The notes under the pieces were generated by a model. It was not told where the DNA came from and did not search any database. It saw only the letters and a list, made by a program, of their open reading frames with translations. DNA of 64,000 nt, from contig JANWJP010000091.1 in NCBI GenBank assembly GCA_025451895.1, positions 1,898 to 65,897 on the forward strand. Direction: 5' to 3'. Below, piece by piece: positions 1-64,000 of this stretch (positions within the stretch are counted from its first letter, which is position 1; every line of letters starts with the position of its first letter). Made by a program: the position numbers and the translations under genes. The stretch is from Robertmurraya sp. Lineage in GTDB: Bacteria; Bacillota; Bacilli; Bacillales; Cytobacillaceae.

Positions 1-1654
1 GCTCAGAGCGTTACAAGAGGAACAGGTTGAAGTGATTTTTGGCTATCCGGGAGGTGCAGTTCTTCCGATTTATGATGAAATATATCATTCTAATATTCCT
101 CACGTCCTGCCGAGGCACGAACAAGGGGGAATACATGCTGCAGAAGGATATGCCAGGGTGACCGGAAAACCGGGTGTTGTAATTGTTACTTCAGGCCCCG
201 GAGCCACAAACATTGTAACGGGACTTGCCGATGCGATGATGGATTCACTGCCGCTCGTTGTTTTCACAGGACAAGTGGCAACGAATGTAATTGGAACTGA
301 CGCTTTTCAGGAAGCGGATATTTTAGGGATTACAACGCCGATAACAAAATATAATTATCAAGTTCGAAATATTGAGGATATTCCCCGTATTGTAAAAGAA
401 GCGTTCTATATTGCCAAGTCAGGAAGACCGGGACCGGTTTTGATTGATTTACCGAAGAATATTGCAACCGGCACTGCGCATGTCAGCGGAACGGCGGACA
501 TTCATTTGCCCGGTTATCAGCCGACAACGAAGCCGAATTATTTGCAAATCCGCAAGTTGACGGAAGCTGTAAGCAGGGCAAAGAAACCTGTTATTTTGGC
601 AGGTGCGGGTATCCTTCATGCAAAGGCAACGGAGGAACTTAAACAATATGCGGAACAGCAAAGAATTCCAGTTGTCCATACATTGCTCGGTTTGGGCGGA
701 TTCCCTGCATATCATGAACTTTTCGTCGGAATGGCCGGAATGCACGGGTGCTATGCAGCAAATATGGCTCTTTATGAGGCGGATCTGCTTATCAATATCG
801 GGGCCAGATTCGATGACCGTCTGACCGGAAACTTGGATCGCTTTGCCCCAAAGGCTGTGGTTGCCCATGTTGACATCGACCCGGCAGAGATCGGCAAGAA
901 TGTACCGACGAAGATTCCGGTTGTTGCTGATGCGAAAGAAGCATTGAAGGAACTTATTGCCCAAAACGGAGAGAAACCGCAAACAGATGCATGGCTTGAA
1001 ACCATTCAAACCTGGAAAACGGAATATCCGTTATCTTATGATAATGATGGTTCCATGTTGAAGCCGCAAAAGGTTATTGAAATGCTTTATGAAAAAACAA
1101 ACGGTGAAGCAACAGTTGTTACTGATGTCGGTCAGCATCAAATGTGGGCCGCTCAGTTTTATAAATTTAAAAATGCGCATAAATGGGTTACTTCCGGAGG
1201 ATTGGGAACGATGGGCTTTGGACTGCCGGCAAGCGTTGGCGCTTCTATAGCGGATCGGGATTCAACCGTTCTTTGTATCACCGGGGACGGAAGTTTCCAA
1301 ATGTGCAGTCAAGAACTGGCCGTCATTAAAGAGTTGAATCTGCCAATTAAGATTATTATTTTAAATAATACGGCTCTTGGTATGGTAAGGCAGTGGCAGG
1401 AATTATTCTACGAAGAAAGATACTCTCACAGTAAAATCCCTGTTCAACCGTCTTTTGAAAAATTGGCTGGAGCATATGGAATTAAAGGATATACGGTTAA
1501 TTCGGAGGAGGAAGCAGAGCGCGTCTTAAATGAAGCATTGAGCCACCGTGACCCTGTCCTGATTGATTTCCGTATTGATCCCGGTGAAAATGTATATCCA
1601 ATGGTTGCTCCGGGTAAGGGATTGAATGAAATGGCAGGTGTTAAGAAGCGATGA
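1..1654 (+). CDS. ilvB: Acetolactate synthase large subunit, 5'-truncated by the window edge
   Basis: The frame is open from nt 2 (..[25 protein letters not shown]..). ThDP-enzyme motifs GPGATN and [18 protein letters not shown] are present. The stop overlaps the ilvN start (ATGA). Confidence 0.93.
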
Positions 1655-2169
1655 AAAGAATAATTACCTTAACAGTAAATAACCGGCCGGGAGTGTTAAA
1701 TCGGATTACAAATCTTTTTTCAAAAAGAAATTACAATATAGAAAGCATTACAGTAGGACATTCCGAGCAGGAAGGCGTTTCGAGAATTACTTGTGTCGTT
1801 AATGTTGAGAACGATAAGATTATTGAGCAGATTACGAAACAGTTAAATAAGCAGATTGATGTCCTGAAGGTGACAGATATTACCGATCAGGCGATGGTTT
1901 CAAGAGAACTGGCTCTGATTAAGGTCCTCGCCACGCCGGCCACAAGAAGCGAAATTTATTCTTTAATCGAGCCCTTCAGAGCTTCCATTATAGATGTGGG
2001 CCGGGAAACGCTTGTCATTCAGATTACGGGGGAATCGGATAAAATTGAAGCCTTTATTGAGTTGATCCGCCCCTATGGCATTAAAGAGCTTGCCAGAACA
2101 GGAACAACAGCCTTCCTGAGAGGCAATCAGCGTCTGGCGAGTCAGACGAAAAATATTTCAATTTTGTAA
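1651..2169 (+). CDS. ilvN: Acetolactate synthase small (regulatory, ACT-domain) subunit
   Basis: 172 aa with [31 protein letters not shown], typical of IlvH/IlvN. Translationally coupled to ilvB. Confidence 0.9.
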
Positions 2170-2223
2170 GATTTTCCGAGTTTATTAGCGGAGCTTCTAA
2201 TATTATCACAGAAAAGATGATAG

Positions 2224-3291
<1,068 letters not shown>

Positions 3292-3414
3292 TTTACGGTT
3301 GTTGCAATATAAAAATTCTTCCTGGAGGCAGTAAAAAAACTGCCTCCAAGAATTTACTCTATTGATAAGGTTTGCGAAATCAGCCAAAAATTCGTAAGAC
3401 ATGATGGAGGTTCA

Positions 3415-4497
3415 ATGATGGAAAAGCGGATCGCTGTCCTTCCGGGAGACGGGATAGGTAAAGAGATAACTCAAGGTGCAGTTGAAGTGCTGCAAACGAT
3501 TGGAGAACGGTTTGGACATCAATTCAATTTCTCTTATGGAAAAATAGGCGGCGGCGCAGTTGATGAGGTCGGAACTCCATTGCCTGATGAAACCCTCGAA
3601 TTATGCAAAAATAGCGATGCGGTTTTACTTGGTGCGGTAGGAGGCCCCAAATGGGACAATTTGCCTGTCCATCTGCGTCCTGAGAAGGGTTTGTTGAAAA
3701 TAAGAAAAGAGTTGGGTCTTTTTGCTAATCTGCGCCCGACTACATATTTTGAGAGTCTTGCAGAATCTGCTCCGTTGAAAAAACATGTCATTGAAGGTGT
3801 TGACCTTTTAATGGTAAGGGAGCTGACCGGAGGCATTTACTTCGGCCGCCCGAGTGAGAGATTCGAAAAGGACGGTCAGGAAGCTGTAGTTGATACCCTG
3901 GCATATACAAAGGAAGAAATGGTTCGTGTTATCAGACTGGCCTTTGAATTAGCGAGAAACCGCAGCAAGAAAGTTACTTCCGTTGATAAAGCAAATGTTC
4001 TTGAGTCAAGCCGTATGTGGCGTGAAACAGCCGAAGAAATTGCCAAGGATTATCCTGATGTGGAACTCAATCATATGCTGGTCGATAATGCAGCGATGCA
4101 GCTCATCAGATATCCGAAACAGTTCGATGTAATCGTTACGGAAAATATGTTTGGCGACATATTAAGCGATGAAGCTTCCATGTTAACAGGTTCTCTAGGA
4201 ATGCTGCCGTCAGCCAGCCTGTCTGAAAACGGCCCGTATCTTTATGAGCCGATTCACGGCTCTGCTCCGGATATTGCCGGTCAAAATATTGCCAACCCGC
4301 TGGCAACGATCCTGTCTGCGGCAATGCTGCTTCGTCTTTCCTTTGGTCTTGAAAAGGAGGCGTCGATTGTGGAAAATGCCGTTCAATCCGTCCTGAATCA
4401 GGGATACCGGACAAAGGATATTGCCGCTGAAGGGGAAGCCTGGCTTTCTACGACAGAGATGGTTGAAAAGGTTAAAGAAACCATCCTGCAAGCATAG
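3415..4497 (+). CDS. leuB: 3-isopropylmalate dehydrogenase
   Basis: [12 protein letters not shown] and [26 protein letters not shown] signatures. RBS GGAGGT 5 nt upstream. Confidence 0.93.
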
Positions 4498-4683
4498 ATT
4501 ATTTTTTAAAAGATTGCCGGTTTGATAGATCTTTTGGCAAATGCGGCCGGGAATACGGCCGTATTTGTCTCTTATACAGTCATTGGCTGTTTTTGCAAGC
4601 CTTGTTGGCAAAAAAATTAAAACGCAAAGACAATGGCATCAGAAAACAACATAAACATACAGGTTAAATCGGTAAGGAGGATT

Positions 4684-6099
4684 ATGATGGGGAAATCAAT
4701 TATTGATAAGATTTGGGAAAAGCATGTTGTCCATAGAGAAGAAGGAAAACCGGATCTTCTTTATATTGACCTTCATTTAGTTCATGAAGTTACTTCACCG
4801 CAGGCGTTCTCCGGCCTCAGAATGAAAAACCGCAAAGTAAGGAGACCTGATAAAACTTTTGCAACAATGGACCATAATGTTCCGACGATTAACCGGCACA
4901 TTATCAATGACGAAATTGCTTTAAACCAAATGACCACCCTTGAAAAGAACTGTGCTGAATTTGGAGTGGAACTAGCAGGGATCGACAGTCCGTATCAGGG
5001 AATCGTTCACGTAATCGGTCCGGAACTTGGGTTGACTCAGCCCGGAAAAACGATTGTCTGCGGTGACAGCCACACTTCCACCCATGGAGCATTTGGCGCT
5101 CTTGCGTTCGGAATCGGTACCAGCGAGGTGGAGCATGTTCTTGCAACTCAAACAATCTGGCAAAATAAGCCGAAAACATTGAAACTTGAAATTAACGGAA
5201 AACTCGGTCCGGGCGTATCAGCAAAAGATGTGATTCTCTATATCCTTGCTAAATATGGCGTTAATTTTGGCACCGGTTATGTCATTGAGTACGCAGGAGA
5301 AGTAGTAAGAAACATGTCCATGGAAGAACGGATGACAATCTGCAACATGTCCATTGAAGGCGGTGCACGTGCAGGGCTTGTAAGTCCGGATGAAACGACC
5401 TTTGAATATTTAAGGGGAAGAAAATACGCACCTCAAGGAGAAAAATTTGATAAGTTTGTAGAATATTGGAAAACACTGGCTTCTGATGAGGATGCAGAAT
5501 ATGACAAAGTTATTACCCTAAATGGAGAGGATATTGCTCCGATGGTAAGCTGGGGAACAAATCCATCCATGACGTCACCTGTTGACAGTACGATTCCGAC
5601 AATGGAAGATTACAAGACGGAAATTGAAAAATCATCTCTAAAGAGAGCATTAGAATATATGGGGCTGAAAGAAGGACAAAAAATTGAAGACATCAAAATC
5701 CAACATGTGTTCATCGGCTCCTGTACAAACTCCCGCATAGAAGACATTCGTGCTGCTGCCAAGGTTGTGAAAGGCAAAAAGGTTCATCCGGGTGTCCGTG
5801 CCCTTGTGGTACCGGGCTCTCAGCAAGTGAAAAAGCAGGCGGAAGAAGAAGGTTTGGATAAAATCTTAACCGAAGCGGGCTTCGAATGGAGAGAATCCGG
5901 ATGCAGCATGTGCTTGAGCATGAATGCTGATGTAGTGCCGAGCGGGGAGCATTGTGCTTCCACTTCAAACAGAAACTTTGAAGGACGCCAGGGAGCCGGT
6001 GCGCGCACACATCTGGTCAGTCCGGCAATGGCAGCAGCGGCTGCGATTTTCGGACATTTTGTAGATATCAGAAAATTAACGACAGTTGAATCAGTATAA
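4684..6099 (+). CDS. leuC: 3-isopropylmalate dehydratase large subunit
   Basis: Aconitase-family Fe-S ligand motifs GSCTNSR and [11 protein letters not shown]-track start 4633 trimmed to ATG 4684, directly behind AAGGAGG. Confidence 0.92.
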
Positions 6100-6114
6100 A
6101 AGGAGGGCATTTTC

Positions 6115-6714
6115 TTGAGCGGTTTTAAAGAATTTACAGGAAAAGCGGTTGCTATGGATCGTGCCAACGTCGATACAGACCAAATTATCCCTAAGCAGTT
6201 CTTAAAGAGAATAGAAAAAACAGGTTTCGGAAAATACTTGTTCTTTGATTGGAGATATAATGCGGACGGAAGTGAAAATGAGCAATTTGAATTAAACCGC
6301 CCGGAAAATAAAGGGGCATCCATTCTCATTGCCAATGAAAACTTCGGATGCGGGTCATCCAGGGAGCATGCTCCGTGGGCATTGCTTGACTACGGGTTTA
6401 AGGTGATTATTGCCCCGTCCTTTGCCGATATTTTCTATCAAAACTGTTTAAAAAACGGGATGCTTCCGATTCCGTTGAAACAGGAACAGGTTGATTATTT
6501 GCTTGAAAAAGGCAAGAAACAGCCGTTTGTAGTTCATATCAATCTGGAAGAACAAAAGGTAACTGATGGAGACGGTTTTGAAGCAGAATTTGAGATTCAT
6601 GCCTATTGGAAGAAGATGCTGATTAACGGCTGGGACGAAATTGAAATAACTCTTCAGTTAAAAGATAAAATTGAGGAATTCGAAAAGACTAAAGATCCAT
6701 ATACTATATTATAA
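6115..6714 (+). CDS. leuD: 3-isopropylmalate dehydratase small subunit
   Basis: FGCGSSREHAPWAL motif. TTG start 7 nt after AAGGAGGG. Confidence 0.92.
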   Translation: MSGFKEFTGKAVAMDRANVDTDQIIPKQFLKRIEKTGFGKYLFFDWRYNADGSENEQFELNRPENKGASILIANENFGCGSSREHAPWALLDYGFKVIIAPSFADIFYQNCLKNGMLPIPLKQEQVDYLLEKGKKQPFVVHINLEEQKVTDGDGFEAEFEIHAYWKKMLINGWDEIEITLQLKDKIEEFEKTKDPYTIL

Positions 6715-6736
6715 AATACAGGCAGAATGACAGATT

Positions 6737-6783
6737 CCTCCCGCTTCGGCGTTTATCGCCGGAACGGGAGGTGCATAATTTTT
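6737..6783 (+). terminator. Intrinsic terminator after leuD
   Basis: CCTCCCG (6737-6743) pairs with CGGGAGG (6765-6771). A T-run follows at 6779-6783. Confidence 0.6.
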
Positions 6784-6961
6784 AGTACAGGGGATTTTTG
6801 CCGCAGACCCGGGATAGATATTCCGGTCTGAACATGGCATCCAACTGTAATGACTTTAAAAACCCTTGTTTTCTGAAGATTCACAAAACCTGTGAATCTT
6901 TTTGTATTTTTGTAAAGATCGTGCTAAACTAACCTCAACAAGTTATAGAGGCGGAATTCCT

Positions 6962-7981
6962 ATGAAAAAAAGGGGAAGCAAAAAATCAGATAAAAAGGTT
7001 ATTCTTTTTCCGAATCTCGTACAAAGATCCTTGGAAAAAGGCCTTGAATACTTGCAAAATAAAAAATACGGACCGGCTGTCGGGCTTTTTGAAGAGACTC
7101 TCTCCTATTCCCCTGATAACCGTGATGTATATATCGGCCTTTTATTGGCTTATTATGAAAGCGGGATGCTGGAAAAAGCGAAAAAAACCGCCAAAGAAAT
7201 GTTGGCAAAAGGAATTGGCGATTATTTTGACACCGTTGAGCTATATTTAATGATTCTAGTACAGCTCAAGGAGTATGACGAAATGTCGGCAACGATTTCT
7301 GCCCTTTTTGATGAACAGGAGATCCCTTATGAAAAGCGGGAGCATTTTTTCAGACTGTTGGAATTTGCAAACCGTATGAAGAAAGAGAGTCCGGACGAGT
7401 CCTATTCATCTGAGGCATCCGAAGAGAATTCTCTTCAATTGCTTGGAACGAAGGATATGAACAAACTGGTTTTGACAATTGCCGAACTGGCAGATAAAAA
7501 TGCCAGGCTATATATAGATGAAATTAAGGAATACCTTTGTTACGCAGGCGGGCATCCGTTTTTGAAAACAATGCTTTTAAGTATTTTAAGAGAGCAGGAA
7601 TACGACCGGGAGCTTGTTATACATAAGTTTGCAAAAGAAACGACAGTTATTCCCGCACATCTCGCTGCTCCGGATGAAAATGAACAAAAACTTGAAATTG
7701 AAAAGATGCTGAAAAACAGGCTGGAAAATGAAAATCCCGTTTTATTTTCACAAATAAAAGGATTATTGGAAAGACAAATGTTTCTTCTTTATCCGTTTAA
7801 TTTTACACCAATGGATACTGCTGTTTGGGCTGGCGCCTATCATGCAGCAGGGAATTCTTTCAGCGGAGGAGAAACCGATTTTAAAAAAATGGCACTTTTA
7901 TACAAGACTGAAGAAGATGAGTTAATGAAAGCATACAGTTTTATACAAGAACTGGAGAAAATTTCTTTTCCTATTATATAA
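6962..7981 (+). CDS. ysoA: TPR-repeat protein (YsoA-like by position)
   Basis: TPR-like helical repeats (GLEYLQNKKYGPAVGLFEETLSYSPDNRDVYIGLLLAYYESGMLEKAKK). Position between leuD and tig matches my recollection of B. subtilis ysoA. Start trimmed to ATG 6962. Confidence 0.6.
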   Translation: MKKRGSKKSDKKVILFPNLVQRSLEKGLEYLQNKKYGPAVGLFEETLSYSPDNRDVYIGLLLAYYESGMLEKAKKTAKEMLAKGIGDYFDTVELYLMILVQLKEYDEMSATISALFDEQEIPYEKREHFFRLLEFANRMKKESPDESYSSEASEENSLQLLGTKDMNKLVLTIAELADKNARLYIDEIKEYLCYAGGHPFLKTMLLSILREQEYDRELVIHKFAKETTVIPAHLAAPDENEQKLEIEKMLKNRLENENPVLFSQIKGLLERQMFLLYPFNFTPMDTAVWAGAYHAAGNSFSGGETDFKKMALLYKTEEDELMKAYSFIQELEKISFPII

Positions 7982-7990
7982 TCCATACTG

Positions 7991-8018
7991 TTGAAACAAA
8001 TTCAACCTATGATATAAT
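7991..8018 (+). promoter_or_regulatory. SigA-type promoter for tig
   Basis: TTGAAA (7991-7996), 16-nt spacer, TATAAT (8013-8018) with an extended TG at -15/-14. Confidence 0.55.
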
Positions 8019-8135
8019 GTAGTGGTTGTTATGTGCTTTCTGGCATTTACATAGTAAATTTGAATATGTCGATATAAAATTCATATTCATAAATACTTTT
8101 AACGGATGATAAACGAGTTTTGGAGGGAAAATGAA

Positions 8136-9452
8136 ATGTCCGCAAAGTGGGAAAAATTAGAAGGGAACCAAGGGGTTCTCACAATTGAAGTAGATGCAGA
8201 AAAAGTAAATGAAGGCTTGGATTTTGCCTTTAAAAAGGTGGTAAAAGAAGTAACGGTACCGGGATTCCGTAAAGGCAAAGTACCCCGCGGTTTATTTGAA
8301 AAGCGTTTTGGAGTGGAAGTGCTTTATCAGGATGCCGTTGATTATCTTTTACCGTCTGCTTATGCCGAAGCTGTAAAAGAAACAGGTATTGAGCCTGTTG
8401 ATAATCCGGAAATTGATATTGAACAAATTGAAAAAGGCAAAAGCATGATTATAAAAGCTAAGGTAACTGTTAAGCCTGAAGTGAAATTGGGCGAATATAA
8501 AGGTCTGGAAGTAGAAAAACAGGATCTGGAAGTTACTGAGGAAGATGTTGAACAAGAACTTAAAACACTTCAGCAACGCTATGCCGAATTGGTTGTTAAA
8601 GAAGAAGGGCAAGCTGAAAAAGGTGATACCGTTGTTATTGATTTTGAAGGATTCACGGACGGAGAAGCCTTTGAAGGCGGCAAAGGTGAAAACTATTCTT
8701 TAGAGCTTGGTTCAGGCCAATTTATCCCGGGCTTTGAAGATCAATTAGTAGGTGTTTCACCGGGAGAAGAAAAAGAGGTAAATGTTACGTTCCCTGAAGA
8801 ATATCATGCCGCTGAGCTTGCAGGAAAGCCTGCAGTATTTAAAGTGAAAGTTCATGAAATTAAAACGAGAGAACTTCCTGAACTTGATGATGAGTTTGCC
8901 AAAGATGTGGATGAGGAAGCTGAAACTCTTGACGAATTAAAAGAAAAAATCAGAACCCGCCTGGAAGAAACCAAGAAAAATATGGCTGAAAACAAGGTTC
9001 GTGATACCGTCGTGAAAAAAGCTGCCGAAAATGCCGAAATCGATATTCCTGAAGTTATGATTGAAAACGAAATCGATCATATGGTCCGGGAATATGAGCA
9101 GCAGCTGCAAATGCAGGGAATGAATCTTGATTTGTATTTCCAATTCACGGGCCAAGATATGGATAAACTACGTGAACAAATGAAAGAAAATGCCGAAAAA
9201 CGCGTCCGTACAAGCTTAACGTTAGAAGCGATCGCAAATGCGGAGAATCTGGAAGTTTCTGATGAGGATGTCGATCGTGAATTAAATAAAATGGCTGAAA
9301 TGTACAAAATGACTGTTGATAATATTAAGAGCATCATGGGAACTCTCGATGGGTTAAAAGCTGATTTGAAGATTCAAAAAGCTGTTGAGTTTCTTGTTGA
9401 AAACAGCAAAACTATTGAAGTAGCTGAAGAACAGACTGAAAAAGACGAATAA
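8136..9452 (+). CDS. tig: Trigger factor
   Basis: PGFRKGKVP ribosome-binding signature and a central FKBP-type PPIase domain ([16 protein letters not shown]). GGAGGG 8 nt upstream of ATG 8136. Confidence 0.95.
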
Positions 9453-9477
9453 TATCTGTTTCATGTCAATAAAGAAA

Positions 9478-9526
9478 AGGCTGTCTCAAAAGGGATCTGT
9501 CCCTGCATTGAGGCAGCCATTCTTTA
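9478..9526 (+). terminator. Terminator after tig
   Basis: 11-bp stem: GGCTGTCTCAA (9478-9488) with TTGAGGCAGCC (9507-9517), one G-U pair. T-rich tail. Confidence 0.55.
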
Positions 9527-9921
9527 TAAAATTTTTAGTTGTTTTGATAAGATGATATTAAGCGAAAAAATCAAATCATATTCACATCCATTTGGTTGGC
9601 GGAATAATAAAATTTATTTTATAATGCCCAAAGACGGGCGTGTAAAATATCGTGACTTTCGTATCATAATAACAGTTAAGTAAGTTTATGTTTTTGTTTA
9701 GGCTAAATAGTACATATTAATCATAATTGAGACTATAATGGGAGTAAGGAGGCCCTTTTTCTTTTTTTGAAGAGTTATTATTTCCCGAACCGGCATATGA
9801 TATGATACAATGCAATACATAACAATTTGAAAATTCCCTGCATTGAGTGGTTAATTACATTAAATTTCGATAAGATCCGCAGCGTTGTCTATCGTTAAGA
9901 AGTTTTCAAGGGGTGAATGTA

Positions 9922-11190
9922 ATGTTTAAATTTAATGATGAAAAAGGCCAATTGAAATGTTCCTTTTGCGGAAAAACACAGGATCAAGTAAGAAAATTGG
10001 TTGCCGGCCCTGGTGTATATATATGTGATGAGTGCATTGAATTATGTACTGAAATTGTGGAGGAAGAACTGGGGACAGAAGAAGAAATTGAATTTCAAGA
10101 TGTGCCTAAGCCGCAGGAAATCCGTGCAATTTTAGATGAGTATGTGATTGGTCAGGATCAGGCAAAGAAGAGTTTGTCTGTGGCTGTTTATAACCATTAC
10201 AAAAGAATCAATTCCAACAGTAAAATTGATGATGTGGAGCTGTCTAAAAGTAATATTGTCATGATTGGACCGACCGGGAGCGGAAAAACACTTCTCGCCC
10301 AAACATTGGCCCGAATCTTAAATGTTCCGTTTGCCATGGCTGATGCGACTTCTTTAACCGAAGCCGGGTATGTTGGTGAAGACGTTGAAAATATTCTTCT
10401 AAAACTTATCCAGGCAGCAGACTATGATGTGGATAAAGCTGAAAGAGGAATCATCTATATTGACGAAATTGATAAGATTGCCCGTAAATCAGAAAATCCG
10501 TCCATTACCAGAGATGTTTCCGGGGAAGGTGTGCAGCAGGCCCTTTTGAAAATTCTTGAAGGAACGGTTGCCAGCGTACCTCCTCAGGGAGGAAGAAAGC
10601 ATCCCCACCAAGAGTTTATTCAAATTGATACAACGAATATTCTCTTTATTTGCGGCGGTGCATTTGACGGAATTGAACCGATTATCAAACGCCGTCTCGG
10701 CCAGAAGGTAATTGGTTTTGGTTCCAATTTGAATAATAAAGAAGAAGTTGACGATAAAAATCTTCTTTCAAAGGTTTTACCGGAAGACCTGCTTCATTTC
10801 GGTCTAATTCCTGAATTTATCGGCCGTCTGCCGGTTATTGCCAACCTGCTTCCCCTTGATGAGGATGCATTAGTGGAGATTTTGACGAAGCCTAAAAACG
10901 CTTTGGTAAAACAATATCAAAAAATGCTCGAGCTGGATAATGTAGAGCTTGAATTCGAGGAAGATGCCCTGAGGGAAATTGCCAAGAAAGCCATTGAACG
11001 AAGAACGGGAGCCCGCGGTCTCCGCTCCATTATAGAGAAGATTATGCTGGATGTTATGTATGATTTGCCATCACGGAAAGATGTTGCAAAATGTATTGTG
11101 ACAAAAGAAACGGTAACAGAAAATAAGATGCCGAAGCTGATTCTTATAGATGGTTCAATTATTGAAGAAAAACGGAAAACATCTGCTTAA
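9922..11190 (+). CDS. clpX: ATP-dependent Clp protease ATP-binding subunit ClpX
   Basis: Zn-binding CSFCGK..CDEC, Walker A GPTGSGKT, Walker [11 protein letters not shown]-terminus [18 protein letters not shown] matches the ClpX consensus. Confidence 0.97.
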
Positions 11191-11242
11191 TACATGGATG
11201 ACGCCTGCAGGATGAAATAAATCGAATAAATTTCTATATAAG

Positions 11243-11297
11243 AGACTGTCTTAAAAGGGAGATTCTTTTTCCTTCAAGACGGTCTTTCTTGTTTTTG
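11243..11297 (+). terminator. Terminator after clpX
   Basis: Imperfect 12-13-bp stem AGACTGTCTTAA / TTCAAGACGGTCT, followed by TTTCTTGTTTTT. Confidence 0.55.
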
Positions 11298-11628
11298 CAG
11301 GTTTTTTCGCACTTTTGCCGGAAGAGGGAACGATAATTATTCCCAAAAAGAGCGGAAAAGCAGTATCAAAGCTGAGTTAAAGTTGCGCATTTTTTGAGGT
11401 TTGCCGGCAAAATTGATGTAAGGCTGCGCAATAATCAAGAGCGCAACAACAGAAGAAGCAAAAACAGGCTGTAATGATTGTTTTGTTAATACCCCCTCAT
11501 GTAATTTCCCTCCCTCCTTTTGTTTCTCAACAGCATGAACACATTTTCAAAAAAACTGGTTTATTACTAAGTTGGAAAGGAGATACTAGCCTTATACGGT
11601 GAACAGGAGATACACAGGAGGGAAGCTA

Positions 11629-13302
11629 ATGAGTTGGACCGGGATTGCCCTATTTGTCCAATTATTTTTTGGCATTGTTATAGGGCTTTATTTTTGGAAT
11701 TTATTGAGAAATCAACGAAGCCAAAAAGTATCGATCGACAGGGAATCCAGAAAGGAAATGGAGCATTTGAAAAGATTGAGGGCGATCTCTTTAACGGAGC
11801 CTCTGTCTGAGAAGGTGCGTCCGACGAATTTTGAAGATATCGTCGGCCAGGAGGACGGGATTAAAGCGTTAAAGGCTGCTCTGTGCGGACCGAATCCGCA
11901 ACATGTGATTATTTATGGTCCTCCCGGAGTGGGGAAGACGGCAGCGGCAAGATTGGTTCTTGAGGAAGCAAAAAAGAACCCGAAATCTCCCTTTCAGCCC
12001 TCAGCTGTTTTTGTTGAACTGGATGCGACGACAGCGCGTTTTGATGAAAGAGGGATCGCGGATCCTTTAATCGGTTCTGTGCATGATCCCATTTATCAAG
12101 GAGCCGGAGCGATGGGACAGGCCGGTATTCCCCAGCCGAAGCAGGGAGCGGTGACAAATGCTCATGGCGGGGTTCTGTTTATTGATGAAATCGGGGAACT
12201 GCATCCCATTCAAATGAATAAATTATTAAAAGTGCTTGAGGATAGAAAGGTTTTTTTAGAAAGTGCCTATTACAGTGAAGAAAATCCGCAAATTCCGAAT
12301 CATATCCATGATATTTTCAAGAACGGACTTCCAGCCGACTTCCGGCTAATCGGAGCAACGACAAGGACCCCAAGTGAAATTCCGCCGGCTATCCGCTCCC
12401 GTTGCATGGAAGTATTCTTCCGGGAGCTAACGGAGGATGAAATTATTAAGGTTGGAAAAAAAGCGACGGAAAAGATCGACCTTTCTATCAGTGAAAATGG
12501 TTTAAAAATCCTTGCGAAATATTCCCGCAACGGACGGGAAGCGGTAAATCTGATTCAAACAGCTGCCGGAATCGCCATTCAGGAAGATCGGAAATATCTG
12601 AAAGATGAGGATATTCAGTGGGTTGTTCATTCCAGCCAGTTGACACCGAGAATGGATCAGAAAATAATGCCGAAATCCTCTGTCGGCCTGGTGAACGGTC
12701 TTGCTGTTTATGGTCCGAATACGGGTGCGTTGCTGGAAATTGAAGTAACAGTCATTCCGGCTAAAGAAAAGGGAACGATTAATATCACCGGCATTGTTGA
12801 AGAAGAAAGCATCGGCGATCGCGGCAAATCGATTAGAAGAAAAAGTATGGCAAGAGGTTCGATTGAAAATGTCATCACCGTGCTCAGATCTATGGGTGTG
12901 CCGGCGGATGAATACGATATTCATGTGAATTTTCCGGGCGGAATCCCCATTGACGGGCCTTCTGCAGGGATTGCCATGGCAACGGGAATCTATTCTGCGA
13001 TATATAAACGTCCAATTGACCACGCTGTTGCCATGACCGGTGAAATCAGCATTCACGGAAATGTGAAACCGATAGGCGGTGTTTACCCGAAGATATTAGC
13101 GGCCAGAAAGGCGGGAGCTAAAAAAGTTATTATTCCAAAAGACAATCTGCAATCGATATTAAAAGAAATAGAGGGCATTGAGATTATTCCGGTGACCCAT
13201 TTATCGGAAGTGTTTGAAGCAGCGATTTTAAAGGAATACCCGGGAAAGCAGCAAGCCGCCATCACTGCATCAATTGACATGAAAAAGAAAGAAAGTATTT
13301 GA
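11629..13302 (+). CDS. lonB: Lon-like ATP-dependent protease LonB (membrane-anchored, sporulation type)
   Basis: N-terminal TM helix (WTGIALFVQLFFGIVIGLYFW), Walker A GPPGVGKT, Lon catalytic Ser context DGPSAGIAMA. Start trimmed to ATG 11629 behind AGGAGGG. Confidence 0.9.
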   Translation: MSWTGIALFVQLFFGIVIGLYFWNLLRNQRSQKVSIDRESRKEMEHLKRLRAISLTEPLSEKVRPTNFEDIVGQEDGIKALKAALCGPNPQHVIIYGPPGVGKTAAARLVLEEAKKNPKSPFQPSAVFVELDATTARFDERGIADPLIGSVHDPIYQGAGAMGQAGIPQPKQGAVTNAHGGVLFIDEIGELHPIQMNKLLKVLEDRKVFLESAYYSEENPQIPNHIHDIFKNGLPADFRLIGATTRTPSEIPPAIRSRCMEVFFRELTEDEIIKVGKKATEKIDLSISENGLKILAKYSRNGREAVNLIQTAAGIAIQEDRKYLKDEDIQWVVHSSQLTPRMDQKIMPKSSVGLVNGLAVYGPNTGALLEIEVTVIPAKEKGTINITGIVEEESIGDRGKSIRRKSMARGSIENVITVLRSMGVPADEYDIHVNFPGGIPIDGPSAGIAMATGIYSAIYKRPIDHAVAMTGEISIHGNVKPIGGVYPKILAARKAGAKKVIIPKDNLQSILKEIEGIEIIPVTHLSEVFEAAILKEYPGKQQAAITASIDMKKKESI

Positions 13303-13314
13303 TGAATTATGTAT

Positions 13315-13347
13315 ACTTCGGTTTGCCGGGAAACCGAAGTTTTTTTC
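13315..13347 (+). terminator. Intrinsic terminator after lonB
   Basis: Perfect 10-bp stem ACTTCGGTTT / AAACCGAAGT, loop GCCGGG, then T7. Confidence 0.85.
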
Positions 13348-13716
13348 TTATTTGCACCATAAATGAGCAAAAGGCGATAACATTTTTGTCTGTAAGTTAG
13401 TACATGGAACACGTCAAATACGGCTGGCGGAAAAGGGAAGAATAACTCCCGGACGCTTTTGCAGATATATAAAAAGCCGGACTGTAAGGAAAAAGAAAAT
13501 CCTGAAAAATAAATACTTTTTGCATATACTAAACCTGTTGTAACTGTTCTTCAGTGATATAATAAGAATTGACAGGATCCTTTTAAAAAATGGATTTTGT
13601 CGCAAAAACCCTGCTGAGCACTTTCTAAAAAAAGATACATAAGTGAAATTTGTAACCGTCTTTGAACCGTAAAAGTTTAAAGGGATTTAAAACATTTTGA
13701 TAAAGATTTATGAAAA

Positions 13717-13745
13717 TAGACAGGTATCTGCAAATGGGTTAGAAT
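13717..13745 (+). promoter_or_regulatory. SigA-type promoter for lonA
   Basis: TAGACA (13717-13722), 17-nt spacer, TAGAAT (13740-13745), about 65 nt upstream of the lonA ATG. Confidence 0.45.
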
Positions 13746-13810
13746 GAAACGACGAATCCTTTCCTCCGCAGGTCAGAGGAAAGAAAATGATTATTGGAGG
13801 TGTGCCTGTT

Positions 13811-16135
13811 ATGTCGAACAAGAAAGACTTTGTCCCCCTCCTGCCGCTGAGAGGACTTCTTGTTTTTCCGACGATGGTTCTCCATTTGGATGTTGGAAGA
13901 AGCAAGTCAGTCCAGGCATTAGAAAAGGCAATGATGGGCGATAGTGTTATTTTTTTAACGGCCCAAAAAGATGTTTCCGTTGATGAACCGGGGGAAGAAG
14001 ATGTATACCGGATGGGGACATTAACAAAAGTCAAGCAGATGCTTAAATTACCGAACGGTACGATCCGGGTATTGGTGGAAGGCTTAGTAAGGGCACAAAT
14101 TGAATCCTTTTACGAAGAGGACGGTTACCAGGCTGTCAGTGTCCGGACCTTTGAAGACAGGACGGCAAAGGACCTTGAGGACGAAGCCTTGATGAGAACG
14201 ATGCTTGAGTATTTTGAGCAGTATATAAAGTTGTCGAAAAAGGTTTCAGCGGAGACGTTTTCAACGGTGGCGGATATTGAAGAGCCGGGAAGAATGGCGG
14301 ATATTATTGCATCACACCTGCCCCTTAAATTAAAGGAGAAACAGGAAATACTTGAAACCATTGACTTAAAGGAGCGAATGAACCTCCTTATTCAATATAT
14401 TCATAACGAAAAAGAAGTTCTTCATTTGGAAAAAAAGATTGGCCAGCGGGTTAAAAAATCAATGGAGAGAACGCAAAAGGAATACTATCTCCGTGAACAA
14501 ATGAAAGCCATTCAGAAAGAACTCGGCGATAAAGAAGGTAAGTCCGGTGAAGTGGCCGATTTAATGGAGAAAATAGAAAAAGCCGGCATGACCGAACAAG
14601 TGAAAAAGGTAGCTTTGAAGGAATTGGAACGTTATGAAAAGATCCCTTCGACATCTGCAGAGAGTTCGGTTATCAGAAACTATATCGAATGGCTGATTTC
14701 TCTTCCGTGGACAAATGCAACGGAAGATGATTTGGATATTCAAAAAGCAGAGCGGATTTTGAATGAAGATCACTACGGACTGGATAAAGTAAAGGAAAGG
14801 GTACTTGAATACCTGGCAGTTCAAAAACTGACGAATGCGTTAAAAGGTCCGATTCTTTGTCTAGTAGGTCCTCCCGGCGTGGGAAAAACAAGCCTTGCCC
14901 GCTCCATCGCCAGATCTTTGAACAGGAAATTTGTCAGGATCTCGCTTGGCGGTGTCCGTGATGAGTCTGAAATACGCGGCCACAGAAGAACATACGTTGG
15001 TGCGATGCCGGGCCGGATCATTCAGGGAATGAAAAAGGCCGGGACGATCAATCCTGTCTTCCTGTTGGATGAAATTGATAAGATGTCTAATGATTTTCGC
15101 GGAGATCCTGCTGCGGCGCTCCTTGAAGTTCTTGATCCGGAGCAAAACAATTCCTTCAGTGATCACTATATTGAGGAAACATATGATCTGTCCAAGGTAA
15201 TGTTCATTGCCACAGCCAACAATTTAGCCACAATACCGGGGCCATTGCGGGATCGGATGGAGATTATTTCCATCCCCGGCTATACAGAAATTGAAAAAAT
15301 TCATATAGCCAAAGATCATTTGCTTCCGAAACAAATAAAGGAGCACGGGATGACAGGTGCGCAACTGCAAATCAGAGAAGATGCCATTAAGCGCATAGTC
15401 CGTTATTACACAAGAGAAGCCGGTGTACGCGGACTCGAGAGACAGTTGGCGTCCATTTGCAGAAAAACGGCGAGAATTATTGTCTCAAATGAAAAGAAAA
15501 AAGTTGTTGTCACAGAAAATAATGTTGAAGAGTTTCTGGGAAAACCCCTCTTCCGCTATGGACAGGCCGAAACACAGGACCAGGTCGGAGTGGCTACAGG
15601 CCTCGCTTATACGGCTGTAGGCGGAGATACACTGCAAATAGAAGTTTCCCTTACACCCGGGAAAGGAAAGCTGGTTTTAACGGGTAAATTGGGAGAGGTT
15701 ATGAAAGAATCTGCCCAGGCAGCATTTACCTATGTACGTTCTAAGGCGGTTGAACTGAATATTGAACCGGACTTTTATGAAAAGACTGATATCCATATTC
15801 ATGTGCCTGAAGGAGCCGTGCCGAAAGATGGACCGTCAGCAGGGATTACGATAGCCTCCGCGCTGGTTTCCGCGTTGACCGGAATACCGGTTCGCAGGGA
15901 GGTAGGCATGACCGGAGAAATTACGCTCCGTGGCAGGGTGCTTCCGATTGGCGGATTAAAGGAAAAATCGTTGGGTGCGCACCGGGCCGGTTTAAAGAAG
16001 ATTATTCTTCCAAAGGACAATGAAAAGGATATTGATGATATTCCGGAAAGTGTCCGTGAAGAGCTTGAATTTGTCCTTGTGTCCGAGGTGGATGAAGTGT
16101 TGGCACATGCTTTGAAAGATGGTGTGAACACTTGA
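13811..16135 (+). CDS. lonA: ATP-dependent protease Lon (LonA)
   Basis: LON N-domain ([20 protein letters not shown]), GPPGVGKTS, catalytic Ser KDGPSAGIT. Start trimmed to ATG 13811 behind GGAGGTG. Confidence 0.97.
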
Positions 16136-16719
16136 AGATTACCAGTTCAGAGTTTGTAATCAGCGCCGTGAAGCCGAATCAGTATCCGGATGGAGGATTG
16201 CCGGAATTTGCTTTGGCCGGGCGTTCAAATGTCGGAAAATCATCCTTTATCAATAAGATGCTGAACAGAAAAAATCTTGCCCGTACATCTTCCAACCCGG
16301 GAAAAACGCAAACGTTGAATTTTTACTTAATTAATGAACAGTTTTATTTCGTAGATGTTCCCGGATATGGATATGCAAAAGTTTCTAAAAAGGAACGGGA
16401 AGCATGGGGAAAGTTGATAGAAGGATATTTAACAGGAAGAGAACAACTGAAAGCTGTTCTCTTGATAGTTGATCTTCGTCATCCGCCGACAGACGATGAT
16501 GTGATGATGTATGATTTTTTGAAACATTATCAGATTCCCTGTATTATTATTGCAACGAAAGCCGATAAAATACCGAAGGGAAAGTGGCAGAAACATTTGA
16601 AAGTTCACTGGGAAACATTGAATGTTGAGAAGGGCGATGAACTCATTCTTTTCAGTTCCGAAACTGGCGAAGGCAAAGACAAGGCTTGGAGTGCTTTGGG
16701 AAAATTCTTGACATTATAA
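16132..16719 (+). CDS. engB: Ribosome-biogenesis GTPase EngB/YsxC
   Basis: G1 [10 protein letters not shown]3 DVPGYG, G4 TKADK. TTG start overlaps the lonA stop. Confidence 0.93.
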
Positions 16720-16730
16720 TAATTTGTAAG

Positions 16731-16803
16731 GGGCGACGCAGGCTTCATGTTATACCCGTCATGGGGAGTGTAGTTCTGACATGAAGTCCGACGCCCTTTT
16801 TTT
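16731..16803 (+). terminator. Terminator after engB
   Basis: Long imperfect stem GGGCGACGCAGGCTTCATGT / ACATGAAGTCCGACGCCC, followed by T7. Confidence 0.7.
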
Positions 16804-16894
16804 GGAAGTTCAGCAAAAGGAAAGAAATTTTGCTGTTCATCTTATATAATGTATTTACAACCGGCAATAACAGAAATCTTGACCTGTAAAAGAA

Positions 16895-17383
16895 TTACTC
16901 TTTTTTCTTTGTTGCGAGAAATAAATAAAGTCCAAATCCAACCAGTACAACCGGCCAGAATTTCCACAGGGTCGCAGCGTTATTCTCTAACAGCCCAAGC
17001 CATGCCGTAACTTGTTCATAAAACATGAGAAGAATGGCAATGCTAAAAAATAACAGTCCCTGAAGTAAACCCTCTTTGGTCTTTTGATAATACAGAAAAA
17101 ATCCGACAGAAATAATCAGGATAAATATGCCGATATCATCAGGCCAGGAGTCGAACCTGTCTTCAATATGAAAATGAAGTCCCAATCCGGTTAAAATAAT
17201 TCCCGGCAGAATTGATGCATTGTCCTTTGCGCCGTACCCTTGAAATAAAAAGGAAATTCCGACAATGATAAGAAGAGTGGGCCAGGCATAAAATCCTTCA
17301 AAAGGAGTAATTTGAGATTGCTGCATAAAAAAATAAGTTCCAAAGCCAATTAATACAGCACCGGGAAAAAGTTTCTTTTTCAT
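16895..17383 (-). CDS. Small polytopic membrane protein (YsxD-like by position)
   Basis: 162 aa, almost entirely hydrophobic, with 4-5 predicted TM segments. It is a lone minus-strand gene between engB and hemA, as I recall for B. subtilis ysxD. Confidence 0.6.
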   Translation of the reverse strand: MKKKLFPGAVLIGFGTYFFMQQSQITPFEGFYAWPTLLIIVGISFLFQGYGAKDNASILPGIILTGLGLHFHIEDRFDSWPDDIGIFILIISVGFFLYYQKTKEGLLQGLLFFSIAILLMFYEQVTAWLGLLENNAATLWKFWPVVLVGFGLYLFLATKKKE

Positions 17384-17731
17384 TATAGCTCACCACATCC
17401 CATAAACAACTGTAATCATAATATTTTAATTGTACAAAAAAAAAGTTTTTATCAAAATAGTTTTTATCGAAATCTGCGGTATTTTCTGATTCTCCTGACA
17501 TTATGTATAAACCGGGGTGAGAAACGCATCCTGAATCGCCATTAAATTGCATATATAACCAAAAAAAGGCTTTATTGATTATAAGCAAGCCCGTCTTTTT
17601 TCTTATCCTGTTGATCATATCATATCATACACTTTCATTATATGTTCACAATTTTGTAAATAAATAAAATTCATTAATGCTATAATGGTTTTAGTGAATT
17701 CTGCCTAACAAATAGGGGGTTACTTTTCGTT

Positions 17732-19072
17732 ATGCATATTTTGGCAGTCAGTCTCAATTATAAAACCGCCCCAGTGGAAATCCGTGAAAAGCTGTCTTTT
17801 CAGCCGTCACAGTTAAGTGATGCACTGTTGGTGCTTAAGGGGAAGAAAAGTATATTAGAAAATGTCATTATTTCTACATGCAACCGCACAGAAATATATG
17901 CGGTAGTTGATCAACTTCATACCGGACGCTATTATATTAAACAGTTTTTATCTGAATGGTTTAATATTGAAACGGAGAAATTTTCCCCTTATCTGTTATT
18001 TTTCGAACAGGATGAGGCGATTGATCACCTGTTTCATGTTGCTTGCGGTTTAAATTCGATGATTCTCGGCGAAACGCAAATATTGGGACAAGTCCGTTCA
18101 AGTTTCCTCCAGGCGCAAGAGGAAGGTTGCACCGGCACTGTTTTAAACCAATTGTTTAAACAAGCAATTACTCTGGCTAAACGGGCCCATTCAGAAACTG
18201 ACATCGGGGCCAATGCTGTTTCGGTAAGTTATGCAGCTGTTGAACTGGCGAAGAAAATTTTTGGATCCTTGCAAGGAAAGCATGTGCTTATTCTCGGCGC
18301 CGGAAAAATGGGACAACTGGCCATTCAAAATCTCCACGGGAACGGTGCGACAAAAGTAACAGTGATTAATCGCACTTTTAAAAAGGCGGAATATTTGGCA
18401 AACCGTTTTTCCGGAGAAGCAAGGTCAATTGATGATTTAGAAACTGTTCTGGGTGAAGTGGATATTTTGATCAGCTCCACCGGTGCTTCTGATTTCATCA
18501 TTACAAAGGAAATGATGGAAAAAGTGGAGAAAAGCCGGAAAGGTAAACCGTTATTTATGGTTGATATTGCTGTTCCCCGTGATCTTGATCCTGCAATTGG
18601 AGAAATTGATAACGTTTTCCTGTATGATATAGATGACCTTGAAGGAATTGTTGAGGCCAATTTACAAGAACGGAAAAAAGCCGCTGAAAAAATTGCCGTG
18701 ATGATTGAAGAAGGTGTTCTGGAGTTTAACCGGTGGCTGAATATGCTCGGTGTTGTTCCCGTTATTTCTGCTTTAAGGGAAAAAGCTTTGGCCATCCAGG
18801 CTGAAACAATGAAGAGTATCGAGAGAAAACTGCCCGATTTGACGGAACGGGAGAAAAAGGTCTTGAGTAAACACACAAAGAGCATTATCAATCAAATGCT
18901 GCGGGATCCGATATTACAAGTAAAAGAATTAGCCGCTGAAAAAAATGCCGAAGAATCTCTTGAGTTATTTATTAAAATATTTAATATTGAACAACAGGTG
19001 GAACAGCAAAAGAAATTAAGGACAACCGACACAGGGAAGAAAGCGGTCCAGCCTTCGCAAGCTTTTATCTAA
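17732..19072 (+). CDS. hemA: Glutamyl-tRNA reductase
   Basis: [11 protein letters not shown] active-site Cys motif, GAGKMG NADPH site. Near-colinear with B. subtilis HemA as I recall it. Confidence 0.96.
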
Positions 19073-19093
19073 GCTGTAGTGAGGTTTAAGCCT

Positions 19094-19963
19094 ATGTCTG
19101 AACTCTTTATATCAAGGCTGCGCGAGCTAACCGTGCTCGTGTATGCCTTGAGTGTACTTTTATATTTTATTGATTTTTTGCACAGAAACCGGAAAGCAAA
19201 CCAGGTTGCTTTCTGGTTACTCGCGTTTGTATGGCTCTTGCAAACGGTTTTTTTAATCGTCTATATGTTAAGAGTCGGCAGATTTCCCGTACTTACCGTT
19301 ATTGAAGGATTATATTTTTATGTCTGGGTGCTAATCACCCTGTCTCTAGGAATCAACCGCTGGTTAAAGGTTGATTTTATCGTTTTTTTTACCAATGTAA
19401 TCGGCTTCGGGTTTATGGTCATGCATACGTTTACCCCGCTCGAATTCGGGCCGGCGGGTATGAGTGACCATCTCATTTCGGAACTGTTGCTTATACATAT
19501 TACGTTTGCGATTATGTCGTACGGTGCTTTTGCAGTATCATTTGTTTTTTCTTGTTTATATTTGATTCAATATGATTTGCTGAAGCGCAAGAAGTGGGGA
19601 ACCATATTGATTCGGATCGCCGATCTTTCCATGCTGGAAAAAATGGCTTATATTCTGAATTGTATCGGCGTGCCTCTTTTGCTGCTTTCTCTTATTCTCG
19701 GCACACAGTGGGCATATTTAAAAATTCCGGACGTTTCTTGGTATGATGCGAAAATTGTCGGTTCTTTCATCGTCTTAGCGGTATACAGCATCTTTCTTTA
19801 TTTAAAGGTTAAGAAAGGATTGCAAGGAAGAACACTTGCGATGTGGAATGTTGCTTCATTCCTGATTGTACTCATAAATTTTTTTGTATTTGGCAAGTTA
19901 TCCGGTTTTCATTTATGGTATTCATTCATTCTTCCCCTGCGCTATGGGGGATTTTCATCTTAG
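19094..19963 (+). CDS. hemX: HemX, CcsA-like integral membrane protein
   Basis: Eight or so hydrophobic segments. Position between hemA and hemC. Start trimmed to ATG 19094. Confidence 0.8.
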   Translation: MSELFISRLRELTVLVYALSVLLYFIDFLHRNRKANQVAFWLLAFVWLLQTVFLIVYMLRVGRFPVLTVIEGLYFYVWVLITLSLGINRWLKVDFIVFFTNVIGFGFMVMHTFTPLEFGPAGMSDHLISELLLIHITFAIMSYGAFAVSFVFSCLYLIQYDLLKRKKWGTILIRIADLSMLEKMAYILNCIGVPLLLLSLILGTQWAYLKIPDVSWYDAKIVGSFIVLAVYSIFLYLKVKKGLQGRTLAMWNVASFLIVLINFFVFGKLSGFHLWYSFILPLRYGGFSS

Positions 19964-19986
19964 AGAGTTAAATTGAGGAGGCCGTC

Positions 19987-20922
19987 ATGAGAAAATTAAT
20001 TGTTGGTTCAAGAAGAAGCAAACTGGCTCTTACCCAGACAAATTGGGTTATTAATGAATTAAAAAAGTTGGATCCATCTGTTGAATTTGAAATCCTTGAA
20101 GTCGTAACAAAAGGAGATCGCATTCTTGATGTGACTCTTTCCAAAGTGGGCGGAAAAGGATTATTTGTGAAAGAAATTGAGCAGAAAATGCTGGATAAGG
20201 AAATTGACCTTGCTGTACACAGTATGAAAGATATGCCGGCTGTTCTTCCGGAAGGTTTAACAATCGGGTGTATACCGGCCCGGAAGGATCACAGAGATGC
20301 TTTTATTTCTAAAAGCGGTATCCCATTAATGGATTTGCCTGCCGGAGCAAAGATCGGCACAAGCAGTCTGCGGCGCGGTGCGCAAATTTTGGCTATACGG
20401 CCTGATTTGGAAATCAAGTGGATTCGGGGCAATATTGATACAAGATTAGCAAAACTGGAAACGGAAGATTATGATGCGATCATTTTAGCAGCAGCCGGAC
20501 TTTTGCGTATGGGTTGGTCAGAAGAGATCGTAACGGAATTTCTGGAGCCGGAAATCTGTTTGCCTGCCGTTGGCCAGGGGGCTCTGGCGATTGAATGCCG
20601 TGAAGATGACGAAGAGGTTCTTGGTCTTCTTAAGAATTTCGAATGCCAGGAGGCCAAACAAGCCGTTACGGCAGAGCGGGCCTTTTTGCACCGTTTGGAA
20701 GGCGGCTGTCAGGTACCGATTGCAGGCTATGCACGTTTGAATGAGAATGGGGAGATTGTCCTGACCGGTTTGGTAGCTTCTACGGATGGAAAAACGATTT
20801 TAAAAGAGGAACAAACAGGAACGGATGCGCAAAGTCTTGGCGTCCTTGTGGCTGAAAATCTGTTGGAAAAAGGAGCCGGTGAATTGATCAGGCAAGCGAA
20901 TGAGGGGAACGATGGCCGATGA
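19987..20922 (+). CDS. hemC: Porphobilinogen deaminase (hydroxymethylbilane synthase)
   Basis: [23 protein letters not shown], and LEGGCQVPI cofactor-Cys motif. Confidence 0.96.
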
Positions 20923-21689
20923 ACTCCGATTCACCGTTACAGGGCAAAAAGGTTTTTATTCCGCGGGGAAAGAAACAGGGCCAATCATTTGCCGGCCTTG
21001 TAAAAAAATACGGCGGGGTGCCGGTGGCCATTCCTCTCCTCGCTTTTCAGCCCGTGCAAGACGGGGCACGGCTGAAGGAGCTTTTGGAAAAGCTGGACAG
21101 CTATGATTGGCTTATTTTTACGAGTAATACCACTGTTGAAACCTTTTTTGCCATTCTTCCGGAACAGAAAAAAATCCGGGCCAGGGTGGCGGCAATTGGT
21201 GAAAAAACTGCAAAAGCACTTGAGGAAAAGGGGATCCATGTGCAATTTATTCCCACTGAATATGTTGCCGAAGGATTTGTTAAAGAGTTTCTTCCAATGG
21301 TCGGCAGCGGTGAAAAGGTCTTAATCCCAAAAGGGAATCTTGCCAGGGATGTGATCGCCTCCTCCCTCAGGGAAAAAGGAGTTATTGCCGATGAGATCAC
21401 GATTTACGAGACTTATTTTCCCGGGGAAAGCCGCAAAGAACTTTTAGAAACTCTTAAGTCGCAGCGGCTGGATATTTTATGTTTTACAAGCCCGTCGACC
21501 GTCGATCATTTTATGAGTGTCGTTGATGAATACGGGCTCCGGGAAAACATTCGTGATTGCGTAATTGCCTGTATCGGTCCGATAGCCAGGCAAAGAGCAG
21601 AAAAGCACGGGCTTAAAGTAAATGTAATGCCTGACGTTTATACTGTCCCAAAATTAATCGATGCTGTCATTTCTTTTCTGAAAAAATAG
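20919..21689 (+). CDS. hemD: Uroporphyrinogen-III synthase
   Basis: ATGA overlap with hemC. 256 aa, with HemD-like [13 protein letters not shown] and FTSPSTV repeats. Confidence 0.85.
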
Positions 21690-21794
21690 CAGTACAATAG
21701 AATTTGGAAAACCAAGCAGTTGTTGCAACCATTAAATGGGATTCAAGTAAACTCAAGCCTCAAAACGATTAATCATGAAAATGGAGGTTTTTTT

Positions 21795-22775
21795 ATGAAA
21801 CAATTAGAATTTGCCCGTCATCGCCGGTTAAGACAATCGGCTGCCATGCGCTCAATCGTCCGCGAGAATTATTTGCATTTGGAAGATTTAATTTATCCTA
21901 TGTTTGTAGCGGAAGGCAAAAATATAAGAAATGAAGTTTCCTCCATGCCTGGAGTCTTCCAATTATCCCTGGATCAATTGCAGCCGGAAATAGACGAAGT
22001 TGTTTCCCTGGGAATTAAGGCTGTTCTTTTGTTTGGAATTCCCCTCGAAAAGGATGAAGTCGGCTCCGGTGCCTATCATGAACACGGTATTGTACAAGAA
22101 GCAACCCGTTTAATCAAGGAACGGCATCCGGATTTGCTGGTGATTGCAGATACTTGTCTATGTGAATATACAAGTCATGGTCATTGCGGAGTGATTGAAA
22201 ACGGTGATGTACTGAATGATCCTTCGCTAAAATTGCTGGTTGATGCGGCTGTCAGTCAGGCAAAGGCGGGGGCAGATATCATCGCTCCGTCGAATATGAT
22301 GGACGGCTTTGTGGCTGCGATCCGTGCCGGACTTGATGAGGCAGGCTTTGAGCATGTTCCGATTATGTCTTATGCGATTAAGTACGCTTCTGCATTCTAC
22401 GGACCGTTCCGGGATGCCGCGGAAAGTGCTCCTCAGTTTGGAGATCGCAAATCTTATCAGATGGATCCGTCCAACCGCTTAGAGGCATTCAGGGAAGCCG
22501 AGTCGGATGTGAAGGAAGGCGCAGACTTCTTAATGGTTAAACCGGGACTTCCATATTTGGACATTGTCCGTGATGTGAAAAACCATTTTCATTTGCCCGT
22601 TGTTGTGTATAATGTCAGCGGCGAATATTCAATGGTAAAAGCCGCGGCACAAAACGGCTGGATTGATGAAAAAGCGGTGGTTATGGAAATGCTGACCGGT
22701 ATGAAAAGAGCCGGTGCTGATTTAATTATCACTTACCATGCAAAAGATGCAGCCAGATGGTTAAAGGAAAATTGA
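21795..22775 (+). CDS. hemB: Porphobilinogen synthase (ALA dehydratase)
   Basis: Zn-site [14 protein letters not shown] and the MVKPG active-site Lys region. Start trimmed to ATG 21795 behind GGAGG. Confidence 0.95.
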
Positions 22776-22995
22776 ATAACCGGATTTAAATATGTCCAAC
22801 CTGTTTGATAGCGTGGTTATTTTTAAGCCGGGCGGCTGATTACGTAATAAATACAAAGCCATTAATCGGGGCAACTCTATTAATGGCTTCTTTGTCAAAA
22901 AAAGTGTCAGGATTTTCTGCCAAAAGGAATATGGATTCTTTGTACAAGGCAGGCAAGTACATATGCCATGAAAGAAAATGGAATGAGGGATAACA

Positions 22996-24282
22996 ATGCG
23001 TTCTTATGAAAAGTCGATCGAAGCCTATAAAGAAGCGGTAAAATTAATGCCGGGCGGAGTGAACAGTCCCGTCCGCGCATTTAAATCAGTAAATATGGAC
23101 CCGATTTTTATGGAGCGGGGAAAAGGCTCAAAAATATACGATATTGACGGAAATGAGTATATTGATTATGTGCTCTCCTGGGGCCCGTTAATTCTCGGGC
23201 ATGCCAATGAAAAGGTTGTGGAAGCTTTAAAAAATGTCGTTGAAAATGGAACAAGCTTCGGCGCTCCGACATTGATTGAAAACAAACTGGCCAACCTCGT
23301 TAAAGAACGGGTGCCTTCAATTGAAATAATCCGCATGGTATCATCCGGAACGGAAGCAACGATGAGTGCCCTCCGTTTGGCGCGGGGCTACACAGGAAGG
23401 AATAAGATTCTTAAATTTGAAGGCTGTTATCATGGGCACGGCGATTCTTTATTAATTAAAGCCGGTTCCGGAGTGGCCACCCTCGGTCTTCCGGACAGCC
23501 CGGGAGTGCCGGAGGGAGTGGCGAAAAACACTATTACCGTTGCATATAACGATTTGGAAGGAGTTAAATATGCCTTCGAGCACTACGGCGAAGATATCGC
23601 TTGTGTAATTGTAGAGCCCGTGGCAGGCAATATGGGGGTTGTTCCTCCGCTTCCGGGATTCTTGGAAGGACTGAGGGAAATTACGAAACAATATGGTTCC
23701 CTGCTGATTTTTGATGAAGTAATGACCGGATTCCGTGTCGATTATCATTGTGCCCAGGGATATTTTAATGTTACTCCTGACCTCACTTGTCTCGGGAAAG
23801 TTATCGGGGGAGGCCTCCCTGTTGGTGCATACGGCGGCCGTGCTGACATTATGGAAATGGTTGCTCCGAGCGGACCCGTTTATCAGGCGGGAACACTGTC
23901 CGGAAATCCGTTGGCGATGACTGCAGGATATGAAACTATTTCCCAGTTGACTCCTGAGACGTATAAAGAATTTGCAAGAAAGGCAGACAGACTCACAGAA
24001 GGTATTGAAGCGGCTGCAAAGAAATACGGTGTTCCTGTTACTGTGAACCGTGCCGGATCGATGATCGGTTTCTTCTTTACAGGTGAAAAAGTAATTAATT
24101 ATGAAACAGCCAAAACTTCCAACTTGAAATTCTTTGCAGAATATTATCGGGAAATGGCCAATCAGGGTGTCTTTCTACCGCCTTCGCAATTTGAAGGATT
24201 GTTCCTTTCCACTGCACATACCGATGAAGATATTGAAAAAACTATTGCAGCAGTGGAAATTGCTTTTTCAAAGCTTAAATAA
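22996..24282 (+). CDS. hemL: Glutamate-1-semialdehyde 2,1-aminomutase
   Basis: Class III aminotransferase motifs [15 protein letters not shown] and FDEVMTGFR, plus GKVIGGGLP (PLP Lys). Confidence 0.96.
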
Positions 24283-24533
24283 TATTTTTCAATTTCTGTT
24301 TTTGAATGGAAAAGGAGGCCGTTCAGGGGAGGAACCGGAAGACAGCCGGTTGCTTCCCGGTTTGGCTTCTTTTTTTATGCCCATTTCTTGAATCTTCCTC
24401 TTCAAATTCCTTTCACAAAACCGCCTCTTTGGGGAAAATGCATTTCCGTTTTTATCATAAAAAATGGCAAAAATTCATATGGTGATATAGACTTAGTGAT
24501 TTTTTCGAATGGGAAACGAAAGGAGGAATCGCC

Positions 24534-25685
24534 TTGCCTGAAGGAAATGAATCCGGATTACGATTTTCCCTTGAGGAATCGGTATGGTTTCAAAAAGGAC
24601 AGGAAGTTTCGGAACTGATCTCAATCTCACTTGATCCGGATATCACCATTCATGAAGATGATCAGTATGTAACGATTGAAGGCTTTTTACAGTTATCCGG
24701 TGAATATCGAAAGGATCAAACCGGGGATGCGGAAGAGGAAGTTCCGTCCTCTCCAAAGTTTGTACAAATTGTTGAACATCGCGAAGATGATGTTTTTGAA
24801 TTTATACATCAATTTCCCGTTGACATCACGATTCCGGTTGACCGGGTCAAAAATATTGATGAAATTGAAGTAGTGATAGACTCCTTCGATTATCATCTTC
24901 CTGAAAGAAGCTGTCTGAAACTGGTTGCTGATTTGACGATTAGCGGTCTTTACGAAGGCGAAGCCAAGGACGGGGAAAGCGGGGACCCGGAAAACCAGGG
25001 AGAATGGATTCGACCCCTTCATTTTGAAGAAGCCGGGACACCGGACGGCTTGGAAAATGACGAAATCAAACCTTTGATAAGCTCAGTAGGGGAAAAGGAA
25101 AACGACTTATTCGTTCCGTTTACAGTCTCTGCCCGGAGACAGCCTGAACCGGAGAAAATGATTCATCCTGATCACGAAACAAGTGGTGCACAGAAAGAAG
25201 AAAAGTCTTATAACAGTGATGAAGATACAGTGCCTTTATTTCAACTAAAAAAGGCAGCAACAGGCAGTGAGGAAAAACAGAAGACTGCTTCGCTGTTTTC
25301 AACTAATGAGGCCGGTCCGCCTTTATTGGAAGCGAGAGAAGCAGAGCAGTCTGATGAATTTGATGACGAAGTTGAGTATGATGATGAGGAGGATGTGACC
25401 GGGAAAGAAAATTTAACTGCTCAGGCGGAAGAGCCGGCTTCTAAAAAGAAGAAAGCCAAAAAAGAAGGGATTTCCCTGGCGGAATTTTTTGCCCGCAAAG
25501 AACAGGAGGATGATCTGACAAGGCTGAAGGTTTGTATTGTTCAGGACGGGGAAACAATTGAAACTATTGCCGAGCGCTATGACGTTTCTGTACAGAGTAT
25601 TTTAAAGGTGAATGATATGGATATGAATCAGGATGTTTATTCAGGACAGGTGTTGTATATTCCGGATCATGTCGTTTACAGGTAG
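24534..25685 (+). CDS. spoVID: Stage VI sporulation protein D (coat morphogenetic protein)
   Basis: N-terminus LRFSLEESVWFQKGQEVSELISISLDPDI resembles SpoVID. Acidic middle region and a C-terminal LysM domain (IVQDGETIETIAERYDVSVQSILKVN). TTG start behind AAGGAGG. Confidence 0.85.
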   Translation: MPEGNESGLRFSLEESVWFQKGQEVSELISISLDPDITIHEDDQYVTIEGFLQLSGEYRKDQTGDAEEEVPSSPKFVQIVEHREDDVFEFIHQFPVDITIPVDRVKNIDEIEVVIDSFDYHLPERSCLKLVADLTISGLYEGEAKDGESGDPENQGEWIRPLHFEEAGTPDGLENDEIKPLISSVGEKENDLFVPFTVSARRQPEPEKMIHPDHETSGAQKEEKSYNSDEDTVPLFQLKKAATGSEEKQKTASLFSTNEAGPPLLEAREAEQSDEFDDEVEYDDEEDVTGKENLTAQAEEPASKKKKAKKEGISLAEFFARKEQEDDLTRLKVCIVQDGETIETIAERYDVSVQSILKVNDMDMNQDVYSGQVLYIPDHVVYR

Positions 25686-25702
25686 TAAAGAAGTGAAATG
25701 TC

Positions 25703-26746
25703 ATGAACGATGAAAGGCTGGCGAAAATAAAAAAAATCCTGGGGCATTTTGCCCTCAAACCGCGCCATTATGAACAATACGGCAAGGTTTATAAAATTTT
25801 TTCAGATAAAGGCGTATTTGCATTAAAAAAAATTTCTCCCTATCAAGGAACAAATTTTATCCGATATCTTCAGTATTTGTTTCAAAGAGGATATAACCGC
25901 ATTGTTCCTGTGTATCCGACGCTCGACGGCCGTTTTGGAGTCCTTTATGAGCAACATTTATATTATTTGATGCCCTGGCTTTCCAATGAAACAAAGGAAG
26001 ATCGCAGCAGGCAGCATGAACAGATGTTTCGGGAGCTGGCCAGGCTTCATGCCCTGTCTGTGCAGGAGGTTTCCGTAAATAAAGAAGATAAGGTCAGACA
26101 TTATGAAAAGACCCTTTATGAATGGGAGAAGGAAGAAGAGTTGCTTGAAGGGTTTTTGGAGCATTGCGAGAGCAGGGTTTATATGTCCCCCTTTGAGTTG
26201 TTATATTGTCTGTACTATATTGATATAAAACGGGCCCGGCAATATGCGAAGGATAAGTTTCAAAGCTGGTATGAAAAAACAGAGGATCAAGAAAAGGCAA
26301 GGGCTGTTTTGTCCCACGGAAAAATTTCCACGGAACATTTTGTTTATGATGATAAAGGTTACGGCTATTTTATTAATTTTGAAAAGAGCCGTCATGGCTC
26401 ACCATTAAACGATCTATTGCCGTTTTTGTCCAGAAAGCTCAGGACGTTCCCAAAAAAATGCGACCAATGCGTGGAATGGATCTATACTTATTTAAAATAC
26501 TTCCCGCTGACTGAAGAAGAAACGCTTCTTTTTCACAGTTATTTCTCCCGGCCAGGGCCGATCATCCGTACCGTTGAAACGTATTATAAAACCCGACGTC
26601 CTGATGAAAGCCGGTTTGTAAAGCAATTGCAGCAAAATTATTGGCTTTTGAAAAACACAGAATACGTGATTATGAGAATGGTGGAGAGGGAGCGGATGAA
26701 ACAGGAGGAAGAGGCTTTAAAAGCACAGGCTGAGGAAGGGAAATAA
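25703..26746 (+). CDS. ysxE: CotS-family kinase-like spore coat protein YsxE
   Basis: Phosphotransferase-fold features (FALKKI..., HGKISTEHFVYD). Lies immediately downstream of spoVID, as in B. subtilis. Confidence 0.75.
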   Translation: MNDERLAKIKKILGHFALKPRHYEQYGKVYKIFSDKGVFALKKISPYQGTNFIRYLQYLFQRGYNRIVPVYPTLDGRFGVLYEQHLYYLMPWLSNETKEDRSRQHEQMFRELARLHALSVQEVSVNKEDKVRHYEKTLYEWEKEEELLEGFLEHCESRVYMSPFELLYCLYYIDIKRARQYAKDKFQSWYEKTEDQEKARAVLSHGKISTEHFVYDDKGYGYFINFEKSRHGSPLNDLLPFLSRKLRTFPKKCDQCVEWIYTYLKYFPLTEEETLLFHSYFSRPGPIIRTVETYYKTRRPDESRFVKQLQQNYWLLKNTEYVIMRMVERERMKQEEEALKAQAEEGK

Positions 26747-26764
26747 CAGAATAAGGATATTAAG

Positions 26765-26832
26765 GCTGACTCCCTGCGCAGTCTGCATCCCGTTGTTTTG
26801 TGCGGGTGTTGCAGCACAGGAGTCAGCTTTTT
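26765..26832. terminator. Convergent (bidirectional) terminator hairpin
   Basis: GCTGACTCC (26765-26773) pairs with GGAGTCAGC (26819-26827), enclosing further pairing. T5 lies on the + side. It sits between convergent ysxE and the 63-aa ORF. Confidence 0.7.
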
Positions 26833-27022
26833 ATAACCATTCCATTTGAAAAGCGAGTGCAAGCAAAATCAGGACAGCTAAACAGAGAATATCAAAGGGA
26901 GTTGGAAATAAAAGTGTTCTGATGCCCTGGAAAATGCAAATTGGAACGATAAACTGTCTGCAAATATTCCGGAAGGACAACAACCAGGACGGTAGTTTAT
27001 AAGGATTGTATTTTTTTCTCAT
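26831..27022 (-). CDS. Hypothetical small membrane protein (63 aa)
   Basis: Two hydrophobic segments. AAGGAA lies about 9 nt upstream of the ATG. Convergent with the ysxE terminator. No family recognised. Confidence 0.35.
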   Translation of the reverse strand: MRKKYNPYKLPSWLLSFRNICRQFIVPICIFQGIRTLLFPTPFDILCLAVLILLALAFQMEWL

Positions 27023-27159
27023 CGTGGATCAGTTCCTTATGATTGGTATCTGCCTGTTATTAATCTATGATTTTCCCTGTCATTTGTGTTAAAAACATTT
27101 TGATTACAGGAAAAAAGCGTAAAAACAGGGTATAATCGCGGTAAATTTGGCTATCCTTA

Positions 27160-27189
27160 TTGACGAAAGTCAGCGGTTTTCGGTAGTAT
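27160..27189 (+). promoter_or_regulatory. Candidate SigA promoter of the valS leader
   Basis: TTGACG (27160-27165), 18-nt spacer, TAGTAT (27184-27189). An overlapping TATAAT at 27187 would need a 21-nt spacer. Confidence 0.4.
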
Positions 27190-27214
27190 AATAATAAGTT
27201 ATTCTAAAACATCA

Positions 27215-27533
27215 TATTGACAAGGGCGATGACAGGGAAAGTACAATGGGTGAGCATGCTTAAAGAGAGGAAAACCGGCAGCTGAGAGGTTTTCTAAGCG
27301 TGTCCGGCGGAAAGTCCCCCTCGAGCTTCTTTTATGAACGAATTGATTTCCAGTAGTAAAAGACGGAAAAACCGTTAACGCATGAGTGCCAATTACAAAC
27401 AGGAAATTTGGGTTTATAATTATGAAAATAAAAATTTCCTCAGGCAGTTTTTATCAACAGACTGTCAGGTAATTGGAAAAAAGGTGGTACCGCGATTAAA
27501 TTCCATTCGTCCTTTTATGACGGGTGGTTTTTT
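27215..27533 (+). promoter_or_regulatory. T-box riboswitch leader of valS
   Basis: GATGA K-turn half (27228), AGTA box (27240), AGAGAG box (27264), and T-box core GGTGGTACCGCG (27483-27494). Terminator: CCATTCGTC (27503-27511) pairs with GACGGGTGG (27519-27527), then T6. Candidate Val specifier GTC at 27314-27316. Confidence 0.85.
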
Positions 27534-27676
27534 ATTTTTCCGGCGGATTTTGTTCAGGTTTGCAGAATCGGCAGTGCATGGAAATTCCGGAACCTTTTCC
27601 TGCCGTTTACATAAGCAATTGAAATACAGCAATAAACGTTTGCATGGGATACAAAAATGAGAAAGGAAGTTGTCAA

Positions 27677-30331
27677 GTGTCAAATGAAATAACAATGCCC
27701 GCAAAATACGATCATAAGTCTGTTGAGAAAGGCCGCTACGAATGGTGGCTGAAAGGGAAATTTTTTGAAACGAGTGATGATGAGGAAAAACAGCCTTATA
27801 CGATTGTTATTCCCCCGCCGAACGTTACCGGCAAGCTTCACCTGGGTCATGCATGGGATACGGCACTTCAAGATATTCTGACCCGCATGAAAAGGATGCA
27901 GGGGTATGATGTTTTATGGCTTCCGGGTATGGACCATGCCGGTATTGCCACGCAGGCAAAGGTGGAGGAGAAACTCCGTCAGGAAGGGAAAAGCCGCTAT
28001 GATTTAGGACGTGAGAAATTCCTGGAGGAGACATGGAAATGGAAAGAGGAATATGCCTCCCATATCCGCGAGCAATGGGCGAAGCTTGGTCTCGGTCTGG
28101 ATTACCGCCGCGAGCGGTTCACCCTTGATGAAGGACTGTCCAAAGCAGTTCGTGAAGTGTTTGTCTCTCTCTACCGGAAAGGGTTAATTTACAGGGGAGA
28201 ATATATTATTAACTGGGACCCTGTCACTAAAACAGCTTTATCAGATATTGAGGTTGTTTATAAGGATGTTCAGGGGCACTTCTATCATATGCGTTATCCG
28301 TTGGCTGACGATTCCGGACACATTGAAATTGCCACCACCCGTCCGGAAACGATGCTCGGAGATACTGCTGTTGCCGTGCACCCTGATGACGAGCGCTACA
28401 AGCATTTAATTGGAAAAACAGTCATTCTGCCGATTATCGGCCGGGAAATTCCGATCATTGCTGATGAGTATGTAGATATGGAATTTGGTTCCGGAGCAGT
28501 AAAAATTACTCCGGCCCATGATCCGAATGACTTTGAAGTGGGCAACCGCCATAATTTGGAGCGGGTTCTTGTCATGAATGAAGACGGAACAATGAATGAA
28601 AATGCCGGCAAATATCAGGGTATGGATCGGTTTGAATGCCGGAAACAAATTGTTAAAGATCTTCAGGAACAAGGGGTTCTCTTTAAAATTGAAGACCATC
28701 TCCATTCCGTCGGGCACTCTGAACGGAGCGGGGCAGTGGTTGAGCCTTATTTGTCCACACAGTGGTTTGTAAAAATGAAGCCTCTTGCCGAAGCAGCGAT
28801 TGCTTTGCAGAAGGATGACGGGAAAAAGGTCAGATTTGTTCCTGAGCGCTTTGAAAAAACTTATCTTCACTGGATGGAAAATATCCGTGACTGGTGTATT
28901 TCCCGTCAGCTTTGGTGGGGACACCGGATTCCGGCCTGGTATCATAAAGAAACGGGTGAGATCTATGTGGACCATCAGCCGCCGGCAGACATTGAAAATT
29001 GGGAGCAAGACCCCGATGTTCTCGATACATGGTTCAGTTCTGCATTATGGCCGTTTTCAACGATGGGCTGGCCTGATACGGATGCACATGATTATAAAAG
29101 ATATTATCCGACCGATGCGCTTGTGACCGGCTATGACATTATTTTCTTCTGGGTATCCCGGATGATTTTCCAGGGCCTTGAATTTACCGGCCAGCGTCCG
29201 TTTAAAGATGTGTTGATCCACGGGCTGGTAAGAGATGAACTGGGCAGAAAAATGAGTAAATCACTGGGCAACGGAGTCGATCCGATGGATGTCATTGACA
29301 AATACGGGGCAGACTCTTTGCGCTATTTCCTGACAACGGGAACGTCACCGGGGCAGGATCTCCGTTTCAGCACGGAAAAGGTGGAAGCTGTCTGGAACTT
29401 TGCCAATAAAATTTGGAATGCTTCCCGATTTGCCTTAATGAATATGAATGGTCTGAAATATGAAGAAATTGATTTCAGCGGTGAGAAGACTGTTGCTGAT
29501 AAATGGATTTTGACAAGGTTAAACGAAACGATTGAAACAGTTACGAGACTTTCGGAGCGCTATGAATTCGGAGAAGTGGGCCGGGTTCTTTACAACTTTA
29601 TTTGGGATGACTTCTGCGACTGGTATATTGAAATGGCCAAACTTCCGCTCTATGGTGATGATGAGGAGGCGAAGAAAACAACAAGATCTGTTCTTGCTTA
29701 TGTACTTGACCAAACGCTGCGTTTGCTTCATCCGTTCATGCCATTCATTACGGAAGAGATCTGGCAAAACCTTCCGCATGAAGGGGAATCGATTACTGTT
29801 GCCAAGTGGCCGGAAGTTGATGAGTCATTATCTGACCATCAGGCTGCCGCGGATATGAAGCTTCTCGTTGAAACCATCCGGGCAGTCCGCAATATTCGCG
29901 CAGAAGTAAATACACCATTAAGCAAGAAAATTAAAATGCTCGTTAAGGTAAAGGATGACTCTGTCCTTGGCACTTTGGAAAATAACCGTTCTTACCTGGA
30001 GCGTTTCTGTAATCCGGAAGAACTCCTCATCGGCAAGGATATAGCCGTTCCTGATAAGGCAATGACAGCTGTTGTTTCCGGGGCAGAAATTTTCCTACCG
30101 CTTGAAGGTTTAATCAATATTGAAGAGGAAGTGTCCCGTCTACGGAAAGAACTGGAAAAGCTGAACAAAGAAGTGGAGCGGGTGCAGAAAAAATTAAGCA
30201 ATGAAAGTTTTATTCAAAAAGCTCCTGAAAAGATTATTGCAGGGGAACGGGCGAAGGAAAAGGATTACTTGGAAAAAAGAGCCCTTGTCGAAGAACGGTT
30301 AAGAGAACTTACAGGAGGAAAAGGAGCATAA
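27677..30331 (+). CDS. valS: Valyl-tRNA synthetase
   Basis: HIGH motif (KLHLGHAWD), KMSKS (KMSKSLGN), and a C-terminal coiled coil. The start is probably GTG 27677 behind GAAAGGAAG; ATG 27695 is an alternative. Confidence 0.95.
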
Positions 30332-30465
30332 ATTGTTTAATTTCATGGAGCCGGTTTGCTCCCGGCTCCGGTTGATACATCTAATTCGCTGTATTATTTT
30401 CGCGGAGCCGGCTTCTTTTTCAGGCGGCTCTTAAACTTTGCAAAAAATATAGGGGTGGGGAAGAG

Positions 30466-31776
30466 ATGAAAATAGAAAGCTATCAAGAAGCGCTTCAATG
30501 GATTCATTCCCGACTGAGCCTTGGGATCAAGCCCGGATTGAAAAGAATGGAGTGGCTTATGGAAAAGCTCGGGCATCCGGAGAGAAATGTAAGAGTCATT
30601 CATGTCGGAGGCACAAACGGGAAAGGGTCGACGATCGCTTATTTGCGGCAAATCCTTCAGGAAGCGGAATATAAAGTCGGCACGTTTACTTCGCCATATT
30701 TTGAAACGTTTAATGAACGAATCAGCATAAACGGAGAACCGATTAGCGATGATGAACTTGTTGAATTAACAAATATCATCAAGCCGCTTTGCGATGAATT
30801 GGATGAGAGCGAGCTTGGCGGACCGACAGAGTTTGAAGTCATCACTGCGATGTCCATTTACTATTTTGCCTTCAAAAACCCCGTTGACATTGTTTTATAT
30901 GAGGTGGGGCTCGGCGGCAGACTGGATTCCACGAATGTTCTCTATCCGATTTTGATTATTATTACAAATATTGGAAAAGATCATACAAATTTATTAGGGG
31001 AAACTTATGAGGAAATTGCTGCTGAAAAAGCGGGAATTATTAAAAGCAGCGTGTCACTTATAACTGCGGTAAAGCAACCTGAAGCATTGAAGGTTTTTGA
31101 AGAGAAAGCAAAGGAAAAAAGAGCGCCGGTGTATTTGGCAGACCGTGAATTCCGCATAAAAGATCATCGGCCGCAACCGGATGGCGAGTGCTTCTCCTTT
31201 GAGTCCATCTTCCAATCCTTTGATGATTTGAAGATTTCAATGAAAGGCCGCCATCAAACAGAAAATGCCGCTTTGGCGGTGATGGGAGCGATCTTTTTAA
31301 ATAAGTTATTTGCATTCTATATTGAAGAAGAGCATATCCGGACAGGACTGGAAAAAGCTTATTGGCCGGGAAGGTTTGAGACCGTTTCTGCTTCACCGCT
31401 GATTGTTATAGACGGGGCTCATAATGAAGAAGGCATTACAGCTCTCACTGATGAATTAAAGACACGATATTCCGATAAAAAAATTAAAGTTATTTTTGCT
31501 GCCCTGCATGATAAAAAATTAGACGGCATGGTTCGCCGCCTTGACGAAATTGCCGATGAGATCATTTTCACAAGTTTTGATTTTCCAAGGGCGGCCAAAG
31601 CCGAAGAATTGTTCCGGTACAGTCATGCAGATAAGAAAATAGTTGCCGGTGATTGGAGGCAGGCGTTAACGGAAGCCGTTGAAGGAATGAGCGGGGGAGA
31701 TATGCTCGTTATCACCGGTTCCCTTTATTTTATACCTCTGGCAAAAGCCCGGTTGGCTGAGTATTTTGCTTCGTAA
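30466..31776 (+). CDS. folC: Folylpolyglutamate synthase / dihydrofolate synthase
   Basis: Mur-ligase P-loop GGTNGKGST, then TNIGKDH and DGAHN motifs. Confidence 0.93.
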   Translation: MKIESYQEALQWIHSRLSLGIKPGLKRMEWLMEKLGHPERNVRVIHVGGTNGKGSTIAYLRQILQEAEYKVGTFTSPYFETFNERISINGEPISDDELVELTNIIKPLCDELDESELGGPTEFEVITAMSIYYFAFKNPVDIVLYEVGLGGRLDSTNVLYPILIIITNIGKDHTNLLGETYEEIAAEKAGIIKSSVSLITAVKQPEALKVFEEKAKEKRAPVYLADREFRIKDHRPQPDGECFSFESIFQSFDDLKISMKGRHQTENAALAVMGAIFLNKLFAFYIEEEHIRTGLEKAYWPGRFETVSASPLIVIDGAHNEEGITALTDELKTRYSDKKIKVIFAALHDKKLDGMVRRLDEIADEIIFTSFDFPRAAKAEELFRYSHADKKIVAGDWRQALTEAVEGMSGGDMLVITGSLYFIPLAKARLAEYFAS

Positions 31777-31806
31777 CAGCTGGATACGCGTTCTCTGCAA
31801 CAATAA

Positions 31807-31835
31807 GGAGCGGGAAGATGACCCGCTTCTTTTTT
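31807..31835 (+). terminator. Intrinsic terminator after folC
   Basis: 7-bp stem GAGCGGG / CCCGCTT (one G-U pair), loop AAGATGA, then a TTCTTTTTT tail. Confidence 0.8.
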
Positions 31836-32010
31836 GTTGAGACCCGGGTTCCGAATAAACTGCTTACGCCGGTGTTTTTTCGTATATGTTAATAAACAGG
31901 CCCGTCTATATTTGACGCTGCATACTAGACGAGCCTTCCTGAAAGCAGAGCAAGATAAGGGAATTCTTGCGGATGTTCTTTCTTAAAACTTGTATTCATG
32001 CAAATTCGGC

Positions 32011-33150
32011 TTATTCCCAAACGGAGAGGATGTCTTCTGCAACCCGTTCCCATTTATACAGGGAGACGGCGAGCTTCCGGCTGTTTTCTCCCATTTTTTT
32101 CATTAATGTTTTATCGCTCAATATTTGTGAGATAGCTTTTGCAAAGCTTTCCGGATTTTCCGGGTCTCTGACAATCAGTCCGTTTTCTCCTTCAATTATT
32201 ACTTCAGGATTTCCTCCCCTGGCCGTTGTCACAATCGGCAAACCGGCGGCCATCGCTTCATAGTGAACTCTTGCAAGCGGTTCTTGCCATACTGAAGAAC
32301 AAATAAACAGGTCTGCGGCAGCGTACCAATTTTGAATTTCATCCGGATGAACAAATCCGGTTGTAATGACCGGTACTGCTTGCCTTTTGGCGAGTGCACG
32401 GATATAGGCGACGAAATCAGTCACATGATTTTCGCTGAACCAGTTGCTTCCGACCAGTACCAAGGCTAAATTTTTAAATTTTTTTGCAAGTATAGGCAAC
32501 GCCCTTATTAAGCGGTCGGCACCTTTATTATTTGATAGTCTTCCTGCAAAAAGGAGCACTGTCTTATTTTCCAGTCCATAATCCTTTCTTACTTTTTTGC
32601 GGGTGTTTTCCATCCTGGCATCGTTTCCCGGCAGGAAGCGTTCCGTATCGACGCCGGAATAGATCGTGTTTAATTTTGTTGCAGCCTGTGGGAAGAGGGC
32701 CTTAATTTCATAGCCGACATAATCGCTGACGGTAATGATACTTTCGACTTCCTCAATAACTTGGCATGCCTCGTCGGCGGGGATTTTTTCCGAATGGAAC
32801 ATATCATTGTGCATACTGAGAATGATTCTTGCGTTTGTTGCCAGAGAACGGACGGGAAGAACAAGGCGGGGACGATTAAAAATATGAATAATATCGAAGG
32901 AATCAGGATGGTTTTCAAGAAATTTTATGACTCCTTCCTTGTACAAATCAAAAATCTTTCCGGGTATTCTTACATAACGGACATTATCACGGATTTCATC
33001 CTTTTCTAAGGAAGGATCTTCGATGCCGAGTACGGTTATTTCATGATAGAAGCTTAAATGGGGCAGAACACCGGAGATATAAGTTTGTATCGCTCCGCCT
33101 TTAACGGCCGGAACGGGAAGTTTTTCCGTACAGATCATCAGTACTCTCAT
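32011..33150 (-). CDS. cotSA: GT4-family glycosyltransferase, spore coat protein SA-like
   Basis: SSVWQEPLARVHYEAMAAGLPIVTTARGGNPEVI closely matches the CotSA C-terminal E-x7-E region as I recall it. 4-nt overlap with the upstream cotS-like gene. Confidence 0.8.
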   Translation of the reverse strand: MRVLMICTEKLPVPAVKGGAIQTYISGVLPHLSFYHEITVLGIEDPSLEKDEIRDNVRYVRIPGKIFDLYKEGVIKFLENHPDSFDIIHIFNRPRLVLPVRSLATNARIILSMHNDMFHSEKIPADEACQVIEEVESIITVSDYVGYEIKALFPQAATKLNTIYSGVDTERFLPGNDARMENTRKKVRKDYGLENKTVLLFAGRLSNNKGADRLIRALPILAKKFKNLALVLVGSNWFSENHVTDFVAYIRALAKRQAVPVITTGFVHPDEIQNWYAAADLFICSSVWQEPLARVHYEAMAAGLPIVTTARGGNPEVIIEGENGLIVRDPENPESFAKAISQILSDKTLMKKMGENSRKLAVSLYKWERVAEDILSVWE

Positions 33151-34259
33151 TTTGATGTTTTCACGTCCTTCCAGTCATTGGCAATTTCTTTCAAAGCAGG
33201 CCATTTTGTTTTGTCTTGCTGGATAATTTGTTCAATCATTGCGGCAGTACTTTCGTTTAAAAACAATTCCGGGTTATAACCCAATTCCTTTACATTCCGG
33301 TAAAATTCATTTGGAAGTGAAAATTCAATCATCAGCATTTCATACAGTTCTTTGCTTAATGGGTTGGCTTCATGATACGCTCTGATTAATTCCCTTAACC
33401 AATCGGTATTCCAGTTTAATGAATCAAGCATAATTCCGGAAATTAGTTTTCTCAAATCACGGACAGGCAGATCATAAGAAACGCCGTCAAGGTCAATAAT
33501 CCATACGCCGCCTTTGCCCAATTGTCCGTTGGACCAGCCGTAATCCTGGTGGACGAGTCCCCAATGTGAATCTTCATATTGTAAAAGTTTTCGATAAGGG
33601 GAATTTTGCAATTTTTCAAGAGCCGCTTTGGCATGAGGTTCAAATAGTTCAACTGCCTGTAATAAGGGTTCACTTGCAGGCATGTCATTGTATGCCTTGG
33701 CTATATTTCGAAACCAGTCCATTTTCATCAGCATTTTTTGATAGGTTTTCTCCCATTTACGGACCCGTGAAGCAATCTCAGCGTTTAAGGGGGCTTGGTA
33801 GTTTTTGCTTAACCGGTGGAACTCACCGAGTCCGTAGCAGAGTTGTTTGGCCCCTTCCAAATCCGGCGGAGCCGGGGTGAGTGAATCAATCCATTCAGCG
33901 ACAAACCAAATCTTTCCTCCGGCCAGAACACATTTTTGTCCGTCTTTTGTTTTTACAATTGGCGGAACCCGGGCCTTTTTCACATCACACAAATATTCTT
34001 GCGCACCAAGGCTGAAAATGCTCCGCCCCGGTCTCCGGTGCAGAAGCTTAAGGCTTTTCGGGCCCTCGCTTGTTTCCACCTTCCATATGGCTCCCCCCTT
34101 TTTCGGCTTTGTTGCAACGACATTCATGCAACGGACAGAGAAATCATACTGCTTTAAAACTGCCAAAGCAATGTATTGGATGTATTCGGGCACATATAAA
34201 TCGTCCCGCATCAGTTCTGTTTCATCTGCCGCCCAGGGCAAGATTTCCAAGCTTTTCAT
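33147..34259 (-). CDS. cotS: CotS/CotI-family spore coat kinase-like protein
   Basis: Phosphotransferase fold with GLVHQDYGWSNG (HxD catalytic loop) and IIDLDGVSYD. Operon partner of cotSA. Confidence 0.75.
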   Translation of the reverse strand: MKSLEILPWAADETELMRDDLYVPEYIQYIALAVLKQYDFSVRCMNVVATKPKKGGAIWKVETSEGPKSLKLLHRRPGRSIFSLGAQEYLCDVKKARVPPIVKTKDGQKCVLAGGKIWFVAEWIDSLTPAPPDLEGAKQLCYGLGEFHRLSKNYQAPLNAEIASRVRKWEKTYQKMLMKMDWFRNIAKAYNDMPASEPLLQAVELFEPHAKAALEKLQNSPYRKLLQYEDSHWGLVHQDYGWSNGQLGKGGVWIIDLDGVSYDLPVRDLRKLISGIMLDSLNWNTDWLRELIRAYHEANPLSKELYEMLMIEFSLPNEFYRNVKELGYNPELFLNESTAAMIEQIIQQDKTKWPALKEIANDWKDVKTSK

Positions 34260-34314
34260 TCAGTTCCCTCCATTATTTGCTCCCTTCAGTTCTGTGTAAG
34301 AGGCTTATTTTTAA

Positions 34315-34341
34315 TAAAATATGTTATAAAAATACATTTGT
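34315..34341 (-). promoter_or_regulatory. Possible SigK-type promoter for cotS-cotSA
   Basis: The minus strand reads AC, 16 nt, CATATTTTA, which fits the AC-16/17-CATAnnnTA pattern, about 55 nt upstream of the cotS ATG. The consensus is loose and the region is AT-rich, so a chance match is plausible. Confidence 0.3.
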
Positions 34342-34487
34342 ATAGGACAAGGCCCGTAAATTTCCATAAAAACCAAAGAAGAGCTTAATCAGCAATAATA
34401 CTATACAAAAAGTGCTTCTTTACATAAATTGAAGTATGTCCGGCATGTTTCCGGTGCACATTGTGCCGGCAACAGGGGGGTGACAAA

Positions 34488-35480
34488 ATGAATGAAGGAA
34501 AAAGCGGGCACCGGTTTTTAATTACCGGCTGCAGCGGATTTATCGGGTTCCATTTATCCAAGCGGCTTCTTGAAGAGGGAAACGAAGTTATCGGGCTTGA
34601 TAGCCTCAATGATTACTATGATTTGAAATTGAAAACGGATCGGTTGGCCATTTTACAAAAAAACCGCCATTTTTCTTTTTATAAAGGAAGCGTGGAAAAC
34701 TTGGAGCTTTTGGAAAATATTTTCATGCAGCACCGCTTTGATGTGGTTATCCACATGGCTGCCCAGGCGGGGGTCAGGTACAGCCTGAAAAATCCTTATC
34801 AATACGTGCATACAAATGTAACGGGATTTTTAAATATTCTTGAATGCTGCAAGACTTGGAAGATAAATCATTTATTATATGCGTCTTCCAGTTCCGTTTA
34901 CGGGGCAAATGGCAGTATCCCTTTTTCGGAACAAGATTGTACGGAAAAACCGGTAAATATTTATGCGGCAACAAAAAAGGCGAATGAGTTGATGGCATAT
35001 TCGTACAGCCATATATATAAGCTTCCGGTGACCGGATTGCGTTTTTTTACAGTGTATGGCCCCTGGGGAAGGCCTGATATGGCCGTGTTCACATTTACTG
35101 AAGCCATTGTGAAAGGAAAGCCGATAGAAGTTTATAATTACGGAAATATGAAACGGGATTTTACGTATATTGATGATGTGGTGGAGTCGATGGTACGTCT
35201 GATTAAAAAGGGGCCTCCTGCACTGCCGTTGCCTTGTGAAGTGTACAATATCGGAAATCATAAGCCTGTTGAAGTAAAGTATTTGATTGACTGTCTTGAG
35301 CGGCAACTCGGAATCCCGGCAAAAAAAGTCTTTCTGCCAATGCAGCCGGGGGAAGTCCCAGAGACATATGCTGATATTGACGGGCTCAAAAAAGCAATTA
35401 ACTATCAACCGCGCATCTCTATTGAGGAAGGGATTAAAAGATTCGTTTCCTGGTATAAAGATTATTATCAAATTGGTTAA
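34488..35480 (+). CDS. NAD-dependent sugar-nucleotide epimerase (UDP-glucuronate 4-epimerase-like, SDR family)
   Basis: GCSGFIGFHL Rossmann motif and YAATKKANE (YxxxK) catalytic motif. Start trimmed to ATG 34488. Confidence 0.85.
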   Translation: MNEGKSGHRFLITGCSGFIGFHLSKRLLEEGNEVIGLDSLNDYYDLKLKTDRLAILQKNRHFSFYKGSVENLELLENIFMQHRFDVVIHMAAQAGVRYSLKNPYQYVHTNVTGFLNILECCKTWKINHLLYASSSSVYGANGSIPFSEQDCTEKPVNIYAATKKANELMAYSYSHIYKLPVTGLRFFTVYGPWGRPDMAVFTFTEAIVKGKPIEVYNYGNMKRDFTYIDDVVESMVRLIKKGPPALPLPCEVYNIGNHKPVEVKYLIDCLERQLGIPAKKVFLPMQPGEVPETYADIDGLKKAINYQPRISIEEGIKRFVSWYKDYYQIG

Positions 35481-35523
35481 TATTTTTCACAGAAGAAATG
35501 CAGCCGTCGATTTCAGCCATTCG

Positions 35524-35561
35524 GACCGGAAAAGGACAAGCTCTCTTTTCCGGTCTTTTCT
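35524..35561 (+). terminator. Intrinsic terminator after the epimerase gene
   Basis: Perfect 11-bp stem GACCGGAAAAG / CTTTTCCGGTC, followed by TTTTCTG. Confidence 0.85.
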
Positions 35562-36159
35562 GTGGAAAAATCTTTCTATTCATCCATGGTTTTGAATAAT
35601 AGTTCGCGGGGCTTTATTGAAAAAATTGGCACCGCACAACGGAAGTTATTCTCATATAACAGTTTTATTGTTGAATACTGTTAATAAACCGCTTTTTAAA
35701 GATCTTTTGACTCAGGAAAAAGGGCTCTGAAAGCAGAGAAAAATTTTAAGAAAGGAGAAACTACCCATTTTTTATGGGTAGATGCAAACAGAAGTGGAAA
35801 ATGATTCATAATTTTTGCAAACATAACCATTATATTCATAAATAGACCGGATGAAATTAATTTTTGAAACTTTTATAACGAAAAAGAAAATAGTCGTAGT
35901 CAAAAACACCTTGATCATGATGAAATACAGTCTTTTTATCTGCAAAATGGGAGATTTTTGTGAAATCATTCCTGATAATAAGAAAAAATTTTGACATTTC
36001 TGTATAACTTATTACTTATACTATAAAGGAATTCTTTTAAAATTTGACAAGTTATTATACAATAATATTGAGTCGATATTTGTTGAAACATGACGAATAT
36101 CACAAATTTTTTTATTTTTTTCTTCATTATAGTGACAAATACCTAGAGCTCGAAAAGGG

Positions 36160-37929
36160 GTGAAAAAATTGGAGGAGCTGATACTGTCTGTCTTATCTTT
36201 GATCATTCTTGTCCCGATTATTTATTTTTTTCCGTTGGGGCTTACAAATAAGGGGAAAGCAGTCATCATAATCACGTCTTTTTTATTGGCAAATATAGGT
36301 TTATTATCGCAGAATATTCTCCCCTTATGGATACTGTGGCTTGTCCTTGCCCTGTTGGTTTTTTTGATCACCTATGTTATGCAGGACAGGTTCCGGGAAG
36401 TGTTGTTTGCAGGCGCTTCCGGAGAAAAAACTGTCCGGGAACCGGTGAATCAAAAGGAAACGGGTTCCAGTGGTGTTGATCATTATTATTCGATACGGGA
36501 ACAACAGGGGAACACTGCCGAAGAGCAGATTCCGGTATTTTCAGAGGAAAGCGCTTTTACTGAAGATGTGGAGCATTTGACAATATCTGAACAAGAGGCG
36601 CTTGAGGATGAAGTTTCCGGGCTGACAGAAGAAGAGGATGAGCAGGTTTATTTCGACGGGAAAGAAGATGTGTCCTCGGATGCGGAACAAATCGATGCAT
36701 CGGTTCTCGAGTCTCGGGAGGAAGAGGATGCAGTGGAGACGGAATATCTGTTTGAAGATGAGAAGAGCGGACAGGATGATGTTGTTTCTGAATCCCGATA
36801 TATGGGTGAGGTTGAACGCTTCCTTGAGGAAGAGTATACAGAAGAAGAATTCTCAGAGTTTCCTCACGACCGGGAAGAAGAAAGCCCTGACGCGGTCCTT
36901 GGGGAACTTCCAATCGATGATTTGGATAAAACTGAATTAAGTCCGGATTTGGCATCTGAAACGGCAGACCAGGAAGAGGCCGGGGATTCGGATACAGATT
37001 TATTCGGATTTGCCGTTGACTTTGCATCTGAAGCCGGGGCGGATGATGAACAGCTTGAGACATTACATAAAGGCGAAGATGACGCGGAAAGCCTGTATCT
37101 GACACCGGATGAAGAAATGATTATTTTTGATTCAGAAGAAGATGATATTGAAGAAGGCGGGCCGATGCCGGATGAAGCTGCGGCTGCATCAGAGTTAACA
37201 GAAGAGGAAGAACTTTTTGCAGACTTTGATGATCATTTGGACATTGCTTCCGAAATTGCCCAAGAAAGGCAAATGGAAATGACAGACAGGGAAGAAAGTC
37301 CGGAAGTTGAAGATGCAGCCATTGATGAGAGCATGGATTTATTCTTTACAGAGCTTGAAGAAGTAATGATTGAAAAAGAAACTGAAACTGATCCCGGGGT
37401 GCCGAAAGATGAATTTGAATCTTGGGCAGGATTTGCAGAGTTTTATGAACAGGAAACCGGAGAAGAAGATGAATATCCGGAAAGTGAACCTGCCCCCCGC
37501 GGAGAGGAAGAAGAGGAAGACATATTGGACGAAGCTTTCGTTCAACCCGAAATTTCAACAAGTTCACAAATGGCGGATAGTATGGTGCAGACGGTTGAGG
37601 AAAGAGGACAGGAGGAAGAGGTGTCCGAGGAAACAAGGGCGCTTCAGCAGCAAATGTTCCATTTGCTTGTCTCTCAACTGGAACTGGAAGGCAAACGCCT
37701 GCCGGCTCATCAGTATGAAATGTTAATTAAGGAACATATGATTGACAGCCTGTCTCCCCGCGATTATTACACATTTGCAAGCATGCTGACGGAACACTAT
37801 ATAAGGAATAAAGAACTGGGTAAATTGAATGAATTATTGTGTGATTTACGTGAAAAATTTGCGAAATATCCTGTTTTATCAATGGAAATTCAATATTTAT
37901 ATGAACAATATTGTAAAAATGCATTATAA
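36160..37929 (+). CDS. Membrane-anchored polyacidic protein, unknown function
   Basis: The N-terminal ~75 aa hold three hydrophobic helices. A D/E-rich low-complexity region of several hundred residues follows; I count 40 D/E in the 100 aa starting EESAFTEDVE. The last ~110 aa form a helical, non-acidic domain. GTG 36160 or TTG 36169 could be the start. Confidence 0.7.
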   Translation: MKKLEELILSVLSLIILVPIIYFFPLGLTNKGKAVIIITSFLLANIGLLSQNILPLWILWLVLALLVFLITYVMQDRFREVLFAGASGEKTVREPVNQKETGSSGVDHYYSIREQQGNTAEEQIPVFSEESAFTEDVEHLTISEQEALEDEVSGLTEEEDEQVYFDGKEDVSSDAEQIDASVLESREEEDAVETEYLFEDEKSGQDDVVSESRYMGEVERFLEEEYTEEEFSEFPHDREEESPDAVLGELPIDDLDKTELSPDLASETADQEEAGDSDTDLFGFAVDFASEAGADDEQLETLHKGEDDAESLYLTPDEEMIIFDSEEDDIEEGGPMPDEAAAASELTEEEELFADFDDHLDIASEIAQERQMEMTDREESPEVEDAAIDESMDLFFTELEEVMIEKETETDPGVPKDEFESWAGFAEFYEQETGEEDEYPESEPAPRGEEEEEDILDEAFVQPEISTSSQMADSMVQTVEERGQEEEVSEETRALQQQMFHLLVSQLELEGKRLPAHQYEMLIKEHMIDSLSPRDYYTFASMLTEHYIRNKELGKLNELLCDLREKFAKYPVLSMEIQYLYEQYCKNAL

Positions 37930-38006
37930 ATTTACCAGTCCATGTTAAAATGATGTATCATAAGTAGTAGTCTTTGTGAACTTATAGATTAGGTGTGGTG
38001 AATGTG

Positions 38007-38828
38007 ATGAAAAAAAGTGTTCAGATTAACGGTCTGCCGATTATCAGCATTGCTGACGGGAATCAGGTTGGGAAGGTAAAATCGCTTGTCATCAATCCCG
38101 ACAAGGGTTCTGTCGATTTTTTAACCATAGAACATGAAGATTTTCAAGTCAGCGTTAAAGCCATTCCTTTTAAAAAGATTGTTGGAATTGGCGAATATGC
38201 TGTAACTGTCGGCAGTGAAAATGCGGTAATTGACTTGAATGAAATCCCGATCGCAAATCAGCTTGTTAATAAAAAGATCAAAATCAATAATACAAAAGTC
38301 ATGACCCGAAAGGGAGAGCTGATCGGCGAAGTCCAGGAGTATTTTATTGATGATGAATCGGGACTGATTCTTGGAATGGAGTTAAAAGTGGAAGAAGAAG
38401 TGGTTTACCTTGCATCAAACTCTGTGGTGACTTTTGGGAAAGACATCATCATTGTAAATGAGGATGCTGCTTCCACATTTTTAAGCTCCCTGGCTGAACT
38501 TGAAGGAGGCCCGGCTCCGGCTGAAAGTGAGAGCGTTGTTCCTGAAAAAAAAGTTTTGGATGAGGAACAACAAGCGGAACCAGAAGTGACAGAAGAAGTG
38601 CCTCTGAATACACAACCGGAAAAAATTGCCGAAGATGATGAAGTAAGAGCTTTGAAGGCAAGACAAATAGATCTTTTGGCAGGCAAGAAACTCACAAAAA
38701 ACATCTACGGTAAAAATGGTGTTATTCTTTTCCGTGAAGGTACTGTCCTAACCCGGGAGGATATTGAAAAGGCGCAGGAAGAAGGACCAAGCGTTGTTGT
38801 AGAGATATCTATGAATGTTGAAGCATAA
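38007..38828 (+). CDS. Tandem PRC-barrel domain protein
   Basis: Two PRC-barrel-like units (INGLPIISIADGNQVGKVKSLVINPDKGSVDFL and KVMTRKGELIGEVQEYFIDDESGLILGMEL), an acidic linker and a short C-terminal domain. Confidence 0.6.
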   Translation: MKKSVQINGLPIISIADGNQVGKVKSLVINPDKGSVDFLTIEHEDFQVSVKAIPFKKIVGIGEYAVTVGSENAVIDLNEIPIANQLVNKKIKINNTKVMTRKGELIGEVQEYFIDDESGLILGMELKVEEEVVYLASNSVVTFGKDIIIVNEDAASTFLSSLAELEGGPAPAESESVVPEKKVLDEEQQAEPEVTEEVPLNTQPEKIAEDDEVRALKARQIDLLAGKKLTKNIYGKNGVILFREGTVLTREDIEKAQEEGPSVVVEISMNVEA

Positions 38829-38845
38829 AAAGGAGGCCGATTCAT

Positions 38846-40147
38846 GTGGGGAATCAGCAACCTCTAAAGCTTTTTCTGGCTTTGCTCATTAGTACCGTAT
38901 ATATTTTCAGCTTCTCACAACTCGGTGCTTTGGCATACAACGCTTTTTCCGGAAGTAAAAATTATTTTGCCGAAGGAACGATTATCGGGAACCTTCCCGT
39001 TGCCGGGAAAACGGAGGAGGAGGCAAAAAAGCTTGTCGATGAGGAGATCTCCAAGTGGTTAGCCAATACGACGATTACCGTTCAATATTTGGGAAAAAGC
39101 AAAACGCTGGATTTAAGCTACATTCAATTTGATTCAGAAGCAAGTGTGTCCCAGGCACGGCACGGAATCAAGAATTTGGTTGTTGCCGACATCAGTTCAC
39201 TGAATGATTTTTTGAAGTCTCTGTACCCTTCCATCAATTTGGAGGAATTTAATGTAAAGGCATTGGAAAATGAGATATTGAACAGCGCAGCAGTTTTGGA
39301 GCCCGGGGACTATCAATACCGTGTAGAAAATTTTAATATTTCGGTTTCTTTGCAGGAAGATGCCGTTATCAAAGAATCTCCTATTGTTCTGAACCCTCAG
39401 AATGATGAACTTGAAGCATTTGCCGGGAAAACGCTTAAAATTGAACCCAAGGCACATTTTTCTCTGCTGAACAGTCTTAAAGAAGAAGGGTTGGATACGC
39501 TGCCCGGACAAGCGTTGAATAAAATTGCTTCCGCTGTTTATACAGTTATTTTGCCAACCAATTTCACCGTACTTGAAAGGCATATAAGCAATACTCTGCC
39601 TGCTTATGCAGTACTGGGATTAGAGGCGAAGGTGGATCCAGCCAAGAATTTTGACCTGGCGTTTTCGAATCCCAATGATTCCGAATATGCCATTCAATTT
39701 ACGAAAAAGGATCAATCTCTCATCGTCTCCTTAACTGGTCCGGAATTTTTGAATGAGTATGTAATTACCATGGAAGAGGAAAAATCTTTTGAGCCGAAGA
39801 CGATTGTACAATACAGTCCCCTGAAAAAAGGGAAGCAAGTTAAATCGGAAGGCATAAAGGGATTGTACATCCAAGTGTATCGGGAGTCTCATGATCAAAG
39901 CGGAGCTCTTCTGCAAAAAATGCTCATTTCTGAAGACTTTTATGCTCCTGTCCATCGCGTTGAAATCCACCCGCTTCGGGATGATGCGGATGGAACCGGT
40001 TCGGACGATGAACAGACAGGGGGAGAAAACGGGACTGACAAAGACCAAGATGAAAAGGGAGAAAATAATGGCGGAGAAGATGAATCCGGTGATGAAAGGT
40101 CAGATGATGACCTGTGGGGAAGCCCGAATGAAATACCAAAAAGATAA
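38846..40147 (+). CDS. VanW-like protein with G5-like domain and acidic tail
   Basis: N-terminal TM/signal anchor. VanW-like core (ASAVYTVILPTNFTVLERHISNTLPAYAVLGLEAKVD..DLAFSNPNDSEYAIQF), G5-like segment (KGKQVKSEGIKGLYIQVYRE) and a D/E/G-rich tail. GTG start 10 nt after AAAGGAGG. Confidence 0.55.
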   Translation: MGNQQPLKLFLALLISTVYIFSFSQLGALAYNAFSGSKNYFAEGTIIGNLPVAGKTEEEAKKLVDEEISKWLANTTITVQYLGKSKTLDLSYIQFDSEASVSQARHGIKNLVVADISSLNDFLKSLYPSINLEEFNVKALENEILNSAAVLEPGDYQYRVENFNISVSLQEDAVIKESPIVLNPQNDELEAFAGKTLKIEPKAHFSLLNSLKEEGLDTLPGQALNKIASAVYTVILPTNFTVLERHISNTLPAYAVLGLEAKVDPAKNFDLAFSNPNDSEYAIQFTKKDQSLIVSLTGPEFLNEYVITMEEEKSFEPKTIVQYSPLKKGKQVKSEGIKGLYIQVYRESHDQSGALLQKMLISEDFYAPVHRVEIHPLRDDADGTGSDDEQTGGENGTDKDQDEKGENNGGEDESGDERSDDDLWGSPNEIPKR

Positions 40148-40170
40148 CAGTCATAAACGGGGATGATTTT

Positions 40171-41829
40171 ATGAAACCGACCCGGAAACGCCTCGGAGAT
40201 TTACTTCTTGAAGCTGGTCTGATCACAGAGGATCAGCTTCAATCCGCATTAAAGGATAAAAAACCGAATCAAAAGCTGGGGGATGCATTGCTGAAAAAGG
40301 GTTTTATTACGGAACAGCAATTAATTGAAGTGTTGGAACTGCAATTGGGAATCCCCCATGTCAGTCTTTACAGATACCCGTTTGATACAAATTTGTTTAA
40401 TTTGGTCCCCAAGGAAACGGCAAAAAGAAATCTTCTTATCCCTATAAAAAAACAGGATGACAAATTATATGTGGCAATGGCCGATCCGATTGACTTTTTT
40501 GCCATTGAAGACCTGAGGCTGTCAACCGGGTTTCAAATCGAACCCGTTCTGGCTTCAAAAGATGATATCCTCCGTGCTATCAGCAAGTACTATGACATTG
40601 AAGACGGTTTTGAGGAAATGTTTGCGGATCAATCCGCGGAAGATAATCGGGAAGAGGACATTACCCATGAAGATTCGCCTGTTGTCCGTCTGGTTAACCA
40701 GATTCTCTCCAATGCCGTGACATTAAGGGCAAGCGATATCCATCTGGATCCGCAGGAAACCAAGATCCTTGTCCGGTACAGAATCGACGGTGTTTTACGG
40801 ACGGAAAGAGTATTGCCGAAGCGGATGCAAAGCGTGATTACCGCCAGAATAAAAATTATGTCGAATTTGAATATTACGGAACACCGGATTCCACAGGACG
40901 GAAGAATAAAAGTGAATATTGATTTTCGTCCAATTGATATTCGTGTTTCCACCCTGCCGACTGTATATGGGGAAAAGATTGTGTTGCGGATTCTTGATTT
41001 AAGTACTGCCATTATTGATATCAACAGACTTGGTTTTAATAAACTGAATTTACAGCGCTATCAAAGTTTAATAGAAAAACCAAACGGAATCATTCTTATT
41101 ACAGGCCCGACCGGTTCCGGAAAGTCATCCACATTATATGCAACTTTAAATCATTTAAACAGTGAAGAGGTTAATATTATTACGATTGAGGATCCGGTAG
41201 AGTACCAAATTGAAGGAGTCAATCAGATTCAAGTAAATCCCAATGTGGGCATGACATTTGCAGCTGGATTGCGGTCCATTCTCCGTCAGGATCCGAACAT
41301 TATCATGGTCGGGGAAATCCGTGACAAAGAGACGGCCGAGATTGCCGTCCGTGCTTCGCTCACCGGACATTTGGTATTAAGTACCTTGCATACCAATGAT
41401 TCGCTCGGATCTGTAACGAGATTAATAGATATGGGAGTGGAACCGTTTTTGGTTGCTTCTTCGGTTTCAGGCATTGTGGCCCAGCGTCTTGTCAGAAGAG
41501 TATGCCGGGACTGTGCTGAAGAACATGAGCCGACAAAAAGAGAAAAAGAAATTTTTGCAAAACGCGGATTAACGATTGACAGAATTGTCCGTGGCCGCGG
41601 CTGTTCCTCATGTCATATGACTGGTTACCGCGGCAGAATGGCAATTCAGGAGGTTCTCGTCCTTGATGACGAAATGCGCCGCGTAATCATGGATTCGGAG
41701 TCTTTTACCAAACTTCGAAGTCTGGCAATTAGGAATAAGACAATTTTCTTAATTGATGACGGTCTACTGAAAATAAAGAAAGGTCTGACAACTACAGAAG
41801 AAGTTCTCAGAGTGGCCTTGCCGGATTAG
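40171..41829 (+). CDS. pilB: Type IV pilus assembly ATPase PilB (GspE family) with N-terminal MshEN-type domain
   Basis: Walker A GPTGSGKSST, Asp box, Walker B IIMVGEIRD, His box, and a tetracysteine Zn motif CRDC..CSSC. N-terminal RLGDLLLEAGLI.. repeat. Confidence 0.92.
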   Translation: MKPTRKRLGDLLLEAGLITEDQLQSALKDKKPNQKLGDALLKKGFITEQQLIEVLELQLGIPHVSLYRYPFDTNLFNLVPKETAKRNLLIPIKKQDDKLYVAMADPIDFFAIEDLRLSTGFQIEPVLASKDDILRAISKYYDIEDGFEEMFADQSAEDNREEDITHEDSPVVRLVNQILSNAVTLRASDIHLDPQETKILVRYRIDGVLRTERVLPKRMQSVITARIKIMSNLNITEHRIPQDGRIKVNIDFRPIDIRVSTLPTVYGEKIVLRILDLSTAIIDINRLGFNKLNLQRYQSLIEKPNGIILITGPTGSGKSSTLYATLNHLNSEEVNIITIEDPVEYQIEGVNQIQVNPNVGMTFAAGLRSILRQDPNIIMVGEIRDKETAEIAVRASLTGHLVLSTLHTNDSLGSVTRLIDMGVEPFLVASSVSGIVAQRLVRRVCRDCAEEHEPTKREKEIFAKRGLTIDRIVRGRGCSSCHMTGYRGRMAIQEVLVLDDEMRRVIMDSESFTKLRSLAIRNKTIFLIDDGLLKIKKGLTTTEEVLRVALPD

Positions 41830-41839
41830 GGGTGAAAAA

Positions 41840-42904
41840 ATGGATGCATCGTTAAAAGATATTCTCACTATTGCACATAAGGCCGGGGCTTCCGATGTTC
41901 ATTTGACTTGCGGTTCACCTCCGGTTTTCAGGATACACGGGGGCTTGAAGAGATATGGAACAAAACCGTTAGCTCCTGTTGATACGGAAAGATTTGCAAA
42001 AGAAATATTTCCCGAGAGAATGTGGCAAGTATTCAAGAAAAACAATGAAACTGATTTCACCTACTTGTTGCCCGAAGTATCACGGTTCCGGATCAATGCT
42101 TATTACCAGCGCTCCTGTGTGGCTTTGGCTATTCGTGTCATTCCGAATAAGGTGCCTACTATTGATCAATTGGCTCTTCCCTCTGTATTAAAAGAAATTG
42201 CCAAAAGCCCCCAGGGTTTAATTCTCGTTACCGGGCCGTCCGGAAGCGGGAAAACTTCAACATTAGCAGCAATCATCCAATATATTAATCAAAACATGAG
42301 CAAACACATTATTACTTTGGAAGATCCGGTTGAATATTTGCATGTGCATAATAAATCAATCATTGAACAGCGGGAAATAGGGTTAGATACACAAAGCTTT
42401 GCTAACGGACTCCGTTCAGCGTTGCGGCAGGATCCGGATGTAGTCCTTGTCGGCGAAATGAGAGATTTGGAGACGATTCAAACAGCGATTACGGCGGCTG
42501 AAACCGGACATTTAGTTCTTGCAACTCTGCATACGTACAGTACACCGGCCGCAATCCATCGAATTATTGATGTGTTTCCGCCCAGCCAGCAGTCTCAAAT
42601 TCGTTATCAACTGTCAATGGTTCTTGTTGCCATTATCGCGCAAAGGCTGTTTCCTGCCATGGACGGGAACGGTCAAAGAGTGGCAACTGAAATTCTTATT
42701 AATAATGCGGCAATTGCCAACTTAATTCGGACGGAAAAAGTACACCAGATTGTAAACGTTCTGCAAATATCACGACAGCAAGGGATGCACACCCTTGAGG
42801 CAAGTATTAAAGAGCTTGTAAAAAATAACAGTATCTCAAAAGAGGATGCAGATACATTCTTACGGGAGAAGAAGAATCATGGCGAGATTCAAATACTCAG
42901 GTAG
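41840..42904 (+). CDS. pilT: Type IV pilus retraction ATPase PilT
   Basis: ASDVHL, Walker A GPSGSGKTST, Walker B VVLVGEMRD, ATLHT. About 350 aa with no N-terminal extension, as typical for PilT. Confidence 0.9.
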   Translation: MDASLKDILTIAHKAGASDVHLTCGSPPVFRIHGGLKRYGTKPLAPVDTERFAKEIFPERMWQVFKKNNETDFTYLLPEVSRFRINAYYQRSCVALAIRVIPNKVPTIDQLALPSVLKEIAKSPQGLILVTGPSGSGKTSTLAAIIQYINQNMSKHIITLEDPVEYLHVHNKSIIEQREIGLDTQSFANGLRSALRQDPDVVLVGEMRDLETIQTAITAAETGHLVLATLHTYSTPAAIHRIIDVFPPSQQSQIRYQLSMVLVAIIAQRLFPAMDGNGQRVATEILINNAAIANLIRTEKVHQIVNVLQISRQQGMHTLEASIKELVKNNSISKEDADTFLREKKNHGEIQILR

Positions 42905-44084
42905 AGATTTGAAAGGTAAACGCTCGGGTGCGATCACGGCGCCTTCCAAGAGGGAAGCCGTGCGAAGGCTCAGGGAACAGGGAATCAGGATATTGGAAAT
43001 TACCGAGGTTCCGGAAACGATTTTCTCGAAGGAAATTTCGTTGGGAAGTTCGGTGAAACTGCAGGATTTTGTTATTTATCTCAGACAATTTTCAACCTTA
43101 ATCAAGGCCGGCGTGACAGTTGCCGAGTCAACAAGGATTCTTGCTGCACAAACGGACAGTAAGCCGTTAAAAAGAGCTTTGACTGATGTAGAGCAACAAC
43201 TTCAGGAAGGGCTGTCTTTATCAGAGGCGGCAGCAAAGCACAAGAAAATATTTTCCCCCATGTTTATCAACATGATCAAGGCCGGAGAAGCAGGCGGGAA
43301 TTTGGATGAATCTCTTGAGCTTTTGGCTGATCATTTTGAAAAACAGCATAATGTCCGTGGAAAAGTTGTTTCTGCCCTTGCCTATCCGATTACCGTTCTT
43401 ATCATTGCTGTTGTTGTCGTGATTTTTCTGCTTGTTTCAATCGTTCCAACTTTTGTTTCGATGTTTGCCGACTTTGGCAGCGAGCTTCCGGGCATTACAA
43501 AAACTGTTTTGGCGGCAAGTGAATTTATGCAAAAGTCCTGGTGGGCCTTTTTGTTGCTCTTTGTGCTTCTTGTGGTTGGTATCGTGTTAATCAGAAGGGA
43601 TAAGAAAACAAAATATTATTTGGATTATTTCCTTTTAAAGCTTCCAGTGTTCGGAAAAATGATTCAAAAGGCCGCTCTTGCAAGAATGACGAGAACATTA
43701 AGTTCGCTCGTGGCCAATTCCGTGCCGATTTTGGAAGCAGTAAAGCTTGTCGTGGATGTGGTTGAAAACGAAGTATTGGCAAGAGTGCTGAAGGACTCTC
43801 ACGACTATTTGGAGCGGGGCCGCTCCATGACGGAACCGATGAAAAAGCATTGGGCATTTCCGCCCCTTATTACTCAAATGATTTCTATCGGTGAGCAAAC
43901 AGGCTCTCTTGATACAATGCTGTCCAAGGTGGCCGATTTTTATGAAGCAGAGGTGGAAAACAGCACGGAGCGGGTAAAATCTTTGCTCGAGCCTCTGATG
44001 ATTGTTGTTTTGGCGTCCTTGGTAGGTATTATTGTCCTGTCAATTGTAGTTCCAATGTTCGATCTATTTAATCAAGTCCGGTAG
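42879..44084 (+). CDS. pilC: Type IV pilus platform protein PilC (GspF family)
   Basis: Two GspF repeats with three TM segments. Start trimmed to ATG 42879, which overlaps the pilT end by 26 nt. Confidence 0.9.
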   Translation: MARFKYSGRDLKGKRSGAITAPSKREAVRRLREQGIRILEITEVPETIFSKEISLGSSVKLQDFVIYLRQFSTLIKAGVTVAESTRILAAQTDSKPLKRALTDVEQQLQEGLSLSEAAAKHKKIFSPMFINMIKAGEAGGNLDESLELLADHFEKQHNVRGKVVSALAYPITVLIIAVVVVIFLLVSIVPTFVSMFADFGSELPGITKTVLAASEFMQKSWWAFLLLFVLLVVGIVLIRRDKKTKYYLDYFLLKLPVFGKMIQKAALARMTRTLSSLVANSVPILEAVKLVVDVVENEVLARVLKDSHDYLERGRSMTEPMKKHWAFPPLITQMISIGEQTGSLDTMLSKVADFYEAEVENSTERVKSLLEPLMIVVLASLVGIIVLSIVVPMFDLFNQVR

Positions 44085-44197
44085 GAAAATAGTCCTCAAA
44101 TGTTAACAATTACCTTATTTGTGTGACTATTTTTTATATATAATAAAATTAAGCGAATTATAACACAGGTACAATTTACTATTAAGGAGAGATGAAA

Positions 44198-44626
44198 ATG
44201 AGAGAGTTGCTGAAAAAACGCATGAAGGAACAAAAGGGTTTTACGTTAATTGAGTTACTTGCAGTTATTGTTATTTTGGCGATTATTTTGGCGATTGCGA
44301 TTCCGGCTGTTTCAAAACTCATTGACAACTCCAGGATAGACGCGCATATTGCCAACGCACAGCAAATTGAGGGAGCAGCCAAGCTCTATTTTGCAGATAA
44401 TCCCAAAGATGCTGATAACAAAGTTACTTATAAAGAGTTGAAAGAAGCTCAATTATTGGATCCGATTGAAGATCCACATACTAAAGTCGAATATGACGGA
44501 GATGAAACTTTTGTTACAAAAGAAGAAAGTGGTTATAAGACACAACTGGCTTCTGATGATGAAGTATACTTTACTGGACATTCAGCTCAAAACTATACCC
44601 GTGATATGTTTAGACCAAATGAATAA
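44198..44626 (+). CDS. pilA: Type IV pilin (class III signal peptide)
   Basis: Prepilin motif KG|FTLIELLAVIVILAIILAIAIPA with Glu at +5. ATG 44198 has better SD spacing than ATG 44192. Confidence 0.9.
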   Translation: MRELLKKRMKEQKGFTLIELLAVIVILAIILAIAIPAVSKLIDNSRIDAHIANAQQIEGAAKLYFADNPKDADNKVTYKELKEAQLLDPIEDPHTKVEYDGDETFVTKEESGYKTQLASDDEVYFTGHSAQNYTRDMFRPNE

Positions 44627-44645
44627 TCGTGGGTAGTAAGCCTTT

Positions 44646-45407
44646 ATGGTATTGTTGTATGCTTTCTGTTTTATTCTCGGTCTGGTCCTTGGTTCCTTTT
44701 TTAACGTTGTTGGTCAACGTGTCCCGGCGAAGCAATCTATCATTACACCGCGGTCAGCATGCCCCCGTTGTCAGCACAAGCTGTCAGCGGGGGAGCTGAT
44801 CCCCCTTCTCTCTTACATAATACAAGGGGGAAAATGCCGGAACTGCAAGGCAAAGATTTCACCAATGTATCCGATTGTTGAATTGGTTACGGGACTCTTG
44901 TTTGCAACAGCCCCGCTCGCAACGGGATTTACTGGAGAACTGATCATAGCATTAACATTTATTTCTTTATTTATGATCATTTTTGTTTCTGACATTGCTT
45001 ATATGATTATTCCTGATAAAATTCTCCTGTTTTTTGCGGGAATCTTTTTATTAGAAAGAATCTTTATGCCTCTTTCACCATGGTGGGATTCTCTCCTTGG
45101 TGCTTTCATCGGGTTTACGGTTTTGTTCTTGATATCCGTTGTCAGTAAGGGGGGAATGGGGGGAGGCGACATCAAGCTTTTTGCCTTAATCGGTTTTGCC
45201 ACCGGAGTAAAAACATTTGTTGTTGCCTTTTTGTTGTCAGTATTTTTTGGAGCCGTATTCGGCGTAATCGGTCTCATATTTAAATTTGTCAGCAAAGGAA
45301 AACCGATTCCCTTTGGTCCTTTCATTGCAGCTGGAACATTAGCCGCCTTTTATTTTGGCGATTGGATAATCGGCAAATATATCACATTGTTTTCAGGCGG
45401 ATTTTAG
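44646..45407 (+). CDS. pilD: Prepilin peptidase (A24 family; comC/pilD equivalent)
   Basis: N-terminal CPRC..CRNC Zn motif. Polytopic, with the two catalytic Asp contexts (VSDIAYMIIPD and GGGDIKL). Confidence 0.9.
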   Translation: MVLLYAFCFILGLVLGSFFNVVGQRVPAKQSIITPRSACPRCQHKLSAGELIPLLSYIIQGGKCRNCKAKISPMYPIVELVTGLLFATAPLATGFTGELIIALTFISLFMIIFVSDIAYMIIPDKILLFFAGIFLLERIFMPLSPWWDSLLGAFIGFTVLFLISVVSKGGMGGGDIKLFALIGFATGVKTFVVAFLLSVFFGAVFGVIGLIFKFVSKGKPIPFGPFIAAGTLAAFYFGDWIIGKYITLFSGGF

Positions 45408-45422
45408 ATGAGGGGTTTGACT

Positions 45423-46418
45423 ATGAAGCGAAATCTATTTTCAAGTAAAAAGAAAGTAATAAATCTCATAATACAAGACCATTCTATTCGGTTTATGGAA
45501 TTGAATAACGGCAGTACGCCGGTTCCGTACCGCTGGGGGGAAAGATATTTGCCCCAGGGTCTGATAAATAACGGAACGATTCAAGATCGTGAAGCAGTCC
45601 GGACCATTTTGGAGGAATGCGTGGATGAATGGAAAATTCATAAACGGCAAGTGCGCTTTTTAGTGCCAGACTCATTCGTAATTATCCGCAAAATCTCGAT
45701 CCCTGCCGAAATTGAGGAGGATGAAATTCGCGGCTATTTATATTTGGAATTTGGTTCCAGCATTCACCTTCCTTTTAATGATCCGGTTTTTGACATTGTT
45801 CTTCTTGATCTAAAGGATAATATACGTGAGATACTCATTTTTGCGGCTGAAGAGGAGAAAGTGAAAGAGTATGCTGATTTACTCGAAAGCTGCAAGCTTG
45901 AGCCTGTTGCCGCAGAAATTTCAGCTCTGGCTTTGTATCGGCTTTATTACAACCTGGGCTATGCGGATAAAGAAGAGCATCTTTTGGTTGCTCAATTTGA
46001 TTTTGACAAAGTAAATATCAGCATTTTTTCAGGAACCCTGCCGCTTTTAATCCATCATATTCCCATTGATCTTCATGAAGAGCATTGGGATTTAAGAACG
46101 AATGAGGCGGGTGTCTATGAATGGAATTTTGTCGGTGATGCGGTGAAAGAAATAGATTTTCAATATCGGGAAACGTTTAAGGAAATCAGCAGATTGTCAG
46201 ATTTCTACCATTATACCATGACACAGGGGAAAAGCCGGGTTACTAAAATTTTGGTTCACGGAGATCATCCTCTTTTACCGTTTATCCTTGATGAGATTAA
46301 GGGCCGGTTTGATATTCCGGTTGTATCAATAAAAGAAAAAGACCTGACCGCCAAGTATAAAAACCCTCTCCCAAGAAATTACCATCTTGTGATGGGACTT
46401 GCATTAAAAGAGGTGTAG
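45423..46418 (+). CDS. pilM: Type IV pilus assembly protein PilM (actin-like ATPase fold)
   Basis: About 330 aa cytoplasmic protein immediately upstream of pilN/pilO. PilM-like N-terminus (INLIIQDHSIRFMEL). Confidence 0.75.
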   Translation: MKRNLFSSKKKVINLIIQDHSIRFMELNNGSTPVPYRWGERYLPQGLINNGTIQDREAVRTILEECVDEWKIHKRQVRFLVPDSFVIIRKISIPAEIEEDEIRGYLYLEFGSSIHLPFNDPVFDIVLLDLKDNIREILIFAAEEEKVKEYADLLESCKLEPVAAEISALALYRLYYNLGYADKEEHLLVAQFDFDKVNISIFSGTLPLLIHHIPIDLHEEHWDLRTNEAGVYEWNFVGDAVKEIDFQYRETFKEISRLSDFYHYTMTQGKSRVTKILVHGDHPLLPFILDEIKGRFDIPVVSIKEKDLTAKYKNPLPRNYHLVMGLALKEV

Positions 46419-46421
46419 AAA

Positions 46422-47024
46422 ATGTTAGTTGATATTAATCTTTTGCCGCAAAAAGAAGAAAAGAGCCGCTCTCTCTTAATGCTGTATATATTGATTGTTT
46501 TGGTGCTGGCAGCGGGGTTATTTTCTATCTTTTATTTTTCCAGTTTGACAGAAAAGAAAGTGAATACGGTTCAACAAGAAATTACAGCGACAAAGCAATT
46601 GTTGGAGCAAGCCAAAATGCAGCTGGCAGATTTGAGCCAATCTCCAGCGGTCAATCAGCTGGAAAATGCCGTTAAATGGGCGGAGCAGAACAGGGCAAAA
46701 ACAGTGCCTCTTTTACAACATCTTACAGCCCTTCTTCCGGACAGAGGCTATATTAAGAACTTCTCCTTTCAACTTCCGCAAACAGTAAAATTGACGGTTC
46801 AATTCGATACGAACCGTGAAGCAGCTTACTTTTTAAATAATTTGAATGAAGCGGAATGGATTACTGAAGCGAATTTAGAAAGTTTAAATATACAAAGACT
46901 TGAAGAAGACAATGCGGATTTACCGGAAAAATATGTGCCCCGGACTGTCGCGGTCTATGATATTAAAATCGGGGAAAAATTCGCCGAATTGTCCGCCGGC
47001 GATTCGGGAGGGGATGCCTCATGA
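46422..47024 (+). CDS. pilN: PilN-like bitopic pilus alignment protein
   Basis: Starts INLLPQKE (PilN signature), followed by a single TM helix and a coiled coil. Confidence 0.75.
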   Translation: MLVDINLLPQKEEKSRSLLMLYILIVLVLAAGLFSIFYFSSLTEKKVNTVQQEITATKQLLEQAKMQLADLSQSPAVNQLENAVKWAEQNRAKTVPLLQHLTALLPDRGYIKNFSFQLPQTVKLTVQFDTNREAAYFLNNLNEAEWITEANLESLNIQRLEEDNADLPEKYVPRTVAVYDIKIGEKFAELSAGDSGGDAS

Positions 47025-47755
47025 GCAGCCGTCTGTCTCAAAAACAAAAAGTCCTGGCAGCAGTCGCGATCATAGTGGCCATCTTCATTTTGGCAGGCTG
47101 CTATTTACTTGTTCTTCAGCCGAAACAAGCAGAACTTGAAAGAAAAGAAGCGGAATTGAAAACGGAAGAAGCTCTGCTGGCACAGGTTCAAAGCCAATTG
47201 CAGCAAAAAAGCACGAAGATGTATGAAAGTACGGTTGCACTGCAAAAACAAATTCCTGTTAAACCGCTTTTGGAAAGATTTGTCCTTGATATTGAGAAAG
47301 CTGAAGTATTATCTGGCAGTATAGTAGAAAGGATAAATATTGGCGGTTCCGATACGATTGAGGCTGAAAAAGGAGCATCAGAGGCGGATTCAGAACCGGT
47401 CACTGAGGAAGAAGAACAAGCAACGGCTGTTGAAAACATTTCTCTTCCCGACGGATTTCAAAAAGTATCTATTAATCTTCATGTTAAAGCACCAGGCTAT
47501 TATGAACTGGAAGAATTTATTAACATTCTTGAAAGAACCGATCGAATTATCACCGTGGAGTCTGTCAGTTTTCCGGGAAATAATGAGATCGTCTCTATCC
47601 ATCAGGCCGATGATGAAGAAGTACTTAATTTGCAGATGACTGTTTCGGCCTATTATATGCCGCAGTTGATTGAATTGATTAATCAACTGCCCCGTATCGA
47701 TGCGCCGGAGCCGGGCAATAAAACAAATCCGTTATTCACTTTCCCGGAAGATTAA
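47021..47755 (+). CDS. pilO: PilO-like bitopic pilus alignment protein
   Basis: ATGA-type overlap with pilN. N-terminal TM helix, coiled coil and a C-terminal alpha/beta domain. Confidence 0.65.
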   Translation: MSSRLSQKQKVLAAVAIIVAIFILAGCYLLVLQPKQAELERKEAELKTEEALLAQVQSQLQQKSTKMYESTVALQKQIPVKPLLERFVLDIEKAEVLSGSIVERINIGGSDTIEAEKGASEADSEPVTEEEEQATAVENISLPDGFQKVSINLHVKAPGYYELEEFINILERTDRIITVESVSFPGNNEIVSIHQADDEEVLNLQMTVSAYYMPQLIELINQLPRIDAPEPGNKTNPLFTFPED

Positions 47756-47867
47756 TCAGAAGTTATTGGAGTGTAACAACTGCTTAAATTACTTGTCGGT
47801 CATGTACTATCGGCTTATTGCGGGTTGTAAAATAGCAATTTGACAAAAATAAGTTTTTCATGATGTG

Positions 47868-47897
47868 CGGATCCTTTTCGGATCCGTTTTTTGTTTT
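47868..47897 (+). terminator. Intrinsic terminator ending the pil operon
   Basis: CGGATCC / GGATCCG 7-bp stem, loop TTTTC, then T6. Confidence 0.85.
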
Positions 47898-48061
47898 ATG
47901 CATGCTTATTATTTAGTTGTTTTTTCAAACAGCGATGAACAATAAGAAATTTGACGAAATCCTTCCCGTCTGAAACGACAAATCTCCTGTTCATTTTTTT
48001 AGGCAATATGGTAGGATAAACTGAAACTTCATGCTTTGTGAAGGGAGGCGGCGCTTTAAAA

Positions 48062-49147
48062 GTGGACAAGCAGCGAAACCGAACAATAGTAATTAAAATA
48101 AACGGAAAAGATCGTCCCCTGAAAAAACCGGTAAATCAGCCGGGACTGAAAACGGACGGAAAAAGACCGGAAAATCAGGCAAAACAAGAGCTTTCCCTGA
48201 AGAAAGAGAAAAAGGATGTGAAGATAGAGAAAGAAGCAGCGGATCAGGCGGCGGCAACCCGGGAGGAAGCGTTTGAATGGATTCTGCCGGAAAATCAAAG
48301 CTTCCAGACAATTTTTGCCGCAAGGAAAAAGAAAACACAGTCTAAAAAAAACATCAGAAAGACTGGAAAAGCGACAAAAACATCATTTAACAACAGCGCA
48401 CAAAACCGAAAGATGGTCATGTCAGTTCTGTTTATCACACTCTTTGCCATTTTGGTCGGGACGGGTTTTGGATTGATTATGCTGAATATGGTTAAATCGG
48501 ACCAGAAACCGGGGACAGAAACGGTTTCCTCTGAAAGTCCCGGATTTGCTGAAAACCCCGCCGGCAGCAGCCCGAAAAAGGCATTTTCAAAAACAGTTTA
48601 TGTCGTTCAGGGAGGAGTTTTTACGACAGAAACTGCTGCTGAAAACAGCCGGGCACCCGCAATGGAAAAAGGTTTACCCACAGCAACGATTGAAATGGAT
48701 AACAAATTTTTTTTATTCCTCGGTGTTGCCGACAGTCTGGATGAAGCCAAACTGTTCGGAGCGCGGCTTCAAGAGGAAGGAATTAATTTTTATGCCAAGG
48801 AGATGATTTTTCATTTCAGTGAAAATGCAGGTCTGTATCCTGAAGAAACAGCCTTTCTAAAGGAGGCATCATCTTTATTCGATACGCTTGCCGCAGCAAG
48901 CATCACCGGATTGCGTGAGGGTATCATCCCGGCTGAATCAAAGGGAAAACTTTCTTCTCAAATTAACAACTGGGAAAAGAGCAGTGAAAGCAACATTCAA
49001 AAAGCTGAGTTAAAAACAATCAAGAAAGAATTGGATGCTGCTGTAAAGAAAATTTCCTCCTATGAAAAAGAGGGAGGTGAGAAGCATCTCGCCGGTGTCC
49101 AGCAACACTTATTACATGTTCTTTCCTGTTTTCAACAATTATCATAG
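48062..49147 (+). CDS. spoIIB: SPOR-domain bitopic membrane protein (SpoIIB-like by synteny)
   Basis: Basic N-terminus and a single TM helix (MVMSVLFITLFAILVGTGFGLIML). SPOR-like domain (TVYVVQGGVFTTETAAEN...FFLFLGVADSLDEAKLFGARLQEEG). It sits upstream of maf-radC-mreB, as spoIIB does. Confidence 0.6.
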   Translation: MDKQRNRTIVIKINGKDRPLKKPVNQPGLKTDGKRPENQAKQELSLKKEKKDVKIEKEAADQAAATREEAFEWILPENQSFQTIFAARKKKTQSKKNIRKTGKATKTSFNNSAQNRKMVMSVLFITLFAILVGTGFGLIMLNMVKSDQKPGTETVSSESPGFAENPAGSSPKKAFSKTVYVVQGGVFTTETAAENSRAPAMEKGLPTATIEMDNKFFLFLGVADSLDEAKLFGARLQEEGINFYAKEMIFHFSENAGLYPEETAFLKEASSLFDTLAAASITGLREGIIPAESKGKLSSQINNWEKSSESNIQKAELKTIKKELDAAVKKISSYEKEGGEKHLAGVQQHLLHVLSCFQQLS

Positions 49148-49193
49148 CTTCAAAACAGAGGGATATTTTCCGGGAAATGAGAGAAAAATAGGA

Positions 49194-49222
49194 GAGCCTG
49201 GAAATAGACAGGCTCCCTTTTG
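49194..49222 (+). terminator. Terminator after the spoIIB-like gene
   Basis: GAGCCTG / CAGGCTC 7-bp stem, followed by CCTTTT. Confidence 0.55.
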
Positions 49223-49406
49223 ACCGGATGTTTGCAAGAACTATAGAAATGAGTTTAGGAAAATAGAAAACCGTACATTTTTCGGATAATCTTTTTGAAA
49301 AAGATCTCGAATATCCCGTATGTATTTGTTTCGAAAACGGTCGATATTTGGTACAATTTAGCTGTATCCCCTTTTTGATACATCTTGAAGTCAGGTGATT
49401 TTGTCT

Positions 49407-49976
49407 ATGGAAATGCTTATTTTAGCCTCATCATCCCCGAGAAGGAAGGAGCTTTTGGAAAATATTCGCCTTCAATTTGAGGTTCACAGCAGCGATGCTG
49501 ATGAACACTTCAACCCTGAATTGCCGCCAAATGAAATAGTGATGGAACTTGCCAAACGAAAGGCGGAAAATGTTGCCGGGAAATATCCGGGAAGTTATGT
49601 GGTTGGCTCAGATACAATTGTTGTTTTAGACGGACAGATTCTCGGCAAACCGGGGAAACCCGAGGAAGCAGCGGCAATGCTGAGGAAACTGTCAGGAAGA
49701 TCCCATTATGTTTATACAGGGGTCTCCATCTTCAGTCCAAAAACAAATGTAGAGTTTTTCGAAAAAACGGAGGTGGTTTTTTGGGAACTGACGGAAGAGG
49801 AAATCACAGCTTATGTAAAGAGCGGCGAACCTTTTGATAAAGCAGGAGCTTACGGCATTCAAGGCTTGGGCAGTTTATTAGTTAAGAAGATAAACGGCGA
49901 TTATTTTTCTGTCGTCGGCCTTCCTGTTTCAAGAACCGTTCGTGAACTTAAGAGGCTGGGATATCCTGTCCTTTAA
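49407..49976 (+). CDS. maf: Maf nucleoside-triphosphate pyrophosphatase / septum-formation protein
   Basis: LILASSSPRRKELL, GSDTIVVLDG, and DKAGAYGIQG motifs. Confidence 0.93.
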   Translation: MEMLILASSSPRRKELLENIRLQFEVHSSDADEHFNPELPPNEIVMELAKRKAENVAGKYPGSYVVGSDTIVVLDGQILGKPGKPEEAAAMLRKLSGRSHYVYTGVSIFSPKTNVEFFEKTEVVFWELTEEEITAYVKSGEPFDKAGAYGIQGLGSLLVKKINGDYFSVVGLPVSRTVRELKRLGYPVL

Positions 49977-50023
49977 TCAGGATTCCGGGCGGTTTCCGCC
50001 GCCTGTATACGGGAGGTATAAGA

Positions 50024-50569
50024 TTGAGAGAAAATTTAATGATTAAAGATTTTCCCGAGGACGAACGGCCCCGGGAAAGATTTATCCGCAATGGTCCTGA
50101 AAGCCTGTCAAATCATGAATTAATCGCTATTTTGCTTCGGACGGGAACAAAGGATGAATCAGTTCTGCAGCTTGCCAACCGATTGCTGACATCCTTCGAG
50201 GGTTTAAGAATGCTGAAGGATGCCACATTGGATGAAATCACCGCCATAAAAGGAATTGGCCGGGCAAAAGCCATTCAAATTCTGGCTGCAATAGAAATCG
50301 GCAGAAGAATTGCAAACCTCAACTATCATGACCGCTATGTAATCCGCTCTCCCGAAGACGGAGCCAATTATGTTATGAATGACATGAGATTCCTCACACA
50401 AGAGCACTTCGTTTGTCTTTACCTCAATACCAAAAATCAAGTTCTCCATAAAAAAACTGTTTTTATCGGAAGCTTAAATGCAAGCATCGTGCATCCGCGC
50501 GAGGTCTTTAAAGAAGCTTTGAAACGTTCTGCAGCCGCAGTCATCTGCCTTCATAATCACCCGTCAGGC
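50024..50569 (+). CDS. radC: radC exon 1 (RadC/JAB-domain protein, residues 1-182)
   Basis: DERPRERF, HhH region (LDEITAIKGIGRAKAI), then ...VICLHNHPSG ending exactly at 50569. The next nucleotides are GTGCG. Read-through adds only VRLQGVSFQRFS*. Confidence 0.9.
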
Positions 50570-52491
50570 GTGCGCCTGCAAGGTGTATCATTTCAGCGAT
50601 TTTCTTAAAATCTGGAATTCCTTACAATATTCCATGGTCAGCATCTTACCTCCGGGGGGAAACCTGCGGGAGGGAACATAGCATGATGTGAAAAGGGGAA
50701 AAGACGACTGAGCTATCCGGTCGAATCAGTTCTTCAGACCAAGTGATGTATGGTAAAAGCTGGATTGCCTGAATCCCAGACGATTGAGCGCCGGGTGCGC
50801 CGTTGCCTAAGATAGCTGACAGGCAATGTGGACAAAATGGAAGATGCTTCGCCTGAGCGTCTTTTCGAACAGTCTTCGAGTCCATAGTAAGGTTTGTCCA
50901 TCAAGCCTCCGTCCGGAGGAAACCGTCGAAAAGGATACCTAACCATCACGCATCTGAAATGATGACATAATGCAGGGATTACCTGTGTGCCAATGCTGTA
51001 TAGAAACGAGCGTATGGCATATGGTAACGGAGTCTCCGTAGTACCCGACGTTTGCCCGTAACAGGTTTAGCATGGGGAAGGGAGGCAGGCTGACATTTTG
51101 AAGGTAATAAGGAGTCATGAATATGGCTAAGGATCCATTCAAGCAGCTTAACATTATTAAAAAAGTTTCACAAAATGGTAAACCCGTTGTTGATTGTTTT
51201 CGTCTATTATATAAACATGAACTTTGGCTCAAAGCTTATCTTCAATTGCGGCCGCAAGAAAAATGCCGCAAGACGTTGAATGCCAATTATTTGAAGGAAA
51301 TTGAGCCATTGATCGAGAATTTAAAAAATGGTACCTTTCGCAGCAGTTTTTTCAATGATTTGCCCGGGAATAAAGCGGGAAAAGAGCCGCCTTTTCATGA
51401 CCTGCTTCTCCTTGAAACTATGAAATATATTCTTCAATCTGTGTATGGGGCGCAACGGCTTTTCCCCACCGGAAAATTTCGGGAGACGACCGCTTCCCGC
51501 GAGGCGCTTAAAATGATAAAGAAATGCTTTTATTCCTTTACCTGGTGTATAAAGGGAGAGATATTTGCTGACACTTTAAACATTCATGTTTTGCGCACAG
51601 TTTTAGCCGGGAAAATTAATGATAAGCGGTTTCTTTATCTTCTCCAAAAGGTGCTTGCCTCAAAAATTCTTGAATATAAGCAGGCAGAGTCTTTTCGCCT
51701 GTTAATGGAACATATTTATTTACTGGAAATTGATCAGTTTGTAAAAGCATACCGTGAAAGCAAATTTCCCCGAAAGAGAGGGGAAGGGGAACGGACTGTG
51801 CAAATGCAATATGTCCGTTTCGGCCGCGAGTTTGCAGTAGGGCTGTCATGTACAAAAAAACAAGCGTTCATTATGCAAAAGGAGCTGGAAGCTTTTTTGA
51901 AGGACCGGCTTCAAATTGACAGTGATAAAGAAAGCCGGATCTTTTTATCCCACTTGAGTAAGACCATCCCCTTTCTTGGCTATAAATTTTGCAAAGTGAA
52001 GAAAATGCAAAAGAAATGCATTCAGGGAGAGGGGAAGTTTTCCAAGCCGGTAAATGCAGATGACAGGGCAAGAATGTATAAGATCGTTTTGCTTATCCCG
52101 AAGCGGAAAATGAGAGAATTTGCCCGAAAACATGGGTATGGCAGGCTTGAAAACGGCGCAACACTGCACCGGAAAAAGTTGCTCCATAAATCAGAACAGG
52201 AGATAGCGGAGATTTATCATGCCGAACTGAAGAGGTTTGCGCAGTATTACAGTTTGGCGGCTAATTTTCATCATATGGACAAGCTTATTTATTTAGCCCG
52301 GGGAAGTTTTCTTAAAACCATTGCTGCAAAAAGGAAGAGTACTGTTGCAAAAACAGCCAAAAGGCTGAAAAAGCAAAAACAGGAGATTGTCAGCCGGCGA
52401 GCCGTATACTTTGAAAGAAGTACGTACGGTTCTGAGGGAGGGGAGGAAACCTGCTGTATTATCAGGCAAGGCGCCTTGTCCCCCACCCTAC
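50570..52491 (+). mobile_element. Group II intron (1,922 nt) inside radC
   Basis: 5' GTGCG. EBS2 CGGGTG (50792-97) and EBS1 GCCTGA (50851-56, in a 9-nt hairpin loop) complement exon-1 CACCCG|TCAGGC. 11-nt receptor TATGG (50749)/CCTAAG (50806). Domain V at 52399-52432. Unpaired A at 52485. 3' end CTAC. The exons join in frame. Confidence 0.92.
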
Positions 52492-52520
52492 GATCCCACA
52501 CCGAGCAGAGAGGATATTGA
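51117..52520 (+). CDS. Intron-encoded protein: degenerate reverse transcriptase plus maturase (X) domain
   Basis: RT-like blocks are recognisable ([15 protein letters not shown] ~ motif 4; [12 protein letters not shown] ~ motif 5; IPFLGYKF ~ motif 7). X-domain block [18 protein letters not shown]...[26 protein letters not shown] upstream. The end given is the first in-frame stop, which lies in exon 2. Confidence 0.8.
52399..52432 (+). other. Group II intron domain V (catalytic hairpin)
   Basis: GAGCCGTATACTTT-GAAA-GAAGTACGTACGGTTC is a 34-nt hairpin with the AGC triad, a 2-nt AC bulge and a GAAA tetraloop, near-identical to the canonical DV consensus. Confidence 0.93.
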
Positions 52521-52632
52521 TGTGACAAAAAGGCTTGCAGAATCAGGAAAAATACTTGGTATTGAGTTGTTGGACCATGTCATCATCGGTGAAAATAAAT
52601 ATGTTAGTTTAAAGGAAAAAGGATATTTATAA
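52492..52632 (+). CDS. radC: radC exon 2 (residues 183-228)
   Basis: Begins [46 protein letters not shown], the conserved RadC C-terminus that follows HNHPSG. In frame with exon 1 after intron removal. Confidence 0.9.
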
Positions 52633-52928
52633 GGCTATGATTTTATCCTCCTTTAAGCTATAATATTATTTGTGATTTTTTGTATAAAAAAGAGTCTGCA
52701 AAAAGGGATTTTATGGTTGGAAAAAATCAGGAATCGGGTATGATACTGAATGGTTAAAAAGGGTTTTAGTTAGTCAGTTAAGTGTTGATTGTTTTGCTGT
52801 TTTGGGCCGGGATCTTCCCGGATATTTTTAATAAATGAATGCATGGATGCGTGCAAAGGGTAAAAGTCCCGGTGAATTTCAGAATGAACCGGATCTTTAG
52901 GATCGTATCAGAAAGGGAGATACTGAAA

Positions 52929-53951
52929 ATGTTAGGAATTGGAACAAGAGATCTTGGAATAGACCTAGGTACTGCGAATACCCTAGTTTATGTGAAAGGT
53001 AAAGGAATTGCTGTTCGGGAACCTTCTGTTGTGGCTTTACAAACAGATACAAAAACGATTGTTGCTGTCGGAAATGAAGCAAAAAATATGATCGGCAGAA
53101 CACCCGGAAATATTGTTGCCCTAAGGCCGATGAAGGATGGAGTGATTGCTGATTATGATACAACGGCAACAATGATGAAATATTACATTAATAAAGCTTT
53201 AAAGAAAAAAGGCCCATTTACCGGAAAGCCTTATGTAATGATTTGCGTTCCTTCGGGAATTACGGCAGTTGAGGAACGGGCTGTCATAGACGCAACCCGT
53301 CAGGCGGGAGCCCGTGATGCCTATACGATTGAGGAGCCTTTTGCGGCCGCAATCGGAGCCAATCTTCCTGTTTGGGAACCGACGGGCAGCATGGTTGTTG
53401 ATATTGGCGGCGGCACAACGGAAGTGGCGGTAATCTCTTTAGGCGGGATTGTAACCAGCCAATCCATCCGTATTGCCGGAGATGAAATGGATGAAGCGAT
53501 GGTGAACTACATACGGAAGACCTATAATTTAATGATTGGTGACCGTACTGCTGAAATGATCAAAGTGGAAATCGGCAGTGCCGGTGACCCGGAAGGAATC
53601 GAAAATATGGAAATTCGCGGCCGTGATTTGCTGACAGGTCTTCCAAAAACGATTGACAGTACCGCTGAAGAAATTTCACTGGCTTTAAGGGATACGGTTT
53701 ATGCGATTGTTGATGCCGTTAAAGTAACCCTGGAAAAAACTCCCCCTGAACTTGCAGCCGACATTATGGATCGCGGTATTGTGCTTACAGGCGGGGGAGC
53801 CCTGCTTCGCAATCTCGATAAAGTGATTAGTGAAGAAACGAATATGCCTGTTGTAATTGCCGAAAATCCATTAGACTGTGTCGCAATCGGAACAGGAAAA
53901 GCACTGGACAATATTGACTTATTTAAAAATCGTGCTAAAGAGTCACGTTAA
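52929..53951 (+). CDS. mreB: Rod-shape-determining actin homologue MreB
   Basis: [14 protein letters not shown] phosphate-1 motif and [16 protein letters not shown] phosphate-2 motif. Start trimmed to ATG 52929 behind AAGGGAGA. Confidence 0.96.
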
Positions 53952-53972
53952 ACCGGTAAAAAACTTTATCCA

Positions 53973-54031
53973 ATTCCTGCAAATCAGGAGGCAGTGTTTC
54001 CTCCCGATTTGCAGGAATCATTATTGTTTTT
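53973..54031 (+). terminator. Strong hairpin/terminator between mreB and mreC
   Basis: About 18-bp stem ATTCCTGCAAATCAGGAGG (53973-53991) / CCTCCCGATTTGCAGGAAT (54000-54018), then CATTATTGTTTTT. Confidence 0.65.
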
Positions 54032-54484
54032 AATGAAAAATAATCTGCAAATTCAGAGAGATTCCGGGTATTTATCTGTTTGTGATTTTCATCTTTCCTG
54101 TAAAATTTTTATTTTTTGAAATTTTGTTAAGCAAAAAAACTTGATTTTACAATGTCAGTTTCGATTGGCGCATTCTTTTTTATAAAAAAAGAACAGGTAC
54201 GAAATTCAATTGTGAAATTTCATAGAGGACTTGTAAAAAAATGCGGAATTATTTTTTAAATTAAAACGAAATTGCCCCAATAATGGTATGATAGAATTAA
54301 TGATTTTTTCCGCTTTTCAGGAGGGTTTCAGAGCTTCACAGAGGGACAGCCTTCCCGGTGTTTTTCATTAGAAATGATAAATATTGGAGGCGTTATACAG
54401 AAAGTGAGTATTTGTCATCAATCCTTTTAAATGTTTATCTTTATAGTGGATGATAGACATGACTATTAAACAGAGGTGTCAGCA

Positions 54485-55372
54485 ATGCCACAATTCTTTT
54501 TAAATAAACGTCTGATTATTTTGCTCGTTAGCATTATTATCCTCGTGGCATTAATTGGATTTTCGTTGAGAGACCGTGAACAATTAACATGGCCTGAACA
54601 GTTTCTTAAAGATACAACCGGGTTTGTACAGCATATTTTGGCAAAACCGACCGGTTATATCACAGGTTTTTTTGAAGATGTAAAGGGACTGACGAATACA
54701 TATGAAGAGAATAAGGAATTAAAGAAACGTCTGGATGAGCTGGCCCAGTTGGAAGTAGATGTTCAACTGCTTGCCAAGGAAAATGCCGAACTCCGTGAGA
54801 TGCTTGATAAACAGGACAGCCTGAGAAATTTTAAACCGATCCATGCGACGGTTATCGCCCGGAATGCTGATCGCTGGGAAGAACTTTTGATCATAAACAA
54901 AGGTAAAACAAACGGAATAGAAAAAAACATGGCTGTAGTCACGGCAAACGGTTTAATCGGTAAGATAAAAAGCACCCAGCAGTTTACTTCAACGGTTCAA
55001 CTCCTTAGTGCCATGGATCCCACTAACCGGATTTCCGCTGAAATTCTTCGCGGTGATGAAGAATCAATTTACGGAACGATTGAAGGATATGATGAAAAAC
55101 GAGAATTATTAAAACTAAAAAGAATCCCTAATGACGCAAAAATTGAAAAAGGGCAGAAGGTTGTTACTTCGGGAATGGGCGGAATTTTTCCCGCAGGATT
55201 GCCGATTGGCGAAGTAGTAGATGTAGAGCCTGATGAGTTTGGTTTGAATCAAACGGCATATGTGAAACCGGGAGCAAATTTGTACGATATCAGGAATGTT
55301 ATCGTTGTCGAAAGGGAAATGATACAGCCCGGTAAGAATGATGACGCCGGGGAAGAGGAGGAGGACCGGTGA
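54485..55372 (+). CDS. mreC: Rod-shape-determining protein MreC
   Basis: N-terminal TM helix, coiled coil, and two beta-barrel repeats (AVVTANGLIGKI..., VVTSGMGGIFPAGLPIGEV). ATG 54485 behind AGAGGTG. Confidence 0.92.
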   Translation: MPQFFLNKRLIILLVSIIILVALIGFSLRDREQLTWPEQFLKDTTGFVQHILAKPTGYITGFFEDVKGLTNTYEENKELKKRLDELAQLEVDVQLLAKENAELREMLDKQDSLRNFKPIHATVIARNADRWEELLIINKGKTNGIEKNMAVVTANGLIGKIKSTQQFTSTVQLLSAMDPTNRISAEILRGDEESIYGTIEGYDEKRELLKLKRIPNDAKIEKGQKVVTSGMGGIFPAGLPIGEVVDVEPDEFGLNQTAYVKPGANLYDIRNVIVVEREMIQPGKNDDAGEEEEDR

Positions 55373-55887
55373 AAAAATACCTCCTTCTTCTCCTGTTTTT
55401 ATTTTTGTTTGTTTTTGAAAGTATCTTTATTGAATTTCTGCCATTGAAAATGTTTGGGAATGAAGTGATTCTCGTTCCCCGATTTTTGATGATTGCCATT
55501 TTGTTTTTTACCATATTCGGTGATGTCAGGCAGGGCATCATTGCCGGTTTTATCATCGGGCTTCTCTTTGATGTCGTGTATACAGGGGTTATTGGTATTT
55601 ACCTCGTGTTCTTCCCGTTAATAGCTTTTCTGGTTTCCAAAGTTATGAAGGTTCTTCAAACAAATGTTGTAATACTGACCTTTGTATCTATTCTTGCTAT
55701 TGCTCTTTTGGAATTTGCTGTTTACGAGATGAATTCTCTTATTAAAATTACGAATATGGAATTTTTGATGTTTCTAAAGAAACGTCTCTTGCCCACAATG
55801 ATTTTGAATTTGATACTCACAGTTATAATCGGCTACCCCCTGAAACGGTTTTTTGAAAAATACAAGAAGGAAGTGATGAAAGATTAG
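55369..55887 (+). CDS. mreD: Rod-shape-determining protein MreD
   Basis: 172-aa polytopic membrane protein. GTG start overlaps the mreC stop. Confidence 0.85.
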   Translation: MKKYLLLLLFLFLFVFESIFIEFLPLKMFGNEVILVPRFLMIAILFFTIFGDVRQGIIAGFIIGLLFDVVYTGVIGIYLVFFPLIAFLVSKVMKVLQTNVVILTFVSILAIALLEFAVYEMNSLIKITNMEFLMFLKKRLLPTMILNLILTVIIGYPLKRFFEKYKKEVMKD

Positions 55888-56156
55888 CTTCCTTCCTTCT
55901 TTTTAACTCTCCAGTATGCAATATCAAGCTGCGTATTTTGTCACTCCATAGCGAGACTTGATCAAGGGGCAGCTTCAGGTCTTTTCATTCCTTTCTGCGC
56001 CATAAAATCATAAAATAACCGGGTTTTCATAAATAAATATGTACTTTTTTAGCAGGATTTTTAAAGGTTTTGTCGAACTTTTCTACGTAATAATGGAAAA
56101 ATATTTAAATATATCGTCCTGAAGCTGCGTCTTCGAGTTTAGAGGTGAACATCATA

Positions 56157-56840
56157 ATGAAAAAAAATCAGAATGTAGTTATAAAGGGGACGAAGGAAGG
56201 ATTAATTTTACATTTATGTGATACTTGTTCCTATGATGATTTGAAAAAGGAATTAGATGAGAGATTGACTGAGAACTCTTTTTTACATAATGACAGTCAT
56301 CCGATTCTTGTAAAGGTTCACAGTGGGAATAGATATTTGACGGAAGCTCAGAAGGATGAGCTCAGAGATTTGATAAGAAGCAGGAAAAATCTGCTTGTGG
56401 AAGCATTTGAATCAAATGTGATGACAAGGGAAGAAGCAGCACGTCTAAAGGCAGAAAATGAAATTGTCTCAGTGGCCAGGATAATCCGCTCGGGTCAAGT
56501 ACTTGAGGTTCCCGGCGATCTTCTTCTTGTTGGCGATGTGAATCCCGGCGGAAAAGTGATGGCGGGAGGAAATATTTTTATAATGGGGGCGTTAAAAGGG
56601 ATTGCCCATGCCGGTGTGAATGGAGATTCTGCGGCGATTATCTCCGCATCTGTGATGAAACCGACCCAGCTCAGAATCAACGACTGTATTACCCGGGCCC
56701 CGGATGAAGGTTTTCCGGAACATGAAAAAAGAGGAATGGAATGTGCATATATTGATGAGGACAACCGGATTGTAATTGATAGATTACAAGTGTTGATGCA
56801 CCTTAGACCAAACCTAACGAGATTGGAAGGGGGATTCTAG
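56157..56840 (+). CDS. minC: Septum site-determining protein MinC
   Basis: C-terminal beta-helix repeats ([28 protein letters not shown]). Lies upstream of minD. Confidence 0.92.
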
Positions 56841-56841
56841 A

Positions 56842-57645
56842 GTGGGAGAAGCAATTGTAGTTACTTCAGGAAAAGGCGGAGTCGGCAAAACAACAAGTTC
56901 TGCCAATATCGGGACAGCCCTTGCTCTTAAGGATAAGCGGGTATGTTTAGTGGACACCGATATAGGTCTGAGAAACCTGGATGTTGTCATGGGGCTTGAA
57001 AACCGGATTATTTATGATTTGGTTGATGTTGTTACGGGAAGATGCAAAATACATCAGGCGCTGGTGAAAGACAAGCGTTTTGATAATCATTTATATTTGC
57101 TTCCCGCTGCCCAGGCCAGTGATAAAACTGCCGTTACTCCGGAGCAAATGAAAGCCTTGATTGATGAACTGAAACAGGAATTTGATTATATTATTATTGA
57201 TTGTCCGGCAGGAATTGAGCAAGGATTTAAAAATGCTGTTGCCGGAGCAGACAGGGCTCTTGTTGTGACGACTCCGGAAGTGTCAGCCGTCAGGGATGCC
57301 GACCGGATTATCGGTCTGTTGGAAAAAGAGGAACATATTGCGCCGCCGCGCCTGATTATTAACCGGATTCGAAACCATCTGATGAAAAATGGGGATATGC
57401 TTGATGTGGACGAAATAACCACCCATCTTTCCATTGAGTTAATCGGAATAGTTGTCGATGATGATGAGGTGATCAAATCAACGACACACGGTGAACCAAT
57501 CGCCTTAAATCCAAACAGCAAAGCCTCAATTGCATACCGGAATATTGCCAGAAGAATACTCGGAGAATCCGTTCCTCTTCAGCCTCTCGATGATGAATAT
57601 AAAGGTGTTTTTTCCAGACTGAAGAAATTCTTCGGGGGTAAATAG
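56842..57645 (+). CDS. minD: Septum site-determining ATPase MinD
   Basis: Deviant Walker A SGKGGVGKTT. C-terminal amphipathic helix (FSRLKKFFGGK). GTG start. Confidence 0.96.
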   Translation: MGEAIVVTSGKGGVGKTTSSANIGTALALKDKRVCLVDTDIGLRNLDVVMGLENRIIYDLVDVVTGRCKIHQALVKDKRFDNHLYLLPAAQASDKTAVTPEQMKALIDELKQEFDYIIIDCPAGIEQGFKNAVAGADRALVVTTPEVSAVRDADRIIGLLEKEEHIAPPRLIINRIRNHLMKNGDMLDVDEITTHLSIELIGIVVDDDEVIKSTTHGEPIALNPNSKASIAYRNIARRILGESVPLQPLDDEYKGVFSRLKKFFGGK

Positions 57646-57705
57646 AGGATTGGGGCAAACCCAAAGTATAAAGTAATCAATGAAAATATTAATAGATTAA
57701 AGAGA

Positions 57706-57754
57706 GAAAGGCTGCCCGCCGTGAAAGTGCACCCGGGATTGCCTTTCTTTTTGT
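57706..57754 (+). terminator. Terminator after minD
   Basis: GAAAGGC (57706-12) pairs with GCCTTTC (57741-47), enclosing CCCG/CGGG pairing. CTTTTTG tail. Confidence 0.6.
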
Positions 57755-57835
57755 TATTCCGCGGTTTAATTTAGTCATACTCTCCATGGACAAAACATAA
57801 ACTTGTACAAAACTGTCAAGGGATTGGTGGGGAGA

Positions 57836-58618
57836 ATGCGGTCAAGAGCTGATGAAATCCGGAAGAGAATGGCAAAGCGGAAGCGGGAACGGGAAAAGCT
57901 TTTGAAAAGGGCGGAACAACATTATCTATTTGTAAGTGATGAGGAAAAACACGGGTTTGAGAAGATTTCTTCTTACGAAGGAGGACCGGAAGAAGAAGGA
58001 CATCCATTATTCAGGAAAGAATGGTTTTTCTTTAAAATATTGCTCTCCGCCTGTTTAGTTCTGATTGTCGCCATTGTTTTTCAAAATGAAGGGAAATATG
58101 CCGAATCACTTAAAGCTGCAATTACTAATGCATTAGAACAGGATTTTCAATTTGCCGCTGTGTCTGAATGGTATGAGAATTATTTCGGCAAACCGCTTGC
58201 TCTGCTGCCAATATTAAATAACGGCGAGAAACAAGAATCCACGGGGGCCGGGGACGAACCTGAATATGCCGTTCCGGCCACGGGACGGATATTACAAGAT
58301 TTTACCGTGAACGGACAAAGCATTATTGTTGAGACGGAAAAAGGGGAAAAAGTTTTCGCCATGAAAGAAGGGATTGTCCGTTTTATTGGAGAAAAAGACG
58401 GCTTCGGAAGCACCGTCATTATTCAACATAGCGATAAAAGTGAGAGCTGGTACGGAAATTTGCATTCTATTGAAGCGGAATTGTACCAGTTTATTGACAA
58501 GGGAGCCATCGTCGGCACTGCATCAGATACGGATGATGGGGAGAAAGGTTCATTTAATTTTGCGATTAAAAAAGGGGAGGATTTTATAGACCCGATTCAG
58601 GTGATCCGGTTTGAGTAA
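57836..58618 (+). CDS. spoIVFA: Stage IV sporulation protein FA (degenerate LytM/M23 domain)
   Basis: Basic N-terminus, single TM helix, and a C-terminal M23-like fold (VIIQHSDKSESWYGNL). Overlaps the spoIVFB start. Confidence 0.85.
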   Translation: MRSRADEIRKRMAKRKREREKLLKRAEQHYLFVSDEEKHGFEKISSYEGGPEEEGHPLFRKEWFFFKILLSACLVLIVAIVFQNEGKYAESLKAAITNALEQDFQFAAVSEWYENYFGKPLALLPILNNGEKQESTGAGDEPEYAVPATGRILQDFTVNGQSIIVETEKGEKVFAMKEGIVRFIGEKDGFGSTVIIQHSDKSESWYGNLHSIEAELYQFIDKGAIVGTASDTDDGEKGSFNFAIKKGEDFIDPIQVIRFE

Positions 58619-59477
58619 ATACCTTGAATTATTTGGGAAAATACGCATTCATCCATTGACATGGGTTGTTGTCGCATTTGCCGTGGCAACTGCCCGGTTT
58701 GTGGATCTGTCCATACTTTTTTTGATTGTTTTCATCCATGAGCTTGGACACGGTGCAGCTGCCGCTTTTTTTTCCTGGCGACTCAGAAAAATCACTCTTC
58801 TGCCTTTTGGCGGCGTTGCGGAAATGGATGAACACGGGAACAGACCGTTAAAGGAAGAAGCGATTGTGACGATTGCCGGTCCGGTGCAGCATTTCTGGCT
58901 GATGGGAGCCGCTTTTGTTTTCTTTCAATTACAATGGATTTCCGTTTATCATTTTTCCTTATTCGTAGAATATAATCTTATTGTTCTCATTTTTAATATG
59001 CTCCCCATCTGGCCGCTTGACGGCGGAAAACTTCTGTTCCTGTTTTTATCGTTAAACAAATCTTTTCCCAATGCATTACAAACAACATTGGTCGTTTCAT
59101 TCATCGGCATTTGCATATTTTCCGCGGTAAATCTGATGACCAATCCGTTGAACCTGAATGCATGGGTGATGGTATCTTTCCTTCTTTTTTCTCTGCATTT
59201 TGAATGGAAACAAAAACGCTATGTGTTTATGAGATTTTTGCTGGAAAGATACTACGGAAAAAATTACGATTTGAGAAAGCTTCAGCCGATTGTAACAAGG
59301 GAAGATGCACTGATCATAGAAGTGCTGGAGAAGTTTCAGAGGGGATGCAAACACCCGATCATTATTAAGAGCGGCGGCAGAGAAAAAGGATCTCTTGATG
59401 AAAATGAACTTCTTCATGCTTATTTTTCGAAAAAATTATTAACGGCAAAGGTCGGGGATTTGCTTTACCAATACTGA
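58611..59477 (+). CDS. spoIVFB: Stage IV sporulation protein FB, site-2 (M50) metalloprotease processing pro-sigma-K
   Basis: HELGH Zn motif inside a TM helix, NMLPIWPLDGG (NxxPxxxLDG), and a C-terminal CBS-like domain. Confidence 0.9.
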   Translation: MSKYLELFGKIRIHPLTWVVVAFAVATARFVDLSILFLIVFIHELGHGAAAAFFSWRLRKITLLPFGGVAEMDEHGNRPLKEEAIVTIAGPVQHFWLMGAAFVFFQLQWISVYHFSLFVEYNLIVLIFNMLPIWPLDGGKLLFLFLSLNKSFPNALQTTLVVSFIGICIFSAVNLMTNPLNLNAWVMVSFLLFSLHFEWKQKRYVFMRFLLERYYGKNYDLRKLQPIVTREDALIIEVLEKFQRGCKHPIIIKSGGREKGSLDENELLHAYFSKKLLTAKVGDLLYQY

Positions 59478-59612
59478 ACAGTGATAATGGAAGGGGTTTC
59501 CCCCTTTTTTTATTTTCACCAATATCCATAATCTAAAAAAGATAATTGCCTGTTTGAACGGTAGAGGGGAAAATGATATTGATCATAAGCACAAAAACTA
59601 ATTTTTAAAAGA

Positions 59613-61088
59613 GTGATGATATTGGAAACTTTAGTAATTAATTATGCATGCAGGGAAAAAAGATACGCCCTGTTGAAAAATAACCGCGTCGAAAAATTAG
59701 TCATTCAACAGCCGCGGAAAGAATCGATTGTTGGCAATATTTATTTGGGAATCGTAACAAAAGTGCTTCCGGGGATGGATGCGGCATTTGTTGATATCGG
59801 GCTCGAACAAGACGGATATCTTCATGCCGATAAGCTGTCTTCCATTCCATCTTCCATTGACGAAAAAAAAACATCCATTTCCTCCCTCGTTCATCAGGGA
59901 CAGAGACTGCTTGTACAAGTGGACAAAGATGCCATCCGGAACAAAGGTCCCCGGCTGACAGCAAATATTGAGTTTGCCGGAAATCTGATTGTTTATTTGC
60001 CAAAAGGACATTATACGGCTGTCTCAAAAAAAATTGCCGATCACGCAGTCAGGGAAAAATGGCGGCAATTTGCTGAAAAGGTAAAGGAGGGGGAAGAAGG
60101 AATCCTGTTCCGGACGGCATGTGAGAAATATTCCGAAGAAGAGGTCATCGATGAATTAGACGCTTTGCGGGAACAATACCGAAAAATGCTCCAAGCCTTC
60201 AAGATACAAAAAAAGCCGGGTCTATTGCTGGAGAGAAATACTTTTCTGGAAGAGATTCGCGGGGAAATGCAGAAAATGACGGAAGGGAGGATTATCTGCG
60301 ATGATCATGAACCGATTGATTTTCTGAGGAGAATCAATAAAAATGAACAAATCGGGTTTGTTTATTACCGCGAAAAGAAAAATATTTTCTCCGCTTATCA
60401 TGTTGAACATGAATTGGAGAAAGCACTGAAGAAAATTGTCTGGCTCGAAAACGGTGCTTATCTTGTCTTTGAAGAAACTGAGGCATTAACGGTGATCGAT
60501 GTCAATACGGGAAAATTTTCCGGGAAAATGGATCAAAGGGAGACTATTGTTAAAACAAATGAACTGGCAGCTGTGGAAATTGCCCGTCAAATCAGACTGC
60601 GGGATCTCAGCGGCATTATTCTTGTCGATTTTATCGGAATGCAAGATAAAGAGGATGAACAGAGGATTATTAAGAAGATGGAGGAAGCACTTTCTTCTGA
60701 TGATAAACGAACCAGAATTTCAGGCTTCACTTCTTTGGGAATTCTTGAGTTAACCCGAAAACGGACAAAAGTGTCCCTCCTTGAAAATTTGACTTCAACC
60801 TGTCCGGTATGTCACGGTGCCGGCAGGGTTCTAAGCGCGGAAACGATAGCATTCCGATTGGAACGGGAACTGTGGGAATTTAAGGGTCAGGAGGCTGAAG
60901 CAGTTCTGATAGAAAGCACGGATGAAGTGAAGAATATCTTTTGCGGTCCGGAAGATCGTCACCGCAAGCAGCTTGAAGGAATCCTGGGATTTAAAATTCT
61001 TTTTGTACTTACTGGGGAGATGCGGCCTTTTTACAAAATCACGAGATTTGGAACTTTGACGGATCTCAGTGGTCAGGCAGGTAATTAA
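59613..61088 (+). CDS. rng: Rne/Rng-family ribonuclease (RNase G-like)
   Basis: S1 domain (IVGNIYLGIVTKVLPGMDAAFVDIG), DNase-I-like TVIDVNTGKF, and a Zn-link CPVCHGAG. Confidence 0.85.
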   Translation: MMILETLVINYACREKRYALLKNNRVEKLVIQQPRKESIVGNIYLGIVTKVLPGMDAAFVDIGLEQDGYLHADKLSSIPSSIDEKKTSISSLVHQGQRLLVQVDKDAIRNKGPRLTANIEFAGNLIVYLPKGHYTAVSKKIADHAVREKWRQFAEKVKEGEEGILFRTACEKYSEEEVIDELDALREQYRKMLQAFKIQKKPGLLLERNTFLEEIRGEMQKMTEGRIICDDHEPIDFLRRINKNEQIGFVYYREKKNIFSAYHVEHELEKALKKIVWLENGAYLVFEETEALTVIDVNTGKFSGKMDQRETIVKTNELAAVEIARQIRLRDLSGIILVDFIGMQDKEDEQRIIKKMEEALSSDDKRTRISGFTSLGILELTRKRTKVSLLENLTSTCPVCHGAGRVLSAETIAFRLERELWEFKGQEAEAVLIESTDEVKNIFCGPEDRHRKQLEGILGFKILFVLTGEMRPFYKITRFGTLTDLSGQAGN

Positions 61089-61173
61089 AAATAACTTCTA
61101 AACGGGGAAGATCCGGTTCTTCTTCTTTCCGACAGAAGCTTGCATCTTTAACATGGCCTTTCTTTTTTTCGTA

Positions 61174-61203
61174 TTGACAGGCATTCATAAACTGTGTTAA
61201 TAT
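61174..61203 (+). promoter_or_regulatory. SigA promoter of the rplU operon
   Basis: TTGACA (61174-79), 18-nt spacer, TAATAT (61198-61203), preceded by TGT. Confidence 0.6.
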
Positions 61204-61204
61204 T

Positions 61205-61345
61205 CTTATGTTATGTTTGTAGCACCCGTGCTACAACCGCACAGACCCGGGTTTTTAAGCTCACTTTTAGCGGATATGCGGCTTTTCCAACGGAAAAACT
61301 GCTGTTCAAAAAGGTGACACCTGTGCTGGCGAGTCTTAGTATATA
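61205..61345 (+). promoter_or_regulatory. Structured 5' leader of rplU-prp-rpmA (L21-leader type)
   Basis: About 150-nt untranslated leader with the GTAGCAC/GTGCTAC hairpin (61219-61236). Firmicute rplU operons are known to carry a ribosomal-protein leader here. Family membership was not verified. Confidence 0.45.
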
Positions 61346-61358
61346 AGGAGGTGCAGTT

Positions 61359-61667
61359 ATGTACGCAATTATCGAAACAGGCGGTAAGCAAGTAAAGGTG
61401 GAAGAAGGCATGGCCATCTACATCGAAAAGCTTAACGCAGAAGTTGGCGAAACAGTTACTTTTGATAAGGTTTTATTTGTTGGCGGTGAAAACACAAAGG
61501 TCGGCAGCCCTTTAGTGGAAGGCGCTACTGTGACAGGCAAGGTTGAAAAACAAGGACGCGCTAAAAAGATTATCGTTTTCAAATATAAACCTAAGAAAAA
61601 TTATCACAAGAAACAAGGTCATCGTCAGCCGTACACAAAAGTTTTGATCGAAAAGATCAATGCGTAA
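61359..61667 (+). CDS. rplU: 50S ribosomal protein L21
   Basis: [17 protein letters not shown] is the hallmark N-terminus. RBS AAGGAGG. Confidence 0.97.
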
Positions 61668-61679
61668 TGGTGACAGCTG

Positions 61680-62329
<650 letters not shown>

Positions 62330-62330
62330 A

Positions 62331-62365
62331 AACTCTAGCCGGTTACGGTTAGAGTTTTTCTTTTG
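62331..62365 (+). terminator. Intrinsic terminator after rpmA
   Basis: 10-bp stem AACTCTAGCC / GGTTAGAGTT (one G-U pair), loop GGTTAC, then TTTTTCTTTT. Confidence 0.85.
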
Positions 62366-62572
62366 GAGGTAAATGGCGGGTATGTCTCCCTCCCGGAGCA
62401 TTCGCAGTTTGGGGGGCGGGTCAGGCAGATCCGGTATATGATTTTGTGGTCATCCAATGTTTTTTTGCTTTTAATGCTTACGCAATTTTGGATTTCTGCT
62501 ATACTAACAAAAAGAAGACCTTCATATGGAAGGTTCTTCAAACATTTTTAGCGGTTAATTGGGAGTGCATGT

Positions 62573-63121
62573 ATGAATAAACATTGGAATACCCTTGAGG
62601 TACTTAGACATGCCCGTCATGATTGGTTGAATCGGATTCAATTGATAAAAGGATACATAGCTTTAAATAAGGTTGACCGGGTCCGGGAAATACTGGATGA
62701 AATAATTGCCGATGCCCATCAGGAGTCAAAACTTTCCAATATGAATATTCCCGGGTTTGCTTCACTGCTGTTGGTGTATAATTGGGAGAATCATCGGATT
62801 TTTCTCGAATATGAGGTTTTGGACGAGAATTTCGGGAAAGGTCTCACTGTTGACGATCAGTTTTTGACAGAGTGGACAAAAAATTTTCTGGATGTTTTAG
62901 GCACCTCTGTAGATGAAGACGCTGAAAACTACTTAAGTATTACCATTGAACCGGAAGATCAGGGGATTCGTTTCTTTTTTGATTTTCGAGGAAGAATAAT
63001 AAAAGAAGACCTGCTTATGGATTATTTGCGGGAGGATTCTTTCATTGTACAAAAAATTCATGCCTGTAACGAACAGGAGCTTATTATCGAATTATTCCTG
63101 CAATATGCAACATCGGTATGA
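62573..63121 (+). CDS. spo0B: Sporulation initiation phosphotransferase Spo0B
   Basis: LRHARHDWLNRIQLIKGYIAL is the phosphorelay His helix. Position immediately upstream of obg. Confidence 0.88.
   Translation: MNKHWNTLEVLRHARHDWLNRIQLIKGYIALNKVDRVREILDEIIADAHQESKLSNMNIPGFASLLLVYNWENHRIFLEYEVLDENFGKGLTVDDQFLTEWTKNFLDVLGTSVDEDAENYLSITIEPEDQGIRFFFDFRGRIIKEDLLMDYLREDSFIVQKIHACNEQELIIELFLQYATSV

Positions 63122-64000
<879 letters not shown>

Follow-up and report, generated by a model that had tools for sequence, protein, structure and literature searches.

The window, by which we mean the whole 64,000-nt stretch of Robertmurraya sp. DNA that was analysed, contains a radC gene that is split into two exons by a group II intron (Table 1). 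The gene lies in the chromosomal gene order maf-radC-mreBCD-minCD, and its nearest RadC proteins are those of Robertmurraya, Neobacillus and Cytobacillus. Exon 1 ends in ...CLHNHPSG, with the GGC codon at 50567-50569, and exon 2 opens at 52492 with GATCCCACA, which is read as DPTPSREDI. The intron cuts the JAMM motif, with HxH on exon 1 and SxxD on exon 2. An earlier sequence-only reading had claimed that radC is split after HNHPSG and that the exons rejoin in frame as 228 aa, and it had pointed to intron-less relatives for comparing the junction. When the intron was removed in silico, the 182 and 46 codons were joined in frame to a RadC of this length, which matches positions 1-120 of the 121 positions of PF04002 (E=1.5e-50) and reaches 294 bits with NF000642 (cutoff 180). 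Conceptual splicing restores the full-length JAB domain with HxHPSG...PSxxD. The joined protein has 89% identity to an uninterrupted Robertmurraya RadC, and the alignment has no gaps across the predicted junction, which confirms both the split and the product. We also judge it correct that RadC production must depend on splicing. In all intron-bearing genomes of this kind, gene callers report only a truncated RadC fragment of 189-195 aa. A scan for promoters and terminators at 49200-53000 gave no excess over the shuffled expectation.

Table 1. Features of the radC locus in the window.
Feature	Positions	Strand	Description
radC exon 1	50024..50569	+	182 codons, TTG start 50024, alternative ATG 50039
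Group II intron	50570..52491	+	1,922 nt, GTGCG...CTAC, ML lineage / IIA-like
Ribozyme domains I-III and 5' part of domain IV	50570..51108	+	highly conserved, covarying across 14 introns
EBS2, CGGGTG	50792..50797	+	6/6 pairs with IBS2, CACCCG (50558-50563)
Delta C 50850 and EBS1 GCCTGA 50851-50856	50850..50856	+	EBS1 6/6 with IBS1
Shine-Dalgarno AAGGAG	51109..51114	+	8 nt 5' of ATG 51123
Intron ORF	51123..52520	+	465 aa (MAKDPF...), RT-dead maturase
Domain V	52399..52432	+	34 nt, AGC triad, 2-nt bulge, GAAA loop
Domain VI	52435..52489	+	unpaired A52485, predicted branch point, 7 nt from 3' end
radC exon 2	52492..52632	+	46 codons plus TAA (52630-52632); ends ...KEKGYL

The intron starts with GTGCG at 50570-50574 and ends with CTAC at 52491, and these termini are kept in all relatives. 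The Rfam model RF00029 (domain V/VI), which had been put forward as a check, matches at 52397-52491 with 60.8 bits, above the gathering score of 40. The end of this match coincides with the proposed 3' splice site, and the model also matches every locus whose intron 3' end is on the contig. For domains I-III, RNAalifold of 14 introns yields 132 pairs; 73 of them have undergone compensatory double changes, and few are broken. The Rfam match and the fold thus agree with a group II intron of the claimed length and ends, and the textbook domain V with its GAAA loop and the unpaired A near the 3' end are both seen in the fold. The Rfam models for D1-D4, suggested alongside, had no match within 50400-52700 at E<=10; these models were built for other intron classes and the search is hence uninformative. 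A match to RT-3 RNA that overlaps domain V was below threshold (25.5 of 40.5 bits) and was discounted. The tetraloop receptor that had been proposed from TATGG and CCTAAG fared less well. Both strings are present, at 50749 and 50806, but they are not paired with each other in the fold supported by covariation. Instead, the partner of GGT in TATGG is ACC at 50937-39, within CCTAAC (50938-43), which is kept in 14/14 relatives and has one compensatory change in its pairing. CCTAAG lies in a hairpin stem and reads CCTACG, CCTATG or TTTACG in relatives. The fold thus lends no support to this receptor.

The last 12 nt of exon 1 consist of IBS2 followed by IBS1 (CACCCG and TCAGGC, the latter at 50564-50569), and the claim that EBS2 and then EBS1 are their exact complements was borne out at all positions. 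EBS1 had also been placed in the loop of a 7-bp hairpin; a hairpin is present, but in isolation it folds with a stem of 11 bp and a loop of 5 nt. The delta nucleotide C50850 pairs with G52492, the first nt of exon 2. Over 12 loci, EBS and IBS covary with synonymous positions of the host. EBS1 pairs 6/6 in 9/9 introns with a decayed intron-encoded protein (IEP), and in these introns the pairing with the own host exceeds the cross-host pairing (permutation p about 0.002). EBS1 fits the host exon worse (3-5 of 6) in the introns with an intact IEP, which are those of Ureibacillus massiliensis (L009), Bacillus ndiopicus (L011) and B. cereus group sp. BfR-BA-01380 (L012). We considered whether this poor pairing marks recent horizontal arrivals and rejected the idea, as the mutual synonymous divergence of these copies is saturated (pS 0.74-0.80). 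In 9 loci the delta-delta' pair is C-G; L009 and L011 have T-A instead and count as one independent switch. The family-wide evidence, namely covariation and EBS/IBS pairing, excludes a chance origin of the intron signals. Judged by sequence and comparative fold, the RNA retains every feature needed for splicing.

The IEP consists of a remnant of the RT fold (about aa 1-285) and a thumb/X domain (about aa 285-430). Its tail (aa 433-465) is a read-through across domains V and VI and 29 nt of exon 2; an in-intron stop codon is absent from the ORF in the window, L001 and L005, which is unusual. LtrA is the only sequence match in the PDB (E=2.6e-27), and the AF2 model of the IEP (pLDDT 85.5) has LtrA in the intron RNP as its best PDB fold match (E=7e-16). 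In the alignment with LtrA, GDIKG has become GEI, PQGG is deleted, YADD has become FGRE and the PLGIP region is eroded; all three catalytic Asp residues are gone. We found no D/En domain (DNA-binding, HNH endonuclease) in the IEP, as the protein stops after domain X and the En columns are empty. Pfam RVT_1 does not match the IEP, the only Pfam match is to PF01348 (domain X type, 37.8 bits), and TIGR04416 reaches 30 bits, below its cutoff of 300. These results go against one part of the sequence-only reading, which had called the intron complete and thereby implied a standard retroelement. In the annotations, decayed intron proteins carry the label 'reverse transcriptase'.

The overall dN/dS of the IEP is 0.22-0.27, with 0.17-0.31 for the RT remnant and 0.14-0.22 for the X domain, whereas the intact relatives have values of 0.04-0.08, such that decayed IEPs are 3-6 times higher. 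The thumb/X domain is the best-conserved part of the protein. The ORF stays open in lineages down to 25-40% identity, and dozens of lineages keep all 1.4 kb of it open. The stretch around the Shine-Dalgarno sequence and the start codon is near-invariant across the family and is likely the putative DIVa maturase-binding region. In Ll.LtrB, this region is the binding site of LtrA, and thumb/X mediates the maturase activity of LtrA. By alignment, the IEP is a descendant of an LtrA-like RT/maturase/endonuclease, and the substitution patterns indicate that its RT-like fold and thumb/X domain are under purifying selection, although relaxed compared to intact IEPs. Its one remaining role is probably to assist splicing. 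As the IEP contains neither the RT catalytic motifs nor a D/En domain, the intron is expected to be immobile.

We thus consider it very probable that radC carries an ML-lineage IIA intron of the O.i.I2 type that splices with an RT-dead maturase, is immobile and is vertically inherited in its clade. Three lines of evidence support splicing: covarying ribozyme helices, EBS sites co-adapted to their IBS, and an exon 2 under strong selection. Splicing, branching and maturase dependence are all inferred from sequence patterns. The IEP would be translated from the unspliced transcript and would bind its own intron, where it would aid folding and splicing, with branching at A52485. Ligation of the exons would then lead to an mRNA for the 228-aa RadC, with CCGTCAGGC directly followed by GATCCCACA at the predicted junction. 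With neither RT nor endonuclease, retrohoming would no longer be possible, and the exon-binding sites would co-evolve with the synonymous codon positions of the host. The IEP could serve a purpose unrelated to the splicing of its own intron.

It seems unlikely that the intron splices unaided or by host factors, with the ORF as a functionless relic or recruited elsewhere. Some bacterial ORF-less introns do self-splice well, such as C.te.I1 (PMC4424553), an ORF-less intron is found within the same gene in locus L010, and the relaxed selection on the ORF points in the same direction. However, with a dN/dS of about 0.2-0.3, neither the RT remnant nor the X domain is evolving neutrally. The conservation of thumb/X, a fold that is kept with high model confidence and the near-invariant start region likewise argue against this reading.

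Relatives of the intron were found by an exhaustive HMM search; a word-indexed search under-reports them, with 5 relatives, or 8 with a 39-sequence profile. All 20 related loci examined have the same radC insertion site, and the six loci sampled from the high-scoring cluster group are all in radC. At this one site the IEPs range from intact RT-endonucleases over half-decayed to fully decayed forms, and the catalytic motifs are all absent in 64 of the best 150 protein clusters (50% identity). The degenerate IEP features are common to the window, L001/L008, L005, L006 and L007. Furthermore, the dS of the IEP (1.7 and 0.80) matches the dS of host genes for the same pairs (1.4-2.4 and 0.53-0.83). 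Because of these common features and the matching dS, we infer that the intron was inherited vertically with radC inside this clade. The IEP of L010 has 65% identity to the intact IEP of L012 vs 38% to that of the window, and these identities suggest that it decayed independently; in the NJ tree of the IEPs, the branches are too long to tell one decay from several. Terrihalobacillus insolitus has a second, ORF-less intron of 735 nt upstream in radC. Cultured carriers include this species, Oceanobacillus iheyensis, Virgibacillus sp. MG-45, Halobacillus karajensis and Bacillus coreaensis. The distribution of the intron is patchy, since intron-less radC alleles predominate in the nearest named genera, and the patchiness may come about either via homing gain from intact relatives or via precise loss. 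A search of PLSDB plasmids with an intact radC-intron IEP as the query found no close relative, the best match being a generic ML IEP from Clostridium with 44% identity.

It is very unlikely that the window holds a standard mobile retroelement whose RT/maturase is active and which reached radC by recent homing. The same-site introns of U. massiliensis, B. ndiopicus and the B. cereus group strain encode intact 627-aa IEPs, and they indicate that the lineage was once, and perhaps still is in places, mobile and radC-specific. The window IEP, however, has lost the three catalytic Asp residues, PQGG and the En domain, and the same lesions occur in four other lineages. The decay of the IEP is thus old, because synonymous sites between these lineages are saturated or nearly so. 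In addition, no second copy of the IEP family was found elsewhere in the sampled contexts.

Selection on the exons bears on the question whether radC is a pseudogene. Exon 2 is intact and its stop position is constant in 14/14 lineages; its pN is 0.009 vs a pS of 0.61 between the window and L001, and 0.17 vs 0.77 as the mean over 91 pairs. For radC, the comparison of the window with L001 gives a pN of 0.037 vs a pS of 0.72. That exon 2 is intact with its stop in place in 14 lineages makes it very probable that splicing occurs. A dead insertion that does not splice, with exons and ORF decaying, might be suspected from the truncated RadC that gene callers annotate, but it is highly improbable given the strong purifying selection on both exons, the covarying helices, an EBS that tracks the IBS and the long ORF that is kept open. 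Least credible of all is that RadC is made as two polypeptides, a 182-aa N-terminal and an intron-started C-terminal fragment, that assemble without splicing: the window does have an ORF with a TTG start that is in frame with exon 2 through domains V and VI (52387-52632), and 49-aa products are predicted over exon 2 in L006, L007 and L015, but a conserved start codon or ribosome-binding site 5' of exon 2 is absent across the family, in L009 the sole ATG close by is in another frame, the sequence before exon 2 is constrained as domain V/VI RNA, and we know of no precedent for a JAMM site split over two chains.

An intron in a gene of this family is not new, as O.i.I2 and a radC-family intron of the B. 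cereus group are already published. O.i.I2, from Oceanobacillus iheyensis, was reportedly described by Simon et al. 2008. According to the review of Zimmerly and Semper 2015 (PMC4424553), it is an ML-class intron with RadC-coding exons; YADD and further RT motifs are missing from its IEP while the ORF is open, and the review gives it as the sole bacterial example of the type. The B. cereus group intron is listed in a radC-family gene (PMC2504315). Compared by its published description, O.i.I2 resembles the window intron in its radC host, its occurrence in Bacillales, the ML-class IEP without YADD and the open ORF. The one site in all 20 family members examined suggests that O.i.I2 has the same site and is orthologous. 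The window is from another lineage, and its ORF also runs through domains V and VI into exon 2.

Ll.LtrB and LtrA from Lactococcus lactis (PDB 5g2x, 8h2h) include the closest solved protein by sequence and fold. The introns share the IIA/ML type, EBS2 and EBS1 with the adjacent delta, and an ORF in domain IV with its Shine-Dalgarno sequence and start in the putative DIVa site; in contrast, LtrA has RT activity as well as D and En domains, and its intron is mobile and lies in a plasmid relaxase gene instead of a conserved gene of the chromosome. The introns of L009, L011 and L012 are likewise inserted after HNHPSG; their ribozyme is homologous, and their IEPs share the N-terminal and X-domain signature (MAKNPFQQL...). 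These IEPs differ by a full set of RT motifs together with an HNH endonuclease (CxxC...CHHxHH), and have 38-39% identity to the window IEP. In the chloroplast trnK/MatK and plant mitochondrial nad1 intron 4/MatR systems, the RT motifs are likewise lost and domain X is kept, and the introns are immobile, lie in conserved genes, are inherited vertically and must be spliced for the host gene (PMC4424553). These introns belong to organelles, frequently have degenerate ribozymes and require many host factors, and MatK serves several introns (PMC4424553), whereas the window intron has a fully conserved ribozyme and is hosted by a free-living bacterium. A preprint on plant maturases that matched 'radC' in the literature was a false match to the name 'Radchuk'.

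In bacteria, group II introns mostly behave as selfish retroelements and stay out of conserved genes; introns in essential or conserved genes that have lost mobility and only splice typify organelles and serve as a model for the origin of spliceosomal introns. On the favoured reading, the window intron corresponds, in a bacterium, to the organellar introns that only splice and have a matK-like maturase. It adds a case to the O.i.I2 type, and the comparative data suggest that this type is common in Bacillales. The intact, half-decayed and decayed IEPs at one site form a natural series for the change from RT to maturase. There is also a systematic annotation problem, in that radC is called truncated and decayed IEPs are called reverse transcriptases.

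More broadly, these introns may form a large, old and mostly vertical Bacillales family of introns with maturases at one site in the RadC motif, where the RT was reduced to a maturase at least two times independently, the introns co-evolved with host codons and, in some genomes such as that of T. insolitus, a second, ORF-less intron in the gene maybe relies on the decayed maturase in trans; for this wider picture we see the chances as evenly balanced. If it is true, the family would show, in genetically tractable and free-living bacteria, the same passage from a retroelement to an intron that only splices as is seen in organelles, and the expression of RadC might be conditional on splicing.

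The radC gene in the window is interrupted by a real, well-formed group II intron, which resides in a conserved chromosomal gene. All coordinates that the sequence-only reading had given agree with the sequence, and the break that it had claimed is borne out: the radC frame is degenerate beyond HNHPSG. Joining the exons yields, as proposed, a 228-aa RadC, which spans the RadC JAB domain (PF04002, positions 1-120/121; NF000642, 294 bits). When intron-less alleles were checked, Robertmurraya andreesenii was found to have an uninterrupted RadC of 229 aa, and the spliced product aligned to it with no gap at the junction and 89% identity. Dozens of uninterrupted RadCs that are 85-90% identical to the spliced product were found in Robertmurraya, Neobacillus and Cytobacillus. 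Because the gene order around the locus is maf-radC-mreB-mreC-mreD-minC-minD, this is the normal chromosomal radC. In public annotation, radC appears as a truncated gene of 189-195 aa in all carriers, and exon 2 has no annotation or is predicted as an ORF of 49 aa.

Features of the radC intron and other elements in the window and in related loci
Feature	Coordinates	Description
radC exon 1	50024-50569	ends ...CLHNHPSG; last codon GGC, 50567-50569
Group II intron	50570-52491	1,922 nt; starts GTGCG, ends CTAC
radC exon 2	52492-52632	directly 3' of CTAC; ends ...KEKGYL and stop
Intron ORF	51123-52520	465 aa, in domain IV; AAGGAG 8 nt upstream
ORF C-terminus	52419-52520	residues 433-465; predicted disordered
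EBS2, CGGGTG	50792-50797
EBS1, GCCTGA	50851-50856
TATGG	50749-50754	invariant; GGT at 50752-50754
CCTAAC	50937-50943	invariant; ACC at 50937-50939
CCTAAG	50806	not conserved among relatives
Domain V/VI (RF00029)	52397-52491	60.8 bits (gathering score 40)
Domain VI unpaired A	52485	7 nt from intron end
RT-3 RNA	52290-52432	sub-threshold, 25.5 bits (gathering score 40.5); overlaps ORF end and domain V
T-box leader	27220-27517	109.6 bits
Ribosomal protein L21 leader	61225-61346	56.9 bits
Second radC intron, B. cereus group strain	L012:2888-5366	full-length; 605-aa RT-like ORF
Second radC intron, Terrihalobacillus insolitus	L010:4641-5375	735 nt; ORF cut to ~21 codons by internal deletion
Third, different group II intron	L018:737-830	RF00029 55.3 bits; HNH-containing ORF remnant upstream
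Apparent ~55-nt duplication	L017:479-535	at intron 5' end in alignment
ORF of P0056	L022:3501-4883	460-aa ML-type IEP

The Rfam match to domains V and VI terminates exactly at the proposed 3' splice site, and folding recovers a 34-nt domain V with AGC triad, 2-nt bulge and GAAA loop, as well as the unpaired A of domain VI. EBS2 and EBS1 together match, as had been noticed, the final 12 nucleotides of exon 1 by perfect complementarity, and a delta-delta' pairing is possible between the C immediately 5' of EBS1 and the first G of exon 2. Across 14 introns, compensatory double changes were found in 73 of the 132 base pairs predicted for domains I to III, with very few pairs broken. Two details of the sequence-only reading need correction. 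The hairpin around EBS1 is longer than the 7 bp described when it is folded alone, and the 11-nt tetraloop receptor made of TATGG and CCTAAG is not supported: the fold with covariation support pairs the GGT of TATGG with the ACC within CCTAAC (one compensatory change, in the related locus L017) and puts CCTAAG in a hairpin stem. The real receptor-like motif may be formed by TATGG and CCTAAC rather than CCTAAG. The RT-3 RNA match probably reflects a domain V-like hairpin only. In L017, the apparent duplication reads GTGCGCCTGCAC... then ...TGCGCTTGCGCGG.

Exon recognition follows the host gene. EBS1 and EBS2 track synonymous third positions of the host His, Ser and Gly codons (EBS1-exon pairs GCCTGA-TCAGGC, TCCTGA-TCAGGA, TCCAGA-TCTGGA and GTCAGA-TCTGGC), and EBS1 pairs at 6/6 positions in all nine introns with a decayed intron-encoded protein (IEP). 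Pairing with the own host exceeds that under shuffled host assignments (p about 0.002), and in Ureibacillus massiliensis and Bacillus ndiopicus the delta-delta' pair has changed from C-G to T-A. In a small sample of introns with intact reverse transcriptase (RT) and endonuclease (U. massiliensis, B. ndiopicus and the B. cereus group strain), EBS1 fits the own exon at 3-5/6 positions, which is poorer than in the decayed-IEP introns (6/6, n=9); the EBS1 of U. massiliensis, GCCTGA, matches the TCAGGC of other hosts and not its own AGTGGT.

A point absent from the earlier reading is that the IEP, judged from its sequence, is not a reverse transcriptase. Its only domain match is type II maturase (PF01348); RVT_1 has no match in it, and it scores 30 bits against the NCBI group II RT/maturase equivalog (cutoff 300). 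LtrA, the IEP of Ll.LtrB, is its sole solved relative by sequence. An alignment with LtrA and intact relatives shows Glu in place of the first catalytic Asp (GDIKG to GEI), FGRE in place of YADD, a deletion of the PQGG block and erosion of the PLGIP region. The DNA-binding and endonuclease domains are missing; the thumb/X domain is well conserved. An AlphaFold model built with 39 family members was predicted with high confidence in both the local structure and the overall fold. Among PDB structures, LtrA in the intron RNP matches the model best (E=7e-16), and all lower-ranking matches are likewise group II RTs or maturases. The protein has thus retained its fold but lost its chemistry. Since the ORF meets no in-frame stop codon within the intron, the C-terminal residues are a read-through of domains V and VI and 29 nt of exon 2. 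A ribosome translating the excised lariat would thus find no stop codon, which is available in the unspliced precursor only. The ORFs of the related loci L001 and L005 likewise lack an in-frame stop inside the intron and read 28 and 107 nt into exon 2. For decayed ORFs, dN/dS is 0.22-0.27 (RT remnant 0.17-0.31; X domain 0.14-0.22), and for intact IEPs it is 0.04-0.08. The read-through combines low dS with high dN/dS, as would be expected under constraint on the RNA and not on the protein.

The radC exons are strongly constrained (pN 0.037 vs pS 0.72, window-L001). Exon 2 has no start of its own, is intact in 14/14 lineages with its stop position unchanged, and has a pN of 0.009 vs a pS of 0.61 (window-L001; means 0.17 vs 0.77). 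It must therefore be translated, which requires splicing, and the earlier claim that RadC production should depend on splicing is upheld. We infer both splicing and its dependence on the IEP. The window element lacks what defines a mobile retroelement; its sequence features mark it as immobile and maturase-only.

Relatives comprised five metagenomic or MAG lineages (41-52% protein identity), six GTDB species representatives and six clusters chosen to span the scores obtained in an exhaustive profile search. The insertion site is exactly after HNHPSG in every relative with examinable context, and RF00029 matches every locus whose contig includes the intron 3' end. IEPs of 627 aa that have all RT motifs as well as an HNH endonuclease occur in U. 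massiliensis, B. ndiopicus and the B. cereus group strain. The IEP of T. insolitus is half-decayed (449 aa, YADD to YTGS, PQGG to PQSC, no endonuclease), and that of Bacillus coreaensis and the window clade is fully decayed. The T. insolitus IEP shares 65% identity with the intact B. cereus-group IEP but only 38% with the window IEP; it therefore decayed independently of the window clade and more recently. In the 150 best clusters (50% identity) of a search over 1.84 billion representatives, all three catalytic motifs are retained in 56, some of them in 30 and none in 64. For radC introns, the last number is a maximum because one decayed protein, P0056, groups outside the radC introns and is not adjacent to radC. 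P0056 lacks YADD, PQGG and GDIKG, and its neighbours include DUF6094. Decayed IEPs may thus occur at other bacterial sites too. Two RT-dead proteins are publicly annotated as 'group II intron reverse transcriptase/maturase' (P0029, Virgibacillus sp. MG-45, WP_330948655.1) and 'Retron-type reverse transcriptase' (P0310, Halobacillus karajensis).

The window IEP has lesions in common with those of the related loci L001/L008, L005, L006 and L007, so the RT was already dead in their common ancestor. The ORF has a synonymous divergence of 1.7 (window-L001) and 0.80 (L001-L005), and the values for maf, mreB and radC are 1.4-2.4 and 0.53-0.83, respectively; this match fits vertical co-descent. The radC of the nearest named genera is without the intron, and the distribution is therefore patchy at larger scale, which either gains or precise losses of the intron could explain. 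At least 23 contigs of public runs carry the exact window allele, with identical context each time.

Further introns were observed in radC of relatives. The B. cereus group strain and T. insolitus have a second one, absent from the window, directly after ...IVHPREV and 63 nt 5' of the main site (RF00029, 59.1 and 57.2 bits). As its ORF is reduced in T. insolitus, radC of this species holds an ORF-less intron and a decayed-maturase intron. In L018, the third intron ends ~8 nt before the 5' splice site of the radC intron, whose IBS2 would exist only once the upstream intron is removed. The two leaders in the window are ordinary Firmicutes cis-regulators and unrelated to the radC intron.

Zimmerly and Semper (2015, PMC4424553) describe degenerated IEPs as rare in bacteria. 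Among the introns listed by Tourasse and Kolsto (2008, PMC2504315), one from the B. cereus group lies in a radC-family gene. We found no later description of such introns in the literature searched, which leaves out most subscription journals. [quoted passage not shown] By analogy, it would work similarly to the organellar maturase-only intron trnK/matK; unlike the latter, it keeps a fully conserved ribozyme. The intron type is thus already published and the window is a further example. What the analysis adds is the comparison among relatives, in which the type is widespread and fixed at one site, with all stages of RT decay present.

What the first reader, a model, noticed from the sequence alone, without database searches (positions are those of the whole stretch)
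51117..52398. The intron-encoded protein looks like a maturase-only relic: RT catalytic residues are gone, the X domain is kept, and there is no DNA-binding/endonuclease tail
**RT motifs**
- The IEP still aligns by eye with group II RT blocks, but the catalytic positions are replaced.
- Where motif 5 should read YxDD (typically YVRYADDFV), the sequence is [10 protein letters not shown] (nt 51810-51839, with FGRE at 51819-51830).
- At motif 3 (typically ..DIKGFFDxIxH), it reads [15 protein letters not shown] (nt 51543-51587), without the leading Asp.
- The PQG of motif 4 is also missing.

**X domain and tail**
- The maturase block [51 protein letters not shown] is well preserved.
- The ORF ends just after it, with no CxxC/H-N-H region.

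**Inference**
- The protein can probably still assist splicing but cannot reverse-transcribe, so the intron would be immobile and fixed at this site.
- That is the situation known for organellar MatK-type maturases, and it is uncommon for bacterial introns.
Basis: partly seen in the sequence, partly recalled or inferred. Interest (0 to 1): 0.75.

Follow-up and report, generated by a model that had tools for sequence, protein, structure and literature searches.

The report
Splicing-only intron protein inside bacterial radC
A self-splicing (group II) intron sits inside the DNA-repair gene radC of a Bacillus-family bacterium, and its protein has lost its copying enzyme but kept its splicing-helper part; one such radC intron was already described, so this is a further example.

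Summary
Window 50570-52491 is a 1,922-nt group II intron that splits radC exactly inside its conserved HNHPSG|DPTPS motif. Its protein is a clear homologue of the LtrA-type reverse transcriptase/maturase. Motif 5 reads FGRE instead of YADD, and the motif 3 Asp is Glu. The PQG half of motif 4 and the RT4a insertion are deleted. The whole DNA-binding/endonuclease tail is gone, while the X/thumb domain is intact.

Two details need correcting. The likely start is ATG 51123. There is no stop at 52398: the frame runs through domains V and VI to a TGA in exon 2.

The maturase-only, immobile reading is supported:
- The frame is open in all 11 loci read, where a neutral simulation expects about 15-20 stops.
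- Constraint is concentrated on RT0, RT3a and X.
- The ribozyme is intact and covaries.
- Every relative examined lies at the same radC site.

It is not new in kind. A 2015 review describes O.i.I2 of Oceanobacillus iheyensis (ML-class protein without YADD, in radC) as the only bacterial case. The addition here is scale: at least 38 protein clusters (50% identity) with a decayed RT, and a few species that keep the intact form.

The parts
50024..50569 (+). radC exon 1 (UPF0758_N, HhH, and the first 76 profile positions of the RadC JAB domain); ends ...CLHNHPSG
   Evidence: Pfam PF20582 E 9e-31 and PF04002 profile positions 1-76 of 121. Lies between maf (49395-49976) and mreB (52929-53951).
50558..50569 (+). 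IBS2 (CACCCG, 50558-50563) and IBS1 (TCAGGC, 50564-50569), the last 12 nt of exon 1
   Evidence: Each is perfectly complementary to a domain I loop.
50570..52491 (+). Group II intron, 1,922 nt, IIA / mitochondrial-like type; starts GTGCG and ends CCCTAC
   Evidence: The RadC Pfam profile joins at 76|77 across the gap. Rfam RF00029 scores 60.8 bits. The insertion point is identical in 10 other loci.
50570..51087 (+). Ribozyme domains I-III
   Evidence: A 10-sequence alignment has 72% mean column identity. RNAalifold predicts 137 pairs, 52 with compensatory double changes.
50792..50797 (+). EBS2 candidate CGGGTG, in a 7-nt hairpin loop
   Evidence: 6/6 pairs with IBS2. Covaries in L003 (TGGATG with CATCCT).
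50850..50856 (+). delta (C 50850) plus the EBS1 candidate GCCTGA (50851-50856). A second GCCTGA at 50767-50772 is an alternative EBS1.
   Evidence: 6/6 pairs with IBS1, and delta C pairs with G 52492. The choice between the two GCCTGA copies is not settled across loci.
51088..52395 (+). Domain IV. The basal stem is GGCTGACA 51088-51095 paired with TGTCAGCC 52388-52395. It contains the IEP gene.
   Evidence: Exact 8-bp complement.
51107..51136 (+). DIVa-like element: the Shine-Dalgarno AGGAG (51110-51114) and both ATGs (51117, 51123) sit in a small hairpin. This is the presumed high-affinity binding site for the IEP.
   Evidence: AAGGAGTCATGAATATGGC is almost invariant in all 11 introns, whether the IEP is intact or decayed. 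The hairpin appears in the MFE fold, z = -1.87.
51123..52397 (+). Intron-encoded protein, functional part (425 aa). An RT-derived fold without a polymerase active site, plus the X/thumb domain.
   Evidence: LtrA E 1.5e-27. PF01348 only. AF2 pLDDT 88.7 and pTM 0.85. Foldseek best match LtrA 8h2h_D, E 8e-16.
51543..51587 (+). RT motif 3 remnant [15 protein letters not shown]: catalytic Asp replaced by Glu, with a 2-residue deletion
   Evidence: Alignments to LtrA and to the intact orthologues.
51810..51839 (+). RT motif 5 remnant [10 protein letters not shown]: YADD replaced by FGRE (51819-51830)
   Evidence: The tetrad differs in nearly every related cluster.
52080..52388 (+). X / thumb (maturase) domain
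   Evidence: PF01348 residues 322-424. Highest conservation: 72% identity and dN 0.19 against L001. Most of the residues invariant across 39 decayed proteins lie here.
52398..52520 (+). Read-through tail of the IEP frame across domains V and VI into exon 2. The stop is TGA 52518-52520. Probably a by-product of the deletion that removed the D/En domain.
   Evidence: The same read-through is seen in L001 and P0002, but not in L009 or L010.
52399..52432 (+). Domain V, 34 nt: AGC triad, 2-nt bulge, GAAA loop
   Evidence: Rfam RF00029. All pairs are kept in 11 loci, and the upper stem covaries.
52435..52489 (+). Domain VI with the bulged branch-point A at 52485
   Evidence: RNAalifold on 11 loci: column 93 is an unpaired A between paired columns. 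A confirmed at 52485.
52492..52632 (+). radC exon 2 ([11 protein letters not shown]...KGYL, stop TAA 52630-52632)
   Evidence: PF04002 profile positions 77-121 of 121, E 3e-16.

Best explanation
This is a domesticated group II intron (IIA RNA, mitochondrial-like protein class) permanently lodged in the chromosomal radC gene. It splits the conserved HNHPSG|DPTPS motif of the JAB domain.

**Proposed cycle**
1. radC is transcribed with the intron.
2. The intron protein is translated from domain IV (SD AGGAG, ATG 51123).
3. The protein binds its own intron through the retained RT0, RT3a and X/thumb surfaces, probably at the conserved DIVa hairpin that holds the SD and start codon.
4. That binding stabilises the ribozyme fold.
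5. The ribozyme splices by branching at A52485, guided by EBS1/IBS1, EBS2/IBS2 and delta/delta'. The radC frame is restored.

**Why the intron cannot retrohome on its own**
- The polymerase active site is destroyed: YADD to FGRE, motif 3 Asp to Glu, RT1 and PQG lost.
- The DNA-binding/endonuclease domain is deleted.

The intron is therefore inherited vertically with radC.

**Status of each step**
- Shown: intron anatomy, loss of the catalytic motifs, retention of the fold and of X, selection on the ORF, the shared insertion site.
- Inferred: that the protein is needed for splicing, where it binds, and that splicing occurs in vivo.
For: **Intron and exon junction**
- The RadC Pfam profile joins at 76|77 across the gap.
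- RF00029 scores 60.8 bits.
- Domains I-III have 137 predicted pairs, 52 with compensatory changes.
- Domains V and VI covary and carry a bulged A.
- EBS and IBS each pair 6/6, and delta pairs C-G.

**Loss of RT**
- No RVT_1 hit.
- The LtrA alignment and the alignments to intact orthologues agree on the lost motifs.
- The YADD position is a different tetrad in nearly every one of 38 related clusters.

**Protein still under selection**
- Window versus L001: pN 0.315 against pS 0.696 overall; X/thumb pN/pS 0.26, RT1-2 0.79.
- There are no stops in any of 11 loci, where neutral drift would give about 15-20.
- The residues invariant in 39 decayed proteins cluster in RT0, RT3a (DxRF) and X.
- AF2 pLDDT is 88.7, and the top structural match is LtrA.

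**Fixed and vertical**
- The site and the maf-radC-mreB context are the same in every locus read.
- Hosts with 94-97% identical MreB carry proteins only 42-50% identical, yet these share the same derived deletions.
- IEP G+C (41%) equals that of the window (42%).

**Precedent**
- O.i.I2 in radC of Oceanobacillus iheyensis (PMC4424553).
Against: - There is no RNA evidence here that the intron is spliced, and none that the protein is required. IIA introns can sometimes self-splice or use host factors.
- The protein evolves fast: dN 0.41 against 0.01-0.14 for neighbouring genes. Constraint is therefore weak outside RT0 and X.
- dS is saturated, so the dN/dS figures are rough.
- One metagenome contig carries the gene split into 276-aa and 188-aa pieces (P0009, P0008). 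This is either an assembly error or a strain that tolerates disruption.
- The ORF has no stop inside the intron, so translation must run through domains V and VI. That is odd for a well-tuned gene.
- Only 64 kb of this genome was seen, so other copies, or an intact RT elsewhere in the genome, cannot be excluded.
Confidence: 0.8

Rival explanations
1. The ORF is a decaying pseudogene with no function. The intron self-splices or relies on host factors, and the open frame is a leftover.
For: - The protein evolves very fast compared with its neighbours.
- The RT1-2 region and the linker are near neutral, pN/pS 0.77-0.79.
- A split version exists in one contig.
- The junk-like C-terminal tail reads through domains V and VI.
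Against: - The frame is open in all 11 loci and in at least 38 clusters of 368-493 aa, although they are only 26-50% identical. The neutral simulation gives P(open) <= 0.4% at only 0.1 substitutions per site.
- X/thumb has pN/pS 0.26 and 72% identity.
- The predicted fold is confident and RT-like.
Confidence: 0.07
2. The protein has become a general or trans-acting splicing factor, as MatK has. It would serve other ORF-less introns in the genome, or it would have a new regulatory role on RadC expression, rather than only its own intron.
For: In Terrihalobacillus insolitus (L003), radC carries a second group II intron 63 nt upstream with no long ORF, next to a decayed-IEP intron. That would fit trans action. 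MatK is known to bind several introns (PMC4424553).
Against: There is no other group II domain V or RT-like ORF in the 64-kb window. The window's radC has one intron. Nothing here bears on regulation.
Confidence: 0.08
3. The intron is still mobile, using an intact reverse transcriptase/endonuclease supplied in trans by another intron in the genome.
For: Intact proteins of the same lineage exist in other species (L002, L004, L005, P0025). Some genomes carry an intact-IEP intron right next to this site (L005, L012).
Against: - Every occurrence is at the one radC site, with the same neighbours.
- Closely related hosts share the same derived deletions but have strongly diverged proteins. This indicates long vertical descent, not recent spread.
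- There is no second RT in the window.
Confidence: 0.04
4. The motif assignment is shifted and an active RT site exists elsewhere in the protein.
For: A Glu sits at the motif 3 position (GEI) and another at the fourth position of the motif 5 tetrad (FGRE). Both are kept in the five closest relatives.
Against: - Three independent alignments give the same register: LtrA, the intact orthologues, and a 150-protein MAFFT alignment.
- There is no RVT_1 hit at E <= 1.
- RT1 and the PQG block are missing.
- Neither Glu is kept across the wider lineage.
Confidence: 0.01

Closest known systems
O.i.I2, the radC intron of Oceanobacillus iheyensis (Simon et al. 2008, as summarised in Zimmerly & Semper 2015, PMC4424553)
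   Same: A bacterial (Bacillaceae) group II intron in radC. Its IEP is of the mitochondrial-like class, lacks YADD and other RT motifs, and has an ORF free of stop codons, so it is inferred to retain maturase activity.
   Different: It is in a different species. The O.i.I2 sequence could not be obtained here, so identity of the insertion site and degree of relatedness were not tested directly. The review calls O.i.I2 the only bacterial example. The searches here found at least 38 protein clusters (50% identity) with the decayed form.
Intact radC-site introns of Ureibacillus massiliensis, Bacillus ndiopicus and a Bacillus cereus-group strain (L002, L004, L005). A radC-family intron in the B. 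cereus group is mentioned in Tourasse & Kolsto 2008, PMC2504315.
   Same: The insertion point is the same (HNHPSG|). The ribozyme is homologous, 74-79% nucleotide identity. The IEP N-terminus (MAKNPFQQL...DCYRL) and the X domain are the same.
   Different: Their IEPs are 627 aa with GDIKGFFD, TPQGG, YADD, and D and H-N-H endonuclease domains. They are presumably active retroelements. The window protein is 39-40% identical to them and lacks all of these features.
MatK (chloroplast trnK intron) and MatR (plant mitochondrial nad1 intron 4)
   Same: Intron-encoded, RT-derived proteins of IIA introns that lost RT catalysis and the En domain but kept domain X. They function, or are thought to function, as splicing factors for introns fixed in cellular genes.
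   Different: They are organellar and belong to different sequence families. There is no MatK_N hit; only the shared PF01348 X-domain model matches. MatK is unalignable over RT0-4, whereas here the whole RT fold is still recognisable. MatK serves several introns in trans.
LtrA / Ll.LtrB of Lactococcus lactis (PDB 5g2x, 8h2h)
   Same: It is the best sequence match (E 1.5e-27) and the best structural match (TMq 0.70). The domain order RT0-RT7 then X is the same, and it is also a IIA intron with the ORF in domain IV.
   Different: LtrA is a 599-aa active RT with D and En domains, and Ll.LtrB is mobile.
Prp8 RT-like domain (spliceosome)
   Same: An RT-fingers/palm/thumb fold without polymerase activity that scaffolds a splicing ribozyme. 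It appears among the Foldseek matches.
   Different: It is only a distant structural analogue (TMq about 0.45, 11% identity). It is eukaryotic, nuclear and not intron-encoded.

Membership tests
Group II intron (IIA RNA / mitochondrial-like IEP class) | Conserved 5' end GUGYG and 3' end AY | tested here: met
   GTGCG at 50570 and ...CCCTAC at 52491. Identical ends in the aligned loci, except that L004 ends in AAC.
Group II intron (IIA RNA / mitochondrial-like IEP class) | Domain V (34 nt, AGC triad, bulge) and domain VI with a bulged branch A | tested here: met
   RF00029 scores 60.8 bits against a gathering score of 40. Covariation in 11 loci, with an unpaired A at 52485.
Group II intron (IIA RNA / mitochondrial-like IEP class) | Structured domains I-III with exon-binding sites that match the flanking exon | tested here: met
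   137 predicted pairs, 52 with compensatory changes. EBS1/IBS1 and EBS2/IBS2 pair 6/6, and delta pairs with delta'. Which of the two GCCTGA loops is EBS1 remains ambiguous.
Group II intron (IIA RNA / mitochondrial-like IEP class) | IEP of the mitochondrial-like lineage, encoded in domain IV | tested here: inconclusive
   The best PDB hit is LtrA. PF01348 is found here, and the AI2M-like HNH model (PF21368) in relatives of about 600-645 aa. No formal phylogeny with reference classes was built.
Active retroelement form (RT/maturase/endonuclease IEP) | RT domain recognisable by Pfam RVT_1 with catalytic Asp in motif 3 and YxDD in motif 5 | tested here: not met
   No RVT_1 hit at E <= 1. GEI stands for GDI and FGRE for YADD.
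Active retroelement form (RT/maturase/endonuclease IEP) | DNA-binding and H-N-H endonuclease domains (in the En-plus ML class) | tested here: not met
   About 120 C-terminal residues of the intact orthologues are absent. There is no CxxC/HNH, and only about 30 nt lie between X and domain V.
Active retroelement form (RT/maturase/endonuclease IEP) | Multiple copies or several insertion sites indicating mobility | tested here: inconclusive
   One copy in the 64-kb window. The 24 contigs read that carry the identical protein all have the same context. The complete genome was not available.
Maturase-only (degenerate) IEP introns: O.i.I2 / MatK / MatR kind | RT catalytic motifs lost while domain X is conserved | tested here: met
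Maturase-only (degenerate) IEP introns: O.i.I2 / MatK / MatR kind | ORF kept open and under purifying selection | tested here: met
   No stops in 11 loci, against about 15-20 expected under neutrality. pN/pS is 0.45 overall and 0.26 in X. dS is saturated, so the values are approximate.
Maturase-only (degenerate) IEP introns: O.i.I2 / MatK / MatR kind | Intron fixed in a conserved cellular gene whose frame is restored by splicing | tested here: met
   The RadC profile is continuous at 76|77. The site is the same in all loci.
Maturase-only (degenerate) IEP introns: O.i.I2 / MatK / MatR kind | Protein promotes splicing of its intron | not testable with these tools
   This needs in vivo or in vitro splicing assays.
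O.i.I2 lineage specifically | Sequence homology and the same insertion site as O.i.I2 | not tested
The match rests on the review's description: radC, ML class, no YADD, Bacillaceae.
MatK family proper | MatK N-terminal domain; plastid trnK intron context | tested here: not met
   Pfam lists only PF01348 and a sub-threshold DUF4487 hit (E 0.0026), with no MatK_N. The context is bacterial radC. It works like MatK but is not a member.

The most novel reading that the evidence does not exclude
The radC intron of Bacillaceae would be a long-lived, vertically inherited, domesticated intron lineage.

- In it, the reverse transcriptase has decayed several times independently. RT4a deletion boundaries and motif 5 remnants differ between the window clade, L003, L006, L011 and L012.
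- RT0, RT3a and X stay conserved throughout.

This would be a bacterial counterpart of organellar intron domestication. It would run against the view that non-mobile group II derivatives do not persist in bacteria. It would also give a graded natural series, from intact RT to pure maturase, in culturable hosts.
Probability: 0.55. Interest if true: 0.55.

Novelty: new member of a known kind. Interest (0 to 1): 0.4.

Why it matters
How a mobile retroelement turns into a fixed, host-dependent intron with a splicing-only protein is central to ideas about the origin of organellar and spliceosomal introns (MatK, MatR, Prp8).

- In bacteria this transition was thought to be nearly absent, with one described case.
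- This locus is a second clear instance of that case.
- The related loci show intact, half-decayed and fully decayed proteins of the same intron at the same radC site.
- Some of these are in cultured, named Bacillaceae isolates, where splicing dependence, RNA binding and loss of mobility could be tested directly. The window organism itself was not identified.

There is also a practical point. Where a database name was seen, NCBI mostly labels these proteins 'group II intron reverse transcriptase/maturase' (one entry says 'Retron-type reverse transcriptase'). That overstates their activity.

Tried and rejected
- **dN/dS on the closest strains.** L007 and L008 differ from the window by only 3-4 bases in 5-7 kb, so they are uninformative. 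Window versus L001 and L010 was used instead, where dS is saturated.
- **Simon et al. 2008.** Three attempts to read it, by DOI and by two PMC ids, failed. The O.i.I2 description is therefore second-hand, from the 2015 review.
- **O. iheyensis sequence.** The single genome-collection scan did not return it. Its patterns were tuned to the window clade.
- **Profile search in the word-indexed protein collection.** It gave only 9 hits. The exhaustive HMM search of representatives was far more informative.
- **Look-up of P0029** (Virgibacillus) found no contig on record.
- **EBS1 assignment.** I first took GCCTGA at 50767-50772. A second GCCTGA at 50851-50856 fits the canonical EBS2-then-EBS1 order and covaries in L003, but its alignment breaks down in L005, L006, L011 and L012. 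This is left open.
- **Shifted-motif idea.** Rejected on three concordant alignments.
- **Literature searches** for later descriptions of bacterial decayed IEPs found nothing beyond O.i.I2.
Full report
**What is at the locus**

The window carries the Bacillaceae gene order maf (49395-49976), radC, mreB (52929-53951), mreC.
- radC is interrupted. Exon 1 (50024-50569) ends ...CLHNHPSG and matches positions 1-76 of the Pfam RadC JAB profile.
- Exon 2 (52492-52632) starts DPTPSREDI and matches positions 77-121.
- The 1,922 nt between them begin GTGCG and end CCCTAC.
- Rfam finds a group II domain V/VI at 52397-52491 (60.8 bits, gathering score 40). It is the only one in the 64 kb.
- The intron therefore splits the most conserved motif of RadC, and removing it restores the frame exactly.

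**Check of the observation**

- [10 protein letters not shown] is at 51810-51839, FGRE at 51819-51830, and [15 protein letters not shown] at 51543-51587.
- Pfam reports only the X-domain model PF01348 (E 2.3e-9, residues 322-424). It reports no RVT_1 even at E <= 1.
- phmmer against PDB sequences gives LtrA as the only hit (E 1.5e-27, query residues 13-418). LtrA YVRYADDF lies over YVRFGREF, and GDIKGCFD over GEIFADTL.
- The register is confirmed by intact proteins of the same intron from other species.

Compared with those intact proteins:

| Region | State in the window protein |
|---|---|
| RT1 block PKxNGKxRPLGxP | Unrecognisable |
| Motif 3 Asp | Replaced by Glu, with a 2-residue deletion |
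| PQG half of motif 4 | Deleted |
| RT4a insertion | About 57 of its roughly 70 residues deleted |
| YADD | Replaced by FGRE |
| D and H-N-H endonuclease domains (about 120 residues) | Absent |
| RT0, RT2, RT3a, second half of RT4, RT6, RT7, X | Still alignable |

Two corrections are needed.
- The Shine-Dalgarno AGGAG (51110-51114) is placed for ATG 51123, not 51117. The family N-terminus is MAK[ND]PF.
- No stop follows the X domain. The frame runs through domains V and VI to TGA 52518-52520 in exon 2.

**The ribozyme is intact**

Eleven homologous introns were collected: the window plus ten loci from genomes and metagenome assemblies.
- Domains I-III, aligned for ten of them, show 72% mean column identity. 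RNAalifold predicts 137 pairs, 52 of which keep pairing through changes on both sides.
- Domain V is fully paired in all eleven, with a covarying upper stem. Domain VI has an unpaired A, window 52485.
- The last 12 nt of exon 1 (CACCCG TCAGGC) are perfectly complementary to two domain I loops: CGGGTG at 50792-50797, and GCCTGA at 50851-50856 or 50767-50772.
- The base 5' of EBS1 pairs with the first exon 2 base.
- An 8-bp stem (51088-51095 with 52388-52395) closes domain IV.
- The SD/start region AAGGAGTCATGAATATGGC is almost invariant in all introns and forms a small hairpin. This is what is expected of a DIVa protein-binding site. That the LtrA site contains the SD and start codon is established knowledge and was not tested here.

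**The protein is maintained, but only partly**

- The exact window protein (P0006, 465 aa) was read on 24 contigs, all with the same neighbours.
- Against the closest distinct relative (L001, an uncultured Bacillaceae), host proteins are 79-98% identical (Maf 79%, MreC 87%, RadC exons 93% and 98%, MreB 97%). The intron protein is only 50% identical, with dN 0.41 against 0.01-0.14 for the neighbours.
- pN (0.315) is still well below pS (0.696).
- Constraint is uneven:

| Region | Identity | pN/pS |
|---|---|---|
| X/thumb | 72% | 0.26 |
| RT0 | 60% | 0.40 |
| RT1-2 | 32% | 0.79 |
| Linker | 20% | 0.77 |

- dS is saturated, so these are rough figures.
- A simple neutral simulation on the window ORF gives P(no stop) = 0.4% after 0.1 substitutions per site and 0 from 0.41 upward, with 15-20 stops expected. 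No locus has one before its own C-terminus.
- An AlphaFold2 model built on 39 family members is confident (pLDDT 88.7, pTM 0.85). Its best PDB match is LtrA in the intron RNP (8h2h_D, E 8e-16, TMq 0.70), followed by other group II RTs.
- The fingers-palm-thumb scaffold therefore survives without the active site.

**The wider family**

An exhaustive HMM search of 1.84 billion representative proteins gave 3,962 hits at E <= 1e-3.
- Among the best 150, 38 clusters (each no more than 50% identical to the others) share the lineage signature (MAK[ND]PFxQL...DCYRL). The 42 decayed sequences with that signature, which include the window and three locus-derived proteins, are 368-493 aa long. The clusters lack YADD, PQG and the endonuclease domain.
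- Only two clusters with that signature (P0025, P0047) and three genome loci (L002, L004, L005) keep the full 626-629 aa form.
- The four YADD positions show nearly as many tetrads as clusters. The motif 3 position is E, N, D, S, K, T and others.
- Residues invariant or nearly invariant across 39 decayed proteins lie in RT0 (Q8 L9 D24 C25 R27 L28 Y30 W35), RT3/3a (W141, D167 R169 F170), a few scaffold positions, and X.
- Named sources are all Bacillaceae: Virgibacillus, Halobacillus karajensis, Saliterribacillus persicus, Priestia taiwanensis, Pelagirhabdus alkalitolerans, Terrihalobacillus insolitus and Bacillus coreaensis.

**Same site everywhere, and signs of vertical descent**

- Twelve related loci were read besides the window: L001-L006 and L009-L013 for relatives, and L007 for the window's own protein. 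All have the intron in radC next to maf and/or mreB.
- All eleven introns share the same 3' splice position. The ten whose 5' junction is on the contig share HNHPSG|GTGCG.
- The hosts closest to the window (L001, L009, L010; MreB 94-97%, RadC exon 1 89-93%) carry proteins only 42-50% identical to it. Yet these share its derived states: Glu in motif 3, the 10-residue RT4 deletion, xxxE in motif 5.
- That pattern fits inheritance of an already decayed gene from a common ancestor, followed by fast divergence.
- In contrast, intact proteins are as conserved as the host proteins or more so (L002-L004 81% against MreC 69%; L002-L005 74% against 49%).
- Other decayed forms (L003 YTGS, L011 YLNE, L012 FMNH, L006 EFEQ) have different RT4a deletion boundaries. 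L003 is 65% identical to an intact protein. This suggests several independent losses. That is an inference from indel patterns, not from a tree.

**Comparison with what is known**

- Zimmerly & Semper 2015 state that decayed IEPs are common in organelles (MatK, MatR) but rare in bacteria. Their 'only known example' is O.i.I2 of Oceanobacillus iheyensis, which has an ML-class IEP lacking YADD and sits in radC (PMC4424553).
- Tourasse & Kolsto 2008 mention a radC-family intron in the B. cereus group (PMC2504315).
- The window intron matches the O.i.I2 description on every stated point. I could not obtain the O.i.I2 sequence to test homology directly.
- Full-text searches found no later account of a larger bacterial family.
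- The finding is therefore a correct reading of a known, rare kind. The new element is the size and graded nature of the lineage.

**Verdict**

- Observation: confirmed, with two coordinate corrections.
- Interpretation: supported.
- Novelty: a new member of a known kind.
- Interest: moderate (0.4).
- Maturase activity, in vivo splicing and genome-wide copy number remain untested.

Noticed in passing
L003:2655-3444, L005:1452-3435, L012:354-2331: In three relatives, radC carries two group II introns separated by a 63-nt (21-codon) micro-exon. A second domain V/VI ends at L003:3381, L005:3372 and L012:2268. The upstream intron has an intact 603-605 aa IEP in L005 and L012. In Terrihalobacillus insolitus (L003) the roughly 730-nt interval has no long ORF, so an ORF-less intron may sit next to a decayed-IEP intron.
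   Followed up: partly
L015:3001-4744 (CP048104.1, GCA_013265585.1) and L014: A different ML sublineage (N-terminus MQKAEVILSLL..., P0099, 441 aa, no YADD) also has a decayed IEP with its own domain V/VI. It lies between a parB-like gene and soj/parA. Many other short YADD-less proteins (MRNP..., MQKAEV... types) appear among the top 150 hits. RT decay in Bacillales introns may therefore not be limited to radC.
   Followed up: partly
window 52398-52520: The IEP frame has no stop inside the intron; its TGA lies 27 nt into exon 2. A ribosome finishing the protein must unwind domains V and VI, and the excised lariat would carry a non-stop ORF. L001 and P0002 share this. L009 and L010 stop before domain V. 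In the intact orthologues the frame ends just inside domain V (...LASRIH).
   Followed up: partly
P0008 / P0009 (one 2,067-nt metagenome contig): A near-identical copy of the window IEP is called as two pieces (276 aa and 188 aa) with a frameshift around residue 262. It is either an assembly error or a strain in which the gene is broken.
   Followed up: no
L002:3430-3435 and L012:2326-2331: Where Ser in HNHPSG is encoded AGT instead of TCN, pairing between IBS1 and either EBS1 candidate drops to 3 of 6 base pairs, although the intron is present. In L002 it even has an intact IEP.
   Followed up: no
window 50767-50772 and 50851-50856: Two identical GCCTGA hexamers in separate domain I hairpin loops are both perfectly complementary to IBS1. 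Which one is EBS1 could not be settled from covariation.
   Followed up: partly
window 27220-27517 and 61225-61346: Rfam gathering-score hits unrelated to the finding: a T-box leader (109.6 bits) and a ribosomal protein L21 leader (56.9 bits).
   Followed up: no
P0029, P0038, P0048, P0132, P0180 (NCBI records): Public annotation names most of these YADD-less proteins 'group II intron reverse transcriptase/maturase', and one 'Retron-type reverse transcriptase'. The loss of RT motifs is not flagged.
   Followed up: no
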